Positions 1 through 64,000 of a DNA stretch of 64,000 nucleotides are shown one piece after another. This DNA is from Mustelus asterias (taxonomy: Eukaryota). Numbering within the stretch: position 1 is the stretch's first letter; the number at the start of each line of letters is the position of its first letter. A program made the position numbers and the translations under genes. The notes under the pieces are model-generated. The model was given only the letters and a program-made list of their open reading frames with translations, had not been told where the DNA came from and ran no database searches. Where the stretch lies: assembly GCF_964213995.1 (NCBI RefSeq), contig NC_135807.1:87730001-87794000 (forward strand), read 5' to 3'.

Positions 1-849
1 ATCATGAGCAGGGGGTCATGAAGGGGGGATGCTTTGGGAGAGGTCACGGTTCAGGAAGGATGCCCAACACTTTATGACAATGGTTTCATGCTCATCATTA
101 GACTTTTAATTCCAGATTTTTTTTAATTGAATTAAATTGCCATAGTGGGATTCAAACCTGGGTGCCCACAGTATTACCTCAGTCTCTGGATTACTAGTGA
201 CAATACCAGCACGCCACTACCTCCTATCAACATCAGATGGACTTGAATAGGTTTTTCAAAACAAATGATAGGAAAGGAATAAGATTTGAAGACTGTGGTT
301 TGTGCTTGTGTTCATGAGCTCACACTTGCAGGCATTAGCTAATTGTCACAAATCTCCACTCTTCCAAATGTGGCAAGTTAAATAAAATATCATCAGATGT
401 GAGCCATTGGCTGAGCTTTCACATATAAATGAAGCAATCACAACTTTCTGTACTATTCTGTTTCTTATATTTCTAACTCAAAAGAAATCCATACAGGTAA
501 CTGACTAACAAAAGAAGATCATTTAAAGAATTTTGTCAAAAGATATTGGATAGGCTTGGATTTCAATTACCAGTTAACAGAGTTGTTAATTTCCTTAGAA
601 AGCCTTTTGGAATCTGTATTAAGAAATATTATGAATAGATTTATTTGTTCTTATTTTTACTTTTCTTATTTCATTCCATTTTTAATTGTTTTCCACTACA
701 TTGATAACATATCTTGTGAAATCTTATGGTGCAGCACAAATGATTCAAAAGCATTATTTACTCCAAAAGATTCTGCTGACAGACCTTCTCTAATACTTCC
801 TGGTAAATTGTTTATTATATGCTTCCTCTGCTAAATGAAAATTAGCTTA

Positions 850-900
850 ACTCCACCCAAAACCTGTGGTATAAGAAGCATTGCTCCATAAAATGTTGAA
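850..900 (+). promoter_or_regulatory. Possible core promoter of the host gene
   Basis: CCACCC box near 853, TATAAG at 870-875 and CATAAAA near 887, 90-125 nt upstream of the candidate ATG. Motif-only evidence. Confidence 0.25.
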
Positions 901-978
901 TATACTAGGTACATAGAACTAGGAGCTCAGTGTAGCAGAACAAGAGGCCAGTGATTCGGGATTTGTGATAACAACGAC

Positions 979-994
979 ATGAATTCCTTCTCAG
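979..994 (+). CDS. Putative coding exon 1 (MNSFS+G, phase 1) of a secreted permuted papain-like (LRAT/PPPDE-like) protein gene
   Basis: gacATG AAT TCC TTC TCA G|gtaaaa. The phase-1 donor joins exon 2 in frame and completes an N-terminal signal peptide. It lies in non-repetitive sequence, but the implied 36.8-kb intron makes the assignment tentative. Confidence 0.5.
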
Positions 995-1874
995 GTAAAA
1001 CGATGATTTCATTTCCCTTCTCTCCAGTGATTAACAGACATTGAAAATTAGATAATGTTCAAATGGACCTTCAGCCAAATGTTTATCGTTACGTCTTTTG
1101 CTGCAATAATGTTGTATATGTATTTGAGATGCAATTCACAATGTAACACTGCATCAAAATAGATTATTATTTTTCTTATTTGTGCAATGAGCATCTAAAA
1201 GTGAGAGAGATTATCATGTTGCCTAAAAGTTTCAAGATTAATACATTCACTTAAAGACAATATTAAAGCTAATTATGCTGAAAGTATCAATTAAAATAAT
1301 CTAGAACTATAGAATTTTACACAAGAGTACAGAGAAACATGGGCTGAAAGATTTTTGCAGCACTGATGTCGGTGTATAATGTGGTTACATATTTGTCTTA
1401 TACAAGAAGTTAAATGTATGACAAGTTTGCAAATGTTCTGTGCCCAAAGAGGGAAAGATGATTATGAAGATTATCTGGGAAATTCTTAGATATTTATTTT
1501 GTCATTGTTTTATATAAAGTGATGCAGATCCCAGGTAGGCCATGCTTTATAAATAAGATGAATAAAGCTTGGTCATTCAGTCAACATAACATTACAATGC
1601 TCGGCTCCTAAATTAGAAATCTGAGTTTGAATCTTAGCCTTGATTGACAATTATCATAATGTTCCTCCACCAAGTTTTGACTGGCATGTTGAGGGTTGAA
1701 AAGGGGGTCATTTTAACTTGTGGTAATAATATTAAACAATCTATGTTGGGTGGGATCAGTTCTGCATTATACATATCTCCTGATTTCCAATTTCTTTGAA
1801 GGTATCTGGTTTTGGTCATTTCAAACAAAGGGTGAAAATGACCTACCTGCTTGCTATACTGACTAAGCAAGAGT

Positions 1875-2036
1875 TCAGTAAGAGTTTTAACAACACCAGG
1901 TTAAAGTCCAACAGGTTTATTTGGTAGCAAATACCATAATGGTATTTGCTACCAAATAAACCTGTTGGACTTTAACCTGGTGTTGTTAAAACTCTTACTG
2001 TGTTCACCCCAGTCCAACGCCGGCATCTCCACATCA
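1875..2036 (+). mobile_element. Miniature fold-back PLE end (perfect 62-bp palindrome)
   Basis: Arms 1876-1937 and 1939-2000 with a 1-nt centre, then the PLE terminus ...ccggcatctccacatca; TSD taagcaagagt at 1864-1874 and 2037-2047. Confidence 0.88.
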
Positions 2037-2809
2037 TAAGCAAGAGTAGGCAGAAGTCAGCCGGCTAGTTACCCTGTTCTTATTACAAGCTAGGATAACA
2101 AGGATAAGGGGAAGGGATAAAAAGGACATAGGCAAAAATAAAGAAATGAAGGAGCGTTGCTAATGACCACATTATGGTGGATTTACTGCTGCAGTTCTTT
2201 AATCAGTAGTGTCATCTCACACCCTTCTGCACTGTAGGGATTCTATTCTATTTTAACCTGAGTTCCCACAGCCTAGCACTCAAATCAGGCTGTTGATAGT
2301 CGTAAATGTGGGTGGGAATTTCCTTGGAATGACAGCCACACCACCGCTGAAACTGTATCGGAAGTGTGGTGAAAACTCTGAGGATGTACGGAAGGAAATT
2401 CCTGGCCCTCATCTCCCATATATGCAGCCCCAGTAAGTAAATGCACGATTGGCAACCTGTCCTTTTTGGAATAAAGTCAAGACTTTCGTTCAAGTAATTA
2501 CTCTGTTGAAGGATAAAAATTAAATTTTGAGCACACTAATCTGCGTAGAGGAGCAGAATTCTGGGTGCCACAGATTTAAGTTGCATTGTGATAGGAAAGG
2601 CAAACACCCCAACTTGCATTAACACAATGCCTTTAATGTAGAAAACATCCCAAAGCACAGAGAAAAGCCCCAGCAATTGCAAAAGAAATAGTTGCTTCAT
2701 GAGTTGTGAGCATACGTGGCTGTGAGTCAGAAGTCTGTTTGTTTGGATGGAAGCCGATATTCCAGTCCAAGGAATGCTACAATGTTAGATGTATCCCCAC
2801 CTTTGGATG

Positions 2810-3000
2810 TTGCGGATCCCATGGAATTATGTGAAGAAAAGCAGGGAGTTCCCCCAGAGTCATACACTCCTCCCTTAACCATGATCACCACAGAAGATTA
2901 AAGGGCTGTTCCAACTGTTGTGGAATATTACATTTGTACAACATGGCTGTTGCATTTGCTGACAGTGACAGTCAGCATTTCAAAGTAATTAGTTTGGTCA
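2810..3000 (+). mobile_element. Possible ancient Deu-domain SINE fragment
   Basis: ggatcccatgg...gaagaaaagcagggagttccccc...catggctgttgcattt...ttcaaagtaatt resembles the Deu-SINE core from memory; heavily diverged. Confidence 0.35.
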
Positions 3001-3914
3001 ATGAGTTAAAGTGATAGATACACACACTCACCTTTTAAAATCAAACTCCAGAATACCGAAACTAAAAATAGAAGAAATCCACACGAGTCTGAATCGTGCT
3101 TCATAAAATATGAGTTATGAATTGGAGACAAGGCTAAGACCGTATATTTGATTTGATTTATTATTGTCACATACCAAGATACAGTGAAAATATGACTAAC
3201 ATAGGATTTCAAAAGTTAAAACATTCTGGGTTCAATAGCAGAACCCTTTCAGAAATTGGGTTCAGTAATTCTGATGGAGGCTGAAATTCTGATTGGACCT
3301 GTTAACAGCTCCCTGCCATGAGTTATTAGACACAGTGAAGCCTGGAGTAAGCATAGTTCTTGAGTACTTCAAACATATCCCAAGGGGATGCCAAAGAAAG
3401 CAGCGGGCGGCGGAGGGGGGGGGGGGGGGGGGGGGGGGGCGGTGAGGTGATGGGGGGGGAGGTGTGGAGCTGAGTGGGAGGACTTTCCACACCAAAGATT
3501 TTCCTGGCCCCAGCTTCTCTGACCCAAAAATACAGAAGGACTCAGTATATGGTTGCCCAGGTTAGCATTTAAATTGGGCACCCTTCCCCTACTCCCAGCT
3601 ACTTCAGCAGGATCAGAAAGGCCAATGATGTGTACTCCCGGGCACTTACAACTGATGAGCAGCCCTGTGGATTTTTTCTTAGTTTCTTTTATCACAATTT
3701 GAATTCAGTACAGGAGTCAAAACAATCAGGGAATTAACTCAGCAGCAAGGGGCCCAGAGAAATTCAACTCCTGGGACACCACCTTCGTGGCCTTAGTCAG
3801 TCTCTTGCCCTGAGTCAGTGGAGAGAAGCAGCTACTCAGCAGGTGGGAATACCAGCAGGATGGAGTTCTTGGCACAGTGTCCCGAGAAAGGGCTTCAGGG
3901 TGGCATCATGACCT

Positions 3915-4238
3915 GGCACGGTAGCACAGTGGTTAGCACTGCTGCTTCACAGCTCCAGCGACCTGGGTTCAATTCCCGGCTCGGGTCACTGTCTGTGTGG
4001 AGTTTGCACATTCTCCTCGTGTCTGCGTGGGTTTCCTCCCACAGTCCAAAGATGTGCGGGTTAGATTGATTGGCCATGCTAAAGTTGCCCCTTAGTGTCC
4101 TGAGCTGTGCAGCTTAGAGGAATTAGTGGGTAAGTATGTAGGGATATGGGGTAGGGCCTGGGTGGGATTGTGGTCGGTACAGACTCGATGGGCTAAATGG
4201 CCTCTTTCTGTACTGTAGGGTTTCTATGATTCTATGAT
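3915..4238 (+). mobile_element. HE1-type tRNA-derived SINE
   Basis: ggcacggtagcacagtggttagc A box, gggttcaattccc B box, CR1-type tail and (tctatgat)n end. Confidence 0.9.
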
Positions 4239-4567
4239 GATTAAACGTTGGGTGGGGAGGGGTACCTGGTGCAGGGGAACTGAAACTTTCCTCATGGAGC
4301 TCAGGTGAGCACTCCTGTACTTCCTGATCCCACAAAGAAAAAGAAATGAAGAAGAATATTTCGGCCTCTTCTGACACTGTAAGCCTCTTGTTAAAAAAGC
4401 AGTTGAATGTTGATAATATAATTGAAGTCCAATTTGCACATTTATAGATTTTTGACGGTTCTCCGTGGTGAACCTCTTGCCTGCTCAGAAGAGCAGGTTA
4501 AATTGGAACTCACAGGATTCAACATTTACCACCTGATGACCCCACTCTTCCTTCTTCATTTAACAAT

Positions 4568-4901
4568 GGGGGAGGTGATAGCCTTGTGGTATTATCGCTA
4601 GGCTATTAATCCAGAGACTCAGCTAATGTTCTGGGGATCCGGTTTCGAATCCCACCACAGCAGATGGTGGAATTTGAATTCAATAAAAAAATCTGGAATT
4701 AAGAATCCACTGATGACCATGAAACCATTGTCGATTGTCGGAAAAACCCATCTGGTTCACTAATATCCTTTAAGGAAGGAAACCTAACTTCAGAGCCACA
4801 GCAATGTGGTTGACTCTCAACTGCCCTCTGAACAAGGGCAACTAGGGATGGGCAATAAATGCTGGCCAGCCAGTGACACCCATATCCCAGGAAGGAATAA
4901 A
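4568..4901 (+). mobile_element. Second tRNA-derived SINE family
   Basis: B box ggtttcgaatccc; tail gggatgggcaataaatgctggcc...cccat. Related fragments at 72-225, 21270-21385, 57110-57180, 61055-61640 and 62420-62510. Confidence 0.7.
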
Positions 4902-7149
4902 TTCCTGAACTCATTATTGACTCAGAACTCAAACCAGAACGCAAATCTTCTCCTTTGCCAAAGTTGCTGCAAGAAGCTGGATTTTCTGTTTAGTTCTTTT
5001 CTTTAGTGTCATATAAATCCCGAGCTTGAATGAGATTTGAGTAGTGCCACTACATTTGGGGAAGAGTGGGGGTTCTTCAGACCCGCCTCTTATAATCCTG
5101 AAAACAGTACAAGACAAAAGTTGCCATCCATTTGGCAATCCTTCTTTGTCCCTGACAGCATCCAACCTCTCTCTGCATTGCAACTCCTTTTGTTATAGTT
5201 CTTTATTTATAAATATGACTACATCCTCCTCTGAACTTTTTAGCTCTTGTTTCACTTTTCCTGATCTTGACATCCTCTCCACCCCTGCACTGCAATTCCC
5301 AACCCCACGCCCCCCTCCCTTCAGCGCCCCCACTACCCATTGATTTGAAATTCAAACTGTAGCTTTGATGGGTATTCATAAAGACACCAGCAAAGCCTAA
5401 GGGTTAAAAGGGCTAACTCTGGATCAGTCTAAGGACTGTGGGAGTAGCAAAGAACAGGATATGCAGCTTTGGAACAAACACGAGTATTGATTGGACAGTG
5501 GCTGTTGCTATGCCTTGAACAGTGATTAAACACAGATCCCCATGTGTCATATTCTTGAGACAATTATGACCCCCTGACAGAGGCACGACTCTCAATATTC
5601 GTGACCAAAAAGACAGTGATTGATTAGTTCTTGTCCTTGGAGTATGTGACTGGAAACATGATCAGTGCCAGCAGGATCTCTATAAGGAGAAAAGGCCAAG
5701 TGACACTGACAGCAGTAAACTGGGATCAACCACTGAGTCTGGGACTCAGACATTGGAACAAAACCCATTAGCAGGGAATCTGATCAGTTTGCCTCACCAC
5801 GCTAGCATCTCTAAGTCCAATTCATGAGTTTGGATATCTTGTGAGGTTTTGATACATTTTTAATACTTGTGTGTATAATAGAGTGGGTCAAAGGTTAGCT
5901 ACTTTGTGTGTAACCAAGTAAGTCAGCGGTGAGTTACTTTATGAATAACAAAGTTTGATGCCTGGTGTAATTTTGTGGTAACTTGGTAAGATACAATACA
6001 GGGGATTTCTTGTACGATAACTCGAGGGTTTGAGCGTCTTTGTCCATGGCATCAGTTGACCAAGTTCGAGGACAACAAAACTTAAAACACTGTCTCTGAA
6101 TGTAACATGTTTTACTTGGGTTGCAAAGATTACCTCCCTCAGTCTGACCTTCCTGCTAAAAAAGCCAATAGTTCCTGATTTACTTCATCTCTTTCTATTC
6201 ATGTAAGCCTTGGCTGTGCCCTGAATATGAGCTTTGTAAATATAGCCACAGTCCCAGAGGCTGCTCTCCCCTTTGAGAGAGAGCTGACTGATGGTGATTT
6301 AAGCTGAGGGGCAACATCCATTAGTTGAAGGGCAGCAAAAACAGAAAATGCTGAGCTGGTCTGACTGCATTTGTGGAGAGAGAGGTGAAGGGCAAGATTG
6401 AGAAGTTGGGGCCTTCATAAATAACCTCAGCCAGTACGGGAATGGAACGCATGCTGTTGGCATCGTTCCACATGTTCCACATCATGAATTAGCCACCCCG
6501 CTTTAGTCCTTAATTTGCCTTTGTCACCTCATTTTATAGCTGCAGAGAGAGGCGTCAAAATAAGAATTCGAAATCATGGAAAAAAGTAGCTCCATAATGA
6601 TTAAAGCACATCAAATAATCTTTGCTCAAGGAAGTCATAGTAAAAGATAAACATCAAGCCTCCTTAAATACTCAGGTATGCAGTCGATGGATGGATGATA
6701 CAAGATGGGTGCATTGCCTTCCCTGCCACTATTTCTGCTTTATGCTCCCAGTACATCGAGTTCCATAATGGCTGGGGTTGGGGAGTAGAAAATTCATAGA
6801 GTTGATCCTTAAAATTACACCTACAAAGCAAAAGGAGGAACAGTGCTTGAGAGGAGTGAGGAGAGGAAGTAAGTTGTGCAATCTCGGCAACCCTTGTAAA
6901 GAGATGAAACTTTCCCGGATAGATTTGACTTTTGGCTGAGTGATATAGAATGCGATGGCCAGCTTCATCTGCCACCAGCAAATCCGCCCTTGTAGTTTTG
7001 AGGCCTCAGCTTATTTTAAGTTTGACAAATGATTTTAGGCATCCTGGTAAAACCTATTGGATTGAGGCAAGAATAGCACAGGGTACATTGCAGGGAGGGC
7101 GTCACAATTGTGGAATGTGGGGATTCTGGGTGGCAGTCACCTGGATTAC

Positions 7150-7612
7150 AGAGAGATTAATTAGGAGCAGGAGCAGGCCACTCGGCCCCTCAAGCCTGCT
7201 GCACCATTTCATAATTCATGGCTGAGCTGATTGTAATTTCAACCCCACATTTCCACCTACCCCCAACAACCTACCCCCTCGCTTGTCAAGAATCTGTCTA
7301 CCTCTGCGTTAAAAATATCCAAAGACTCTGCTTCCACTGTCTTTGGAAGAAGATAGTTCCAAAGACTCACTACCCTCTGAAAGAAAAAAGATTCTCCTTC
7401 ACCTCAGTCTGAAATGGGTGACCTTTATTTTTAAACAGCGACCCCTAGTTTCAGATTCTCCTGCCACACCCACCCTGTCAATACCCCTCAGGATCTTACA
7501 TGTTTCAATCAAGTTGCCACTTACTCATCTATACTCCAGCGATACAAGCCTAGCCTGTCCAACCTTTCCTCATAACATAACCCACTCATTCCAGCTATTA
7601 GTCTGGTAAACC
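7150..7612 (-). mobile_element. CR1 LINE 3' fragment
   Basis: Reverse-strand CR1 3' end (aggagcaggccactcggcccctcaagcctg) followed by degenerate ORF2 C-terminus. Confidence 0.65.
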
Positions 7613-7962
7613 CGGAAGGAGCACTCTGCCTCCTGAAAGCCTCACAAAAATAATTCAACTCTCACCTCCAGCTGGCCACCTTCAGTCCTGCCGCCTATGA
7701 AACCGGTCAGAGTTTGAGCTGCGATCAGTCCCAACCTAAAATGGCAATTGGGGTCCAATCGTAAGATCCCAATTTCCATATTAAAAGGAGTGGGTAGTCT
7801 GGAAAGCCAGCAGTAGACAATGAAAATCATATACATTTCAGAAAACAATTTTGCAATATAGGTAATTTGCTATGTGGTAAGTATTGGTGAGTATTGCATG
7901 CTTGGGAGCCAAAGGTGAACCTGCACCTGTGTTCATCATCAATGCTTTCCTTGCATTATTTC

Positions 7963-8266
7963 ATAGAATCATAGAACCTTAGTATCTACAGTGCAGAAGG
8001 AGGCCATTTGACCCATCGAGTCTGCATCAACAACAATCCCACCCAGGTCCTGTCCCCGTAACCCCATATATTTACCCTCCTAATCCCCCTGACACTAAGG
8101 GGCAATTTAGCATGGCCAATCAACCAAACCTGCACATCTTTGAACTGTGGGAGGAAACCCACACAGAGGGAATGTGCAAACTCCACACAGTCACCTGAGG
8201 CCAGAATTGAACCTGGGTCCCTGGTGCTGTGAGGCAGTAGTGCTAACCACTGTGCCACCGTGCCGC
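7963..8266 (-). mobile_element. HE1-type SINE
   Basis: Reverse complement of the same family; abuts the 5' end of the CR1 at 8270. Confidence 0.88.
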
Positions 8267-8269
8267 CCC

Positions 8270-10439
8270 TGGCAGGGTCTGTTAGGCAGGAATTGGTGGA
8301 TGTTGGTTGGGAGAGGATGTTCGAGGGTAAGTCCGCGTCTGGCATGTGGGAGTCTTTTAAGGAACTATTGATAAGGCTGCAGGATAGGCATGTGCCTGTA
8401 AAAAGGAAAGATAGGAAAGGTAGGATTCGAGAGCCGTGGATAACCAGGGAAATTGAGGATCTGATTAAAATGAAAAGGGAGGCGTACGTTAAGTCCAGGA
8501 AACTGAAAACAGATGCAGCTCTGGAGGAATACAGAGAGAGTAGGAAAGAACTCAAACGGGGAGTTAGAAGGGCAAAAAGAGGTCACGAGATGTTCTTGGC
8601 AGGCAGGATTAAGGAGAATCCTAAGGCATTCTATTCATACATTAGGAACAAAAGAGTTGTCAGGGAGAAAATCGGACCTCTCAGGGACAAAGGAGGGGAA
8701 TTATGCTTAGAACCCAAGGGAATAGGGGAGATCCTAAATGAATACTTTGCATCGGTATTCATGAAGGAGAGGGACGTGTTAACCGGGAGTGTCTCGGAGG
8801 GAGGTGTTGACCCGTTAGAGAAAATCTCCATTACAAGAGAGGAAGTGTTAGGTTTTTTAGGGAACATTAAAACTGACAAAGCCCCAGGGCCTGATGGCAT
8901 CTATCCTTGACTGCTCAGGGAGATGAGAGATGAAATTGCTGGGCCTCTGACGGAAATCTTTGTCGCTTCTTTGGACACGGGTGAGGTCCCTGAGGATTGG
9001 AGGATAGCGAATGTGGTCCTGTTGTTTAAGAAGGGTAGCAGGGATAACCCAGGAAATTATAGGCCGGTGAGCTTGACGTCCGTGGTAGGGAAGTTGTTGG
9101 AGAGGATTCTTAGAGACAGGATGTATGTGCATTTAGAACGGAACAATCTCATTAGTGACAGACAGCATGGTTTTGTGAGAGGGAGGTCGTGCCTTACAAA
9201 TTTGGTGGAGTTTTTTGAGGAAGTGACAAAAACGGTTGATGAAGGAAGGGCCGTGGATGTCATCTATATGGATTTCAGTAAGGCATTTGACAAAGTCCCA
9301 CATGGCAGGTTGGTTAAGAAGGTTAAGGCTCATGGGATACAAGGAGAAGTGGCTAGATGGGTGGAGAACTGGCTTGGCCATAGGAGACAGAGGGTAGTGG
9401 TCGAAGGGTATTTTTCCGGCTGGAGATCTGTGACCAATGGTGTTCCGTAGGGCTCTGTACTGGGACCTCTGCTATTTGTGATATATATAAATGATTTGGA
9501 AGAAGGTGTAACTGGTGTAATCAGCAAGTTTGCGGATGACACGAAGATGGCTGGACTTGCAGATAGCGAAGAGCAATGTCGGGCAATACAGCAGGATATA
9601 GATAGGCTGGAAAATTGGGCGGCGAGGTGGCAGATGGAGTTTAATCCGGATAAATGCGAAGTGATGCATTTTGTAAGAAATAATGTAGGGAGGAGTTATA
9701 CAATAAATGGCAGAGTCATCAGGAGTATAGAAACACAGAGGGACCTAGGTGTGCAAGTCCACAAATCCTTGAAGGTGACAACACAGGTGGAGAAGGTGGT
9801 GAAGAAGGCATATGGTATGCTTGCCTTTATAGGACGGGGTATAGAGTATAAAAGCTGGAGTCTGATGATGCAGCTGTATAGAACGCTGGTTAGGCCACAT
9901 TTGGAGTACTGCGTCCAGTTCTGGTCGCCGCATTACCAGAAGGACGTGGAGGCGTTAGAGAGAGTGCAGAGAAGGTTTACCAGGATGTTGCCTGGTATGG
10001 AGGGTCTTAGCTATGAGGAGAGATTGGGTAAACTGGGGTTGTTGTCCCTGGAAAGACGGAGAATGAGGGGAGATCTAATAGAGGTGTACAAGATTATGAA
10101 GGGTATAGATAGGGTGAACAGTGGGAAGCTTTTTCCCAGGTCGGAGGTGACGATCACGAGGGGTCACGGGCTCAAGGTGAGAGGGGCGAAGTATAACTCA
10201 GATATCAGAGGGACGTTTTTTACACAGAGGGTGGTGGGGGCCTGGAATGCGCTGCCAAGTAGGGTGGTGGAGGCAGGCACGCTGACATCGTTTAAGACTT
10301 ACCTGGATAGTCACATGAGCAGCCTGGGAATGGAGGGATACAAACGATTGGTCTAGTTGGACCAAGGAGCGGCACAGGCTTGGAGGGCCGAAGGGCCTGT
10401 TTCCTGTGCTGTACTGTGCTTTGTTCTTTGTTCTTTGTT
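8270..10439 (+). mobile_element. 5'-truncated CR1-clade LINE (HER1-like), ORF2 broken by two in-frame stops
   Basis: ORFs 8260-8910, 8923-9450 and 9478-10356 share one frame; KAPGPDG, NYRPVSL, DFSKAFDKVPH and KFADD RT motifs; (gttcttt)n 3' tail. Confidence 0.93.
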
Positions 10440-11175
10440 GTGGACTAATTTAAAAAGTTTTATTGCTACAGTTAGTCAAGAACTCCATTGTCATTATACC
10501 ATGTAATTATCAGCAGGAGAGAAAACCTTGGTCTTCTTTTCACCTTATAATGCCTACATTTCTATGTAGGCTCCTTTCAAAATATTGCTGGTCACATCAG
10601 CAGTATTAACAGGGCAGTAGGACTGCCGACACAATTTTAAGATTGTTAATGCCAAGAATAGCTAGTTAAAATTAAACCCAGTCATACTCGATCCTTTGAA
10701 ATAATAAGATGGAATAATCAGTAGCCTTCAGACATTTCTGATGTGGGAATAAACAGATGCTTCAAAAAGAAAGTGTCAAAAATAATACCATACCTTCATT
10801 CCAGCAGGGAATCTGAAGTAACCACCGGATTAATACTGGCCAACTTGGATGAAGTAAGTGTGCCAGGAGATAAAAACTAACATGGGTGCAACCACCAACT
10901 AAATTACGATAGGGATGCTTAATGGCCACCCACACACATGCCCCTCCCACATTCCTGGACTGTCTGCACACCCCTTAACTTTTCATTAACCTCATTATTG
11001 CCCAGACAATCAAATGACGGTCTGTGGTGCAGACTCTTTCAACAGAACTGTGTTTGCAACACTCTGCACTGTTCAATTTGGGACAAAAATAGAACACGCT
11101 GGAAATATAAGCAGATCCCACCAGCATTTAAAAAGAGAAAAGGCAGTCCTTCTGTGTAGCTCTCAGGAGTAATGT

Positions 11176-12399
11176 CCCCCCGCCAACCCCCCCCATCCCC
11201 TCCAACACCCCAGCCCCCACCCCTCCAACCACCCCCCTCAACAATCCCCACCCCCCCAACCCCCCCCCAACCTCCCCAGCCCCCAACCCCCCAACCCCCC
11301 CAGACCCCCACAACCCCCCAAACCCCCCCAACCCCCCCAGCCCCCAACCCCCTCCAACCCCCTCAACAACCCCCCACCACCCCAAACCCCCCCAACCTCC
11401 CCACACCCCCAGCCCCCCCCCGCCCCCCTCCAGCCCCCCCACCCCCCCCACCCTCCCACAACCCCCCACCCCTCCCACAGCCCCCCCAATCCTCCCACAA
11501 CCACCCCACCCCTCCAACCTCCCACCCCCCCAACCCCCCCCACCCGCCCCCCCAACCCCCCCCCCCCCCCCCCAACCCCCCCACCCTCCCCCTCCCACCC
11601 TCCCTCCTCCCCCCCTCCCCTTCCACCCTCCCCCCTCCCCCCCCTCCCCTTCCAACCTCCCCCCACCCTCCCCCCTCCCCCCACCCTCCTCCCCCCCACC
11701 CTCCCCCCTCCCCCTCACCACCCCTCCCCCCACCACCCCTCCCCCCCCCCACCCCTCCACCCTCCCCCCTTCCCCCCCACCCCCTCCCCCCAATCCCCCC
11801 ACCCTCCCCCCAATCCCCCCACCCTCCCCCCAATCCCCCCCCACCCTCCCCCCCAATCCCCCACCCTCCCCCCAATCCCCCCAATCTCCCCCCAATCCCC
11901 CAACCCCCCCAACAATCCCCCCCAACCCCCCCAACCCCCCCCAAACCCCCCTCCCAACCCCCCCAAACCCCTCCCAAACCCCCCTCCCAACACCCCCCAC
12001 CCCCCCTCCCAACCCCCCCCCCCTCCCAACCCCCACCCCCCCCCCCACCCCCCTCCCACCCCCCCCAACACCCCCACCCCCCCCTCCCCAACACCCCCCA
12101 CCCCCCCCTCCCAACACCCCCAACCCCCCCTCCCCACCCCCCCTCCCAACCCCCCCAACCCCCCAACTCAATCCCCCCCCAACCCCCCCAAACCCCCCCA
12201 ACCCCCCCCTAACCCCAACCCCCCCAACCCCCCCCAACCCCCACCCAAACCCCCCCCAACCCCCCACCCAACAACCCCCCCCAACCCCAACCCCCCCAAC
12301 CCCCCACCCCAACCCCCACCCCCCCCCAACCCCAACCCCCCCCCAACCCCACCCCCCCCCCAACCCAACCCCCCCCCCCCAACCCCAAACCCCCCCCCC
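11176..12399. repeat. 1.2-kb C-rich low-complexity tract
   Basis: Almost entirely C runs separated by A/T; source of the poly-Pro and poly-Gly ORFs. Confidence 0.95.
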
Positions 12400-12635
12400 A
12401 GCTGCAGGTTTGTAGGCAGGGAGGTGGCTATAAGCTTCTTCAGCTAGCTTTCCCACTGCCTTTCGCCCACCCCAACCTCTCTGCAATTTGATGGTGGAAC
12501 AGTTGAGGCCTTGGTTGGCTCGCATATCTTGCCCCAATTGAGGCCCTTAAGTAGGCAACTAATGATCACTTAAGGGCTGTTTCCAGCCTCAATTTTTAGG
12601 CTGACGGGAAGTGTAAAAACTGTGGAAAGTGGGTA

Positions 12636-12940
12636 GAGGGTGTAGATACATTAGGGAGGGAGTGGGGGGGATGCAGAATCAGTCGGGGAGGGGTGGGGGA
12701 GGGTTGTAGAAACAGTCGGAGGGGATGGGGGATGTAGAAACAGTAAGAAGGAGATGGGGGGGTTATAGAAACAGTGGGGAGGGGGTGGGGATGTAGAAAT
12801 GCTAGGGAGGGGGTTGGGGGTGTAGAAACAGTGGGGAGGGGGTGGGGGTTGTAGAAACAGTTGGGAGGAGATGGGGGGGTGTAGAAATAGTGGGAGTGAG
12901 GGTTTGGGGTGTAGAAACACTGGGGAGGTTTGGAGGGTGT
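12636..12940 (+). repeat. G-rich minisatellite, roughly 29-bp unit (gggtgtagaaacagtggggagggg...)
   Basis: About 10 degenerate copies of the tgtagaaac core. Confidence 0.8.
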
Positions 12941-14020
12941 GGGGTGCTGAAAAGTGACCTTACTCAGGTCTCAAGTGGGCCAGGACTCCATCAAAAAACC
13001 TCCTTTCAACATCACCCCCACTCCAAAAGATGTGGCACCTGCAGGTGTTCCCTTTTCCCCTGGCCTCTCACCACAATGCTCCCATCCTGGATCCCTGGCA
13101 CTGTGAGGCAGCAGTGCTAACCACCATGCCACCCCATTTCTAGGCTAAGAGCCCACGATCAAGAAACACCCGATGGAAATTTGACCTCCTCTTCTCCAAC
13201 GCATTGCGTAACTTGTAAGCTGCTTCTTCTCTAACTCTGCTGTCCCTCCCAGTTGGTATTCTCTGCAAATTTGACCTTCTGCACTGAGTCTCTGAGTCTC
13301 TGGGTTGAGGTCATTTATGAGAAGCGGCAGCAGTCCCAATACCAGAGCCCCGATTTACCTGATTCACTACTTCCCTCCCCTCAATCTGACATATGATTAC
13401 TCTACTTTGACTTGAGGGAGGTGCTGGTGAGTCTCACATTCTGGCTTCAGCCTCATTTAAAGTTGAGCCGTGAGGTGGCAAATAGATCCTGATGTAACTC
13501 GCAGCATTGAGGCCTGAAGGTCGAGCTGGGAAAGGCTGTCAGTGAATTAGGGAATGGAGGGGTTTGGGGGGCGGGGGGGGGGGGGGGGTGGGGAATGGAG
13601 GGGTTTGGGGGGCGGGGGGGGAGGGGGGGAGGGGGGGAGGTGAGGGGTCATGATCAACCTGCTCTTCTGAGGCTCACAAAAATAATTTGCCTCTCATTTG
13701 GTGGGTTTCTTTAGCTCCATCGCACATGGAATTGGTCGATGCATGCAAGGGAGGCAAAAATAGTTAAATTGACCCCATTGTTTCTTATCCTTTAGCCGTC
13801 TTTTTATTCATTCATATGGAATACCCACAGCTTAAATGAAGCAATCGCCTTTTCAAATGAAAATTTATCAAAAGCCTTTTAAAGTCACTGTGCATCATCG
13901 GGTTTAACAAATCCACTAGTGTTGTCGCTTTGTTAAAGTCATGGAGGTTGATTAGGCAAAATCTTTTATGTATAAATCCATGCTGACTGATGTTTCTGCT
14001 GTAATTAATCCTCTACAATT

Positions 14021-14360
14021 CATAGAAATCATAGAAACCCTACAGTGCAGAAGGAGGCCATTCGGCCCATCGAGTCTGCACCGACCACAATCCCACCCAG
14101 GCCCTACCCCCACATATTTACCCGCTAATCCCACTAACCTACGCATCACAGGACTCTAAGGGGCAATTTTTAACCTGGCCAATCAACCTAACCCGCACAT
14201 CTTTGGACTGTGGGAGGAAACCGGAGCACCCGGAGGAAACCCACACAGACACAAGGAGAATGTGCAAACTCCACACAGACAGTGACCCGAGCCGGGAATC
14301 AAACCCGGGACCCTGGAGCTGTGAAGCAGTAGTGCTAACCACTGTGTTACCGTGCCACCC
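14021..14360 (-). mobile_element. HE1-type SINE
   Basis: Full-length reverse copy. Confidence 0.9.
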
Positions 14361-14687
14361 ATTAAAATCACTATGGCCTGCAATCTGTAGCTTTGTCCAT
14401 GGTGTTCGCTCTAGCTTTCTAAGCACGTTCTCTTCAAAGACCTCCTTTCCTTTTGCAATGTTGGATAGTGTTTGGAATCTTGGTTAATTTTCAGTGACCA
14501 TGGACGCTTTTACTTGAATAACCCTGCTGGTACATTTTAGCTACCATAATCTCTGGAGTGGCCTCATCTATTTAAAAATGGAAAACATGAAAAATTCATC
14601 GCACAGAAGGAAGAGAATTTGTATCTGTACCTTGAGCAACAGCGACCCAGCCTAATCACACTTCCATTTCTTGGTCCGTAATCTTGG

Positions 14688-15012
14688 AGGCACGGTAGCA
14701 CAGTGGTTAGCACTGCTGCTTCACAGCTCCAGGGTCCCGGGTTCGATTCCCGGCTGGGGTCACTGTCTGTGTGGAGTTTGCACATTCTCCTCGTGTCTGC
14801 GTGGGTTTCCTCCCACAGTCCAAAGATGTGCGGGTTAGGTTGATTGGCCAGGTTAAAAAAAAAATTGCCCCTTAGAGTCCTGAGATGTGTAGGTTAGAGG
14901 GATTAGTGGGTAAATATGTGGGGGTAGGGCCTGGGTGGGATTGTGGTCGGTGCAGACTCGATGGGCCGAATGGCCTCCTTCTGCACTGTAGGGTTTCTAT
15001 GATTTCTATGAT
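14688..15012 (+). mobile_element. HE1-type SINE
   Basis: Forward copy with the same 19-bp internal deletion as 3915-4238. Confidence 0.9.
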
Positions 15013-18000
15013 AATGCCTCCGAGTGAATAGCAAAGTATTTTTTAAACATGATACAAGTTTCTGACTCTACCTCCCTTACAGGCAGTGTGTTCCAGACCC
15101 CCATCACCCTGTGAGTGAAAACATTTCTCCTCAACTCTAACCAGTGTCCCCTGGTTATTACATTTTCGCACAGGGAAAGAGGTTCTTGTTATCAACTCTA
15201 TCTAGGCCCCTCATAATTTTATACATCTCCATTAAATCTCCCTTCAGCCTCCTCTTCAGTCTATGCAATCATACCTCGCAGCTAAAATGTCCTTGTCAAT
15301 CTCTTCAGCAGCCTCTCTGTTACAATCAGATCCTTCCTGTACTGTATTCACTATTCTAGCTGCACTCTAACTCATTTTTTATACAGTTCCAGCACAACCT
15401 CCTTTGCTCTTAAGGTCAATGGGTGGAATTTTCCACTCCTGCCAGTGTCTGGAATTGCGGCAAGCAGCAGCACAGGAGTCATGGCATAAGTTTGTTTTGC
15501 ACCAGCAGGAAATTAGTTAGAATCATAGAATCATAGAACCTTACAGTGTAGAAGGAGGCCATTCGGCCCATCGAGTCTGCCTAGGCCCTATCCCCATAGC
15601 CCCATTCACCCTAGCTAGTTCCCCTGACATTAAGGGGCATGGCTAATCCACCTAACCTGCACATCTTTGGATTGTGGGAGGAAACCGGCTCAAGCCATGG
15701 AGAACAAGGCCGAGCTGAGTATTGCTCTCGAGGGTCAATGTCCATTGAAGGAACATTGCTCCTTGACTAATGGTGTGCATTCATGCAGGGCAGGGGGCAC
15801 GGTGGCACAGTGGTTAGCATTGCTACCTCACAGGATGTATTCGCCTTAATCAATACCCTCATTGTGGATGTGCAGTCTTGGCTGAGAGGGATGCTGAGCC
15901 ACTTGTGGGCCTCCAGGATGTTATTACTCTGCAAGGTTGGCTTGAGACTGGATTCCTGACTTGGCGCTAGAGGGAGACCATTCAAGGCAATTTACAGTGA
16001 TGTCTCAATTCTATTTGTCCACAAATACAAGAAGGAGTGGAAAATGCAGGTTGCAGGCAGTGCTGCTTTATTGATGGCTCTGCAAGACACCACTGAAATC
16101 TGGCTTCCAATTATAAAACACCCACCCACCATTGACCTTTGCTTCCTGCCACTGAGCCAATTTTGGATCCAACTTGCCACATTTCCTTGGATCCCATGAG
16201 CTTTTAATTTCCTGACCAGTCTGCCCTGTACCTTGTCAAAAGCCTTGCTAAAATCTATGCAAATGACATCTTGGGCAGAATTGAACAGTCCTCCACTGGC
16301 AGGTTTACAGAGGGATGGGAATGGTGGTGAGGGGCAGTTAAATTACATGGGCAACATTCCCTCTGCCCTCCCACTTGCCCCAATCTGTCCTCAATTTTAT
16401 TGGCGTGGATTATGAGCAGACCAAGCTCCTGTCTAGGCAAAGAAAGAGTTCCACGTGGCACAAGATGTGCATTCAATGGGACTGGGGCACCCTGCTATGC
16501 CTTTACTTATTAGATTACAATCTAAATTTATAAGGTGAATGCTTGGTCCTGTATGTGCACACCTTAAAGGCAACATTGGTCTATTTGTTCCCTGCACCGC
16601 ATATTCCCAATAGCTGTGAAACTTCACGCATGCTTAGAGGGACCAATGGCTAGGATTTTTATCCCTCTCCGTGGCATGTTTGGCAGCAGCAGGAAGTGGG
16701 GCACCACTCACTGGTGGCAGGATCCTATGACCCCGCCATTGTTCAACGGGGTTTCCTTTGAATGGACCCCTTGCCGCTGGGAAACCCATGGCGGGAGTGG
16801 GCTGTCGGCTGGTCCATAAGATCCCACCGGCGAGACTGGTAGCAAGAGTTTGGTGATTGTCACTAACTAAATTTCTTTGAACCATAACTCTAAAAAAGGT
16901 CAACTATAACACTCACCAATCAACCTCCTGTCCCATCGTATCACTCTCTGATTTTCTGCCAAGTATGCACTCCTTGTGCCAATGTTTAGCTCTGTGCATT
17001 GTGGTTCCATTTCCCCTGCGCTATTCATGCCACGACTATTACTCCTCCTGTGTTCATGTATGCACTTAATGGATTGACGTGCTATTTATCCCATTAGTGC
17101 TTAGGTAGCATTCTCCAGTCTAAACTGGTTGTCACTTTTCCTTCAAATTAGCGGTGACTACACTTCAAAAGTATTTCATTGGTTGTAAATTGCTTTGGGG
17201 TGTCCTGAGTTCATTAAAAAAATACTGTTGCATAAATGTAAATTATTTATTTTTTCAATCTCTCTTGGCTCCTTGCCAGGTTAATACACCCAATATCTCC
17301 ATTTTGGCTTCCTTCAGCACTTTTGCCTCTGTTCAATCTTGAGTCGAATGTAAATCTCACCACATCACTCGGCTGACGTAACTCATTTACTGATTCTCTT
17401 ACTCTCTACTAATCCTTTCAAATTTCCTGCTGTCTGCCCACTTCTATATTCTTGTACCTTGCTTTCTAAAACTCAAGTGTTCTCTCCTGAAGTTTTCTTC
17501 TATTTAATGCCCCCTTTTTAATTTTTACTTGCTATCAGGGATTGCTTTATACTCTGCACTCTCCCTATTAACTTTACATTTGGTTAGATGCTCTTCTTAT
17601 TTCTACTTCTGATGCTATTTTCTTAAGTTTCTTTAATTCTGTGACCCCTTTTCAGTTCTTGGATTCTCTTAGTGGCTTATCTACTCTCCCAGAAGCCCAC
17701 AACATGCCATGCCATATGATATGTTTTGTTATGCTGCGAAGTTTCTGATTATTTTCCCGTTTATAATTTATTTCTTTTGGTACTGATAGCTACTGCTGGA
17801 ATCTATCTCGGACCTTAATCTTGGATACAGGCCAGAATTCTCTGACCTTGCCCGTGGCTAGGATTTTCCAGTCCCGCTGCAGTATATGCAGTTTTGGCTG
17901 AGTGCCAAATTCTTTGTTCTCACTGGCAGCAGTAGTGGGTGAACAAGATCGGAGACTCTCGCGAGAAAGTATATTGGGAGCGATTCTCCCAGCCCGCTGC

Positions 18001-18431
18001 GCTGCTAGAGCAATGCAGCGGGCTGGGGGGACATCAGCAGAGGCCATGTAGCGGGTTTCCTGCTGGGCGCCATGGCCTCCGCGAGTCTCCAGCAGCCAGA
18101 TTCCTGGGATTTACTCCAATTTTTACACGAGTTCAGCACTTAGAATTTTTTTGGGAGAATCCCACTCACTGAGCTGTGGGCCTGAATTCTCCGACCTTAC
18201 CTGCGGCTGGAATTATCTGACCCCGCTGCTGTGAACAGAGATTTGGCTGAGTGCGGTAGTGGGATATCCGAGACCAGAGAATTCTGGCCATAAAGTCTTT
18301 CTGGAATGATGCACTTGAATGACTAACTTTAGATTTTGACTTCTCATTGCTGGAAGCTCCATAATAATTTTCAATACAATGGGTTGAAAATTACTGGAAA
18401 ACTGCACTGTGAAATTGGACTCAACTATATT

Positions 18432-18628
18432 CATAGAAATGAAATCATAGAAACCCTACAGTGCAGAAGGAGGCCATTCGGCCCATTGAGTCTGCACCGA
18501 CCACAATCCCACCCAGGCCCTACCCCCACATATTTACCCGCTAATCCCTCTAACCTACGCATCTCAGGACTCTAAGGGGCAATTTTTAACCTGGCCAGTC
18601 AACCTAACCCGCACATCTTTGGACTGTT
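18432..18628 (-). mobile_element. HE1-type SINE 3' half
   Basis: Near-identical to 14021-14210. Confidence 0.85.
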
Positions 18629-19039
18629 GAGACTGTTTGGACTGTTTATATTGTTGAGTTCAACTTTCATTGCAAAAATCAAAGGGAATTATGGAGTCAG
18701 TGAGTTATACTATGAATGCAACTTGAGTTCTTGGAACCTTTGAGCCATTGAAAGTTTAATCATTACATCTCCTCCAAGGCATGACAATGACAGGAAATAT
18801 ATGATTGGATTTTCACTCGTTTTCTTGCCACTTCTAGTTAGACTGAAAAGTTAGGATGTAGTGTGCCCTTCGTCATCTAATGACAATGTGATTTTTGGCT
18901 CTCACCTTCAATGGGGAAGACCATTAAAGATTTGGAAATTTGTCCATCTGAAGCTGGAATTGGTCCCTTAGGATTTTTAACCCCAAAAAACAGTAAAGGA
19001 TAATGCTCTGAATTGGTTCTTGTATGCCTTAAAAATAAA

Positions 19040-19168
19040 GTGGAGATGCCGGTGTTGGACTGGGGTGCGCACAGTAAGAAGTCTCACAACACCAGGTTAA
19101 AGTCCAACAGGTTTAGTTGGTAGCACGAGCTTTTGGAGCGCTGCCTCTTCATCAGGTGAGTTCACCTG
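19040..19168 (-). mobile_element. PLE terminal fragment with a degenerate hammerhead
   Basis: Same terminus as the other PLE ends; minus strand reads CAC-CTGATGA-agaggcagcgctcc-AAAA-gctc-GTG, so the GAAA box is mutated. Confidence 0.75.
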
Positions 19169-19199
19169 GGGCCTTCATCTCACTTGTGTGTGTGTCTGA

Positions 19200-20050
19200 A
19201 GACAAGTATTTTAGGAAACTCACCCCACTCTACATTGAGAAGATCAAAGGATTGCCATAGTATCCCATAGGACATTCCCATATTCTTCATTGCCATGAAT
19301 GAGGAGGAGAAGCAGATACAGGAGGTTGGTGTCGAGTACCCCCAGAGAGTGCACAGGGAGCAGACATCATTCCACCAGTTGGGACTTACCAAAGAAACAA
19401 GTTGTTACTTCTGTGAAATGCTGCAGGAATGCCTGAATGTCCAACTTCCTGTTGGACCAAATCGGTCAAAATGCAGGTGACCAAAGTTCTCAATTTCTAT
19501 ATCTCTGGGGCCTTCCAGTCATCCACCGGAGACCTTAGCGGCATCATCCAGAGAGCAGCATTTGAAGGCCTGCATTTGAGAGATGACAGAATACTCTCAT
19601 TCACAGGGGACGGTACTTAATTAAATATGATAGACCTCCCTGAAGCAAAGCTTCAGGGCCATTAATTCCTCCAAGATTGCTGGCTTCCCCGAAGTACAAG
19701 GAACTATTTATGGTATTCATTGACATCTGCTCTGAGCTTTTAACACTCCTTTGTTTTAGAAGTTTCCCAATGGCGGAGTATTTTTGAGATCCACCACTAC
19801 TCTCCTCCAAATTGTCACTGCAGCAACTTTTGGAGTAAATATTTTCAATGACAAAATCAGCATTCAAAACGGCATAAGTTATGATTCATTCTGCCAATTG
19901 GGCCATTCCAGGAAATTCTACACGAATAACCCATATCACCAAGAATTAGACCCAAGGACATCCAGCTTTCAAACAAACAGAGTGATACAGAGTGGTACAT
20001 GCAGGATTATTTTCCTCTGAGCACAGTTCTGCCGGTTGTAGAAAGAAAGC
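19200..20050 (+). pseudogene. Degenerate Harbinger (HARBI1-like) transposase remnant
   Basis: VTKVLNFYISGAFQSSTGDLSGIIQ resembles the HARBI1-type N-terminal region; a VQGTIYGIH-like remnant lies near 19690. Confidence 0.5.
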
Positions 20051-20132
20051 TGGGGTGGCTGGATTCTGTCAGCACTGAGCTCGGTCAGGATATCATGTGG
20101 AGAGAGATTAGGGGAGTAGGTAATTACTAATG

Positions 20133-20585
20133 CAGTGATGGGCAATCTCTGGCCCCATAGGCCATATGCAGCCCATCAGGCTTCTGAGTGCAGCCCGCGA
20201 GACATTTTGTTGACCACTGCCCACATGCAGGATTGCCAGATTCCACTGGTTTCTATCTGCAGTTTTTTTCCTACAGTATGATTAAAATGATGCACATGTA
20301 AAGAAAGGGCACATGAAGTGAGGTACGTGCTGATTGCACACATCACTGACTGCGAGAGCTGTGTGCTCCCTCTGTGTCCGAAGCAAAAAATATTTATTTT
20401 GTTTATACAATTTGAAGTTGATCTATTAATAGTTAAGCATCTTCTATAACTCGTTATGAAATATTTGGCATGTGTTAAATGTATTCAACCTTATTCATGG
20501 GGTCATGGTTAGTGAGCAAGCCTGACTTCAATCTGGTGGCCCGCTGACATGGGGCCCACTCACTAGCCCAGCTTGCCTATCAATG
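20133..20585. mobile_element. Possible hAT-type non-autonomous element
   Basis: Imperfect TIRs cagtgatgggcaa / ttgcctatcaatg and ggcccc subterminal motifs; no clear TSD. Confidence 0.4.
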
Positions 20586-22080
20586 GGTCAGTGCTGTTGC
20601 TCACTGCAGTGCTGAATCTTCTTTCTAAAGCAATGTCCCAGCACCTAGCAGAAAATGGCTGGAAATATACAGCAATCCTAATGGCATCGGTGAAAGAGAA
20701 ACAATAATATTTAGGATGGAATTGCAACATAGAAGGTACCTGAGCCTCACTATAGCAGAATGCATCATAACACATTAACCTATCTTTTCTCTTTATTTGT
20801 GCTGACTAATCTGTTGCGTTGTGCAACATTTTCTGTTTTGACTGCAAAGAAGCAATTAGAGTGTTTAATATGAGATGAATCAGTCTATTCCAATCTCTCA
20901 CTGTGAACCTCCATCTGTTATCGGTACCTATTATGTTGGTGGTGATGTGGACATCTCTGCAGTCTCTTGCTCAAACGATGACCTACTTGAAGAAGTGGCA
21001 GTGTTTGGATTGTAGGTGTTGCTCTGAGGTCTCGTACTTGTCTTGCCGCAGGAAAAGGGTGTTGGTTATGAGGAAGTCATCTTCTAGATATTGTATCAGG
21101 AGGAATTCTCAGTTGGAGTTTGTTATCTCTATTTAGTCATTGCCTATCACGCCCCATCCAGAGATTCAGGTCCTTCCCAACTCTGACACTGAAATCTCAG
21201 AGGAGGGCCAGTTTATTGCCTGTTGGGACTCAGTCTATGGATTGCTCAAGGTTGGTGTAAAATCCCTCCTTTTTTTCACGGGATGTGGGTTTCACTGACT
21301 AAGCCAACATTTATTGCCCATCCCTAATTTCCCTTGAGAAGGTAGTGGTGAGCTGCCTTCTTGAACCACTGCAGTCCATGCAGATCCCTCTTCCTTGGTC
21401 TTATCTGTTCCCTCAGGTGTAAAAGCGAATGTGATGATGACAATGGCATGCCAATTCCTCATCAGGGTGAGCTAGCCTGTCATAAGGTGCTCACTTATCC
21501 CACAGGGGGAGTTACCGGGGGGCCAGCAAGTTCAGTTTTGATGTTGGATGCCACCCCTTGGAGGCGACATTCCTATTCTGCAAGATCCTTCTGCTGGCTT
21601 GCTCCTCCAATTGGCCTTCAGTTGTACATCCTGTCTCACTTTGGGCAATGATGGTGATCATGACGATATTCAAGAAGGGAGAGAAGTTTGATTATGGTAA
21701 CTATAGAGGAGTCTCTTTGTCATCTGTCACAGGAGAGGTAATTTCCAGGATCCTCCTCAACTGCCTTCTCCCAGTGGCTGAAGATTTATTTTCCGTAGTC
21801 ACAGTGTGATGTTCACCCATCAAGAAGCACCACTGAAATAGTATCACTGCACAGCAAATTCAAGAAAAATGTAAGAAACAGCACCAAACACTCAGCATGG
21901 CCTTTTTCAAACTCACCGAAGTCTTTGGGGGTGATTTTCTGCCCTTGTCTTTGGTAGGTGAGAATGGAAGGAGTGGAGAATTGAGTCCCAAAACTCCATT
22001 TACATTCATGGGATTCACCCGCCCTCCCGCTATGCAATGACAAGAACCTCCTAATAATACTTACATATGATTAGCAGGTT

Positions 22081-23070
22081 AACAAAGAACAAAGAACAAA
22101 GAAAATTACAGCACAGGAACAGGCCCTTCGGCCCTCCAAGCCTGCAGTGACCACTGCCTGACTTAACTAAAACCCCCTACGCTTCCGGGGACCATATCCC
22201 TCTATTCCCATCTCATTCATGTACTTGTCAAGATGCCCCTTAAAAGTCACTACCGTATCCGCTTCCACTACCTCCCCCGGCAACGAGTTCCAGGCACCCA
22301 CCACTCTCTGTGTAAAAAATCTGCCTCGTACATCTCTTTTAAAACTTGCCCCTCGCACCTTAAACCTATGCGTCCTGTTAATTGACTCTTCCACCCTGGG
22401 AAAAAGCTTCTGACTATCCACTCTGTCCATGCCTCTCATAATCTTGTAGACTTCTATCAGGTCTCCACTCAACCTTCATCGCTCCAGTGAGAACAAACCA
22501 CGTTTCTCCAACCTCTCCTCATAGCTAATGCCCTCCATACCAGGCAACATCCTGGTAAATCTTTTCTGTACCCTCTCCAAAGCCTCCATATCCTTCTGGT
22601 AGTGTGGCGACCGGAATTGAACACTATATTCCAAGTGCGGCTTCACTGAGGTTCTATGAAACGTCAACATGACTTGCCAATTTTTAAACTCAATACCCCG
22701 GCCGATGAAGGCAAGCATGCCGTATGTCTTCTTGACTACCTTCTCCACCTGCATTGTCACTTTCAGTGACCTGTGTACCTGTGCACCCAGATCCCCTTGC
22801 CTATCAATACTCTTAAGGGTTCTGCCATTTACTGTATATTTCCAATCTGCATTAGACCTTCCAAAATGCATTACCTCACATTTGTCCGGATTAAACTGCA
22901 TCTGCCATCTCTCCGCCCAAGTCTCCAACCGATCTATATCCTGCTGTATCCTCTGATGGTCCTCATCGCTATCTGCAAATCCACCAACCTTTGTGTCATC
23001 CACAAACTTACTAATCAATCCAGTTACATTTTCCTCCAAATCATTTATATATATTACAAACAGCAAAGGT
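22081..23070 (-). mobile_element. 5'-truncated CR1-clade LINE
   Basis: RT C-terminus (LFVIYINDL...SKFVDDTK...RGDLIEVYKIM-like) with a frameshift; (aacaaag)n tail at 22081. Confidence 0.9.
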
Positions 23071-24119
23071 GGGTTTCCCCACTATACCATCTCCCCACGC
23101 TGGAAAGTCTCATCCCTGGTGGTCTGTCATCACGGCAGTGGGGTTTTCAACAGGTTTTTAAAAACATGGAACTGGCAAACAGAACCCACCAGGGGTGCAC
23201 AGGTAAGTGCAGTACCTGGGGGTAAGCGGGTAATGCCAGGGCAGTACACTGGCACTGCCCCAGGGTAATACCAGAGGGCAGTACCAGGGACTAAATCCGG
23301 GCATTCTGTTTCTGTGAGGTGGGGAGGGATTCCATGGTGTGGCGAGGGTTATTTTATCTTATTTTTAGCATATTTTTATCTTCTTTACATCGAGGTGTCC
23401 TCTAAAAATGACTCCCTGATCTATCAAGGACTGAGGTTTCTGGTGGGGTGGGCTCACACCAGTGTGACGTTGTGAGACCCGCCTCCTTGATTTCTTGACT
23501 AAGTGTCAGAAGATATGGCGGGAAAGTCGGCAGCGCATCCGGTGGTCGACACCCCGCTCGTCCCACCTGAGTTGAGAATTAGTCGAAAAATGAGAAAATT
23601 CCACTCTTTGACCCTGTCAACTCTGAAGATTTATGGAGTATCTTTCTTAAATATGACCACCTTCAGAAATTTCCCTGCATGCTCCATAATGATTTGCCAG
23701 GTAGGATGCTTACAAATGGAACCATTACAAATGCTATCTCATTGAGGAATGGGGCCAAACAAGGCTGTGTCACTGCACCAATTCCCTTTTCCAACTTTCT
23801 CACTACAATATTGCACCTTACTCTAGCTAATTCCCTACAGGCCTGGAGGTAAGCGACAGAACAGATAGGGAAGTGTTCAACCTGTGCTGTCTTCAATCCA
23901 AAACCAAAACCACTTCAGTCTCATTATTGAGCTCTGATATGTAGATAACGCTTGTGTGCGCTCACTCAGAAACTGAGCACCGAGTTATTTTTGACTCCTT
24001 CTCTGAAGCTGAGGAGAAAATGGGTCTTTCATTAAACATCTGGAATACTAAGATCCTCTTCAAACCATTGATTCAGCTGAATGACGAGATCCTGGAAAAT
24101 TTGGATTATTTTCTGTATC

Positions 24120-24343
24120 ATTTACCCTGCCAGTCCCCCATACACTAAGGGCAATTTAGCATGGCCAATCCACCTAGCCTGCACATCTTTGGACTGTGGG
24201 AGGAAGCCAGAGCACCCAGAGGAAACCCATTCAGACACTGGGAGAATGTGCAAACTCCCACAGACAGTGACCTGAGGACTGAATTGAACCCGGGTCCCTG
24301 GCGCTGTGAGGCAGTAGTGCTAACCAATGTGCCACTGTGCCGC
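24120..24343 (-). mobile_element. HE1-type SINE (partial)
   Basis: Same head and body, reverse strand. Confidence 0.82.
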
Positions 24344-26088
24344 CTTATCTTCCCTATCTGTTCTGTAGATTACCTCCAGGCCTGTGGGTAATTAGCTGGA
24401 GTGAGGTGCAGTATTGCAGCGAGAAAGTTGGAAAAGAGAAATGGTTCAATGACACAGCCTTGTTCGAGTATTTGAGGACCAGGATCTCAAACTCAAGACT
24501 AGAGTCACTGGGCAGCAGTGATCCCCGCACTCCATATGCTTTGCAGAATTGAACAAACATCAGCAGGCACCTCAAAGCACTGGAGAAATACCATCGGCAA
24601 TGCTTTACCAAAACCCTCCAATCCAGTGGTAAGAAAGATGGTCCAACAGCAACATCTTTCCCCCAAGGCAACATGCCCCGCATTGAGGCACAAATCACTT
24701 AAAATCAGCTCCGCTGGGCAGGACATTTCTTTCATGTCCTGTTTCAGAACAGCACTTGTTCTATTCAGAACACGGTCGTGGCAGGAGACTCCTGGGAGAT
24801 TCGAGGAAATGCATTATGGATGAACTTAAAGCAAAAACAGAAAATGCTGGAATATCTCAGCAGGTCCGACAGCATCTGTGGAGCGAGAATAGAGCCAACA
24901 TTTCGATGACCCTTCAGCAGCTCTGTTTCAGGTTACAGCATCCGCAGTGTTTTGCCTTTATGAACTTAAAGCATCCTCAAAAAGGTCAAATATTCCTGCC
25001 GACTCATGGGAATCCCTGGCTTGTGACTAAACAATATGGAGTAGGTTCATTTGGAAGGCAACAAACACATTGAGAGACTTTGCCAAGAACGAGAAGAGGT
25101 GAAATCGAGGCCTCGGTGAGATTTCAAAAATGATTCTCTTTATTCAAAACACCGATTATTAAAAAGATCTGGGTAGCTAAGCTTTGCTGTTAATTATAGC
25201 GTTATTGTAGCATTCATTTTGAGAGACAGAAACAATATTCCAGCCTTATGGGGACTGATTACTGCATCGGTGAACCTTCATCCGAAGTAAACACACATCT
25301 GGAAGAAAATTGCATGCCATTGGTCTCTGCGGGTTCATTTTAAAATGAATTCTGTACCTAGTTGTTTTGAAGCCTTTTGGTTTGATTACAGGTGTGAATT
25401 GCTGTGGTTGTGTTTTCTCTCTTCACCAAATTGGCTTTATTGCAAACTGTTGGGAGGTATACAAGCTTGTGTCTCCCATTAGGAAAACCTCCAATTTTCA
25501 GCCTCACAGCCTGATGGTTTTCTGAGGAGTTGCCAATTTACGAGGAGAAACTCCCTAAATTACACAGGATCCTGAACGCGGGTGAGCAACCTCAGTAACC
25601 TACCCACCTTTTCCAGTGGCTTCCTGCGATTGCAGTTGGAGCCCTGTGCGTCTGAAAGAAAGAGGAGCAAGGTTACAGCATAATCATTTACAGACTGTCT
25701 GCTCTGTGTTTTTAAACCTATTCTTTATTCCTAAAATACACACTGTTGTGATGTGGCTTTTGGGTGTTGGTGAGAATGCACTCAGCATGCCCCCATAATT
25801 GGGCTTTTGTCCCTGTCTCTGGAAGGTAATTTACAGCTGTTTTAACTCCACCTTTGTCGGGACAGAACGCCAATTTAATTCATTCCCCATGCTATTAGAA
25901 ACTGCAGTGTTGCCATCTGCCACCTGGAACACCTCCCAGTGTAATCCTGATAGCGGCAGTATGGTTGTTACTCCATGGGCTGAGTTTAACCGACCCACAG
26001 GAGGCTGGGTCAGGGGAAGGAGGGTATAAAACCACGGGAAGCCACATTAATCATTAGATTGGATTCTACGCTGGTGGTACTGGAAGCA

Positions 26089-26290
26089 TGATGTGGAGAT
26101 GCCGGCATTGGACTGGGGTAAACACAGTAAGAAGTTTAACAACGCCAGGTTAAAGTCCAACAGGTTTATTTGGTAGCAAAAGCCACACAAGCTTTCGGAG
26201 CTGAAGGGGCTTGGAGCTCCGAAAGCTTGTGTGGCTTTTGCTACCAAATAAACCTGTTGGACTTTAACCTGGTGTTGTTAAACTTCTTAC
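26089..26290 (-). mobile_element. Miniature fold-back PLE end (76-bp inverted repeat)
   Basis: Arms 26127-26202 and 26215-26290 (one mismatch seen); TSD ggtactggaagca at 26076-26088 and 26291-26303. Confidence 0.88.
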
Positions 26291-26730
26291 GGTACTGGAA
26301 GCAGACAGACGCCCACCCCAAGGAAACAGGCAGTCAACTCCCATTCTTAAGGACCCAATGAATGCCCATTTTAGGATTACCATCAGGATTTTGCCAACAG
26401 CAAGCGAATCAGTCTCCCACCACATAAAGGGGTTACCATCTAAATGTCTCCCAGCCACCGGCCAAAGTGAAGTCTTTATGAAACAAGGATGGGCCCACGA
26501 TCAGGGAAGCCAGCTGCCGGGATTTTACCTGCAGGGTTTCGCCTCCAACACTCAGGGCTGTGATCACTTCCAAAGTGGGTGATGCCCAGGCCCCGCTCGC
26601 CCAGGCGCACATCTCATTATGGACAGATATTCTCTTGAGAGGGGCCACAACAGGATTTCCAACAGGAAGATCGCATCTTGAGATTCTCCCTGCCCATGGC
26701 CGCCATGTAATCTGGTTCACACTCAGCGAG

Positions 26731-26950
26731 GACGGCACGGTGGCACAATGGTTAACACTGCTGCCTCACGGCGCCAGGGAGCCAGGTTCGATTCCACCCT
26801 CGGGTGACTGGCATTTTCCCCATGTCTGCGTGGATTTCCTCCGGGTGCTCTGGTTTTCTCCCCCAGTCCAAAGATGTGTAGGTTAGATGGATTAGCCATG
26901 GTAAATGCACAGGGTTATGGGGATGGGGTGAGGGGAGAGGGCCTAGATAG
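26731..26950 (+). mobile_element. HE1-type SINE (partial)
   Basis: ggcacggtggcacaatggttaacactg head and conserved body. Confidence 0.78.
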
Positions 26951-28989
26951 GACCTAGATAAAGAGATTGGGGCACTCTTTAAAGATGGTGCCCTGTTCTC
27001 AGAGGAACAGAACTTGCTGGCATGTTTAGACCCCGCTCCCCTCATTCGCAGTGCAAATCATCCTGCCCCCTCAAAACAAATGACCATGTTGGGAAGAATT
27101 GTGATCGAAATTGCACCAACAGACCTGGGGGGAATTGGAGATAAGATTTAGTCATCTTTTTGGAGTATTGCACCCTAAGTTTTTTCTTGCCTATCTGCTG
27201 TAGGCTCTAGGCCTCTTCCATGCCTCAGCAATGGTCATAGCTCCATGTGGCGCTGCGGAGGCTGCTGGCCCTCTGATTGGTCGCCTTCTCTTGGGGATAG
27301 GCCATCATCTTTAATAATATTCAAGCCCTTAGGTGGCTACTCAATTGGCTGCTGCTGGTAAAATGCTGCCCCAGACTCTATTGTCCACTCAAGGTGAAAT
27401 TCAAATTAATCCGAGCCAATGGATTGTTGTTACATGTTTGAATGGCACATTGGAAACATTCGCTTGAAGGTTCACTCTAGTGATAGAAAGGAAGAAAGAG
27501 AGAGAGAGAGAGAGATAGAGATAAGTGAGTCAGGATGTATTGATAGGGAATAAATCCAAAAGCTGAATCCTCATGTTACACCCTGAGGTAATTACCGTTA
27601 ATTACCAGACGTGAGTTTACACAGTTACACAAGGAGAGTGCTGATTCAAAAAGAAGGGGAAGAAGGAAGAGAGCAGAACTTCCCCCTTGGAGGCAGTACC
27701 CAGGTATGGTCCTCTCTCCCCAGGGACTGGACTCACCTGTGCATCTCCGGCAGGTCCTGCTCACCAGGTGTACATCATGGGGGACCTGTCATGATTCATA
27801 TCAGCATGCCCGCGTTCTCTGCTTCTCCCAATTTTTAAATTTGGATTCCCGTTATGTCATTGGCGGGGGCCGGGGACAATCGATCGGGAAATCCTGCCAG
27901 TGTAAAAGCTGTTTTGGGACTCTTGCGCTGTTCTCAAACCCCTCGGCTGTTCCCGCCCCCCCGAAAACAGGGGCAGAAAATCCTCCCCATCAGAGTAATA
28001 CTATTGATCAAGAAAGGAGTGAAGGATAAAAGCAGCTAACTGTCAGCAGATAACCTAATATCAATCACAGGCAAACTTATTGGGGGTGAGTGCCTACAGA
28101 TTTAGGCACTCAAAATTTGAAAACTTTCAAACCCAAACCCAATCCACCCATTTCTGGTTCTTTTGGGTGATCAATCCGCTTTCAGGAAAGATGTCAATTG
28201 GGAAACACTCCTCCAATTTTACATGTTTTTTCTATATCACGCATTTTGGTCAGAGTTCCCCGGGCAACCTAACAGACAAAAGCGGTGTTATATTCATAAG
28301 GTAAGTGAATTTACTGCACTGCTTGGGGACCAGGATGAGCAGGAGTGTTCCTGCCAAGTCTAATAAGTTTACCTACTTCTATTTCCCTGATCTTTCCCTG
28401 CAATCTCCCTGCTTTCACACAAGATGCTATGAACTTTGATCTCTCCTCCAGCCAAAAATTCTGCCCCCCGCCACAACCACAATCTCTCCCATCTGGCCAT
28501 GATCCCCTAACCATAATCTGCCCTGCTGACCACCATTATCTGCACCCCCAGACCATGATGCCCAGACTATGACCCCCAGACCATGTTCCCCAGACCATGA
28601 TCTGATGATCCCTGCTGACAACAATCCCTTCCACCCACAATCTCCCCCCAAACCAAGATCTCTTTCTCCCCACTGCAACCTGCCTTCCCAATCAAGATCC
28701 CTGCCCTCCAACCTTCATTTTCATGACCACAATCTACCCCCTCAACCGTGTCCCGTTCCCCTGCCAACCATGATTCCCTCTAACTATAATCTGCCCCTTG
28801 AAACTGATCATTCACTCCTCTTGATTTGTCTCCCCCTCGATACCTACTCACTGCAGCGTGGCCAGGGCATCTTGCAGGCAGCCAGTCAATCAGGTTGATC
28901 GTCAGGTAGGAAGCCTGGTAAAAACATATAAATCCTCGGAAATCTGCACTTTGTTCTCCTCTCCCCCAATGCTTCCTCCCAGCAAATAT

Positions 28990-30500
28990 TGAGACATTAG
29001 AAACTGTACTTAGGGATGGAATTAGTGATAATTTGAAAACATGTCCACTAATTAAGGACAGTCAGCATGGATTTTCTAATGGTAAGTGGTGCTGACAAAT
29101 TTAAGAAAATTTTACAAGAGATAACAGATTGGAGAGATATGAATGATTCAGTTTGTGTGGCGTTTATTGATTCTCAGAAGTTTGATAAGGTGTCTCTCAA
29201 GAGTTTGTTAGAAAAATCTTGTTGGAAAATATAAGAAGAAATGCAGTCCTATGGATGGAGAGTTGGTCAACAGGCAAGAAACAGGTTTCGAATGAATTAG
29301 ATTTTCTCAGTTAGTGGCTGAGTGTTGCTGAGTGTTCTTGTTCTGAGTCTAGTTACTCGATTTGGATTTGCGCAGAAGGAGCACAGATTCAAAGTTGGCT
29401 AATAACAGACATGGGGGCACACAAATGGTGAAGCTGTAGTTCGGTTAGTGGAACAGGCAGGCTGGTGGAATCTGCAATTTATGTGACTAAGTGACAGAAA
29501 TAAAACAAGAGAATGGGTTTAAACACATAATGAATGGATATGAATGAATAAGAAATCTAAAGATTCAAATATAAAATGTTTGAGTGTAAGTAAAGTCGTG
29601 AAACAGGTCAACAGTTTTTTTACATTCTCAATATATGCATAGAGAACAAGATACAATAATAAATCTGTACAAAAATTACAAAGGCTACAGTTGAAGTACT
29701 GTAGACACTTCTGGGTACCCCATTACGGGCGGTATGGTGGCACAGTGGTTACACTGCTGCCTCACAGTGCCAGGGACCCTGGTTCAGTTCCGGCCTCGGG
29801 TGACTACAGAGTCTACATGTTCTCCCCAATTCTGCGTGGGTTTCCTCCGGGTTCTCCGGTTTCCTCCAACAGTCCAAAGATGTGTGGATTAGGTTAATTG
29901 CCCCTTAGTGTCAGGGGGACTAGTGGGGTAAATAAGTGTGCGGTTACGGGGACAAGGCCTGGGTGGAATTGTTGTCGGTGCAGGCTCGATGGGCTGAATG
30001 GCCTCCTTCTGCATTGTAGGGATTCTATTCTATTCTATTGTATTACAGAAAGTACACTAAAGCCATTAAGAATCTACAACAGTGGCAAAGATGGGAAACT
30101 TCAGTAATGAGAAGAGACTTGAAATACTGAAGCTATTCCCATTGGAGCAGAGAAGGCACAGAGGAGGTTCTAAAGTGAATTTTAAAGCTATGAACAGATA
30201 TGATTTAAATGAAGAGTGCAGGATTATTTCCTTTGCGCGAGAAGTCGGTAATGATGACTTATCAATTTCAGAGCCCGAATAATACAGTGGGGAAAGAGGT
30301 GAATGCATTTCTTTATACAGCAGGTTGTTGAGACATGGAATACTTTACAACAAGGAGTGAATGAGGCAGTGACCATTGTATCTATTTAGGGAAAATAATG
30401 GATGATTATTCAAAGAAAACTATGCAAGGCCATGAGGAGAAAGCAGGGCAGGGAGGTGTAACTTGAAATGCTCAAGCAAAGAGATGAATGACAACTTCCT
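28990..30500 (+). mobile_element. Old degenerate CR1 LINE, interrupted by an HE1 SINE
   Basis: Remnants such as cagtcagcatggatt, tttgataaggtg and EKRLEILKLFPLEQRRHRG. Confidence 0.6.
29727..30038 (+). mobile_element. HE1-type SINE
   Basis: Diverged full-length copy with (ttcta)n tail. Confidence 0.82.
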
Positions 30501-32985
30501 GATTTGTTAGATTCGGTAACTAAGAAATCAAACAAATTGAAATTCCTGAAAGCTTAAAATTAACTTGAATTTCCAGTTTAGAATAATTAGGCTCCCATGA
30601 TTACAAAAAAAAAAGTTAGGCAAATGAATCCTGCATTTTTTTAAATGTTATTTACAAAGGTTTACCTTATCTCTTATTATTTTGTTTACTTGAGGGAATA
30701 AATGGAAGTAGATCTACTACAATGATATGACTGCAACTGTTACTTATCTGACTGCTCAATTTTTCTGTGAAATTTATTTACTTGTTATATTTTCTGATGT
30801 GATGCCATACTACTTTCAAGGACTGGTGTGGGAGCATGTGGAGACGTTGGACAGGTCGTATTGCTTAAAGCAATTACCAGACTGGTTTATTTGTTCATCT
30901 CTTGGGTACATTTCCAAAATTTTACCTATATCACAAGCAAGGACAGACATTCTTGATGATATGGGAAATTAGGATTCACACATGAGTAACGCTCCTCACT
31001 GCAACCTGAAAGGTATTGTGTAGGTTTTGATGAAGGTTAAATACTGTGTAACCAGGCAGAACAATTCAAAGGTAGGACAGATTAAAAAAACTGGATGCAC
31101 ACAATTAAATTTTACAGGCAACACTGCTGATGTGGGTAATTTAAAATAGGAGGTTGAAATAATCAATAGTAAAGGTCACAGAAAGGCAACAATCACCTTG
31201 CTATGTATTATGGAAACATCTCAAAATGATTCCAGATACAGGAATTACATTGAAATGCAGTGACTGTTATATGCACAAATTTGGCTGTCAGCATCGTCCC
31301 AAAAACACAATCGAATTGAATGCGCAGTTAATATTTTCAATGACTTGCATTTACATAGCACCTCCTTCTTGAAGCCAGCTCCACAACAATTCAGGCTAAA
31401 CTCCTGCAAAATCAACCACAATAGATTGGACATAGTGGGTGGGATTTTCTGGCCGCGCTCACCCCAAGACAGGAAAATCCCGCCTGAGGTCAGCGGACCT
31501 TTGCATGGTCCTGTCCTGCCCACTACGGTTCCCGTGGCAGGCCGGATGAGAAAATTCCGCCCAACGTCTTGATGGGCGAAAACCGTATCCCTGCTAGGTC
31601 CTGTTTTCTGAACTCGCAAATGGTCAGCGTTCCAGAGGAGGAAAACAAAAATGCTTCAAAGATACTTTGAAGCTCTCCTTGAAGTGCGGCAGCATTGACC
31701 TTAATGACTGGGAGGAGCTTGCTACCAAACCTTCAAAATAGCCACTGCTTGTCCACCAAGCTGAATCATGCTTTGAGTCACAAAGTTTTAATGATGAGAC
31801 AGAGAAGGAAAGAAAAAGAAGCAAATGTTGCACTCCCATTCCCTTGTGGAATATCCTGCTCCATGTGCCAAAGGATCTGTGCTTAAAGAATCAGCCTATT
31901 CAGTCACATGAAGACCCTCGAATCAAGGGGCAGCTGACATCAATGACGACAAAGTAAAGAATTTCCAGCGCCTTGAATCATATCTTAAGTGGGCAGAATA
32001 CAAAAGTGGAAGGGATTACGAAGGGTAACCAATAACTAGGATAAAGAGATGAATTTTACAACGGCTTTTAAAGATGGAGAGAGGGGGACAGATTCAGAGA
32101 ATTTTAGAAAGGACGTTGCAAAAAAAGAACGATACGATCTCCAGGGGGGAAACCATGAACCAAATTTAGCAAATGGCGCCCAAATGACAAAATTACCAAC
32201 ACAATTTCACTTTGTAAAATTCTTACTTTAACACAAATCAGAATCAATACAATCTAAATATGAATTAGCAGGCAAATGATATTTCAAATAAAAAGACACG
32301 TTCACTGTAAATAGTCAATGCAACAAAGATACATCTTACATGACCACAAACACTTCATCACCACCTCCCCCCCCCCCCCCCCTCCAGATAGCGGCACCAT
32401 ATGAATTTCTAAAATTCTCCAACTTAGCCTTTGACGTGTAAGGTTTCTCACTTTCCCACTCTATTGATTTGGCCCTCAAGTCACATTCACTGCAGCCATA
32501 TTCTATCTGAGATCCTTGGAGACAGCTGTCAGCTGAACAGTACGTTCCTGCAGAACCTCCTTAGCTAGGTTTACTGCAATCTTAATGGCAGTTCCCTAGA
32601 GACTCTTCTGTCCAATCTCTTTAATAAACTCTGTTAAATGGCCTGGCTCACTCAGGCAAAACTGAAGCAACAGCAGTAAACCTGTCTAATTGACAATCCC
32701 TGCTCTAACCCTGTCTGTGCCTTTCTGTCATGTTAAAGTATTTTACACATGCAGCTCCTTTGAAATGTGCCTTCTCTGTTCTCGCTTTTGCTTCAGCTTT
32801 TCCTTTGTTTGCAGCTCTCCTTGTGTCCAGCTACACAAATTCCTTCTTAACTTCCTTCCTGTTTGTACTACTCCTTTGTCAAGGGTTGGCAGGTCACACA
32901 GACTAGTAATTCTCATTATTCAAGAAAATTAAAATGGATCCATTTACAATCGATGCAAACTCTAAACAAGTCCGCTCCACGCATT

Positions 32986-33121
32986 GGCCGGAATTATCCA
33001 ACCTCGCCCGCAGCTGAAATGCTCCAGTCCCGCTGCAGTGAATGGACACTTGGCTGAGTGCCAAATTTTCCGTTCTCGCTGCCAGTAACGGTGGGGCATC
33101 CAACATCGGAGAATTCTGGCC
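32986..33121. mobile_element. Harbinger-type MITE (representative; similar copies near 17830-18290, 31438-31563, 54751-54878)
   Basis: Imperfect TIRs ggccggaatt / aattctggcc with a 3-bp TSD ATT. Confidence 0.65.
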
Positions 33122-33787
33122 ATTCTTAAAATCAATTACAGATTCCACAGACATTTTAAAGAAATTATAAATCTTCCTTACTGCATGCTTCTGGGTCAAA
33201 GGTCATTGCGATAAGACTGAGGCAATTGAAGGAGCCCCAATCAGGAGTGGACCAATGTGAGTGCTGATACACAGAGCAATACAATGATACTTTAGCTCTT
33301 TTTTTCCTTTTCAAAATTGAGAAATGGACAAATTCTTGCATTACTGATGTTTTTTTCATCAGTTAGCCCTTTTAGGAATAGCAGAATAGAAGTTTTAGCT
33401 CATATTTTATGAGATCCTAATCATCTGAATGGTGTATCATACTGAGGTGTTACTTAAAACTATACTTAAAATATGGAATACAAGTAAAACCCATATTGTG
33501 TATGTATGGTGGCTACTTGAATGTGGATATCAAATCTCGAGCAAGTGAACTTGCTTTCTTGTGGAAGGTCATTCTTGAAAGTGTCGTTCAGTACGAGTAT
33601 GCAGGATTTTCGTTGTACTACCTATGCTCAAATCAACCTGTACTTTCATCAATAACAACAACAAGGTATTAGTGTAATGAACCATTCCAAGGTGTTTCAC
33701 AGGAGGATTATAAAGAAAATTTGACACTTGACCACATAGGGTGACAATATATTTGATGACCAAAAGCTTCATTAAATAGGTAAGTTA

Positions 33788-34390
33788 ATAGGGGCTTAGA
33801 GTACAAGAGCAAGGAGGATATGCTGAACTTGTATAGGAGACTGGTTAGACCTCAGCTGAAGCATTGTGTACTTTCTGGGTACTGCATTATAGGAAGGATG
33901 TGAATGCATTGGAGAAAGTGCAGAAGCGGTTTACAAAGATGGCTCCAGGGATGAAAAACTTCACTTATGAAGATAGATTGGAGAATTTGTTACAGTTTTC
34001 CTTGCGGAGAAGAAGACTAAGAAGAGATTTGATGGAGGCATTTAAAATCATGAGGGGGCTGGACAAAGTAGATAGGAAGAAATTGTTCCTGCTCGTAAAA
34101 GGACTGAGAAAGAGAGGACAGATTTAAAATGATTTGCAAAAGAAGCAAATGTATGTGAGATTTCTTTTTCCACACAGTGAGTGGTTTTGGTCTTGAATGC
34201 ACTGCCTGGGAAGTGTGGTGGAGGCAGATTCAATTGAGCTGCTCAAGAGGGGATTAGCTGATTATTTGAATAGAAACAATGTGCAAGTTAATGGGGCAGA
34301 GGCAGGAGAAAAACACTTGATGCTCATTTGGAGAGACAGTGCAGACATGATGGGTCAAATGGCCTCCTTCTGCACTGTAACAATTCTAAG
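33788..34390 (+). mobile_element. Degenerate CR1 LINE 3' fragment
   Basis: FWVLHYRKDVNALEKVQKRFTKM...RRDLMEAFKIMRG, ending in the ggcctccttctgcactgtaa tail. Confidence 0.8.
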
Positions 34391-34519
34391 GATGCGATCA
34401 TACCTGCTGTTCACACCACACTCCCGTTGCAGCGAAGGCGGATAATTTAGCAGCCGGCCAAATCTCCATTCACTGCAGCAGGTTGGGAAAATCCCACCGG
34501 CTTGAACGGTAATAAGATT

Positions 34520-37072
34520 CCAGGTTATGATTTTGATTCTGTCTTAAAAGTAGGAAGGGAGGAAGAGAGATGGAGAGATTTATGGATGGAATTTCTAGAG
34601 CTTGGGTGCTAGGTATCTGAAACCATGGCCACCAAAGGCGACTACTAAAACTGGGGATGCTAAACAGGCCGAAATTAGATAAGTGTGGATATTTTGGAAG
34701 ATTGTGAGGCTGGAGAAGATTACAGAGAAAAGGAGGGGCAAGTCCATGGATGTAGTTGAAACAAGGATGAGAATTTTCAAATTGAGATATTGCTTGACTG
34801 GGTAGGGTAGCGGATACAGAGGTGTTAGAGGAATGGAAATTGGTGCAAGCAAGGACATGAGAAGCAAAGTTTGCATGACCTTGATTTAGGGAGCATGGAA
34901 TGGCAGAGGCCAGTCAGTAACTTGTGTCAGATCTAAAGGTAAAAATGCCAGGTATTTGCAGTAGATAAACTGAGGCAGGTGTTGAGTCAAGTGATGTTAC
35001 GGAGATGGAAATAGGTGGTCTTAGTTATGGCATGAATATGTGGTCAAAACACATCTCAGCTCAAATATGACAGCATGGTTGCTAAGGAACTGGTTTAGCC
35101 TCAGACAGTTACAGGGAGAGGGATGGAGTCAATTGAGAATGGAGTTTGTAGCATAGAAACATAGAACCATAGAAAACTACAGCACAAAACAGGCCCTTCG
35201 GCCCCACAAGTTGTGCCGAACATATCCCTACCTTCTAGGCCTACCTATAACCCTCCATCCTATTAAGTCCCATGTACTCATCCAGGAGTCTCTTAAAAGA
35301 CCCTATTGAGTTTGCCTCCACCACCACTGACGGCAGCCGATTCCACTCGCATACCACCCTCTGTGTGAAAAACGTCCCCCTAACATTTCCCCTGTACCTA
35401 CCCCCCAGCACCTTAAACCTGTGTCCTCTCGTAGCAGCCATTTCCACCCTGGGACAAAGTCTCCACCCGATCTATACCTCTCAATATGGACTTGCAACTT
35501 TAGTCATTTCGAGTGGGAGAAAATTTATCTTCACCCAGTGCTGGATATTGGACAAGCGATCTAATCATTTGGAGACGATGGAAGAGTTGAGAGAGGTGGT
35601 GATATGTTAGGGCCATATACCATCATGAGGACACCTATGTTACATTTTTGGATGATGTTACCAAGGGGAAGCATGTCAGTGCCAAATAGGAGGGGGATTA
35701 AGGATAGATCCTTGGGATACACTGGGGTAAAGATGCCAGAGTGGGAAGCGAAGCCACTGTAAGTGACACTCTGGATATGAATACATAGATCAGAATGGCG
35801 AATGCAGTCCCATGCAGCTGGAGAATTGGATGGGAACGGTGTAGTCAGCCACACCAAATGCAGATGCAAACAGGTCAGGAAGAACAAAGAGAGAAAACTT
35901 AGCTTTGCTGCAATCGCTTAGGATGTCAGTTGTGACTTTGCTTTGTTTGAATCCCTCTAATTGGATTTCCATCCCTACCACAACACCTGGAAACCCAATT
36001 GAAGGGATTCAAACAAAGCTCTCCAGGATCTCCAGATCTCCAAACAGGCACAGAAACGATAGGCCACTTGGCCTCTTTCTGTGCTGTAAACCTTCGATGA
36101 TTCTGAAAGATGGGCATGGATTTCGGAGGCTGCAACTCTTTCAGGGACTTTGGAGAGGAAAGGGAAGCTGGAGTTGGAATGGTCGTTTGCAAGGATGGTG
36201 AGGTCACATGTTGATTTATTGAGGTGAGGGTTGATGGTGGTGTGTTGGAAGGAGTGAAGGACAGCACCTGAAGGGAGAGAACCATTAATATGGGGACCTG
36301 GAAGGGAAGTTGGATGGTCAGCAAGTTCATAGCTCGAGGATTTGAGAGAGCAAGAGGTGAAAATCGTGGCCAAGATGAGTACAGAAAGGAGGGAAATAAG
36401 AGAAAGAGGAAAGTTCAGAGCCGGGGCAGGGAAGAACTTTAGAGGGGGTTTGGTTAGGTGAACTATTTGAAGGAAAGCAACAAAGGCACTTGCTTGGATG
36501 CTCTCAATCTTAATTACAAAGAAATTCATTAGCTCCTTGCATTTATGGTTGGAGGTTTTGCAAAGGAGACAGGGGAAAGGGATTTAAGAGGAACATTTAG
36601 CAGCGGAAGAAAGAAGCCAAGGGTTATCTGTGCATTCCAGGAAGATTCTGGAATATAGAGCTGTTTTAGGAAGCCAGAGCAGGATCCTATCGTTCTCCAG
36701 CTAGATCTGGAGGTGAATGGTTAAACCAGTCATTGTTATCTGACCAAGTCTGCATTTCGTGGTCTTCCATTAACAGAGTTGAGTGCCGTACCAAGAGAAT
36801 GGCCATGGTGAGAGGGAGTAATGGCTTTAGTGCAGACTATGGCTTCAGAGCTGGAGCTGAGAGTGTGTTTGAGCAAATCAGTAGCTGCAGGAATGTTGTG
36901 GCGAGTGGAGGATTGAAAGATACAATTGAGATTTTAAAAGTTGTGAGTGAATTGGAGGATAAATTTTCCAGAGGCGGAGAAGTGGTTTGATGGATGATGT
37001 AAAGGGGAATGTGGGTGGAAAGTGACACAAGAAAATGATCAGCAATGTCCTTATTGAGGATGGAAACCATTA
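34520..37072 (-). mobile_element. Degenerate L2-clade LINE with a CR1 3' fragment inserted at about 35154-35480
   Basis: Minus-strand remnants FLSKVPERVAASEIHAHL, PLLFGTDMLPLG and NLKILILV; the insert encodes ATRGHRFKVLGGRYRGNVRGTFFTQRVV. Confidence 0.7.
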
Positions 37073-37776
37073 TGTTTCAAACGGTTTTTTGCATTATGAA
37101 ATATTTTATGGAATGTTTTATGTTGTTAATAGCTTTCTCCGGCCATGTTTTTGAAAATAATTTAAATTGACTCCATTATAGAGGGATTCTTTCATAGAAA
37201 AGCTTTAATTATCTGGTACTGTCACGAACCTATAATTAGAGCAAATGATTTGTTTTGTTGTCACTCCAATCTGCTCACAAAACCACATTTTTTCCGCCAC
37301 CAAGAATTTTAATTGGGAAGTTATGCCACACACCATAAGTGTGGAGCGTGTTGTGGGACTGCAACAAATTATTTGCATACAAATGATCCATGAAGCTAGT
37401 CCAGAGAGACTGGAAATATCAGACTGACAGAGAGCACAAAGCCAATGTAAGAATGGAAAAAATGTAACAGGTATTTTCAATAAAACAGAGAACATATAAA
37501 TGGAGGAGAGTATTTATCATACAACAGCAATCAACAGATTGAGGGGGGATTTGTGTGCAGAGGTACCATCTATATTGTTTTATTAAATTGTGAACTTGCT
37601 TCATATCTTCTCAATAATGAACGTTTATCTATGTCCAAATAATTACATGAAAAATAAGAGAGCACTACATTTTTATTTTGAAAAGGAGCATTCTTGATGA
37701 TCGTTCATAATTGATAACAGTAAATTCTTATATTCTTAATCCTTACAATCTTTCACATCATCGTGTTTCTTACCAG

Positions 37777-37881
37777 GATTTTGCAGCTCCATTCTCCTCG
37801 TGTTCCTGGTCGTGTTTTGTTCTGATGGTGTCACTACGCGCAGTATCCGTAAACACCGGCGTGGTAACAGGGAAGTAAATA
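37777..37881 (+). CDS. Coding exon 2: hydrophobic signal-peptide core plus basic propeptide (GFCSSILLVFLVVFCSDGVTTRSIRKHRRGNREVN)
   Basis: Acceptor tgtttcttaccag|GA and donor AAT A|gtgagt; 105 nt, phase 1/1, open frame, joins exon 3 in frame. Confidence 0.75.
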
Positions 37882-39089
37882 GTGAGTATTCAAGCACGCA
37901 TGTACTGAACTGAAATAATCAGAAGTTTTCAGTCCAGTGAAACCTCGGTAAGATGACCAATTCAAATGATCTTTTCAATGAATTGCACCCTCAGGTTTTT
38001 GCTTTGTTGACATTAGTTATCCAATCCAACACTGACCAATATATTCCGATGTCAACAGCTGGCTCACTCAGCAAACTTCATTTAGCAGATACTTAATATG
38101 AACTATGGAAGTAAAAATTAATTTGTTAACTTGGTTAAATCGGGCTAAGGTCAAGCGTAAGATCACGCTTGTGATCAGGTGTACTACCTGTTCTTGTCAG
38201 CTTGGATCTGGTATGTCCCTCGCCTGGGGACCATGAATTGAATTGGTTTTTGGAGCAAGTAGATGGATTCAGGGCTTGCCCCATCCACTCTGCACATTGG
38301 CTTAGTAACTCTGAGAGAGGAATGAAAAATAAGTTACTAAGTTAGTTAAAATGATAAACTGCAATTAAGCCAATTCACTGAAGTAGAACATTTTAAAGAA
38401 TCGAGAGGAGCAAAGAACCATAGAATTCTTACAATGCAGAAAGGGGCCCTTCAGCCCATCGAGTCTGCACTGACTCTCTGAAGAGGAACTCACCCAGGCA
38501 TCCCCCCCCCCCCCCCCCCCCCACCCCCCGACCCCAACCCCCGCCCTATTCCTGTAACCCTGTACATTTACCATGGTGACTAATCAACCTAACCTACACA
38601 TCTTTGCATACTAAGGGGCGATTCAGCATGGCCATTCCACCTTTGAAAATTGGAGTAAATTGCAATGGTTCTACTTTCATTAACTAGACAACTACATGCT
38701 GTTGGGAATGCTTACGATTCCTCTGACCTCAAGAGTTATTAGCGGGACGACAATGCCTGGTAAGGTGCTTAGGACACCTTGAGGAGTCACATTAAATGTG
38801 GACCACTGGTCCCACTGACAGGATGTGTGAATCATGCGAACAGCCTGTCCAACTTGCTTATGCAAATAACTGAAGATGAATCTTTCAATCTAAAGATCAA
38901 CTGTCTGAAGAAGCAATCCCAAAAGAGCAGAGCTGGGGTCATTTCTTAAATCGAAACAGATTTAGGAAACACATTTTCTGCTCTACCACCTTACCAGAAT
39001 TATGGTCATTATAAAGTTTGTATCATTTCTGAGGAACACAATTTAATTTGATGATAAGGTTCTGTTCTAGATTAAGTTTTAAATTGTGA

Positions 39090-39413
39090 GCGGCACGGTG
39101 GCACAGTGGTTAGCGCTGCTGCCTCACAGCGCCAGGGATCCAGGTTAGATTCCTGGTTTGGGTCACTGTCTGTGTGGAGTTTGCACATTCTCCCCGTGTC
39201 TGCATGGGTTTCCTCCGGGTGCTCCGGTTTCCTCCCACAGTCCAAAGATGTGCGGGTTAAGTGGATTGGCCATGCTAAATTGCCCCTTAGTGTCAGGGGA
39301 ATAGCCAGGGTAAATGCATGGTGTTATGGGGATAGGGCCTGGATGAGATTGTGGTCGGTGCAGACCCAATGGACTGAATGGTCTCCTTTTGCACTGTAGG
39401 ATTCTATGATTCT
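39090..39413 (+). mobile_element. HE1-type SINE
   Basis: Full-length forward copy. Confidence 0.88.
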
Positions 39414-40277
39414 AAATCTGTTAATTTGGTGCATTTAAAGATTGTTTGGAAATTTGTGCTGAAAATCATATTGGGTTGGATTTTACAGCTGCAAATCAGA
39501 GCCCCTGCACTCACATTAAATATGGTAATGACATTGGGTCGGCAATCTGTTGTCATCCAGCCAGTTTCCCATAAAATGGAAGGCGAACAGGCGCCAAAAT
39601 TGGAAATCCACCCGCCATTTTGAAAATAACAATTAGCAGAAACAAACGTGTTAAAGAGGTAATTGACTGCAATTTTACATTGCTCACTCCATTTATCGGT
39701 AGTCACATGGGTAAAACCTTTGATTTGATTTGATTTTTGATTTGATTTATTATTGTCCCATGTATTAATATACAGTATATGTGCTACACAAACAAAGCAT
39801 ACTGGACATAAAGGAAACAAGAGAGTGCAGAATGTAGTGTTACAGTCATAGCTAGGGTGCAGAGAAAGATCAACTTAGTGCGAGGTAGGTCCATTCAAAA
39901 GTCTACCAGCAGCACGGAAAAAGCTGTTCTTGAGTCGGTTGGGACGGGTCCTCAGACTTTTGACTTTTGTACCTTTTTCCCAATGGAAGAAGGTGGAAGA
40001 GAGGATGTCCGGTGTGCGTGGGGTCCTTAATTATGCTGGCTGCTTTTCTGAAGGTGCGGGAAGTGTAGACAGAGTCAATGGGTGAGAGGCTGGTTTGAGT
40101 GATGGACTGGGCTTCGTTCATGACCCTTTGTAGTTTCTTGGGGTCTTTGACAGAGCAGCAGCCATACCAAGCTGTGATACAACCAGAAAGAATGCTTTCT
40201 TTGGTGCATCTGTCAAGGTTGGTGAGAAGTCTCACAACACCAGGTTAAAGTCCAACAGGTTTATTTGGTAGCAAAAG

Positions 40278-40316
40278 CCACTAGCTTTCGGAACAGGCTG
40301 TCCCTTCGTCAGGTGG
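40278..40316 (-). ncRNA. Minimal hammerhead ribozyme motif (inverted PLE copy)
   Basis: Reverse complement of the motif at 41847-41885. Confidence 0.7.
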
Positions 40317-40992
40317 CTGGGAGTTCTGATTACAAACAGGGGGCACAAAGACACAAACTCAATTTACATGAATAATGATTGGAATGTGAGTCTTTACAGC
40401 TAATCAAGTCTTAAAGGTACAGACAATGTGAGTGGAGGGAGCATTAAGCACAGGTTAAAGAGATGTGTATTGTCACCAGACAGGACAGCTAGTGAGATTT
40501 TGCACATCCAGGCAGGTTGTGGGGGTTACAGATAGTGTGACATGAACCTAATATCCCGGTTGAGGCCGTCCTCATGTGTGCAGAACCTGGCTAAGAGTCT
40601 CTGCTCAGCGACTCTGCGCTGTCGTGTGTCATGAAGGCCGCCTTGGAGAACGCTTACCCAGAGATCAGAGGCTGAATGCCCGTGACCGCTGAAATGCTCC
40701 CCAACAGGAAGAGAACAGTCTTGCCTGGTGATTGTCGAGCGGTGTTCATTCATCCGTTGTCGTAGCATCTGCATGGTTTCCCCAATGTACCATGCCTCGG
40801 GACATCCTTTCCTGCAACGTAACAGGTAGACAATGTTGGCTGAATTGCCAGAGTATGTACCGTATACCTGGTGGATGGTGTCATAATGCCCTCATAAGAA
40901 CAGGATATGGCGCTCGACTCTTCGATTGACAGTTCCGATGCGCCACAGCGAAAAACCGCACCGACCTCCTCAGAAGACAAACATGGGACACG

Positions 40993-41637
40993 GTGGACAG
41001 AGTACCCTTCGTCGTCCAGTACTTCCCCGGAGCGGAGAAGCTACGGCATCTCCTCCGGAGCCTTCAACATGTCATTGATGAAGACGAACATCTCACCAAG
41101 GCCATTCCCACACCCCCACTTCTTGCTTTCAAACAACCGCACAGCCTCAAACAGACCATTGTCCGCAGCAAACTACCCAGCCTTCAGGAGAACAGTGACC
41201 ATGGCACCACACAATCCTGCCACAGCAACCTCTGCAAGACGTGCCAGATCATCGACATGGATGCCATCATCTCACGCAAGAACACCATCTACCAGGTACA
41301 CGGTACATACTCTTGCAACTCAGCCAACATTGTCTACCTGTTACGCAGCCGGAAAGGATGTCCCGAGGCATGGTACATTGGGGAAATCATGCAGACGCTA
41401 CGACAATGGATGAATGAACACCGCTCGACAATCACCAGGCAAGACTGTTCTCTTCCTGCTGGAGAGCACTTCAGCGGTCATGGGCATTCAGCCTCTGATC
41501 TCTGGGTAAGCGTTCTCCAAAGCGGCCTTCATGACACACGACAGCGCAGAGTCACTGAGCAGAGACTGATAGCCAGGTTCCACACACATGAGGACGGCCT
41601 CAACCGGGATATTGGGTTCATGTCACACTATCTGTAA
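40993..41637 (+). pseudogene. PLE C-terminal region with GIY-YIG endonuclease (truncated ORF)
   Basis: NIVYLL...WYIGE...LRQWMNEHR and EHFSGHGH...GLNRD motifs, with the CHSNLCKTC cysteine linker typical of PLE endonucleases. Confidence 0.88.
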
Positions 41638-41846
41638 CCCCCACAACCTGCCTGGATGTGCAAAATCTCACTAGCTGTCCTGTCTGGAGACAATACACAT
41701 CTCTTTAACCTGTGCTTAATGCTCCCTCCACTCACATTGTCTGTACCTTTAAGACTTGATTAGCGGTAAAGACTCACATTCCAATCATTATTCATGTAAA
41801 TTGAGTTTGTGTCTTTGTGCCCCCTGTTTGTAATCAGAACTCCCAC

Positions 41847-41885
41847 CCACCTGACGAAGGGACAGCCTGTTCCGAAAGCTAGTGG
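41847..41885 (+). ncRNA. Minimal type I hammerhead ribozyme motif in the PLE terminal repeat
   Basis: CCAC-CTGACGA-A-[GGGACA gcc TGTTCC]-GAAA-GC-TA-GTGG: both catalytic core boxes, stem I (CCAC/GTGG), stem II and a short palindromic stem III. Confidence 0.75.
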
Positions 41886-44269
41886 CTTTTGCTCCAAAAT
41901 AAACCTGTTGGACTTTAACCTGGTGTTGTGAGACTTCTTACTGTGTTTACCCCAGTCCAACGCCGGCATCTCCACATCAAGGTTGGTGAGGGTCATAGCT
42001 GACATGCCTAATTTCCTTTGTCTTCTGAGAAAATAGAGGCGTTAGTGGGCTTTCTTAACTATAGCATTGGCATGGAGGGACCAGGACGGGTTGTTGGTGA
42101 TCTGGACACCTAAAAGCTTGAAGCTCTCGACCATTTCTACTTCGTCCCCATTCCTGTAGACAGGGGCATGTTCTCCACTATGCTTCCTGAAGCCGATGAC
42201 TATCTCCTTCGTTTTGTTGACATTGAGGGAGAGATTATTGTTGTTGCACCAGTTCACCAGATTCTCTATCTCTTTTCTGAGAAAGAGGAAAACCTCTTGA
42301 GTGATTTATCAGTTATAAGGAGACGAGGGCTGATGAAAAAGCCTACAAGTGGGATAATGGCTGCTTATAGTAGCAGAGTCTGCTGCTGTAGGTGGCGGCA
42401 TCTGGCTGTCAGTAGAATTTATTTCTTAAGATTTTATAGGCTGATGTTACAAATGAGGAGAGAATGAGAAGGAAAGAAGTCTGGAGACAGGGCTTCCTTG
42501 GAAACTGAGGACTCCAGCAGGTGCACCAGAGATCACTGTCCCATGGGGATCCATGGTAACAGAAAGCACTACCCTGTGCGGAGAGTCTACAGGCAGAGGA
42601 TGAATGACCTTCAGCTATGAGTGCCAGTGCCTTTGCAGATGTACTAGTACGCCTGTCCCAATTTCGGGGCAGGCGAGGTTCGCAGAACAGCATTCTCTGT
42701 TGGCCTCGGGCACGATCTTACGAGCCTCGGGTGGGCATGCCGGTAAAATTCCGGCCGGGATCTCTCCTGGGAGACAGTGACCTCCCTTGGTGAATTGCTG
42801 GTTGGGTAGATCAGTTGAAATTGTGTTTGTGGCCACCCTATGCACTGGGGTCATTCCAGGAATCAGCTGGAAAACTTTATGGCATATCTCAAGCTTCAGA
42901 TTACCATTGTGTAAATATAATCTTGGATGCAATGTCTAAACGAGTGAATGACTTCATCTCCTTCACCACTAATGACATTAAGTCGAGTTGAGAGAGACAG
43001 AAGCTTTGTGTGTGTGGCTGGATTCACCAAAGTTCAAGGTGTTATAGATGGTACACACATGGCTATCAAAGCTCCATCAGGCCAGCCTGGAGCCGTGTGT
43101 CAATCACAAAGTTTTCATTCCATCAATGTCCAACTTGTCTGTCACCATCGTTACAGGGTCATATAAGTGTGTGCCTGTTATCCTGGGAGTAGTCACAACT
43201 TTTACATCCTTAGATTTTCCCAGATGCCAAGGCTTTTCTGTCCACCAGGGCTACTGAAGGGATGGCTTCTTGGAGAGACGGGACAACCACTGAAGAGATG
43301 GCTGTGACCTCATTGAGAACTCCACAGACAGAGTCTGATATGTGGTACAATAGGAGCCAGGCATCTGCAACATTCCCTGGCTTGTTACTCACTAATCTTC
43401 ATGCCATATGCAGCCTGGCACTCCAGAGGGCAGAGATATTCTAATGAAATAAGCCAAATCCACTGACTATGAATCTCAGGAGAGTCTGAGGATGAGCAGG
43501 AAGTCACCAATGAACTGTGTGGCTGCCTGTGCTCTGAGCCCCACCAGTTAGGCCGGCAGCTGTAAGAGGTGGTGAGGACTCAACGCAGAAAGCATTGGGA
43601 ATAGATGATTTTTCAGCCTCTGTGGAGTGACCAAGTTAAAAGGTAGAATGGGGCTCTTTTTCCTGAACATTTCTGATCCAGAAGGGGAATGGGACAGGTA
43701 TTCTCAGGTGGTGTTTCAAGGGTGCTGAATGAGATACTGGATTTTTCATGCATCTGCCACTAGCTCAAAACCAACGTGTCTTTAAATGGGTGGCTGTGAC
43801 CCACTTCCGGTTCATGACCTAACCCCACTCCCACCAAACATCTCACCCACACATTCGATTGGCTCTATGATTCACCGGGTGGCTGCTAATCGGCCAGCCG
43901 ATGCTTGTGTCACCATGCTGAAATGACTGGACCATACACTTCCCATTCCACCTCCCTCATCCTGACGGAAACCCTAAAATCCAACCCATTGTGTTAAAGG
44001 TAATCCTAAAATTTTACAAGCTTGCAAACAATCATTATATTGTAAAATCACAGTGATTTGTAAAAGAAGATTACATTTCTGACTCTTTTCATCTCGGCTA
44101 ATTGGGATTTAATTTAAGCCACTTGCTGCAATATAATTCCAATGAATACAGCTTTCCAGAGCTGCTAATTACGTTGTTTGATTGCTTGATGATTAGCTGT
44201 TTCTGCCACTTTATTAACAAATACGAAGACAATGAATTTGTTCTGATAATTATATTTTTAATTGTATAG

Positions 44270-44414
44270 ATCAACACCTCCCCAGTTACCTCGAAAGAGT
44301 ACCTCAGTGCAGCACAATGTACAATCAATATGTGGTAAAAGCAGAAAAGGTTGTGCGGCCTTTGAAATACCTTCCTTGGATAATGATGGGACCTTTGAAA
44401 CATTCAGGAGTAAG
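44270..44414 (+). CDS. Coding exon 3 (NQHLPSYLERVPQCSTMYNQYVVKAEKVVRPLKYLPWIMMGPLKHSGVR), carries the first putative catalytic His (HSGV)
   Basis: Acceptor tttttaattgtatag|AT and donor GTA AG|gtaaac; 145 nt, phase 1/2, open frame. Confidence 0.85.
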
Positions 44415-44692
44415 GTAAACTAAATATTTATAATTTTAATTTGCTAATTATAAATTAAATCTTAACAAATAGGACTAAACTAGGTCTGTTAGACTTCCAC
44501 AGTTTAGAAAGAGATTGTCGGTGCAGACTCGATGGGCCGAAAGGCCTCCTTCTGCACTATAAGATTCTATGATTGTGAGCAGGTATATTGGATCGTGCCT
44601 ACATTTGGGAGAGCCTACTTCCTCTTGTTGGTAGCTTGTGCGTTCCCCTTACACAGTTCTCCCTGCACAAAGTGTTCCTACTCCTCTGGACT

Positions 44693-44968
44693 CAAAGCAA
44701 AGTTTATTTATTAGTCACAAATAAGGCTTACATTAGCACTGCAATGAAGTTACTGTGAAATTCCCCTAGTTGCCACATTCTGGCGCCTGTTCAGGTCAAT
44801 GCATCTAACCAGCACGTCGTTCAAACTGTGGGAGGAAATCGGAACACCCGGAGGAAACCCACGCAGACACGGGGAGAACATGCAAACCCCACAGACAGTG
44901 ACCCAAGCCGGGAATCGAACCCGGGTCCCTGGCGCTGTGAGGCAGCAGTGCTAACCACTGTGCCACCG
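44693..44968 (-). mobile_element. SINE with an HE1-like head but a different 3' tail
   Basis: Head matches HE1; tail differs (tttattagtcaca...ggcttacatt...cactgcaatgaagttactg on +). A second copy lies at 46140-46388 plus 51392-51429. Confidence 0.75.
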
Positions 44969-46476
44969 TAGACTGGAGGTCACTGCATCGACTCAACAAC
45001 AGCAGCCTGTATTTGGGAGGGCCCAGGGCATTAGCCCAGCGAGGGGCGGGTGGCCTGCCACACCGGAGCATGACGAGCAAACCTGTACAGGGTTGTTTGC
45101 AGCCTCCCGGAGGAGGTGAGGAGTACCTTGTTCAAAGGGACTCAGCACCTGCTTAAGAATGGGGAGGATTGCTGAGAGCAGCCCCCCTCCCCACCCCGCA
45201 TCCCTTACTAATGACCACACTCCCCTGATCCCCCCCAAATCATGACCTCCATCTGACGTGGGGGCCTGTGATCCAGTGACAGTCGTAGGCCTCGGTTGGG
45301 TGTCATACTGGCAGGTGGTGTGGTGGAATTTGATTTTGGTTCCTATTCCATGCCGGTTACTGTCACCACTCGAGACTGTCACATTTATTTGCAAAGGTCA
45401 ATTACTTTATTTCCACCAACTATCAGTGCAGGCTTAGTGGGCCGAAGGGCCTGTTCCTGTGCTGTATTGTTCCTTGAGGCAGAGAATGCCAACTCACAGC
45501 CTATTGCAGAGCAACACAAGCTGCTTTTTCCGGAAATGTAGGGCTTTCAGCCCATTAGAAATGAAGTACTTGCCCCAGATGCCTTACCTCCCGGCGAACG
45601 ATAGATACAGTTGAATGCCTTTGTCATAGGTGTTTCTCCAACTTGCTTGAAGTGGTAATTTTGGTCACAGCTTAAATACAAAATTGGCTGTTTGTTTAAG
45701 GTCCATTAAGTGCAAGAGAAGACATAACAGCATGCCGGGCGTCTTCTGGCACCGAGCCACCTTACCGTTAGTGATACTTTATTCAGCATTCGGTCTGGCT
45801 GTCTGTACTGCAAAGCTGTTACAAAACCAAGATTAAATAACATGGGCTGTGTCTCTTAAAATTAAGGACTTTCCATGTTTTTCAACAATTACAATTTTAA
45901 TGAGATGAACAAACACGTGCTTAAGAGAGAAAAAAATGGGACTTGCCGGCTGCAAGATGCAGAGATAGATGATACATTTGGAAGGGAGCCAGGAACAACT
46001 GAAGAAATATTTCATTCAAGTGTGAGGTGTGGATGGAACATAAAAATCTTGTTTTTTCTCGGCTGATCGCATAATCACATAGAACAGCAGGGGTATAAGG
46101 CACAGGGAGGTCGATGGAAAGGGAAATCAGACAGGAACTAAAGTTAAAAGTTAAAGTTAATTTATTAGTCACAGGTAAGGCTTACATTAACACTGCAATC
46201 AAGTTACTGAGAAATTCCCCTGCTTGCCACACTCCGGCGCCTGTTCGGGTCAATGCACCCAACCAGCATGTCTTTCGGACTGTGGGAGGAAACCGGAGCA
46301 CCCGGAGGAAACCTGCGCAGACACAGGGAGAACATGCAGCCTCCACACAGACAGTGAACGAAACCGAGAATCGAACCCAGGTCCCTGGTAAATCTCACTA
46401 GCTGTCCTGTCTGGAGACAATACACATCTCTTTAACCTGTGCTTAATGCTCCCTCCACTCACATTGTCTGTACCTT

Positions 46477-46770
46477 TGTGGTGAACCATCGTTGGTTCAC
46501 CACTGGGGATGTTATTGTATTACTGTTGGGCTAGGGTGTTGTTGTTATGGGGGTTGTACTATGTTGTTGGGATAGGGTGTTTACCTGTCCTGGGTGTTAT
46601 CATGGCACACTCCAGTGGGGTCCCGCCTCCGGTGGCAGGGTATAAGACCCCCTGCTCCGGCAGGACCCCTTCAGTCTGAACGGGTGAATTTGTGTTAGTA
46701 GTTTCATTGTTAATGTATTAAAGCCTTCAGTTCTAAAGCCTTGTTTCCGGGTGCTCATTGAGGTGCATCA
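46477..46770 (+). repeat. 5' LTR of the Gypsy element
   Basis: Direct repeat of 50903-51196; TATAAG at 46641, Inr-like TCAGT at 46671, ATTAAA at 46717-46722. Confidence 0.95.
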
Positions 46771-46792
46771 ATTTAATACATTAACTGAGAAT

Positions 46793-49700
46793 ATGGAACA
46801 GATCCTAAAACCGGATCGTCTGACACTGGACCCACGTGCGGTCGGTGCAGCTAACACGTTCGAACATTGGTGGAAGTGCTTCGAGGACTACCTGGCAGCC
46901 TCGGTAGCTATCACTACAGACAGTGATAGACTCCAGGTCCTCCACGCAAGGGTAAGCGACACGATTTACCTAGCCATTCGTGCAGCTTCCACTTACCAGG
47001 GTGCCGTCGAGCTCCTAAAGAATAGGTACATTACGCCACCCAACGAGATTCACGCTCGTTATCTCCTCGCTACACGACGTCGGCAGTCGGGCGAGACCAT
47101 AGAAGACTACGCCAATGAACTCCTGCAGCTTGCCAGGGGTTGTGACTGTAAGGATGTCTCCGCCGAGCAGTACATGCAAGACCTCGCCCGAGACGCGTTC
47201 GTAGCAGGGGTAGGGTCCTCGTACATCAGACTTAAATTATTAGAAAAGGGGAAACTCAACTTGACCCAGGCAATGGGGATGGCCGTGAGGTTGGAGGCGG
47301 CGTCGAAGAGCTTGGCGCTGTACCCCGAGGACCACGTGCAGTCAACGTGGTTGGAGCAAGCTCTGCTCCCTCCTCGCCCCGCGAACCCGCGCTCCCAGAT
47401 CGATTCGACGACGGCGGCAGCTCCAGGTGGCCAGCGATGCTATTTTTGCGGTGGGGCCAAGCATCCACGGCAACAGTGTCCGGCAAGAACGGCAATCTGC
47501 AGCCAGTGCGGTAAAAAAGGCCACTACGGCAAAGTCTGCAGGTCCAAACCTAAAAACGGCAGTGCAGCTTGTAACCCTCCAGAACGGAGACCATCTCTTT
47601 CGGCGCTGCAGTACCCACGAGGTCCGACCACGTGCGATCTCAGGACGGCGCCATCGTGGCAGACAGAGGAGGAGGAAGACCACCAGGAGTCGCTGCGCTT
47701 GGAGCCCTCGGCCACATGCGATTCATGGGGGCGGCCATCATGGTCCACGACGACTAGGAGCGACCAGCAGGGGTCCTCAGCATCCACATCGGCAGCATGC
47801 AGCAGCGACCAGCAGGGGTCCTCAGCATCCACATCGGCAGCATGCAGTGACGCCCAGGGGCCAACGGTGGCGTCGATCTCTCTGGATCAGACCAGGCATT
47901 ACAGACTGGAACATTCTATGATGGAGGTAAAGGTTAGTGGCAGAACTGTAAATTGTCTGTTTGACAGTGGGAGCACCGAAAGTTTCATACACCCTGAAAC
48001 TGCTAAAAGGTGTGGACTCCGGGTTCTCCCTGCCAAACAGACAATTTCCATGGCATCACAGTCCCGGTCTGTACCGATCCAAGGACAATGTATGGTAACT
48101 CTTGAGGTACAGGGCACAGTTTACGAGCAATACAGGCTCCTTGTGCTACCTCACCTTTGCGCGCCAATTCTCCTCGGACTAAACTTTATGGCCCACATGA
48201 GGAGTGTGATCCTACAGTACGGTGGGCCACTCCCTTCACTGGCAGTAGGGAACCAGCCGCAGCCTCCAAATTGCCCAAAGCGCCCCGCGTGCAATCTATC
48301 CACCCTGAAGATCACGACACCATCCCTTTTTAAAAATCTGGTACCTGGCTGCAAGCCCATCGCTACTAAAAGTAGGCGTTACAGCGCTGAGGACCGGATC
48401 TTTATTAGATCTGAGGTTCAGCGGCTCCTCAAGGAAGGGATCATACAGGCCAGTGCTAGTCCGTGGAGAGCGCAGGTCGTGGTAGTCAAAAGCGGGAACA
48501 AACCTCGGATGGTCATCGACTATAGTCAGACCATTAATAGATACACGCAGCTGGATGCGTATCCTCTCCCGCGCATTTCTGATATGGTCAATCAGATTGC
48601 GCAGTACCGAGTGTTTTCTACCATAGACCTTACGTCCGCCTACCATCAACTCCCCATCCGCCCAGAGGACCGACAATATACGGCTTTTGAGGCGGATGGT
48701 CGTCTATACCAATTCCTCAGGGTTCCATTTGGTGTCACCAATGGGGTCTCGGTCTTCCAGCGTGCTATGGACCGAATGGTGGACCAGAACGGGTTGCGGG
48801 CTACCTTCCCGTACCTGGATAACGTCACCATCTGCGGCCATGACCAGCAGGACCACGACACGAATCTCCAACACTTTCTACGCACTGCATCTCGCCTGAA
48901 TCTGACCTATAACAGGGAGAAGTGCGTATTCCGTACGCATAGGTTAGCCATCCTCGGATACGTGGTGGAAAACGGGGTCATTGGCCCTGATCCAGACCGT
49001 ATGCGCCCACTCACTGAACTTCCCTTGCCCGCTAGCACGAAAGCACTGAGGAGATGCCTCGGGTTCTTTTCGTATTATGCACAGTGGGTCCCCAACTACG
49101 CGGACAAAGCTCGTCCGCTCATTAAGTCCACGACCTTCCCACTTACGCCGGAGGCCCAATTGGCCTTCAAGGTTTTGAAGAGCGACATCTCGAAAGCCAC
49201 GATGCACGCGGTGGATGAATCCATCCCTTTCCAGGTGGAGAGTGATGCATCGGACTTCGCCCTAGCCGCCACACTAAACCAGGCAGGCAGGCCCGTCGCG
49301 TTTTTTTCCCGCACCCTTCAAGGCCCAGAGATTCGGCACTCAGCGGTGGAAAAGGAGGCTCAGGCCATTGTGGAGGCAGTCAGACACTGGCGCCATTACC
49401 TGGCAGGTAAGCGGTTCACCCTGATCACGGATCAACGATCCGTGGCGTTTATGTTCAGTAACACGCAGAGGGGCAAGATCAAGAACGATAAGATCTTGCG
49501 GTGGAGAATTGAGCTCTCCACCTATAATTACGATATTATGTATCGTCCAGGGAAGCTCAATGAGCCCTCGGATGCCCTCTCGCGCGGAACATGCGCCATC
49601 ATGCAGGAGGACCGCTTGAAGGCTCTCCACAATGATCTGTGTCATCCTGGAGTCACCAGACTCTACCACTTCATAAAAGCCCGCAACCTACCCTACTCGG

Positions 49701-50830
49701 TGGAGGAGGTCAGGTCAGTTACTAGAAGTTGTCGGATTTGCGCAGAATGCAAACCACACTTTTATCGACCAGACCGGGCACATTTGGTCAAGGCCACTCG
49801 CCCTTTTGAGAGGCTGAGTGTAGATTTTAAGGGCCCCCTTCCCTCAACGGATCGGAATGTCTATTTTCTTAACATAATAGACGAATTTTCCCGGTTTCCG
49901 TTTGTTTTCCCCTGTGCGGACACGTCGACTGCCACCGTCATCAAGGCATTCAGTGAGCTTTTTACCCTGTTCGGGTACCCCTGCTATATTCATAGCGACA
50001 GGGGCTCGTCGTTCATGAGCAACGACTTGAGGCAATTCCTGCTCTCATTCGGGATTGCCTCTAGTAGAACCACGAGCTACAACCCTAGGGGTAACGGACA
50101 GGTGGAAAGGGAGAATGCTACAGTCTGGAAGGCTGTCCTACTGGCACTGAAATCCAAGGGCCTTCCAGTCTCCCGGTGGCAGGAGGTCCTTCCAACTGCG
50201 CTCCATTCTATCCGCTCCCTCCTGTGTACGGCAACCAATGCTACTCCCCACGAGAGGATGTTCTCATTCCCTCGGAAGTCGTCCTCGGGGACCTCATTGC
50301 CAGCCTGGTTGACGTACCCAGGACCCGTCCTTCTGCGGCGCCATGTGAGGGCTCGCAAGTCCGACCCCTTGGTCAAACCGGTCCAACTCCTCCACGCCAA
50401 CCCTCAGTATGCCTATGTGGCATATCCTGACGGGCGAGAGGACACTGTCTCCATTAGAGACCTGGCGCCCGCAGGGGACGTAGCAACTCCTGTCGCTCCT
50501 ATTCCCCCAGTCACAGATCCACTACTCCTCATTACTTCCCCAGACGTGGCGCGGTCAGCACCGGGACCAGTGCATAACACTTTTACTCCCATGTACAGCT
50601 TGCCTGAGACTCGGAGATCGGCGCCACCATCATCACCACCACCACCACCACCAAACGTTCCAGGATCCCCTACACCATCGCCTCATCAGGGCCGGCCGGC
50701 CCGGGAGTCTTTGAGGGGACAGCCAGATGTTGTTTTGAGAGAGCCACCGCAAGCACCTGCTCCGGTTTCGCAACCGGTGTTGAGAAGATCGCAGCGTCGG
50801 TGTGGTCCTCCAGACCGTCTGGACTTGTGA
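46793..50830 (+). CDS. Gag-Pol polyprotein (1345 aa from the first ATG): Gag with tandem zinc knuckles, aspartic protease, RT, RNase H, integrase
   Basis: CYFCGGAKHPRQQC and CSQCGKKGHYGKVC knuckles; LFDSGS protease; RT motifs IDLTSAYHQ, PFGV and YLDN; RNase H SDAS/EKEA/TDQ/DALSR; integrase HHCC plus D-D-E (SVDFKG, HSDRG, VEREN). Domain order PR-RT-RH-IN is Gypsy. Confidence 0.96.
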   Translation: MEQILKPDRLTLDPRAVGAANTFEHWWKCFEDYLAASVAITTDSDRLQVLHARVSDTIYLAIRAASTYQGAVELLKNRYITPPNEIHARYLLATRRRQSGETIEDYANELLQLARGCDCKDVSAEQYMQDLARDAFVAGVGSSYIRLKLLEKGKLNLTQAMGMAVRLEAASKSLALYPEDHVQSTWLEQALLPPRPANPRSQIDSTTAAAPGGQRCYFCGGAKHPRQQCPARTAICSQCGKKGHYGKVCRSKPKNGSAACNPPERRPSLSALQYPRGPTTCDLRTAPSWQTEEEEDHQESLRLEPSATCDSWGRPSWSTTTRSDQQGSSASTSAACSSDQQGSSASTSAACSDAQGPTVASISLDQTRHYRLEHSMMEVKVSGRTVNCLFDSGSTESFIHPETAKRCGLRVLPAKQTISMASQSRSVPIQGQCMVTLEVQGTVYEQYRLLVLPHLCAPILLGLNFMAHMRSVILQYGGPLPSLAVGNQPQPPNCPKRPACNLSTLKITTPSLFKNLVPGCKPIATKSRRYSAEDRIFIRSEVQRLLKEGIIQASASPWRAQVVVVKSGNKPRMVIDYSQTINRYTQLDAYPLPRISDMVNQIAQYRVFSTIDLTSAYHQLPIRPEDRQYTAFEADGRLYQFLRVPFGVTNGVSVFQRAMDRMVDQNGLRATFPYLDNVTICGHDQQDHDTNLQHFLRTASRLNLTYNREKCVFRTHRLAILGYVVENGVIGPDPDRMRPLTELPLPASTKALRRCLGFFSYYAQWVPNYADKARPLIKSTTFPLTPEAQLAFKVLKSDISKATMHAVDESIPFQVESDASDFALAATLNQAGRPVAFFSRTLQGPEIRHSAVEKEAQAIVEAVRHWRHYLAGKRFTLITDQRSVAFMFSNTQRGKIKNDKILRWRIELSTYNYDIMYRPGKLNEPSDALSRGTCAIMQEDRLKALHNDLCHPGVTRLYHFIKARNLPYSVEEVRSVTRSCRICAECKPHFYRPDRAHLVKATRPFERLSVDFKGPLPSTDRNVYFLNIIDEFSRFPFVFPCADTSTATVIKAFSELFTLFGYPCYIHSDRGSSFMSNDLRQFLLSFGIASSRTTSYNPRGNGQVERENATVWKAVLLALKSKGLPVSRWQEVLPTALHSIRSLLCTATNATPHERMFSFPRKSSSGTSLPAWLTYPGPVLLRRHVRARKSDPLVKPVQLLHANPQYAYVAYPDGREDTVSIRDLAPAGDVATPVAPIPPVTDPLLLITSPDVARSAPGPVHNTFTPMYSLPETRRSAPPSSPPPPPPNVPGSPTPSPHQGRPARESLRGQPDVVLREPPQAPAPVSQPVLRRSQRRCGPPDRLDL

Positions 50831-50902
50831 ATCCTGTTATTTTTTTTGTCATTGTCTGTTTTCATCCACCCCGCCACCTTTGGTTCCTAAAGGAGGGGTG
50901 AA

Positions 50903-51196
50903 TGTGGTGAACCATCGTTGGTTCACCACTGGGGTTGTTATTGTATTACTGTTGGGCTAGGGTGTTGTTGTTATGGGGGTTGTACTATGTTGTTGGGATA
51001 GGGTGTTTACCTGTCCTGGGTGTTATCATGGCACACTCCAGTGGGGTCCCGCCTCCGGTGGCAGGGTATAAGACCCCCTGCTCCGGCAGGACCCCTTCAG
51101 TCTGAACGGGTGAATTTGTGTTAGTAGTTTCATTGTTAATGTATTAAAGCCTTCAGTTCTAAAGCCTTGTTTCCGGGTGCTCATTGAGGTGCATCA
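50903..51196 (+). repeat. 3' LTR of the Gypsy element
   Basis: 293/294 identical to the 5' LTR by eye; preceded by a polypurine tract. Confidence 0.95.
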
Positions 51197-51297
51197 ACCT
51201 TTAAGACTTGATTAGCTGTAAAGACTCACATTCCAATCATTATTCATGTAAATTGAGTTTGTGTCTTTGTGCCCTGCTTGTAATCAGAACTCCCAGT

Positions 51298-51334
51298 CAC
51301 CTGACGAAGGGACAGCCTGTTCCGAAAGCTTGTG
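51298..51334 (+). ncRNA. Minimal hammerhead ribozyme motif in the split PLE terminal repeat
   Basis: CAC-CTGACGA-AGGGACAGCCTGTTCC-GAAA-GC-TT-GTG. Confidence 0.7.
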
Positions 51335-51762
51335 GCTTTTGCTGCCAAATAAACCTGTTGGACTTTATAACCTGGTGTTGTGAGACTTCTTGCTGTGAGG
51401 CAACAGTGCTAACCACTGTGCCACCGTGCTATAACAATAACCAATCTGACACCACCTGATGATGCGCCTGTGAAACACCTTGTGATGTTTTACTATATTA
51501 AAGGCACTGTATAACTGAAAGATGCTGTTGTTTTCATTGCCTGGTTTGCATTTCTGCATTTCTACTGAAGCTGAATTTTTATCCCCAATAAATCTTAGCC
51601 AGCAGCCCAGCAAAATTAAAAGTTCAAGTCAAAATTCCACTCGTGCTCTTCATCTGCCCTGCCAGTCCCACTTCGTACTTGATTTTAAAAAGTAGCGATC
51701 CAACACTTTTCCTCCCCTGATTCCTTGTTAGGGTACACAGCACAGTCATCAGTTGCCATCCA

Positions 51763-52264
51763 CAGTGGTGGATTAACTACCTCCCGGACCCCTAGACTGA
51801 GCTTTAGTAAGGCCCCCTGACCTTGCCCCCTGCCCCACCCTTCGTTGAATAGAATAAAGTGACGTTAAGTGATGTTAGATAACTTATATCGTTGTACTAT
51901 GTATAATGTACTACATGTATACGATCATAAAGTTATATGAATCAAATACAGCCCTTTTATTCATTTATTTTTCATTTTCTTTACATTTGTACTTTAAAAA
52001 GCTTCCGTGTTTTTTGGTTTACAAAAGTGTCGATAACAGTATGTAAATCAACAGATCGAAGCATGTCTGATTCAATGTGCATGAACGCCAGATGACTAAG
52101 TTTCTCATCGCTCATTGTTGAGCGCAAATAGATTTTGATCCTCTTCAGTGCTGAAAATGAACGCTCACCTGAACAGTTAGTGATTTTTTTTTGCTCTCGG
52201 GGCCCCCCTCCCTTCCGGGCCCCTAGGCTTAAGCCTACCCAGCCTAATGGTTAATCCGCCACTG
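51763..52264 (-). mobile_element. Internally deleted hAT (Tip100-like) DNA transposon
   Basis: TIRs cagtggtggattaac / gttaatccgccactg; 8-bp TSD gccatcca (51755-51762, 52265-52272); minus strand 51981-52183 reads TNCSGERSFSALKRIKIYLRSTMSDEKL..., the hAT dimerisation domain. Confidence 0.9.
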
Positions 52265-52671
52265 GCCATCCAGTATCTCACTCAAAATGCCCGCTGCCTA
52301 TGAACCTTGATGTGGCATGAATTATCAGCAGACTATTTAACCAAAAGAGTTTGAAGTCACAAGTACATCTGAATCCGGACTTTCCTGATGTCACTAGGTC
52401 ATATCCAGGGTGAGAACACCGACTGATTATTCCTTCTCTAAGATAGGACTCATGATTCAATTGTAGTGATCTCATTGTTGCTGAGCTGAGATTTTCCAGG
52501 TAAATCCCTTTCTGGAAAATCCAATTCTAACAATTGAATAAGAAACTGAGATGAGTTGTTAAGCACCACTGGCATTGATGTTCAGAATAATCTTAGCATT
52601 CACGGGTTATCTTTCATATAAAAATGCCATGATTTTTATTATGTTCAAACTGAAGCTGTTTCTGTTTTTAG

Positions 52672-52789
52672 GGTTACAGTAGCAGGTGGACAAAAATGTC
52701 TGATTCACAAGGGAGTGGAAATACTTGCGAGGATTGGGAAATCTAAGACAGTGGTTGAGGACGCCAAGCACTTGGCACATACCTGGAAG
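52672..52789 (+). CDS. Coding exon 4 (VTVAGGQKCLIHKGVEILARIGKSKTVVEDAKHLAHTWK), carries the second His (LIHKG)
   Basis: Acceptor tttctgtttttag|G and donor TGG AAG|gtagag; 118 nt, phase 2/0; AG+G makes Arg across the exon 3/4 junction. Confidence 0.85.
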
Positions 52790-53116
52790 GTAGAGTTGAA
52801 CCCCTTTCTTGATCTCTCGTAAACCTAAAAACCATGGCCTCAGAATTGATTCACACAGCTCTTGTTGTTTTGGGCACTGACTGGTTGCTTAACTCCGAAT
52901 AGAGCATTCAAAAAGTGCAAGCCATTGACTTCTAGCCAGAAGAGCACTTCCAGCCATTTTGGGTAACGTAGATGTACCAATAGCAGAACTGCATTGAAAT
53001 AACTTAGTCAAATGGAATCTTATGGAACTCATTTTCAATTTTCCAGGGATTCTCTTGTTTAACTCGCAATGTTGCTCTAACTGACAGAAAGGCCCTTGTA
53101 TCGATGGGAAGCTGGG

Positions 53117-53421
53117 TGGCGCAGTGGCATGGTGGTTAGCACTGTTGCCTCACAGTGCCAGGGACCCGGGTTCGATTCCCGGCTTGGGTCACTGTCTGTG
53201 CGAATTTTGCACATTCTCCTCCGGGTGCTCCGGTTTCTTCCCACAGTCCAAAGATGTACGGGTTAGGTGCGTTGGCTATGCTAAAATTGCCCCTTAGTGT
53301 CAGAGGGACTAACTAGGGTAAATGCATGGGGTTATGGGGATAGGTCTCTGGTGGGATTGTGGGCAGTGTAGACTCGATGGGCCAAATGGCCTCCTTCTGC
53401 ACTGTAGGATTCTATGATTCT
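53117..53421 (+). mobile_element. HE1-type SINE
   Basis: Forward copy in intron 4. Confidence 0.85.
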
Positions 53422-53803
53422 AGGAGCAGTTGCTGCTGACCCTACACCATGCAAACATGGGTCAGCCTGTTATTGCAACATTCTGCATTCACTCACCTCC
53501 TCAGCCAACATCTCCTCCTGTCCCAGTGACAAACCCTTCCTTGCTTACATGAAGGCTGCTACAATACCAGCAGTGGACCGGTCTTCAGTTCTGCTTTGCT
53601 GGAAACTCTGCCAGCTCCATGGGAATGAGGAATGAGGCCCTAAAGGCAGCGATACCTCATGCCTCACCATTCAGACGTAGGGATTGTATGCTGCACCTCC
53701 CTCACTGTGCAAGCCTGAAACTCTAGGCCCACAAACTCAAGCATCATGAAAACTTTGATTGCATATTCTTTTGTTAACTTTTTATTTTAATTGTCTGTTG
53801 CAG

Positions 53804-53944
53804 GTGGAGGAAGAAAGACCAACATATAGAAGAAAAATGCTTGAATTTATTTATGCCTGTGGTGAAGATTACGATGTTTTAACAGACAACTGTCATGACT
53901 GCACAGAGAGAATGATGGAACTGACTGGCATTTCTTATTTTTAA
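53804..53944 (+). CDS. Terminal coding exon 5 (VEEERPTYRRKMLEFIYACGEDYDVLTDNCHDCTERMMELTGISYF*), carries the Y-x5-NC motif
   Basis: Long polypyrimidine tract then ttgcag|GTG; phase 0; ends at TAA. YDVLTDNCH matches the Y...NC nucleophile motif of LRAT/PLAAT/PPPDE enzymes. Confidence 0.85.
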   Translation: MEEERPTYRRKMLEFIYACGEDYDVLTDNCHDCTERMMELTGISYF

Positions 53945-54285
53945 ACTGTGATTATTTAAAATCTAATTTTGGAATTGCTTGGTGGTCAGGTCCGGATTGT
54001 GTAGATTGTTGGTCAAATTTTTAAAAAACTATATATTTTTTCATAAATATTATACTTTACAGATCTAATTTTCTTGTCCTACCTATTTCTTGATTACCGT
54101 GATAGACACGTTTAAATATAAAGTTTATGTGAGATGTTATACACCAATAATATTTCAAATTCTAGCAGCGACAGAATGAATATTTATGACAATGTGACTT
54201 ATTGATGTGTCAAAATTCAGTATTTTTGCAAAATCAGTTTGTTCTGTGATGTAGAATATGCAAAGCAAGATTCTATTAATTCTGC

Positions 54286-54291
54286 AATAAA
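54286..54291 (+). terminator. Candidate polyadenylation signal of the host gene
   Basis: AATAAA about 340 nt after the stop codon, at the end of AT-rich unique sequence and just before repeats resume. Confidence 0.55.
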
Positions 54292-57200
54292 GAACTAATA
54301 ACTCCCTGGATCAAATAACAAACCTCCTCGAGTATTGAAGGAGACTATGGAGGGACATTTTCACACACTTCAAAAACCATGGAAGAATCATTTGGTACTG
54401 GTAGAGTTCCACTGGACTGGATGCAGGCAGATACGGAACTTGCATTTGAAAAGTGGGGAACTAATCTAATCCAGGCAATTAGTCCAACATCAATAATGGA
54501 TACATCAATAGTAACCATTTTAAGGATTAAGTTGGAGACATAAATCAGTAGTTTTTTTAAAAAGCCAGCACGGATTTACAATCTTGACTTTGAATATATC
54601 ACAAATAAAGGAATTAAAATTCCTGATGGTATATTTATTTGGATTTTTAAAGCTTTTGGCAAGGTTCCACATGAAAGATTTTCAATAAACCTAAAATCTA
54701 ACATAGAATATAAATAGTTGGACAAAAAGGAGGGAACAGAGGTTAGACAAGGGGCAGAATTCTACTGTCCCGCCCACCATGGGAATCGGAGCGGGCGGGA
54801 CACGGACTATGAAAAGGTTCATGGACCTCGGGCGGGAGTTTCCGACCTTGGAGCAAACGCAGCCGGAAAAACCCGCCCTAGGTGTCTTGTCAGACTTGTG
54901 GGATGGAAGTGGTGGGAGTTTGTTACCCTGTGCAACTCTTGTCAGCATTGCTAGCAAGGCCAGCATTTATTGCACATCCATAATTGCCTTTGAGAGGGTG
55001 ATGGTGAGCTGCCTTTTGGAAACCGTTGCAGTCCATGTGGTATAGGTATATCTGCAATGCTGTTAGGGAGTGAGTTTTAGGAATTTGACACAGTAATCTG
55101 AAAGGTCAGTTCTTGGATGTTTACTATAGAATTGGCACAGAACATCCAAAAAGGAACAGAAAAGTACCATGATGCTACTCACATGCAGTGCCAAGGTGGA
55201 GAGACAATAAAAACAAATAGAATTCTGGGATACATTAGGCTCAGATCTTCCAGCCTGCGGATCATCGGAAATTGAATGTATGATCCAAGATGGGTGTCGG
55301 GATCACGCAGAGCTGCTGACCTTTGTGGGAATTGTCTGGGAAATGTTAACTTTCATTGGGCAATTCCTCTTCTTCTGGTGAGAATGGAGAACTTGGCGCT
55401 GAGCCAAATCCCCATTCATTGCTGCAGGACAGGAGAATCTGGGCTGCGGGCGAGCTTGGAGAATCCGTCCCGTTATCTCCTCTGAGAATTCTCTCTGTTG
55501 ACGATCGTGAACTTGCAGAAGTAAAACAGAAACAGAAAATGCTTGAAACGGATTTCCAGCTTCAGCAGTTTTTCTTTGATTTATGTCAATAATATGTTTG
55601 CTTGTCTTTGCAATAAAGTATTTTAATAGGCTTATTAAATAGTAATAACTGTAGTAACTGTAACAATAACAATAGCTTTCATTTATATAGCATCACTAAC
55701 GTAGTAAAATATCCCAATGCATTACACAGAAACTTTATCAAACATAACCAGTAACTTTCTGGCTGCCAAGTGTTGATTTTGGGTTGTACCCCAAAGATGC
55801 ACTGGGGAATCCATCCTGGAAGTTCCCAAAGTTCCCAGGTAGGCATTTCCATGGCACTAACAGTCTCCTCCACCACCCTCACTCCCCCTCCTCACCCCCC
55901 GGGGCAATTGCACTGCGTTTGGAACCATCTGACAAAGCAAGTCAATTTTTTGCATTCAGATAGTTCTGCCAGGGTTGCGCTAATAGTTACTCAGAGAGCG
56001 TTACAGAAATAAAACCATTTTCAACTTCTACGTAACTATTTTAAATACTCAGACTGATCACTGCATGGGACTTCGCCCCACACCCCCAACCCCCCGCCGC
56101 CCACAGGGAGTCCTCGCACCCTGACTAATCATCCCCCATTGTATTCCCCAACACCTAATTTCCCATGGGATTCTCCGCACCCCTGACTCCCTCCCCACCT
56201 GCATGCGACGCCACCCTCTCAACCATGAGCCCAACTCTCATCCCCAACCTGATCTGACCCGACCCCCTGACCTGGTGGACCCCCCACCCCCTCCCCTTGG
56301 CTCACACTTGCTGGCTGCCACCCCCTGACTGAACCTCTGACCCGACTGGAAAACCTTTCTCCACCACCCCCCCCCCCCCCCCACCTTTCCTGATCCTGCT
56401 AGAACCTCACACCCAGCCCGATGCTCTGACCTGGCTGGAACCCCCACTCCCTTGACCTCTGAGCCCCCACCCCTGACCTCCAACCTCTCCAAGACCACTC
56501 CACACCCCAATGCCCAACCTCCCTTGATGTTTGACACCCTCACAGCTGACTTCTCGCCCCCAAAACCCCAACTTCTGATCCCCCATCCATGATCTCTGAC
56601 CCCTCACGCCTCCCCCAGTATCCCAACCCCTCGATTTCGGACCCTTCCGATCACCCAAATCCCATCCACTTACCTTCTTCCTGGCTTGTCTTTTAAACTT
56701 AGCTGCTTTATAGCAGCTAGTGCAGTAAGGAAAAGGAGGCATGGCCTCCTTGAATCCGTTGCAGCTGGATTACAGCAGTGCCAACAGGAACTCTTTCAAT
56801 GCAGACCCCAAGCTGTTCCAGCCTTCAGAGGTTTCAGCACAGTTGTTGAGGGCAAATAAGTGCGCTATAAAATCCTATAATTCCCTCAGGCCTTTGTTTT
56901 CCAATTATAGTCAGAGGTTCTGGCCCAATATAATCCTAAACCATTTAAGAAGATCACGGAACACATAATCAAAAACTTGGTCAAAAAGCTAGGTTCTGAG
57001 TTGCATCATTAGGGAGGAGAAGGGGATAGAGTGGCTGTGATGTTCATGGAGGGAATTCCAGATAATTGAGAAGACAGCCACCAATGGAGGGGCAAAGGAA
57101 ATGGGTGATTTTTTATTGATGTGTGCATGGGATGTGGGTGTCGCTGGCTAGGCCTGCATTTATTGCCCATCCCTAATTGTCCATAAGAGACAGAATTGGA

Positions 57201-57519
57201 GGAATGCAGAATTCCTGGAGGGTTGTAGTGCTGAAAGTTACAAGATGAGGATAGGCAATGGAGGGATTTGAACACAAAGATGGAAGTTTTAAAATTGAGA
57301 CATTGCTGGACCTGGAGTATATGTAAGGTCAGCCAGCACCGGGATTTCACATGGACAGGACAAGCAGACTATGAGCAACAGAGGATGTGCTCAGGTTCAC
57401 AGAAGGCAGAGAGTGGGAGGCTGGTCAGGTGAGCATGGAACAGTCACGTCTGGAGCTTAGCAAACCATTGATAAGGGTTCAACTGCACCTGGGCTGATAC
57501 AAGAATGGAGACGTGCGAT

Positions 57520-58493
57520 CTATCCTCAACATTGGTGCCCCGCAAGGATGTGTCCTCAGCCCCTTACTATACTCCTTATACACTTATGACTTTGTGGCCA
57601 AATTCTGCTCCAATTCGATTCTCAAGTTTGCTGATGACACCACCGTAATAGATCGGATCTCAAAGAATAATGAGACAGAGTACAAGAAAGAGATAGAGAA
57701 TTTGGTGAACTGGTGCAATGACAATAATCCCTCCCTCAATGTCAGTAAAACGAAAGAGATAGTCATCCACTTCAGGAAGCATCGTGGAGGACAGGCCCCT
57801 GTCTACATCAATGGGGATGAAGTGGAAGTGGTTGAGAGCTTCAAGTTTCTAGGTGTCCAGATCACCAACAATCTGTCTTGGTCCGTCCATGCTGACGCTA
57901 TAGTTAAGAATGTCCAGCAATGCCTCTACTTTCTCAGGAGGCTAAGGAAATTTGGCATGTCCTCTACGACTCTCACCAACCTTTACAGATACACCATGGA
58001 AAGCATTATTTCTGGATGTATCACAGCTTGGTATGGCTCCTGCTTTGACCAAGATTGAAAGAAACTACAAAGTGTTGTGAACATAGCCCAGTCCATCATG
58101 CAAACCAGCCTCCCATCCATTGACTCTGTCTACACTTCCGCGACCTCAGAAAAGCAACCATTATAATCAAAGACCGCACGCACCCTGGACATACCCTCTT
58201 CCACCTTCTTCCATCGAGGAAATGATACAAAAGTCTGAGGTCACGTACCAACCGACTCAAGAACAGCTTGTTCCCTGCTGCCATCAGACTTTTGAATGGA
58301 CCTACCACTCATTAAGTTGATCTTTCTCTACACCCTAGCTATGACTGTAACATTATATTCTGTACCCTCTCCTTTCTTTCTCCCCTATATACTCTATGAA
58401 TGGTATGCTTTGTCCTCATAGCATGCAAGAAACAATACTTTTGACTGGATCCCAATACATGTAGATACAATAATAGATCAAATCAGATCAAAT
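57520..58493 (+). mobile_element. Rex1/Babar-type LINE, 5'-truncated
   Basis: GAPQGCVLSPLLYSLYT...KFADDTTV...LNVSKTKEIVIHFRK; (tcaaa)n-like tail. Confidence 0.88.
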
Positions 58494-60244
58494 TACAGAT
58501 GTGTTAGTCGGTGATGGATGAATTCAGGATCAAATAAGATACTACGGTTACAAACAGATTAGTGAAGACTCAGAATGTAGACGGAGAGAGATGGAATGGT
58601 AGGAAGGGGGTAAAATTGGTGGCTAGAGAACACAGTTTTCTGAGGGAGGAGAGTGGGGTCTAATGACAATGGGCATGATTCTCCAATCTTGTTTGTTCCT
58701 GCCTTGCTGCAGAGAATCCCAGCCACGGACGAGGTCGGAGATTTCGGCGAACGGGAAGGTGCTGGTAAACCTATTAGGATTTGCTGGGCAGCCTTGTGAG
58801 AGTGTGGGGAAAGCAGTGTGGCTCACATTTAATTCTGGAACCACCACTAAATTGTGTTGAGTTTTGGGATAATGGGTGTCAACTGGCTCAATAGTAAGTC
58901 TAATTAATATCTTAAATCCCATGTCAACCCCTTACGCTGCCCACTGCCTTAATCAGGGGAGGTTTGGTTGCCACTGCAGGACTGATGTGAGCTCTCTCCT
59001 ACAATTAGGTGGGCCCGGCTGCCATGTTTCCTACCATAACATGCTGCATTAAACCCAGCCCTGTGTCCAGATTAGAACAAACTGGGATTTTGTTTTCATT
59101 TACAGAAAAGGTGCATTTTATCTGGTTTCATTCAAAGACAAATTGGTAATTATAAAGCCAAAGGTGCATTTTTACATTTGTCGAAGGCTCAGATGGATCT
59201 TACTTGTACTTCCTAAATTGCCACTTCACTTTCACTGCTAATTTGTACTTTATTGTTTTTAGGGTTGAAATGAATTGTGCTGTTGTGTAATTTTTACTGC
59301 TGCTGCGTTAGCCTCTTGGTCAGGTCATTATTGTAAATGAGACTTGGTTCTCAATTGACTTACCTGGCTAAATAAAGGTTAAATAAAATAAAATGACCAT
59401 CAGGCGACCAATTGTGACAATTAAGTACCAATTAAGAGTTACCTCTTGTGCCTGCCAGCATTCTAACCTGCTACTGATCCTAGTCAAATGAGCTATAAAC
59501 AGGTCTTGGCGGTGGGCGACCAAGTGAGGGGGTCATCCGGCTCAACTATCTGCCCCTCTACCACGGCTATATTCACGGCCGGAGAGGGAGTATGCAGTGT
59601 CCAAAGGTACCGTTGAGGACTTCCGTGCCCGTTGGTCACCGCAGGGACTGGGGTGTATTATTGAGCCCTTCATCACATTTTGATTGAACGTTTTGAAGTT
59701 TCCTTTCTGCTTTGTCTTTTGTTTCGGGTGGTTCTCTTCTTTTTGGGGCTCCCCTTCTTGCTTAGTTCCTGAGTTTGTTTAATTTAGTTTATTAGATTGG
59801 CCAAAAAGAAATGCCTTCCAACATTCTACCTGTGTTGGCTACGATCAAGCTTCCAGTCAAGCTCAAGATCACATGCATTGCTTTTCCTTGTTAGCTTGGA
59901 ATTTGCATGTCTTGCTTGTGGGGACCAAGGATTGGATTCAATTTGAAATAGTTTTTTGAGCAAGCAAGGAGATGGATTAAGTGTTTGCCTGGTCCACTCT
60001 GCACATTGGCTTTGTAACTTTAAGAAAGGAATAAAAGAGGAACCACTGCGGTGATGGGAGACTGTCAGGTAAACCTTGGCAGCCTTCCAGTGGCTTCCTA
60101 GGGTACCCTCCATTATGGTTGGTCTTTGACCCATGGAGCCCTCCCCCACCCCTGTGACAATCGCTATGGTGTAATGTGGACCCTTCCCAACCCATAATCA
60201 ACTCGGCTTTCTTTCTTGGACCTGTCAAGGTCAGAAAACAAACT

Positions 60245-60568
60245 TAGAATCATAGAGCTCTACAGTGTAGAAGGAGGCCATTCAGCCCATCAAGCTTGCA
60301 ACAACAACAACCCCACCCAGGCCCTACCCCTGTAACCTCACGTATTTACCCTGCTAATCCCCCTGACACTAAGGGGAAATTTAGCATAGCCAATCAACCT
60401 AACCTGCACATCTTTGGACTGTGGGAGGAAACCGGAGCACCCGGAGGAAACCCACGCAGACACAGGGAGAGTGTGCAAACTCCACAGACAGTGACCGAAG
60501 GTCGGAATTGAACCCGGATCCCTGGCGCTGTGAGGCAGCAGTGCTAACCACTGTGCCACCGTGCCGCG
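60245..60568 (-). mobile_element. HE1-type SINE
   Basis: Full-length reverse copy. Confidence 0.88.
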
Positions 60569-61109
60569 CCAACTACTGTGCCACCATGCCACTGTGTCCC
60601 TGTGGACAACTGATGGCAGTCGGAATATAACGAAAGGACTGCACACCACCACAACCCCCCTGAGTCCCGACAAAGCAAAAAAAAGTACACCAAAAATTGT
60701 CATGAAAATTTAGTGACGACATTACTATTATAGACTCTTTCCTCACAGAATCTTCTGAACATAAGATCATTTCTAATGCTAACGATGCATTTGAAAGAGC
60801 TGCTCTAATTTCATAAGGAAAAAGCGTGGCTATTTTAGTAAAGGAAATCTTTCTTTTCAGTTTAGCCTTAAAGCGATCAATGGCAAGAAACAATTGCTCA
60901 CTCGGTTGAAGCCCATACTTCTGGTGCTCAAACTCATCCAGCCAAGTATCCAGCTGAATTTTGGGCATCATTCATAGGGATACTTTAAAACACAGCCGCC
61001 TTTTTAAAATTTCATTACGTTCTTCATGGATTTTCAAGATCAAACCTGAATTGCTTTTATTCATTCACAGAATATGGATTCCAGCATTTATTGTTCACCC
61101 GATAATTGC

Positions 61110-61345
61110 TGTAATGATTTCAATCAGGCCATTGAGGTTGGCCTATTGGAGTATGAACTCCCTGATTAAGGATCCAATTGATGGGCCAATCAGGGAGTCT
61201 TTGCCTTGGACTTAACCTGGAGTGTCAGTTCCTCTGGCACTCCCGGAGGTCGCCTGCTACCTGAAAGCACTCTGTGTGCTACTGTCAGAGTTTGTAAATA
61301 AAGGGATTTTGGTGAAGGGACTTTTGCCTCTGAAGATTTATTACA
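61110..61345 (+). mobile_element. Solo LTR (236 bp) inserted in a SINE
   Basis: TGTAAT...ATTACA termini, 5-bp TSD attgc (61105-61109, 61346-61350), internal CCAAT and AATAAA. Confidence 0.75.
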
Positions 61346-62514
61346 ATTGCCCTGGTGAATGTGGTGGTGAGCCCTCTTTCTTGACAACTGGATGGCTTGC
61401 TAGGCCTCTTCACTGAGTCAACCGCATTGCTATGGGTCTGGAGTCACACATGGGCTAGGCTGGGTAAGAAAGTAGTGAACAAGATGGGTTTTTCATGATA
61501 ATCTGGTAGTTTTATGGTCATCCCTTGCTGATAGTAGATTTTTAAAAACAGTTATTCAGATGTATTTAGTTAACTGAGTTTGATGGGACTTGAACACATA
61601 TCTCTGCAGCTGTCTAGTCCAGTAACACAAAACAATATCATTCCCTGTCAGTTTTTGGAATGTATGTGGTCAGTCTTTATTTTAGTTGCTGCCTTGACAT
61701 AAATTTCTGTCTGGAAGAAAAAGCACTGATGCATGGTATTCTGAATAAGTAAAGATTGCTTAAGCTAGCATACATTCCTTTTGCTGATGATATTCATCAT
61801 CTATCATTTGTAGCAATGTGACCCCCTGATTAAATTACTATTGCATCAACATTGAGTACAACAGACAATTCGCCACGCTGACCCTTGGATATCTTCTTGC
61901 TTATTACTTTCCATAAGAGAGTTATCAATCCTCGATAACAACACCACAAAAACTTGCATTCATGTCACATCTTTCACACTGTAAAATATCCCAAGGCATG
62001 TTGACAAACAAATCTGACACCGAGCCACTAAAGGGTCAGTTTAAAAGTAGGTTTTAAGAAGCATCTGAAGAGAGGAAGGAGTGATAAATTGTGGAAAGGT
62101 TTAGGTAGGGAATTCCAGGATCCAGGCACCTAGAGGTACAATGCCAATGGAGTGATTCAAACCAAGGATACAGAATTGCAGGAGCACAGCTGTCTCCGAA
62201 GAGTGTATAGCTGGAGGAGATTTACAGAAACAGAGAAGGGTGAGGCCATTGCCAATAAACTGAATCAGACTGGGCTGAATTTTAATATCAGGTTCAATCA
62301 ATCGTTCTGCTGCCCTGACCGGAAGCAGGATCCAATCCAATGCCAGGCATCTGCAAGACTACAGGGTGACATTTTACTAGCGGCGGCCAATTAACAGGCT
62401 GCCATTTTATTTTAATCTTGCATGGGATGTGGGTACTGCTGGCAAGACCAGCATTTGTTGCCCATCTGAGTCAACCACATTGCTGGAGTCACATGAGGCT
62501 AGACCAGGTAACGA

Positions 62515-63340
62515 CAGCACATCTGCTGTGGATAAAGGGGAACCAGTAGATGTAATGTACTTAGATTTCCAAAGGGAATTTGAAAAGGTGCTGCGTCAAA
62601 GGTTATTGTGGGGAAAAAATGCTCATGGTGTAGGGGGCAACATATTGGCATGGTTGAAGATTGACTGGCTAACAGGAAATGGAGAGTTGGCATAAATGGA
62701 TCTTTATCTGGTTGGCAGGATGTGATGCGTGGTGTGCCACACAGCGATCAATGCTGGTGCCTGAACTTTTTACAATTTATATAAATGACTTAGATGAAGG
62801 GATTGAAGATATGATTACTAAATTTGGTGATAACACAAAGATAAATTGGAAAGTAAACTGTGAAGGGGATGTAAGGAGGCTACAAAGGAATATAGATAGG
62901 TTAAGTGAGTGGGCAAAGATCTGGCAATGGGATATAATGTGGGCAAATATGAAGTTCCCTATTTTGGGAGGAAGAATAAAAAAGAAGCTTATTATCTAAA
63001 TGATGAGAGAATACAGAGCTCTAGGGTGCAGAGGGATCTAGGTGTCCTGGTGCATGAATCACAAACGGCTAGTATACAGGTACCGCAATTGATTAGAAAG
63101 GTGAATAGAATGTTTTCTTGGTGAGGAGAATTAATGGCAAAAGTGAGGAGGTTATGCTTCCGTTGTACAGGGCATTGGTGAGACCACATCAGGAGTATTT
63201 TGTACAGTCCTGATCTCCTTATCTAAGGAAATATGTGAATGCATTGGAAACAGTTCAAAGAAGGTTTATAGATTAATACCAGAAATGGGTGGATTGTTCT
63301 ATGAGGAAAGGTTGGAGAGGTTAGGTTTGTATCCACTAGA
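62515..63340 (+). mobile_element. Degenerate CR1 LINE RT fragment
   Basis: AVDKGEPVDVMYLDFQREFEKV and FTIYINDLDEG...KFGDNTK, with frameshifts. Confidence 0.82.
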
Positions 63341-64000
63341 GCAGTGTTTTTTCCGGTGACCCACTTTTACCCAATGGCCATCCCTGGTGACCCACACCAC
63401 ATTCACTTACTACTTAATGTGATGGGTGAGCCTGTTTGCTCCTCACTTTTATGCATTTAAAATTAATATAATTGATCTTCCTCACTTCCGACTGTAAATT
63501 GCGTACAGTTCTGGCATACTTAAAACCAAGAAGTTGTGTGTTTCACTTACCATCAAACAGTTTTACATCCCCGACATTGAAATCGCTATCTGGTGTTCTT
63601 GGTTAGAAGACGAGAAATTAATTAACAAGAAATTGGTTTTATTCAATCGGACGTTTCCATCACGAACCCGAGATTTAACTCTGGGCTGCAAACAACCAAA
63701 AGGCTGCTTAATCAATCTGAGGATTTGACATCCCATCTAGCATCCCAACGACCGAAAGACATTCACTGAGCTGCTCATGCTGTACCAACATAGATCTGTG
63801 AATTCAGCTTTAAACAAACACGATAAATCTTGGCTGGGATTCTCCGCAAAAAATTCTAAAGTGCCGAATTTGCGTAAAAACTGGAGTAACTCCCATGGAT
63901 TTTTTTGCTTCCTCCTCCTTCGGGGTGCTTTTTGGCCCCTAGGTTACTCCATGGCATGGGGGGTAGCTGCTGTGATCTCCAGAAGCCTCAATGTCACCTG

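Follow-up and report, generated by a model that had tools for sequence, protein, structure and literature searches.

The Gypsy retrotransposon at 46477-51196 of the window (the whole stretch of Mustelus asterias DNA that was analysed, 64,000 nucleotides in length) carries, at the position of its primer-binding site (PBS), a 14-nt exact complement of its own long terminal repeat (LTR). This LTR-PBS complementarity is real, is found throughout the clade to which the element belongs and covaries strongly. It is very likely that these elements prime reverse transcription by themselves in some form, and we hold with good confidence that the primer would be the 5' copy of the LTR segment, cut at the segment end.

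Structure of the element

The element is intact, contains a single open reading frame (ORF) and is free of a chromodomain. Its features, with coordinates in the window, are listed below.

46472-46476, no strand: left target-site duplication (TSD) ACCTT, from the sequence
46477-46770, plus strand: 5' LTR, 294 bp, TG...CA, 293/294 identical to the 3' LTR
46641-46646, plus strand: TATA-like box TATAAG, predicted promoter, from the motif
46671-46676, plus strand: Inr-like TCAGTC, predicted +1 at the A at 46673, from the motif
46709-46722, plus strand: predicted self-primer segment with the hexamer ATTAAA (46717-46722) at its end
46723-46727, plus strand: conserved RCC(T) motif, which would form the 5' arm of a second stem
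46760-46764, plus strand: GAGGT, 3' arm of the predicted second stem
46772-46785, plus strand: PBS position, 14 nt that complement the LTR segment exactly, 1 base past the LTR end
46793-50830, plus strand: single gag-pol ORF, 1345 aa from the ATG, no internal stop
50889-50898, plus strand: polypurine tract AAAGGAGGGG, 4 nt 5' of the 3' LTR; similar tracts in relatives
50903-51196, plus strand: 3' LTR, 294 bp, with the second segment copy at 51135-51148
51197-51201, no strand: right TSD ACCTT, from the sequence

The TG...CA LTRs, the TSD, the polypurine tract and the order protease, reverse transcriptase (RT), RNase H and integrase are those of Ty3/Gypsy elements. In the gag-pol ORF these domains are preceded by a Gag with Cys/His knuckles, the RT carries the motif YLDN, and there is no env. 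Amongst solved structures, Ty3 was the nearest to the RT of the element. The double Cys/His knuckle presumably recalls the Gag of the Mag lineage. Pfam searches for a chromodomain (E up to 0.1) found none in the whole ORF or in its last 242 aa, nor in any of five relatives.

The preliminary description of this DNA had called the element young and intact, and both terms hold: the two LTRs differ at a single position (46509, confirmed by a repeat search and in the sequence), the TSD is present and the ORF is not interrupted by a stop. The family is also young, as all 40 copies scored (from 1864 candidates in the host genome) were ~100% identical and the flanking 5-mers of 30 copies included 29 different ones.

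Three further observations concern the structure of the element and its surroundings. The LTR starts with a 26-nt near-perfect palindrome, 92% self-complementary (46478-46503 and 50904-50929), that could form a hairpin at the U3 end. A 45-nt in-frame tandem duplication is located at 47756-47845, within the Ser/Thr-rich linker between gag and protease. The element is inserted in a very high-copy repeat (46300-46476 and 51197-51420; contig depth up to millions), which is probably a SINE or LINE tail of the host.

Complementarity between the LTR and the PBS position

The 14-mer TTTAATACATTAAC (46772-46785) is the exact reverse complement of GTTAATGTATTAAA, which occurs at 46709-46722 and again at 51135-51148. 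The spacer between the LTR end and the 14-mer is a single A (46771), and TGG is absent. The sequence and the repeat search thus bore out the observation with which the preliminary description began, a 14-nt complement of the element's own LTR in place of a TGG-starting site. A PBS with an initial TGG and a match to a tRNA 3' end, the mark of tRNA-primed Gypsy elements, was not found in this element. The right end of an LTR is set by the position of the primer in retroelements generally.

The complementarity is not a product of chance, since at least 11 pairs at CA+1 (one base past the LTR end) were reached in 1 of 680 block-shuffled upstream regions, and the pairing probability predicted for the helix was 0.95-1.0 in four transcript contexts.

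Conservation and covariation in related elements

Relatives were collected from the host genome and from metagenome and MAG contigs, giving 138 loci. Ninety-nine of these had a gag start and at least 90 upstream bases, and they were grouped into 34 clusters (<80% gag identity). Perfect pairing from CA+1 over 11-19 bases was observed in 30 of the 34 gag clusters, comprising 7/7 from the host genome and 23/27 from metagenome contigs; counted per locus, at least 11 pairs at CA+1 were present in 75 of 99. The remaining four clusters, inspected by eye, contain degenerate forms with the same geometry, two of them clear and two doubtful. The result was the same where LTR ends were fixed independently by TSDs, which was achieved for 25 of 108 loci: 12-19 perfect pairs from CA+1 were found in 21 of these 25 elements.

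The paired sequences themselves are specific to each family. Amongst 30 representatives there were 29 different 11-mers, each matching its own LTR, and comparisons of PBS and segment across families gave a perfect match in just 2 of 870 cases. The preliminary description had named, as evidence against its reading, relatives that keep the sequence at the PBS position and lose the complementarity; across the 30 of 34 clusters and their 29 different 11-mers, it is the complementarity to the own LTR that is retained and not the sequence.

Compensatory covariation between the PBS position and the LTR segment, the check proposed earlier, was also found. In 10 host-genome sequences, hand-picked to span families, pairing is present in 138 of 140 cells, and both sides have changed in 9 of the 14 pairs, a number reached by none of 500 shuffles; slid controls for the same sequences gave 36-47% pairing. 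The representatives in the per-column pair table were chosen for perfect pairing, and this table was not counted as evidence.

These observations also bear on whether a host tRNA fragment or another small RNA acts as the primer, with the match to the LTR being incidental, which we regard as scarcely credible. Priming by half-tRNAs is known for some Copia elements, as described in PMC6317226 and PMC10886601, and our tRNA set (63 scored candidates, 30 loci, 36 sequences) spans only 5 amino acids. Nevertheless, one tRNA cannot match 29 different 11-mers in 30 families, each of which fits its own LTR with the 2 cross matches in 870 given above, and the element lacks the TGG. A match of the 14-mer to a host tRNA had likewise been named as evidence against self-priming; within this incomplete set of 36 sequences, the best match has 5 mismatches. 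Searches of the LTR against Rfam found no ribozyme or tRNA and no family near the threshold, the sole hit being a chance miRNA match with an E value of 2.5, far below the cut-off.

The control was a Gypsy family from this genome that is only distantly related (29-30% RT identity); a TGG-starting site is present in 13 of the 20 loci retrieved, and its self-pairing does not exceed 7 bases. In a quick tree of 38 rows, built with no named references and leaving out five clusters that had no long RT match, the signature was found on all branches of the group, the control family excepted. Two loci, L107 and L131, form a sister pair with 99% support in this tree; they have kept 12-13 bp of LTR-PBS pairing, but their segment ends in AAT/TT and not in AAA/RCC (the slash marks the segment end). 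Another abundant Gypsy family of the host (L228-L244) has LTRs of ~700-850 bp, ORFs that reach 1996 codons and, behind a T run, a primer site starting with TGG.

Amongst single-element proteins, those of rays and sharks are the closest (75-82% over RT-integrase), followed by those of a sea anemone, a nematode and many further assemblies (60-69%). A first look at the host genome gave 16,930 gag candidates, and no relatives were found amongst viral contigs. Eight contigs filed in bacterial MAGs (L140-L147) carry these animal-type retrotransposons, which points to contamination of the assemblies with host DNA.

Subfamilies A and B

The junction pattern of the element has 558 matches in the genome. 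Amongst the first 30, which were examined, 26 have 14/14 pairs, three have one mismatch and one is not an element. Four of these 30 belong to a subfamily B that is ~98% identical to subfamily A in gag, and whose LTR segment is GTTATCTGATTAAA, with the exact complement at the B PBS. The B PBS with the expected leader was found in 45 copies, and the B segment was present in 29 of 30 examined; the one that lacks it is L331, described below.

Fixed differences between the subfamilies were scored in 6 A copies and 5 basal B copies. The segment and the PBS are each changed at 4 of 14 positions, all in a complementary manner, and no position is changed amongst the 49 between segment and PBS or the 7 of the leader. 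Elsewhere, 5/36 positions differ in R before the segment, 5/196 in U3 and 54/4038 in the ORF. An economical explanation of this compensation would be that plus-strand synthesis copies the primer into the PBS, although selection on a hairpin could give the same outcome. In Tf1, a copied PBS is described as often forming the end of the cDNA (PMC11042837). Five copies that combine a B segment and a B PBS with an A leader were considered as mosaics that would prove copying from primer to PBS. This was rejected, and they are read as a basal B lineage because A-type letters are dispersed over internal sites and B is itself variable at the two U5 sites.

Transcript start and position of the primer

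Amongst 51 host-genome copies, 35 have a TATA box 31-34 nt before an Inr-like A, and a variable spacer brings the distance from this A to the segment end to 48-64 nt. Counted by representative, the TATA-Inr pair is present in 5/7 host-genome families and in 0/23 others. Judged from these motifs, +1 is predicted at 46673, hence the segment would occupy +37 to +50 and the start would lie 36 nt upstream of it. The earlier proposal of a primer inside the transcript agrees with the TATA-Inr spacing conserved in these 35 copies, and the primer is probably internal rather than 5'-terminal.

If the packaged RNA instead started at or near 46709 and the TATA-Inr pair were not used, the segment would be the extreme 5' end of the RNA and the element would be a plain Tf1-type one. 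For Tf1 and Tj1, the primer is indeed described at the mRNA 5' end (PMC7175516, PMC4600332), the 23 non-host families have no TATA-Inr pair, and both the covariation data and the crossover in the recombinant copy described below would fit equally well. This arrangement is nevertheless unlikely, given that host families keep TATA and Inr at a conserved distance from each other and within a limited range of the segment end, and that this element has no TATA ~30 nt before the segment.

The predicted cut and a natural recombinant

The end of the segment is conserved. It reads AAA in 28 of the 30 representatives and is followed by G or A, C, C and T in 28, 26, 28 and 25 of them, respectively. A second stem of at least four pairs can be formed in 23 of 30 families, compared with 32% in shuffles, and is missing in the other 7. 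A downstream GGY accompanies 22 of 25 RCC loops (12.4 expected), and the fourth pair of the stem is T-A in 14 cases, T-G in 4, G-C in 1 and A-T in 1. The leader-U5 duplex of a Tf1-style pretzel was not found, the mean longest pairing in 24 families being 5.6 compared with 5.5 in shuffled sequences; the structure that Tf1 needs for cutting is thus unmatched here.

One copy, L331 (G000:C12:33580380-33585250), combines the two subfamilies; its LTRs are identical, its frame is open and it is flanked by a TSD. The first A-type part comprises U3, R and the segment, with the last A site at 46716; B-type letters stand at 46733, 46761, the PBS, the leader and most gag sites up to 47593, and the copy is A-type again from 47603 on. 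The crossovers therefore fall at 46716-46733 and 47593-47603 in window coordinates; both LTRs carry the same switch from A to B, and the segment and PBS mismatch at 4 of 14 positions. Searches in both directions found no A/B-mismatched copy other than L331, nor a second copy of it. In an exact-pattern search, no LTR was found that switches type between U3 and R, at the predicted start.

The pattern in this single copy would be that of a first-generation recombinant in which strong-stop DNA was made from B RNA and ended at 46717-46732. A crossover within the 16 bases that bracket 46722 is as expected with a cut of the RNA at this position, although early strand transfer on uncut RNA could, by our estimate, fall within these bases in roughly 1 of 4 cases.

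The recombinant also bears on the source of the primer, for which the preliminary description had named both an internal 5' segment and the RNA 3' end. In the second case, the R copy at 51135-51148, exposed by trimming of the RNA behind the hexamer, would pair with the PBS, either in cis or in trans. Such a primer would be in keeping with the identity of the 3' and 5' copies and with the poly(A) hexamer that closes the segment in 22 of 30 families. However, strong-stop DNA started in this way would reach the cap, so that a recombinant would obtain R and the segment from its U5 donor; in L331 they come from the other parent, and no LTR was found crossing over at the start site. Additionally, structure prediction places the near 5' copy on the PBS. 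Priming from the 3' copy is thus very unlikely, and this single natural recombinant speaks for the 5' copy, rather than the RNA 3' end, of the two sources named earlier.

A primer made by splicing was considered as a feature of the clade and rejected. Acceptor-like motifs are present in 7 of 30 families (2.1 expected), and 5 of these 7 are the pyrimidine run before the Inr. Four loci (L134, L139, L147 and L124) carry a pyrimidine tract and YAG 20-40 nt before the segment, L124 also an upstream GTAAG, and these may have an intron inside the LTR.

The poly(A) signal

The two ATTAAA copies of the segment are the sole canonical poly(A) hexamers on the plus strand of the element, and the one at 51143-51148 in the 3' LTR is likely the working signal. 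The 5' ATTAAA is predicted to be fully paired, whereas the 3' copy is predicted to be 42-78% unpaired. Across the clade, the segment overlaps AATAAA or ATTAAA in 22 of 30 families, and in the other 8 the duplex contains no canonical hexamer; in one, L120, a compensated change abolishes it. These families and the compensated loss in L120 suggest that masking of the 5' poly(A) signal is likely a frequent side benefit and not the reason for the duplex. The masking proposed in the preliminary description thus remains plausible in this element but does not extend to every family of the clade.

It could also be argued that the duplex only masks the 5' poly(A) signal or regulates translation, and that a protein or another RNA primes. 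The predicted difference in pairing between the two ATTAAA copies and the overlap with a canonical hexamer in most families are in keeping with masking, and the position of the ATG, 7 nt behind the PBS in this element, with a PBS end no more than 13 nt from the ATG in 19 of 30 families, is in keeping with a role in translation. We consider this quite improbable, as the duplex is kept in the 8 families without a canonical hexamer. Moreover, masking has no need of an arm that starts exactly one base past the LTR end, as in the 21 of 25 TSD-defined elements, and an arm in that position leaves no other primer site.

Proposed mechanism

On balance, we favour a mechanism in which pairing of the 5' segment with the PBS goes together with a cut of the RNA at AAA/GCC, probably by RNase H, and the paired end serves as primer. 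The enzyme that cuts just behind the paired segment would probably be the element's own RNase H, and the cut would leave a paired 3' end for the reverse transcriptase. With a transcript start near 46673, the primer would be an RNA of ~50 nt of which only the last 14 bases are paired, and the cut at 46722/46723 would fall at the junction of the primer helix and the second, RCC:GGY, stem. The RT would then copy 46771 back to 46723, giving a strong-stop DNA of 48-49 nt that could jump to the 3' end via the 10-30 bases that separate ATTAAA from the poly(A) site. During plus-strand synthesis, the primer would be copied back into the PBS, which would keep segment and PBS in step. Concealment of the 5' poly(A) signal in the duplex would be a side effect.

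A broader proposal is more tentative, and we would give it somewhat less than an even chance. It holds that a large and widespread animal Gypsy clade outside the chromoviruses invented self-priming independently, with an internal segment that carries the poly(A) signal; that one and the same duplex hides the 5' poly(A) signal, marks the AAA/RCC cut by which a capped 50-nt primer is released, and owes its perfect pairing to the copying of the primer into the PBS in every round; and that recombinants map the cut.

Comparison with known self-priming elements

In Tf1, the transcript's first 11 bases are the primer and are freed by RNase H cleavage at the end of the duplex, as described in PMC7175516. 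Tf1 needs a three-duplex pretzel, in which both sequences adjoining the PBS also pair with the LTR, and the Tf1/sushi elements are chromoviruses (PMC10085805, PMC4600332). Like Tf1 and Tf2 of S. pombe, Tj1 of S. japonicus and the Tf1/sushi group, the shark element is a Ty3/Gypsy element without a tRNA site. It also shares with that group a PBS that directly follows the LTR and is complementary to an upstream LTR segment, with a sequence specific to each family, and additional pairing beside the primer helix. Unlike the Tf1/sushi elements, it has no chromodomain, and its segment is predicted to lie 36 nt inside the transcript and not in the first 11 bases. The segment in the present clade, unlike that of Tf1, ends at a conserved AAA/RCC and usually holds a poly(A) hexamer; a local RCC:GGY hairpin makes up the second stem instead of a three-duplex pretzel, CA is followed by a one-base spacer, and the duplexes are 11-19 bp long. 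The element would thus work like Tf1, yet it is not filed in the Tf1/sushi group, because neither the chromodomain nor the pretzel was found.

A survey of plant elements assigns self-priming to Tf1/sushi, Tcn1 and the TAR lineage of Copia (PMC6317226). As in the present case, self-priming in the Tcn1 clade and in the TAR elements of plants (Houba, Osr-1) is predicted there from LTR-PBS complementarity, and TAR is a lineage in which it has arisen outside the chromoviruses (PMC6317226). The hosts of these elements are plants, unlike that of the shark element, and Tcn1 is a chromovirus and TAR a Copia lineage. The Conserved Hairpin Site of the fungal GalEa Copia elements is similar in that there is no tRNA PBS and a self-pairing element stands at the PBS position; it is described as a conserved palindrome that pairs downstream of the LTR (PMC5445492). 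In the shark element, by contrast, the pairing partner is within the LTR, and there is no conservation of sequence.

In having short LTRs and a single ORF of ~1200 aa, relatives of this element presumably resemble Cigr-1 of Ciona. Some Gypsy entries in Repbase carry the label self-primed, and the clade may already be catalogued there. The Cigr-1 clade is also described in molluscs (PMC6238403), and the part of that paper available to us makes no mention of its priming. The searched supplements of PMC6238403 and PMC8556966, picture PDFs excepted, contained no alignments or reference sequences of named clades, and the available text of PMC2774666 mentions neither 'Cigr' nor 'primer'. Within the literature covered, which included the available parts of PMC3601003, PMC6238403, PMC13524379, PMC10886601 and PMC5443660 and lay outside Repbase and most subscription papers, no account was found of self-priming in a non-chromovirus animal Gypsy clade.

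Implications

Self-priming is proven for Tf1, and the literature found assigns it to chromovirus kin and to one plant Copia lineage. The conserved AAA/RCC junction provides an exact predicted cut site. Annotation based on tRNAs would score elements of this kind as 'no PBS', and we infer that such elements would offer no target to silencing by 3' tRNA fragments. If the present reading is true, a separate and abundant animal clade would represent a further origin of self-priming with a different architecture, in which an internal primer is tied to the poly(A) signal. This bears on the question, raised in PMC3601003, of whether tRNA priming or hairpin priming came first.
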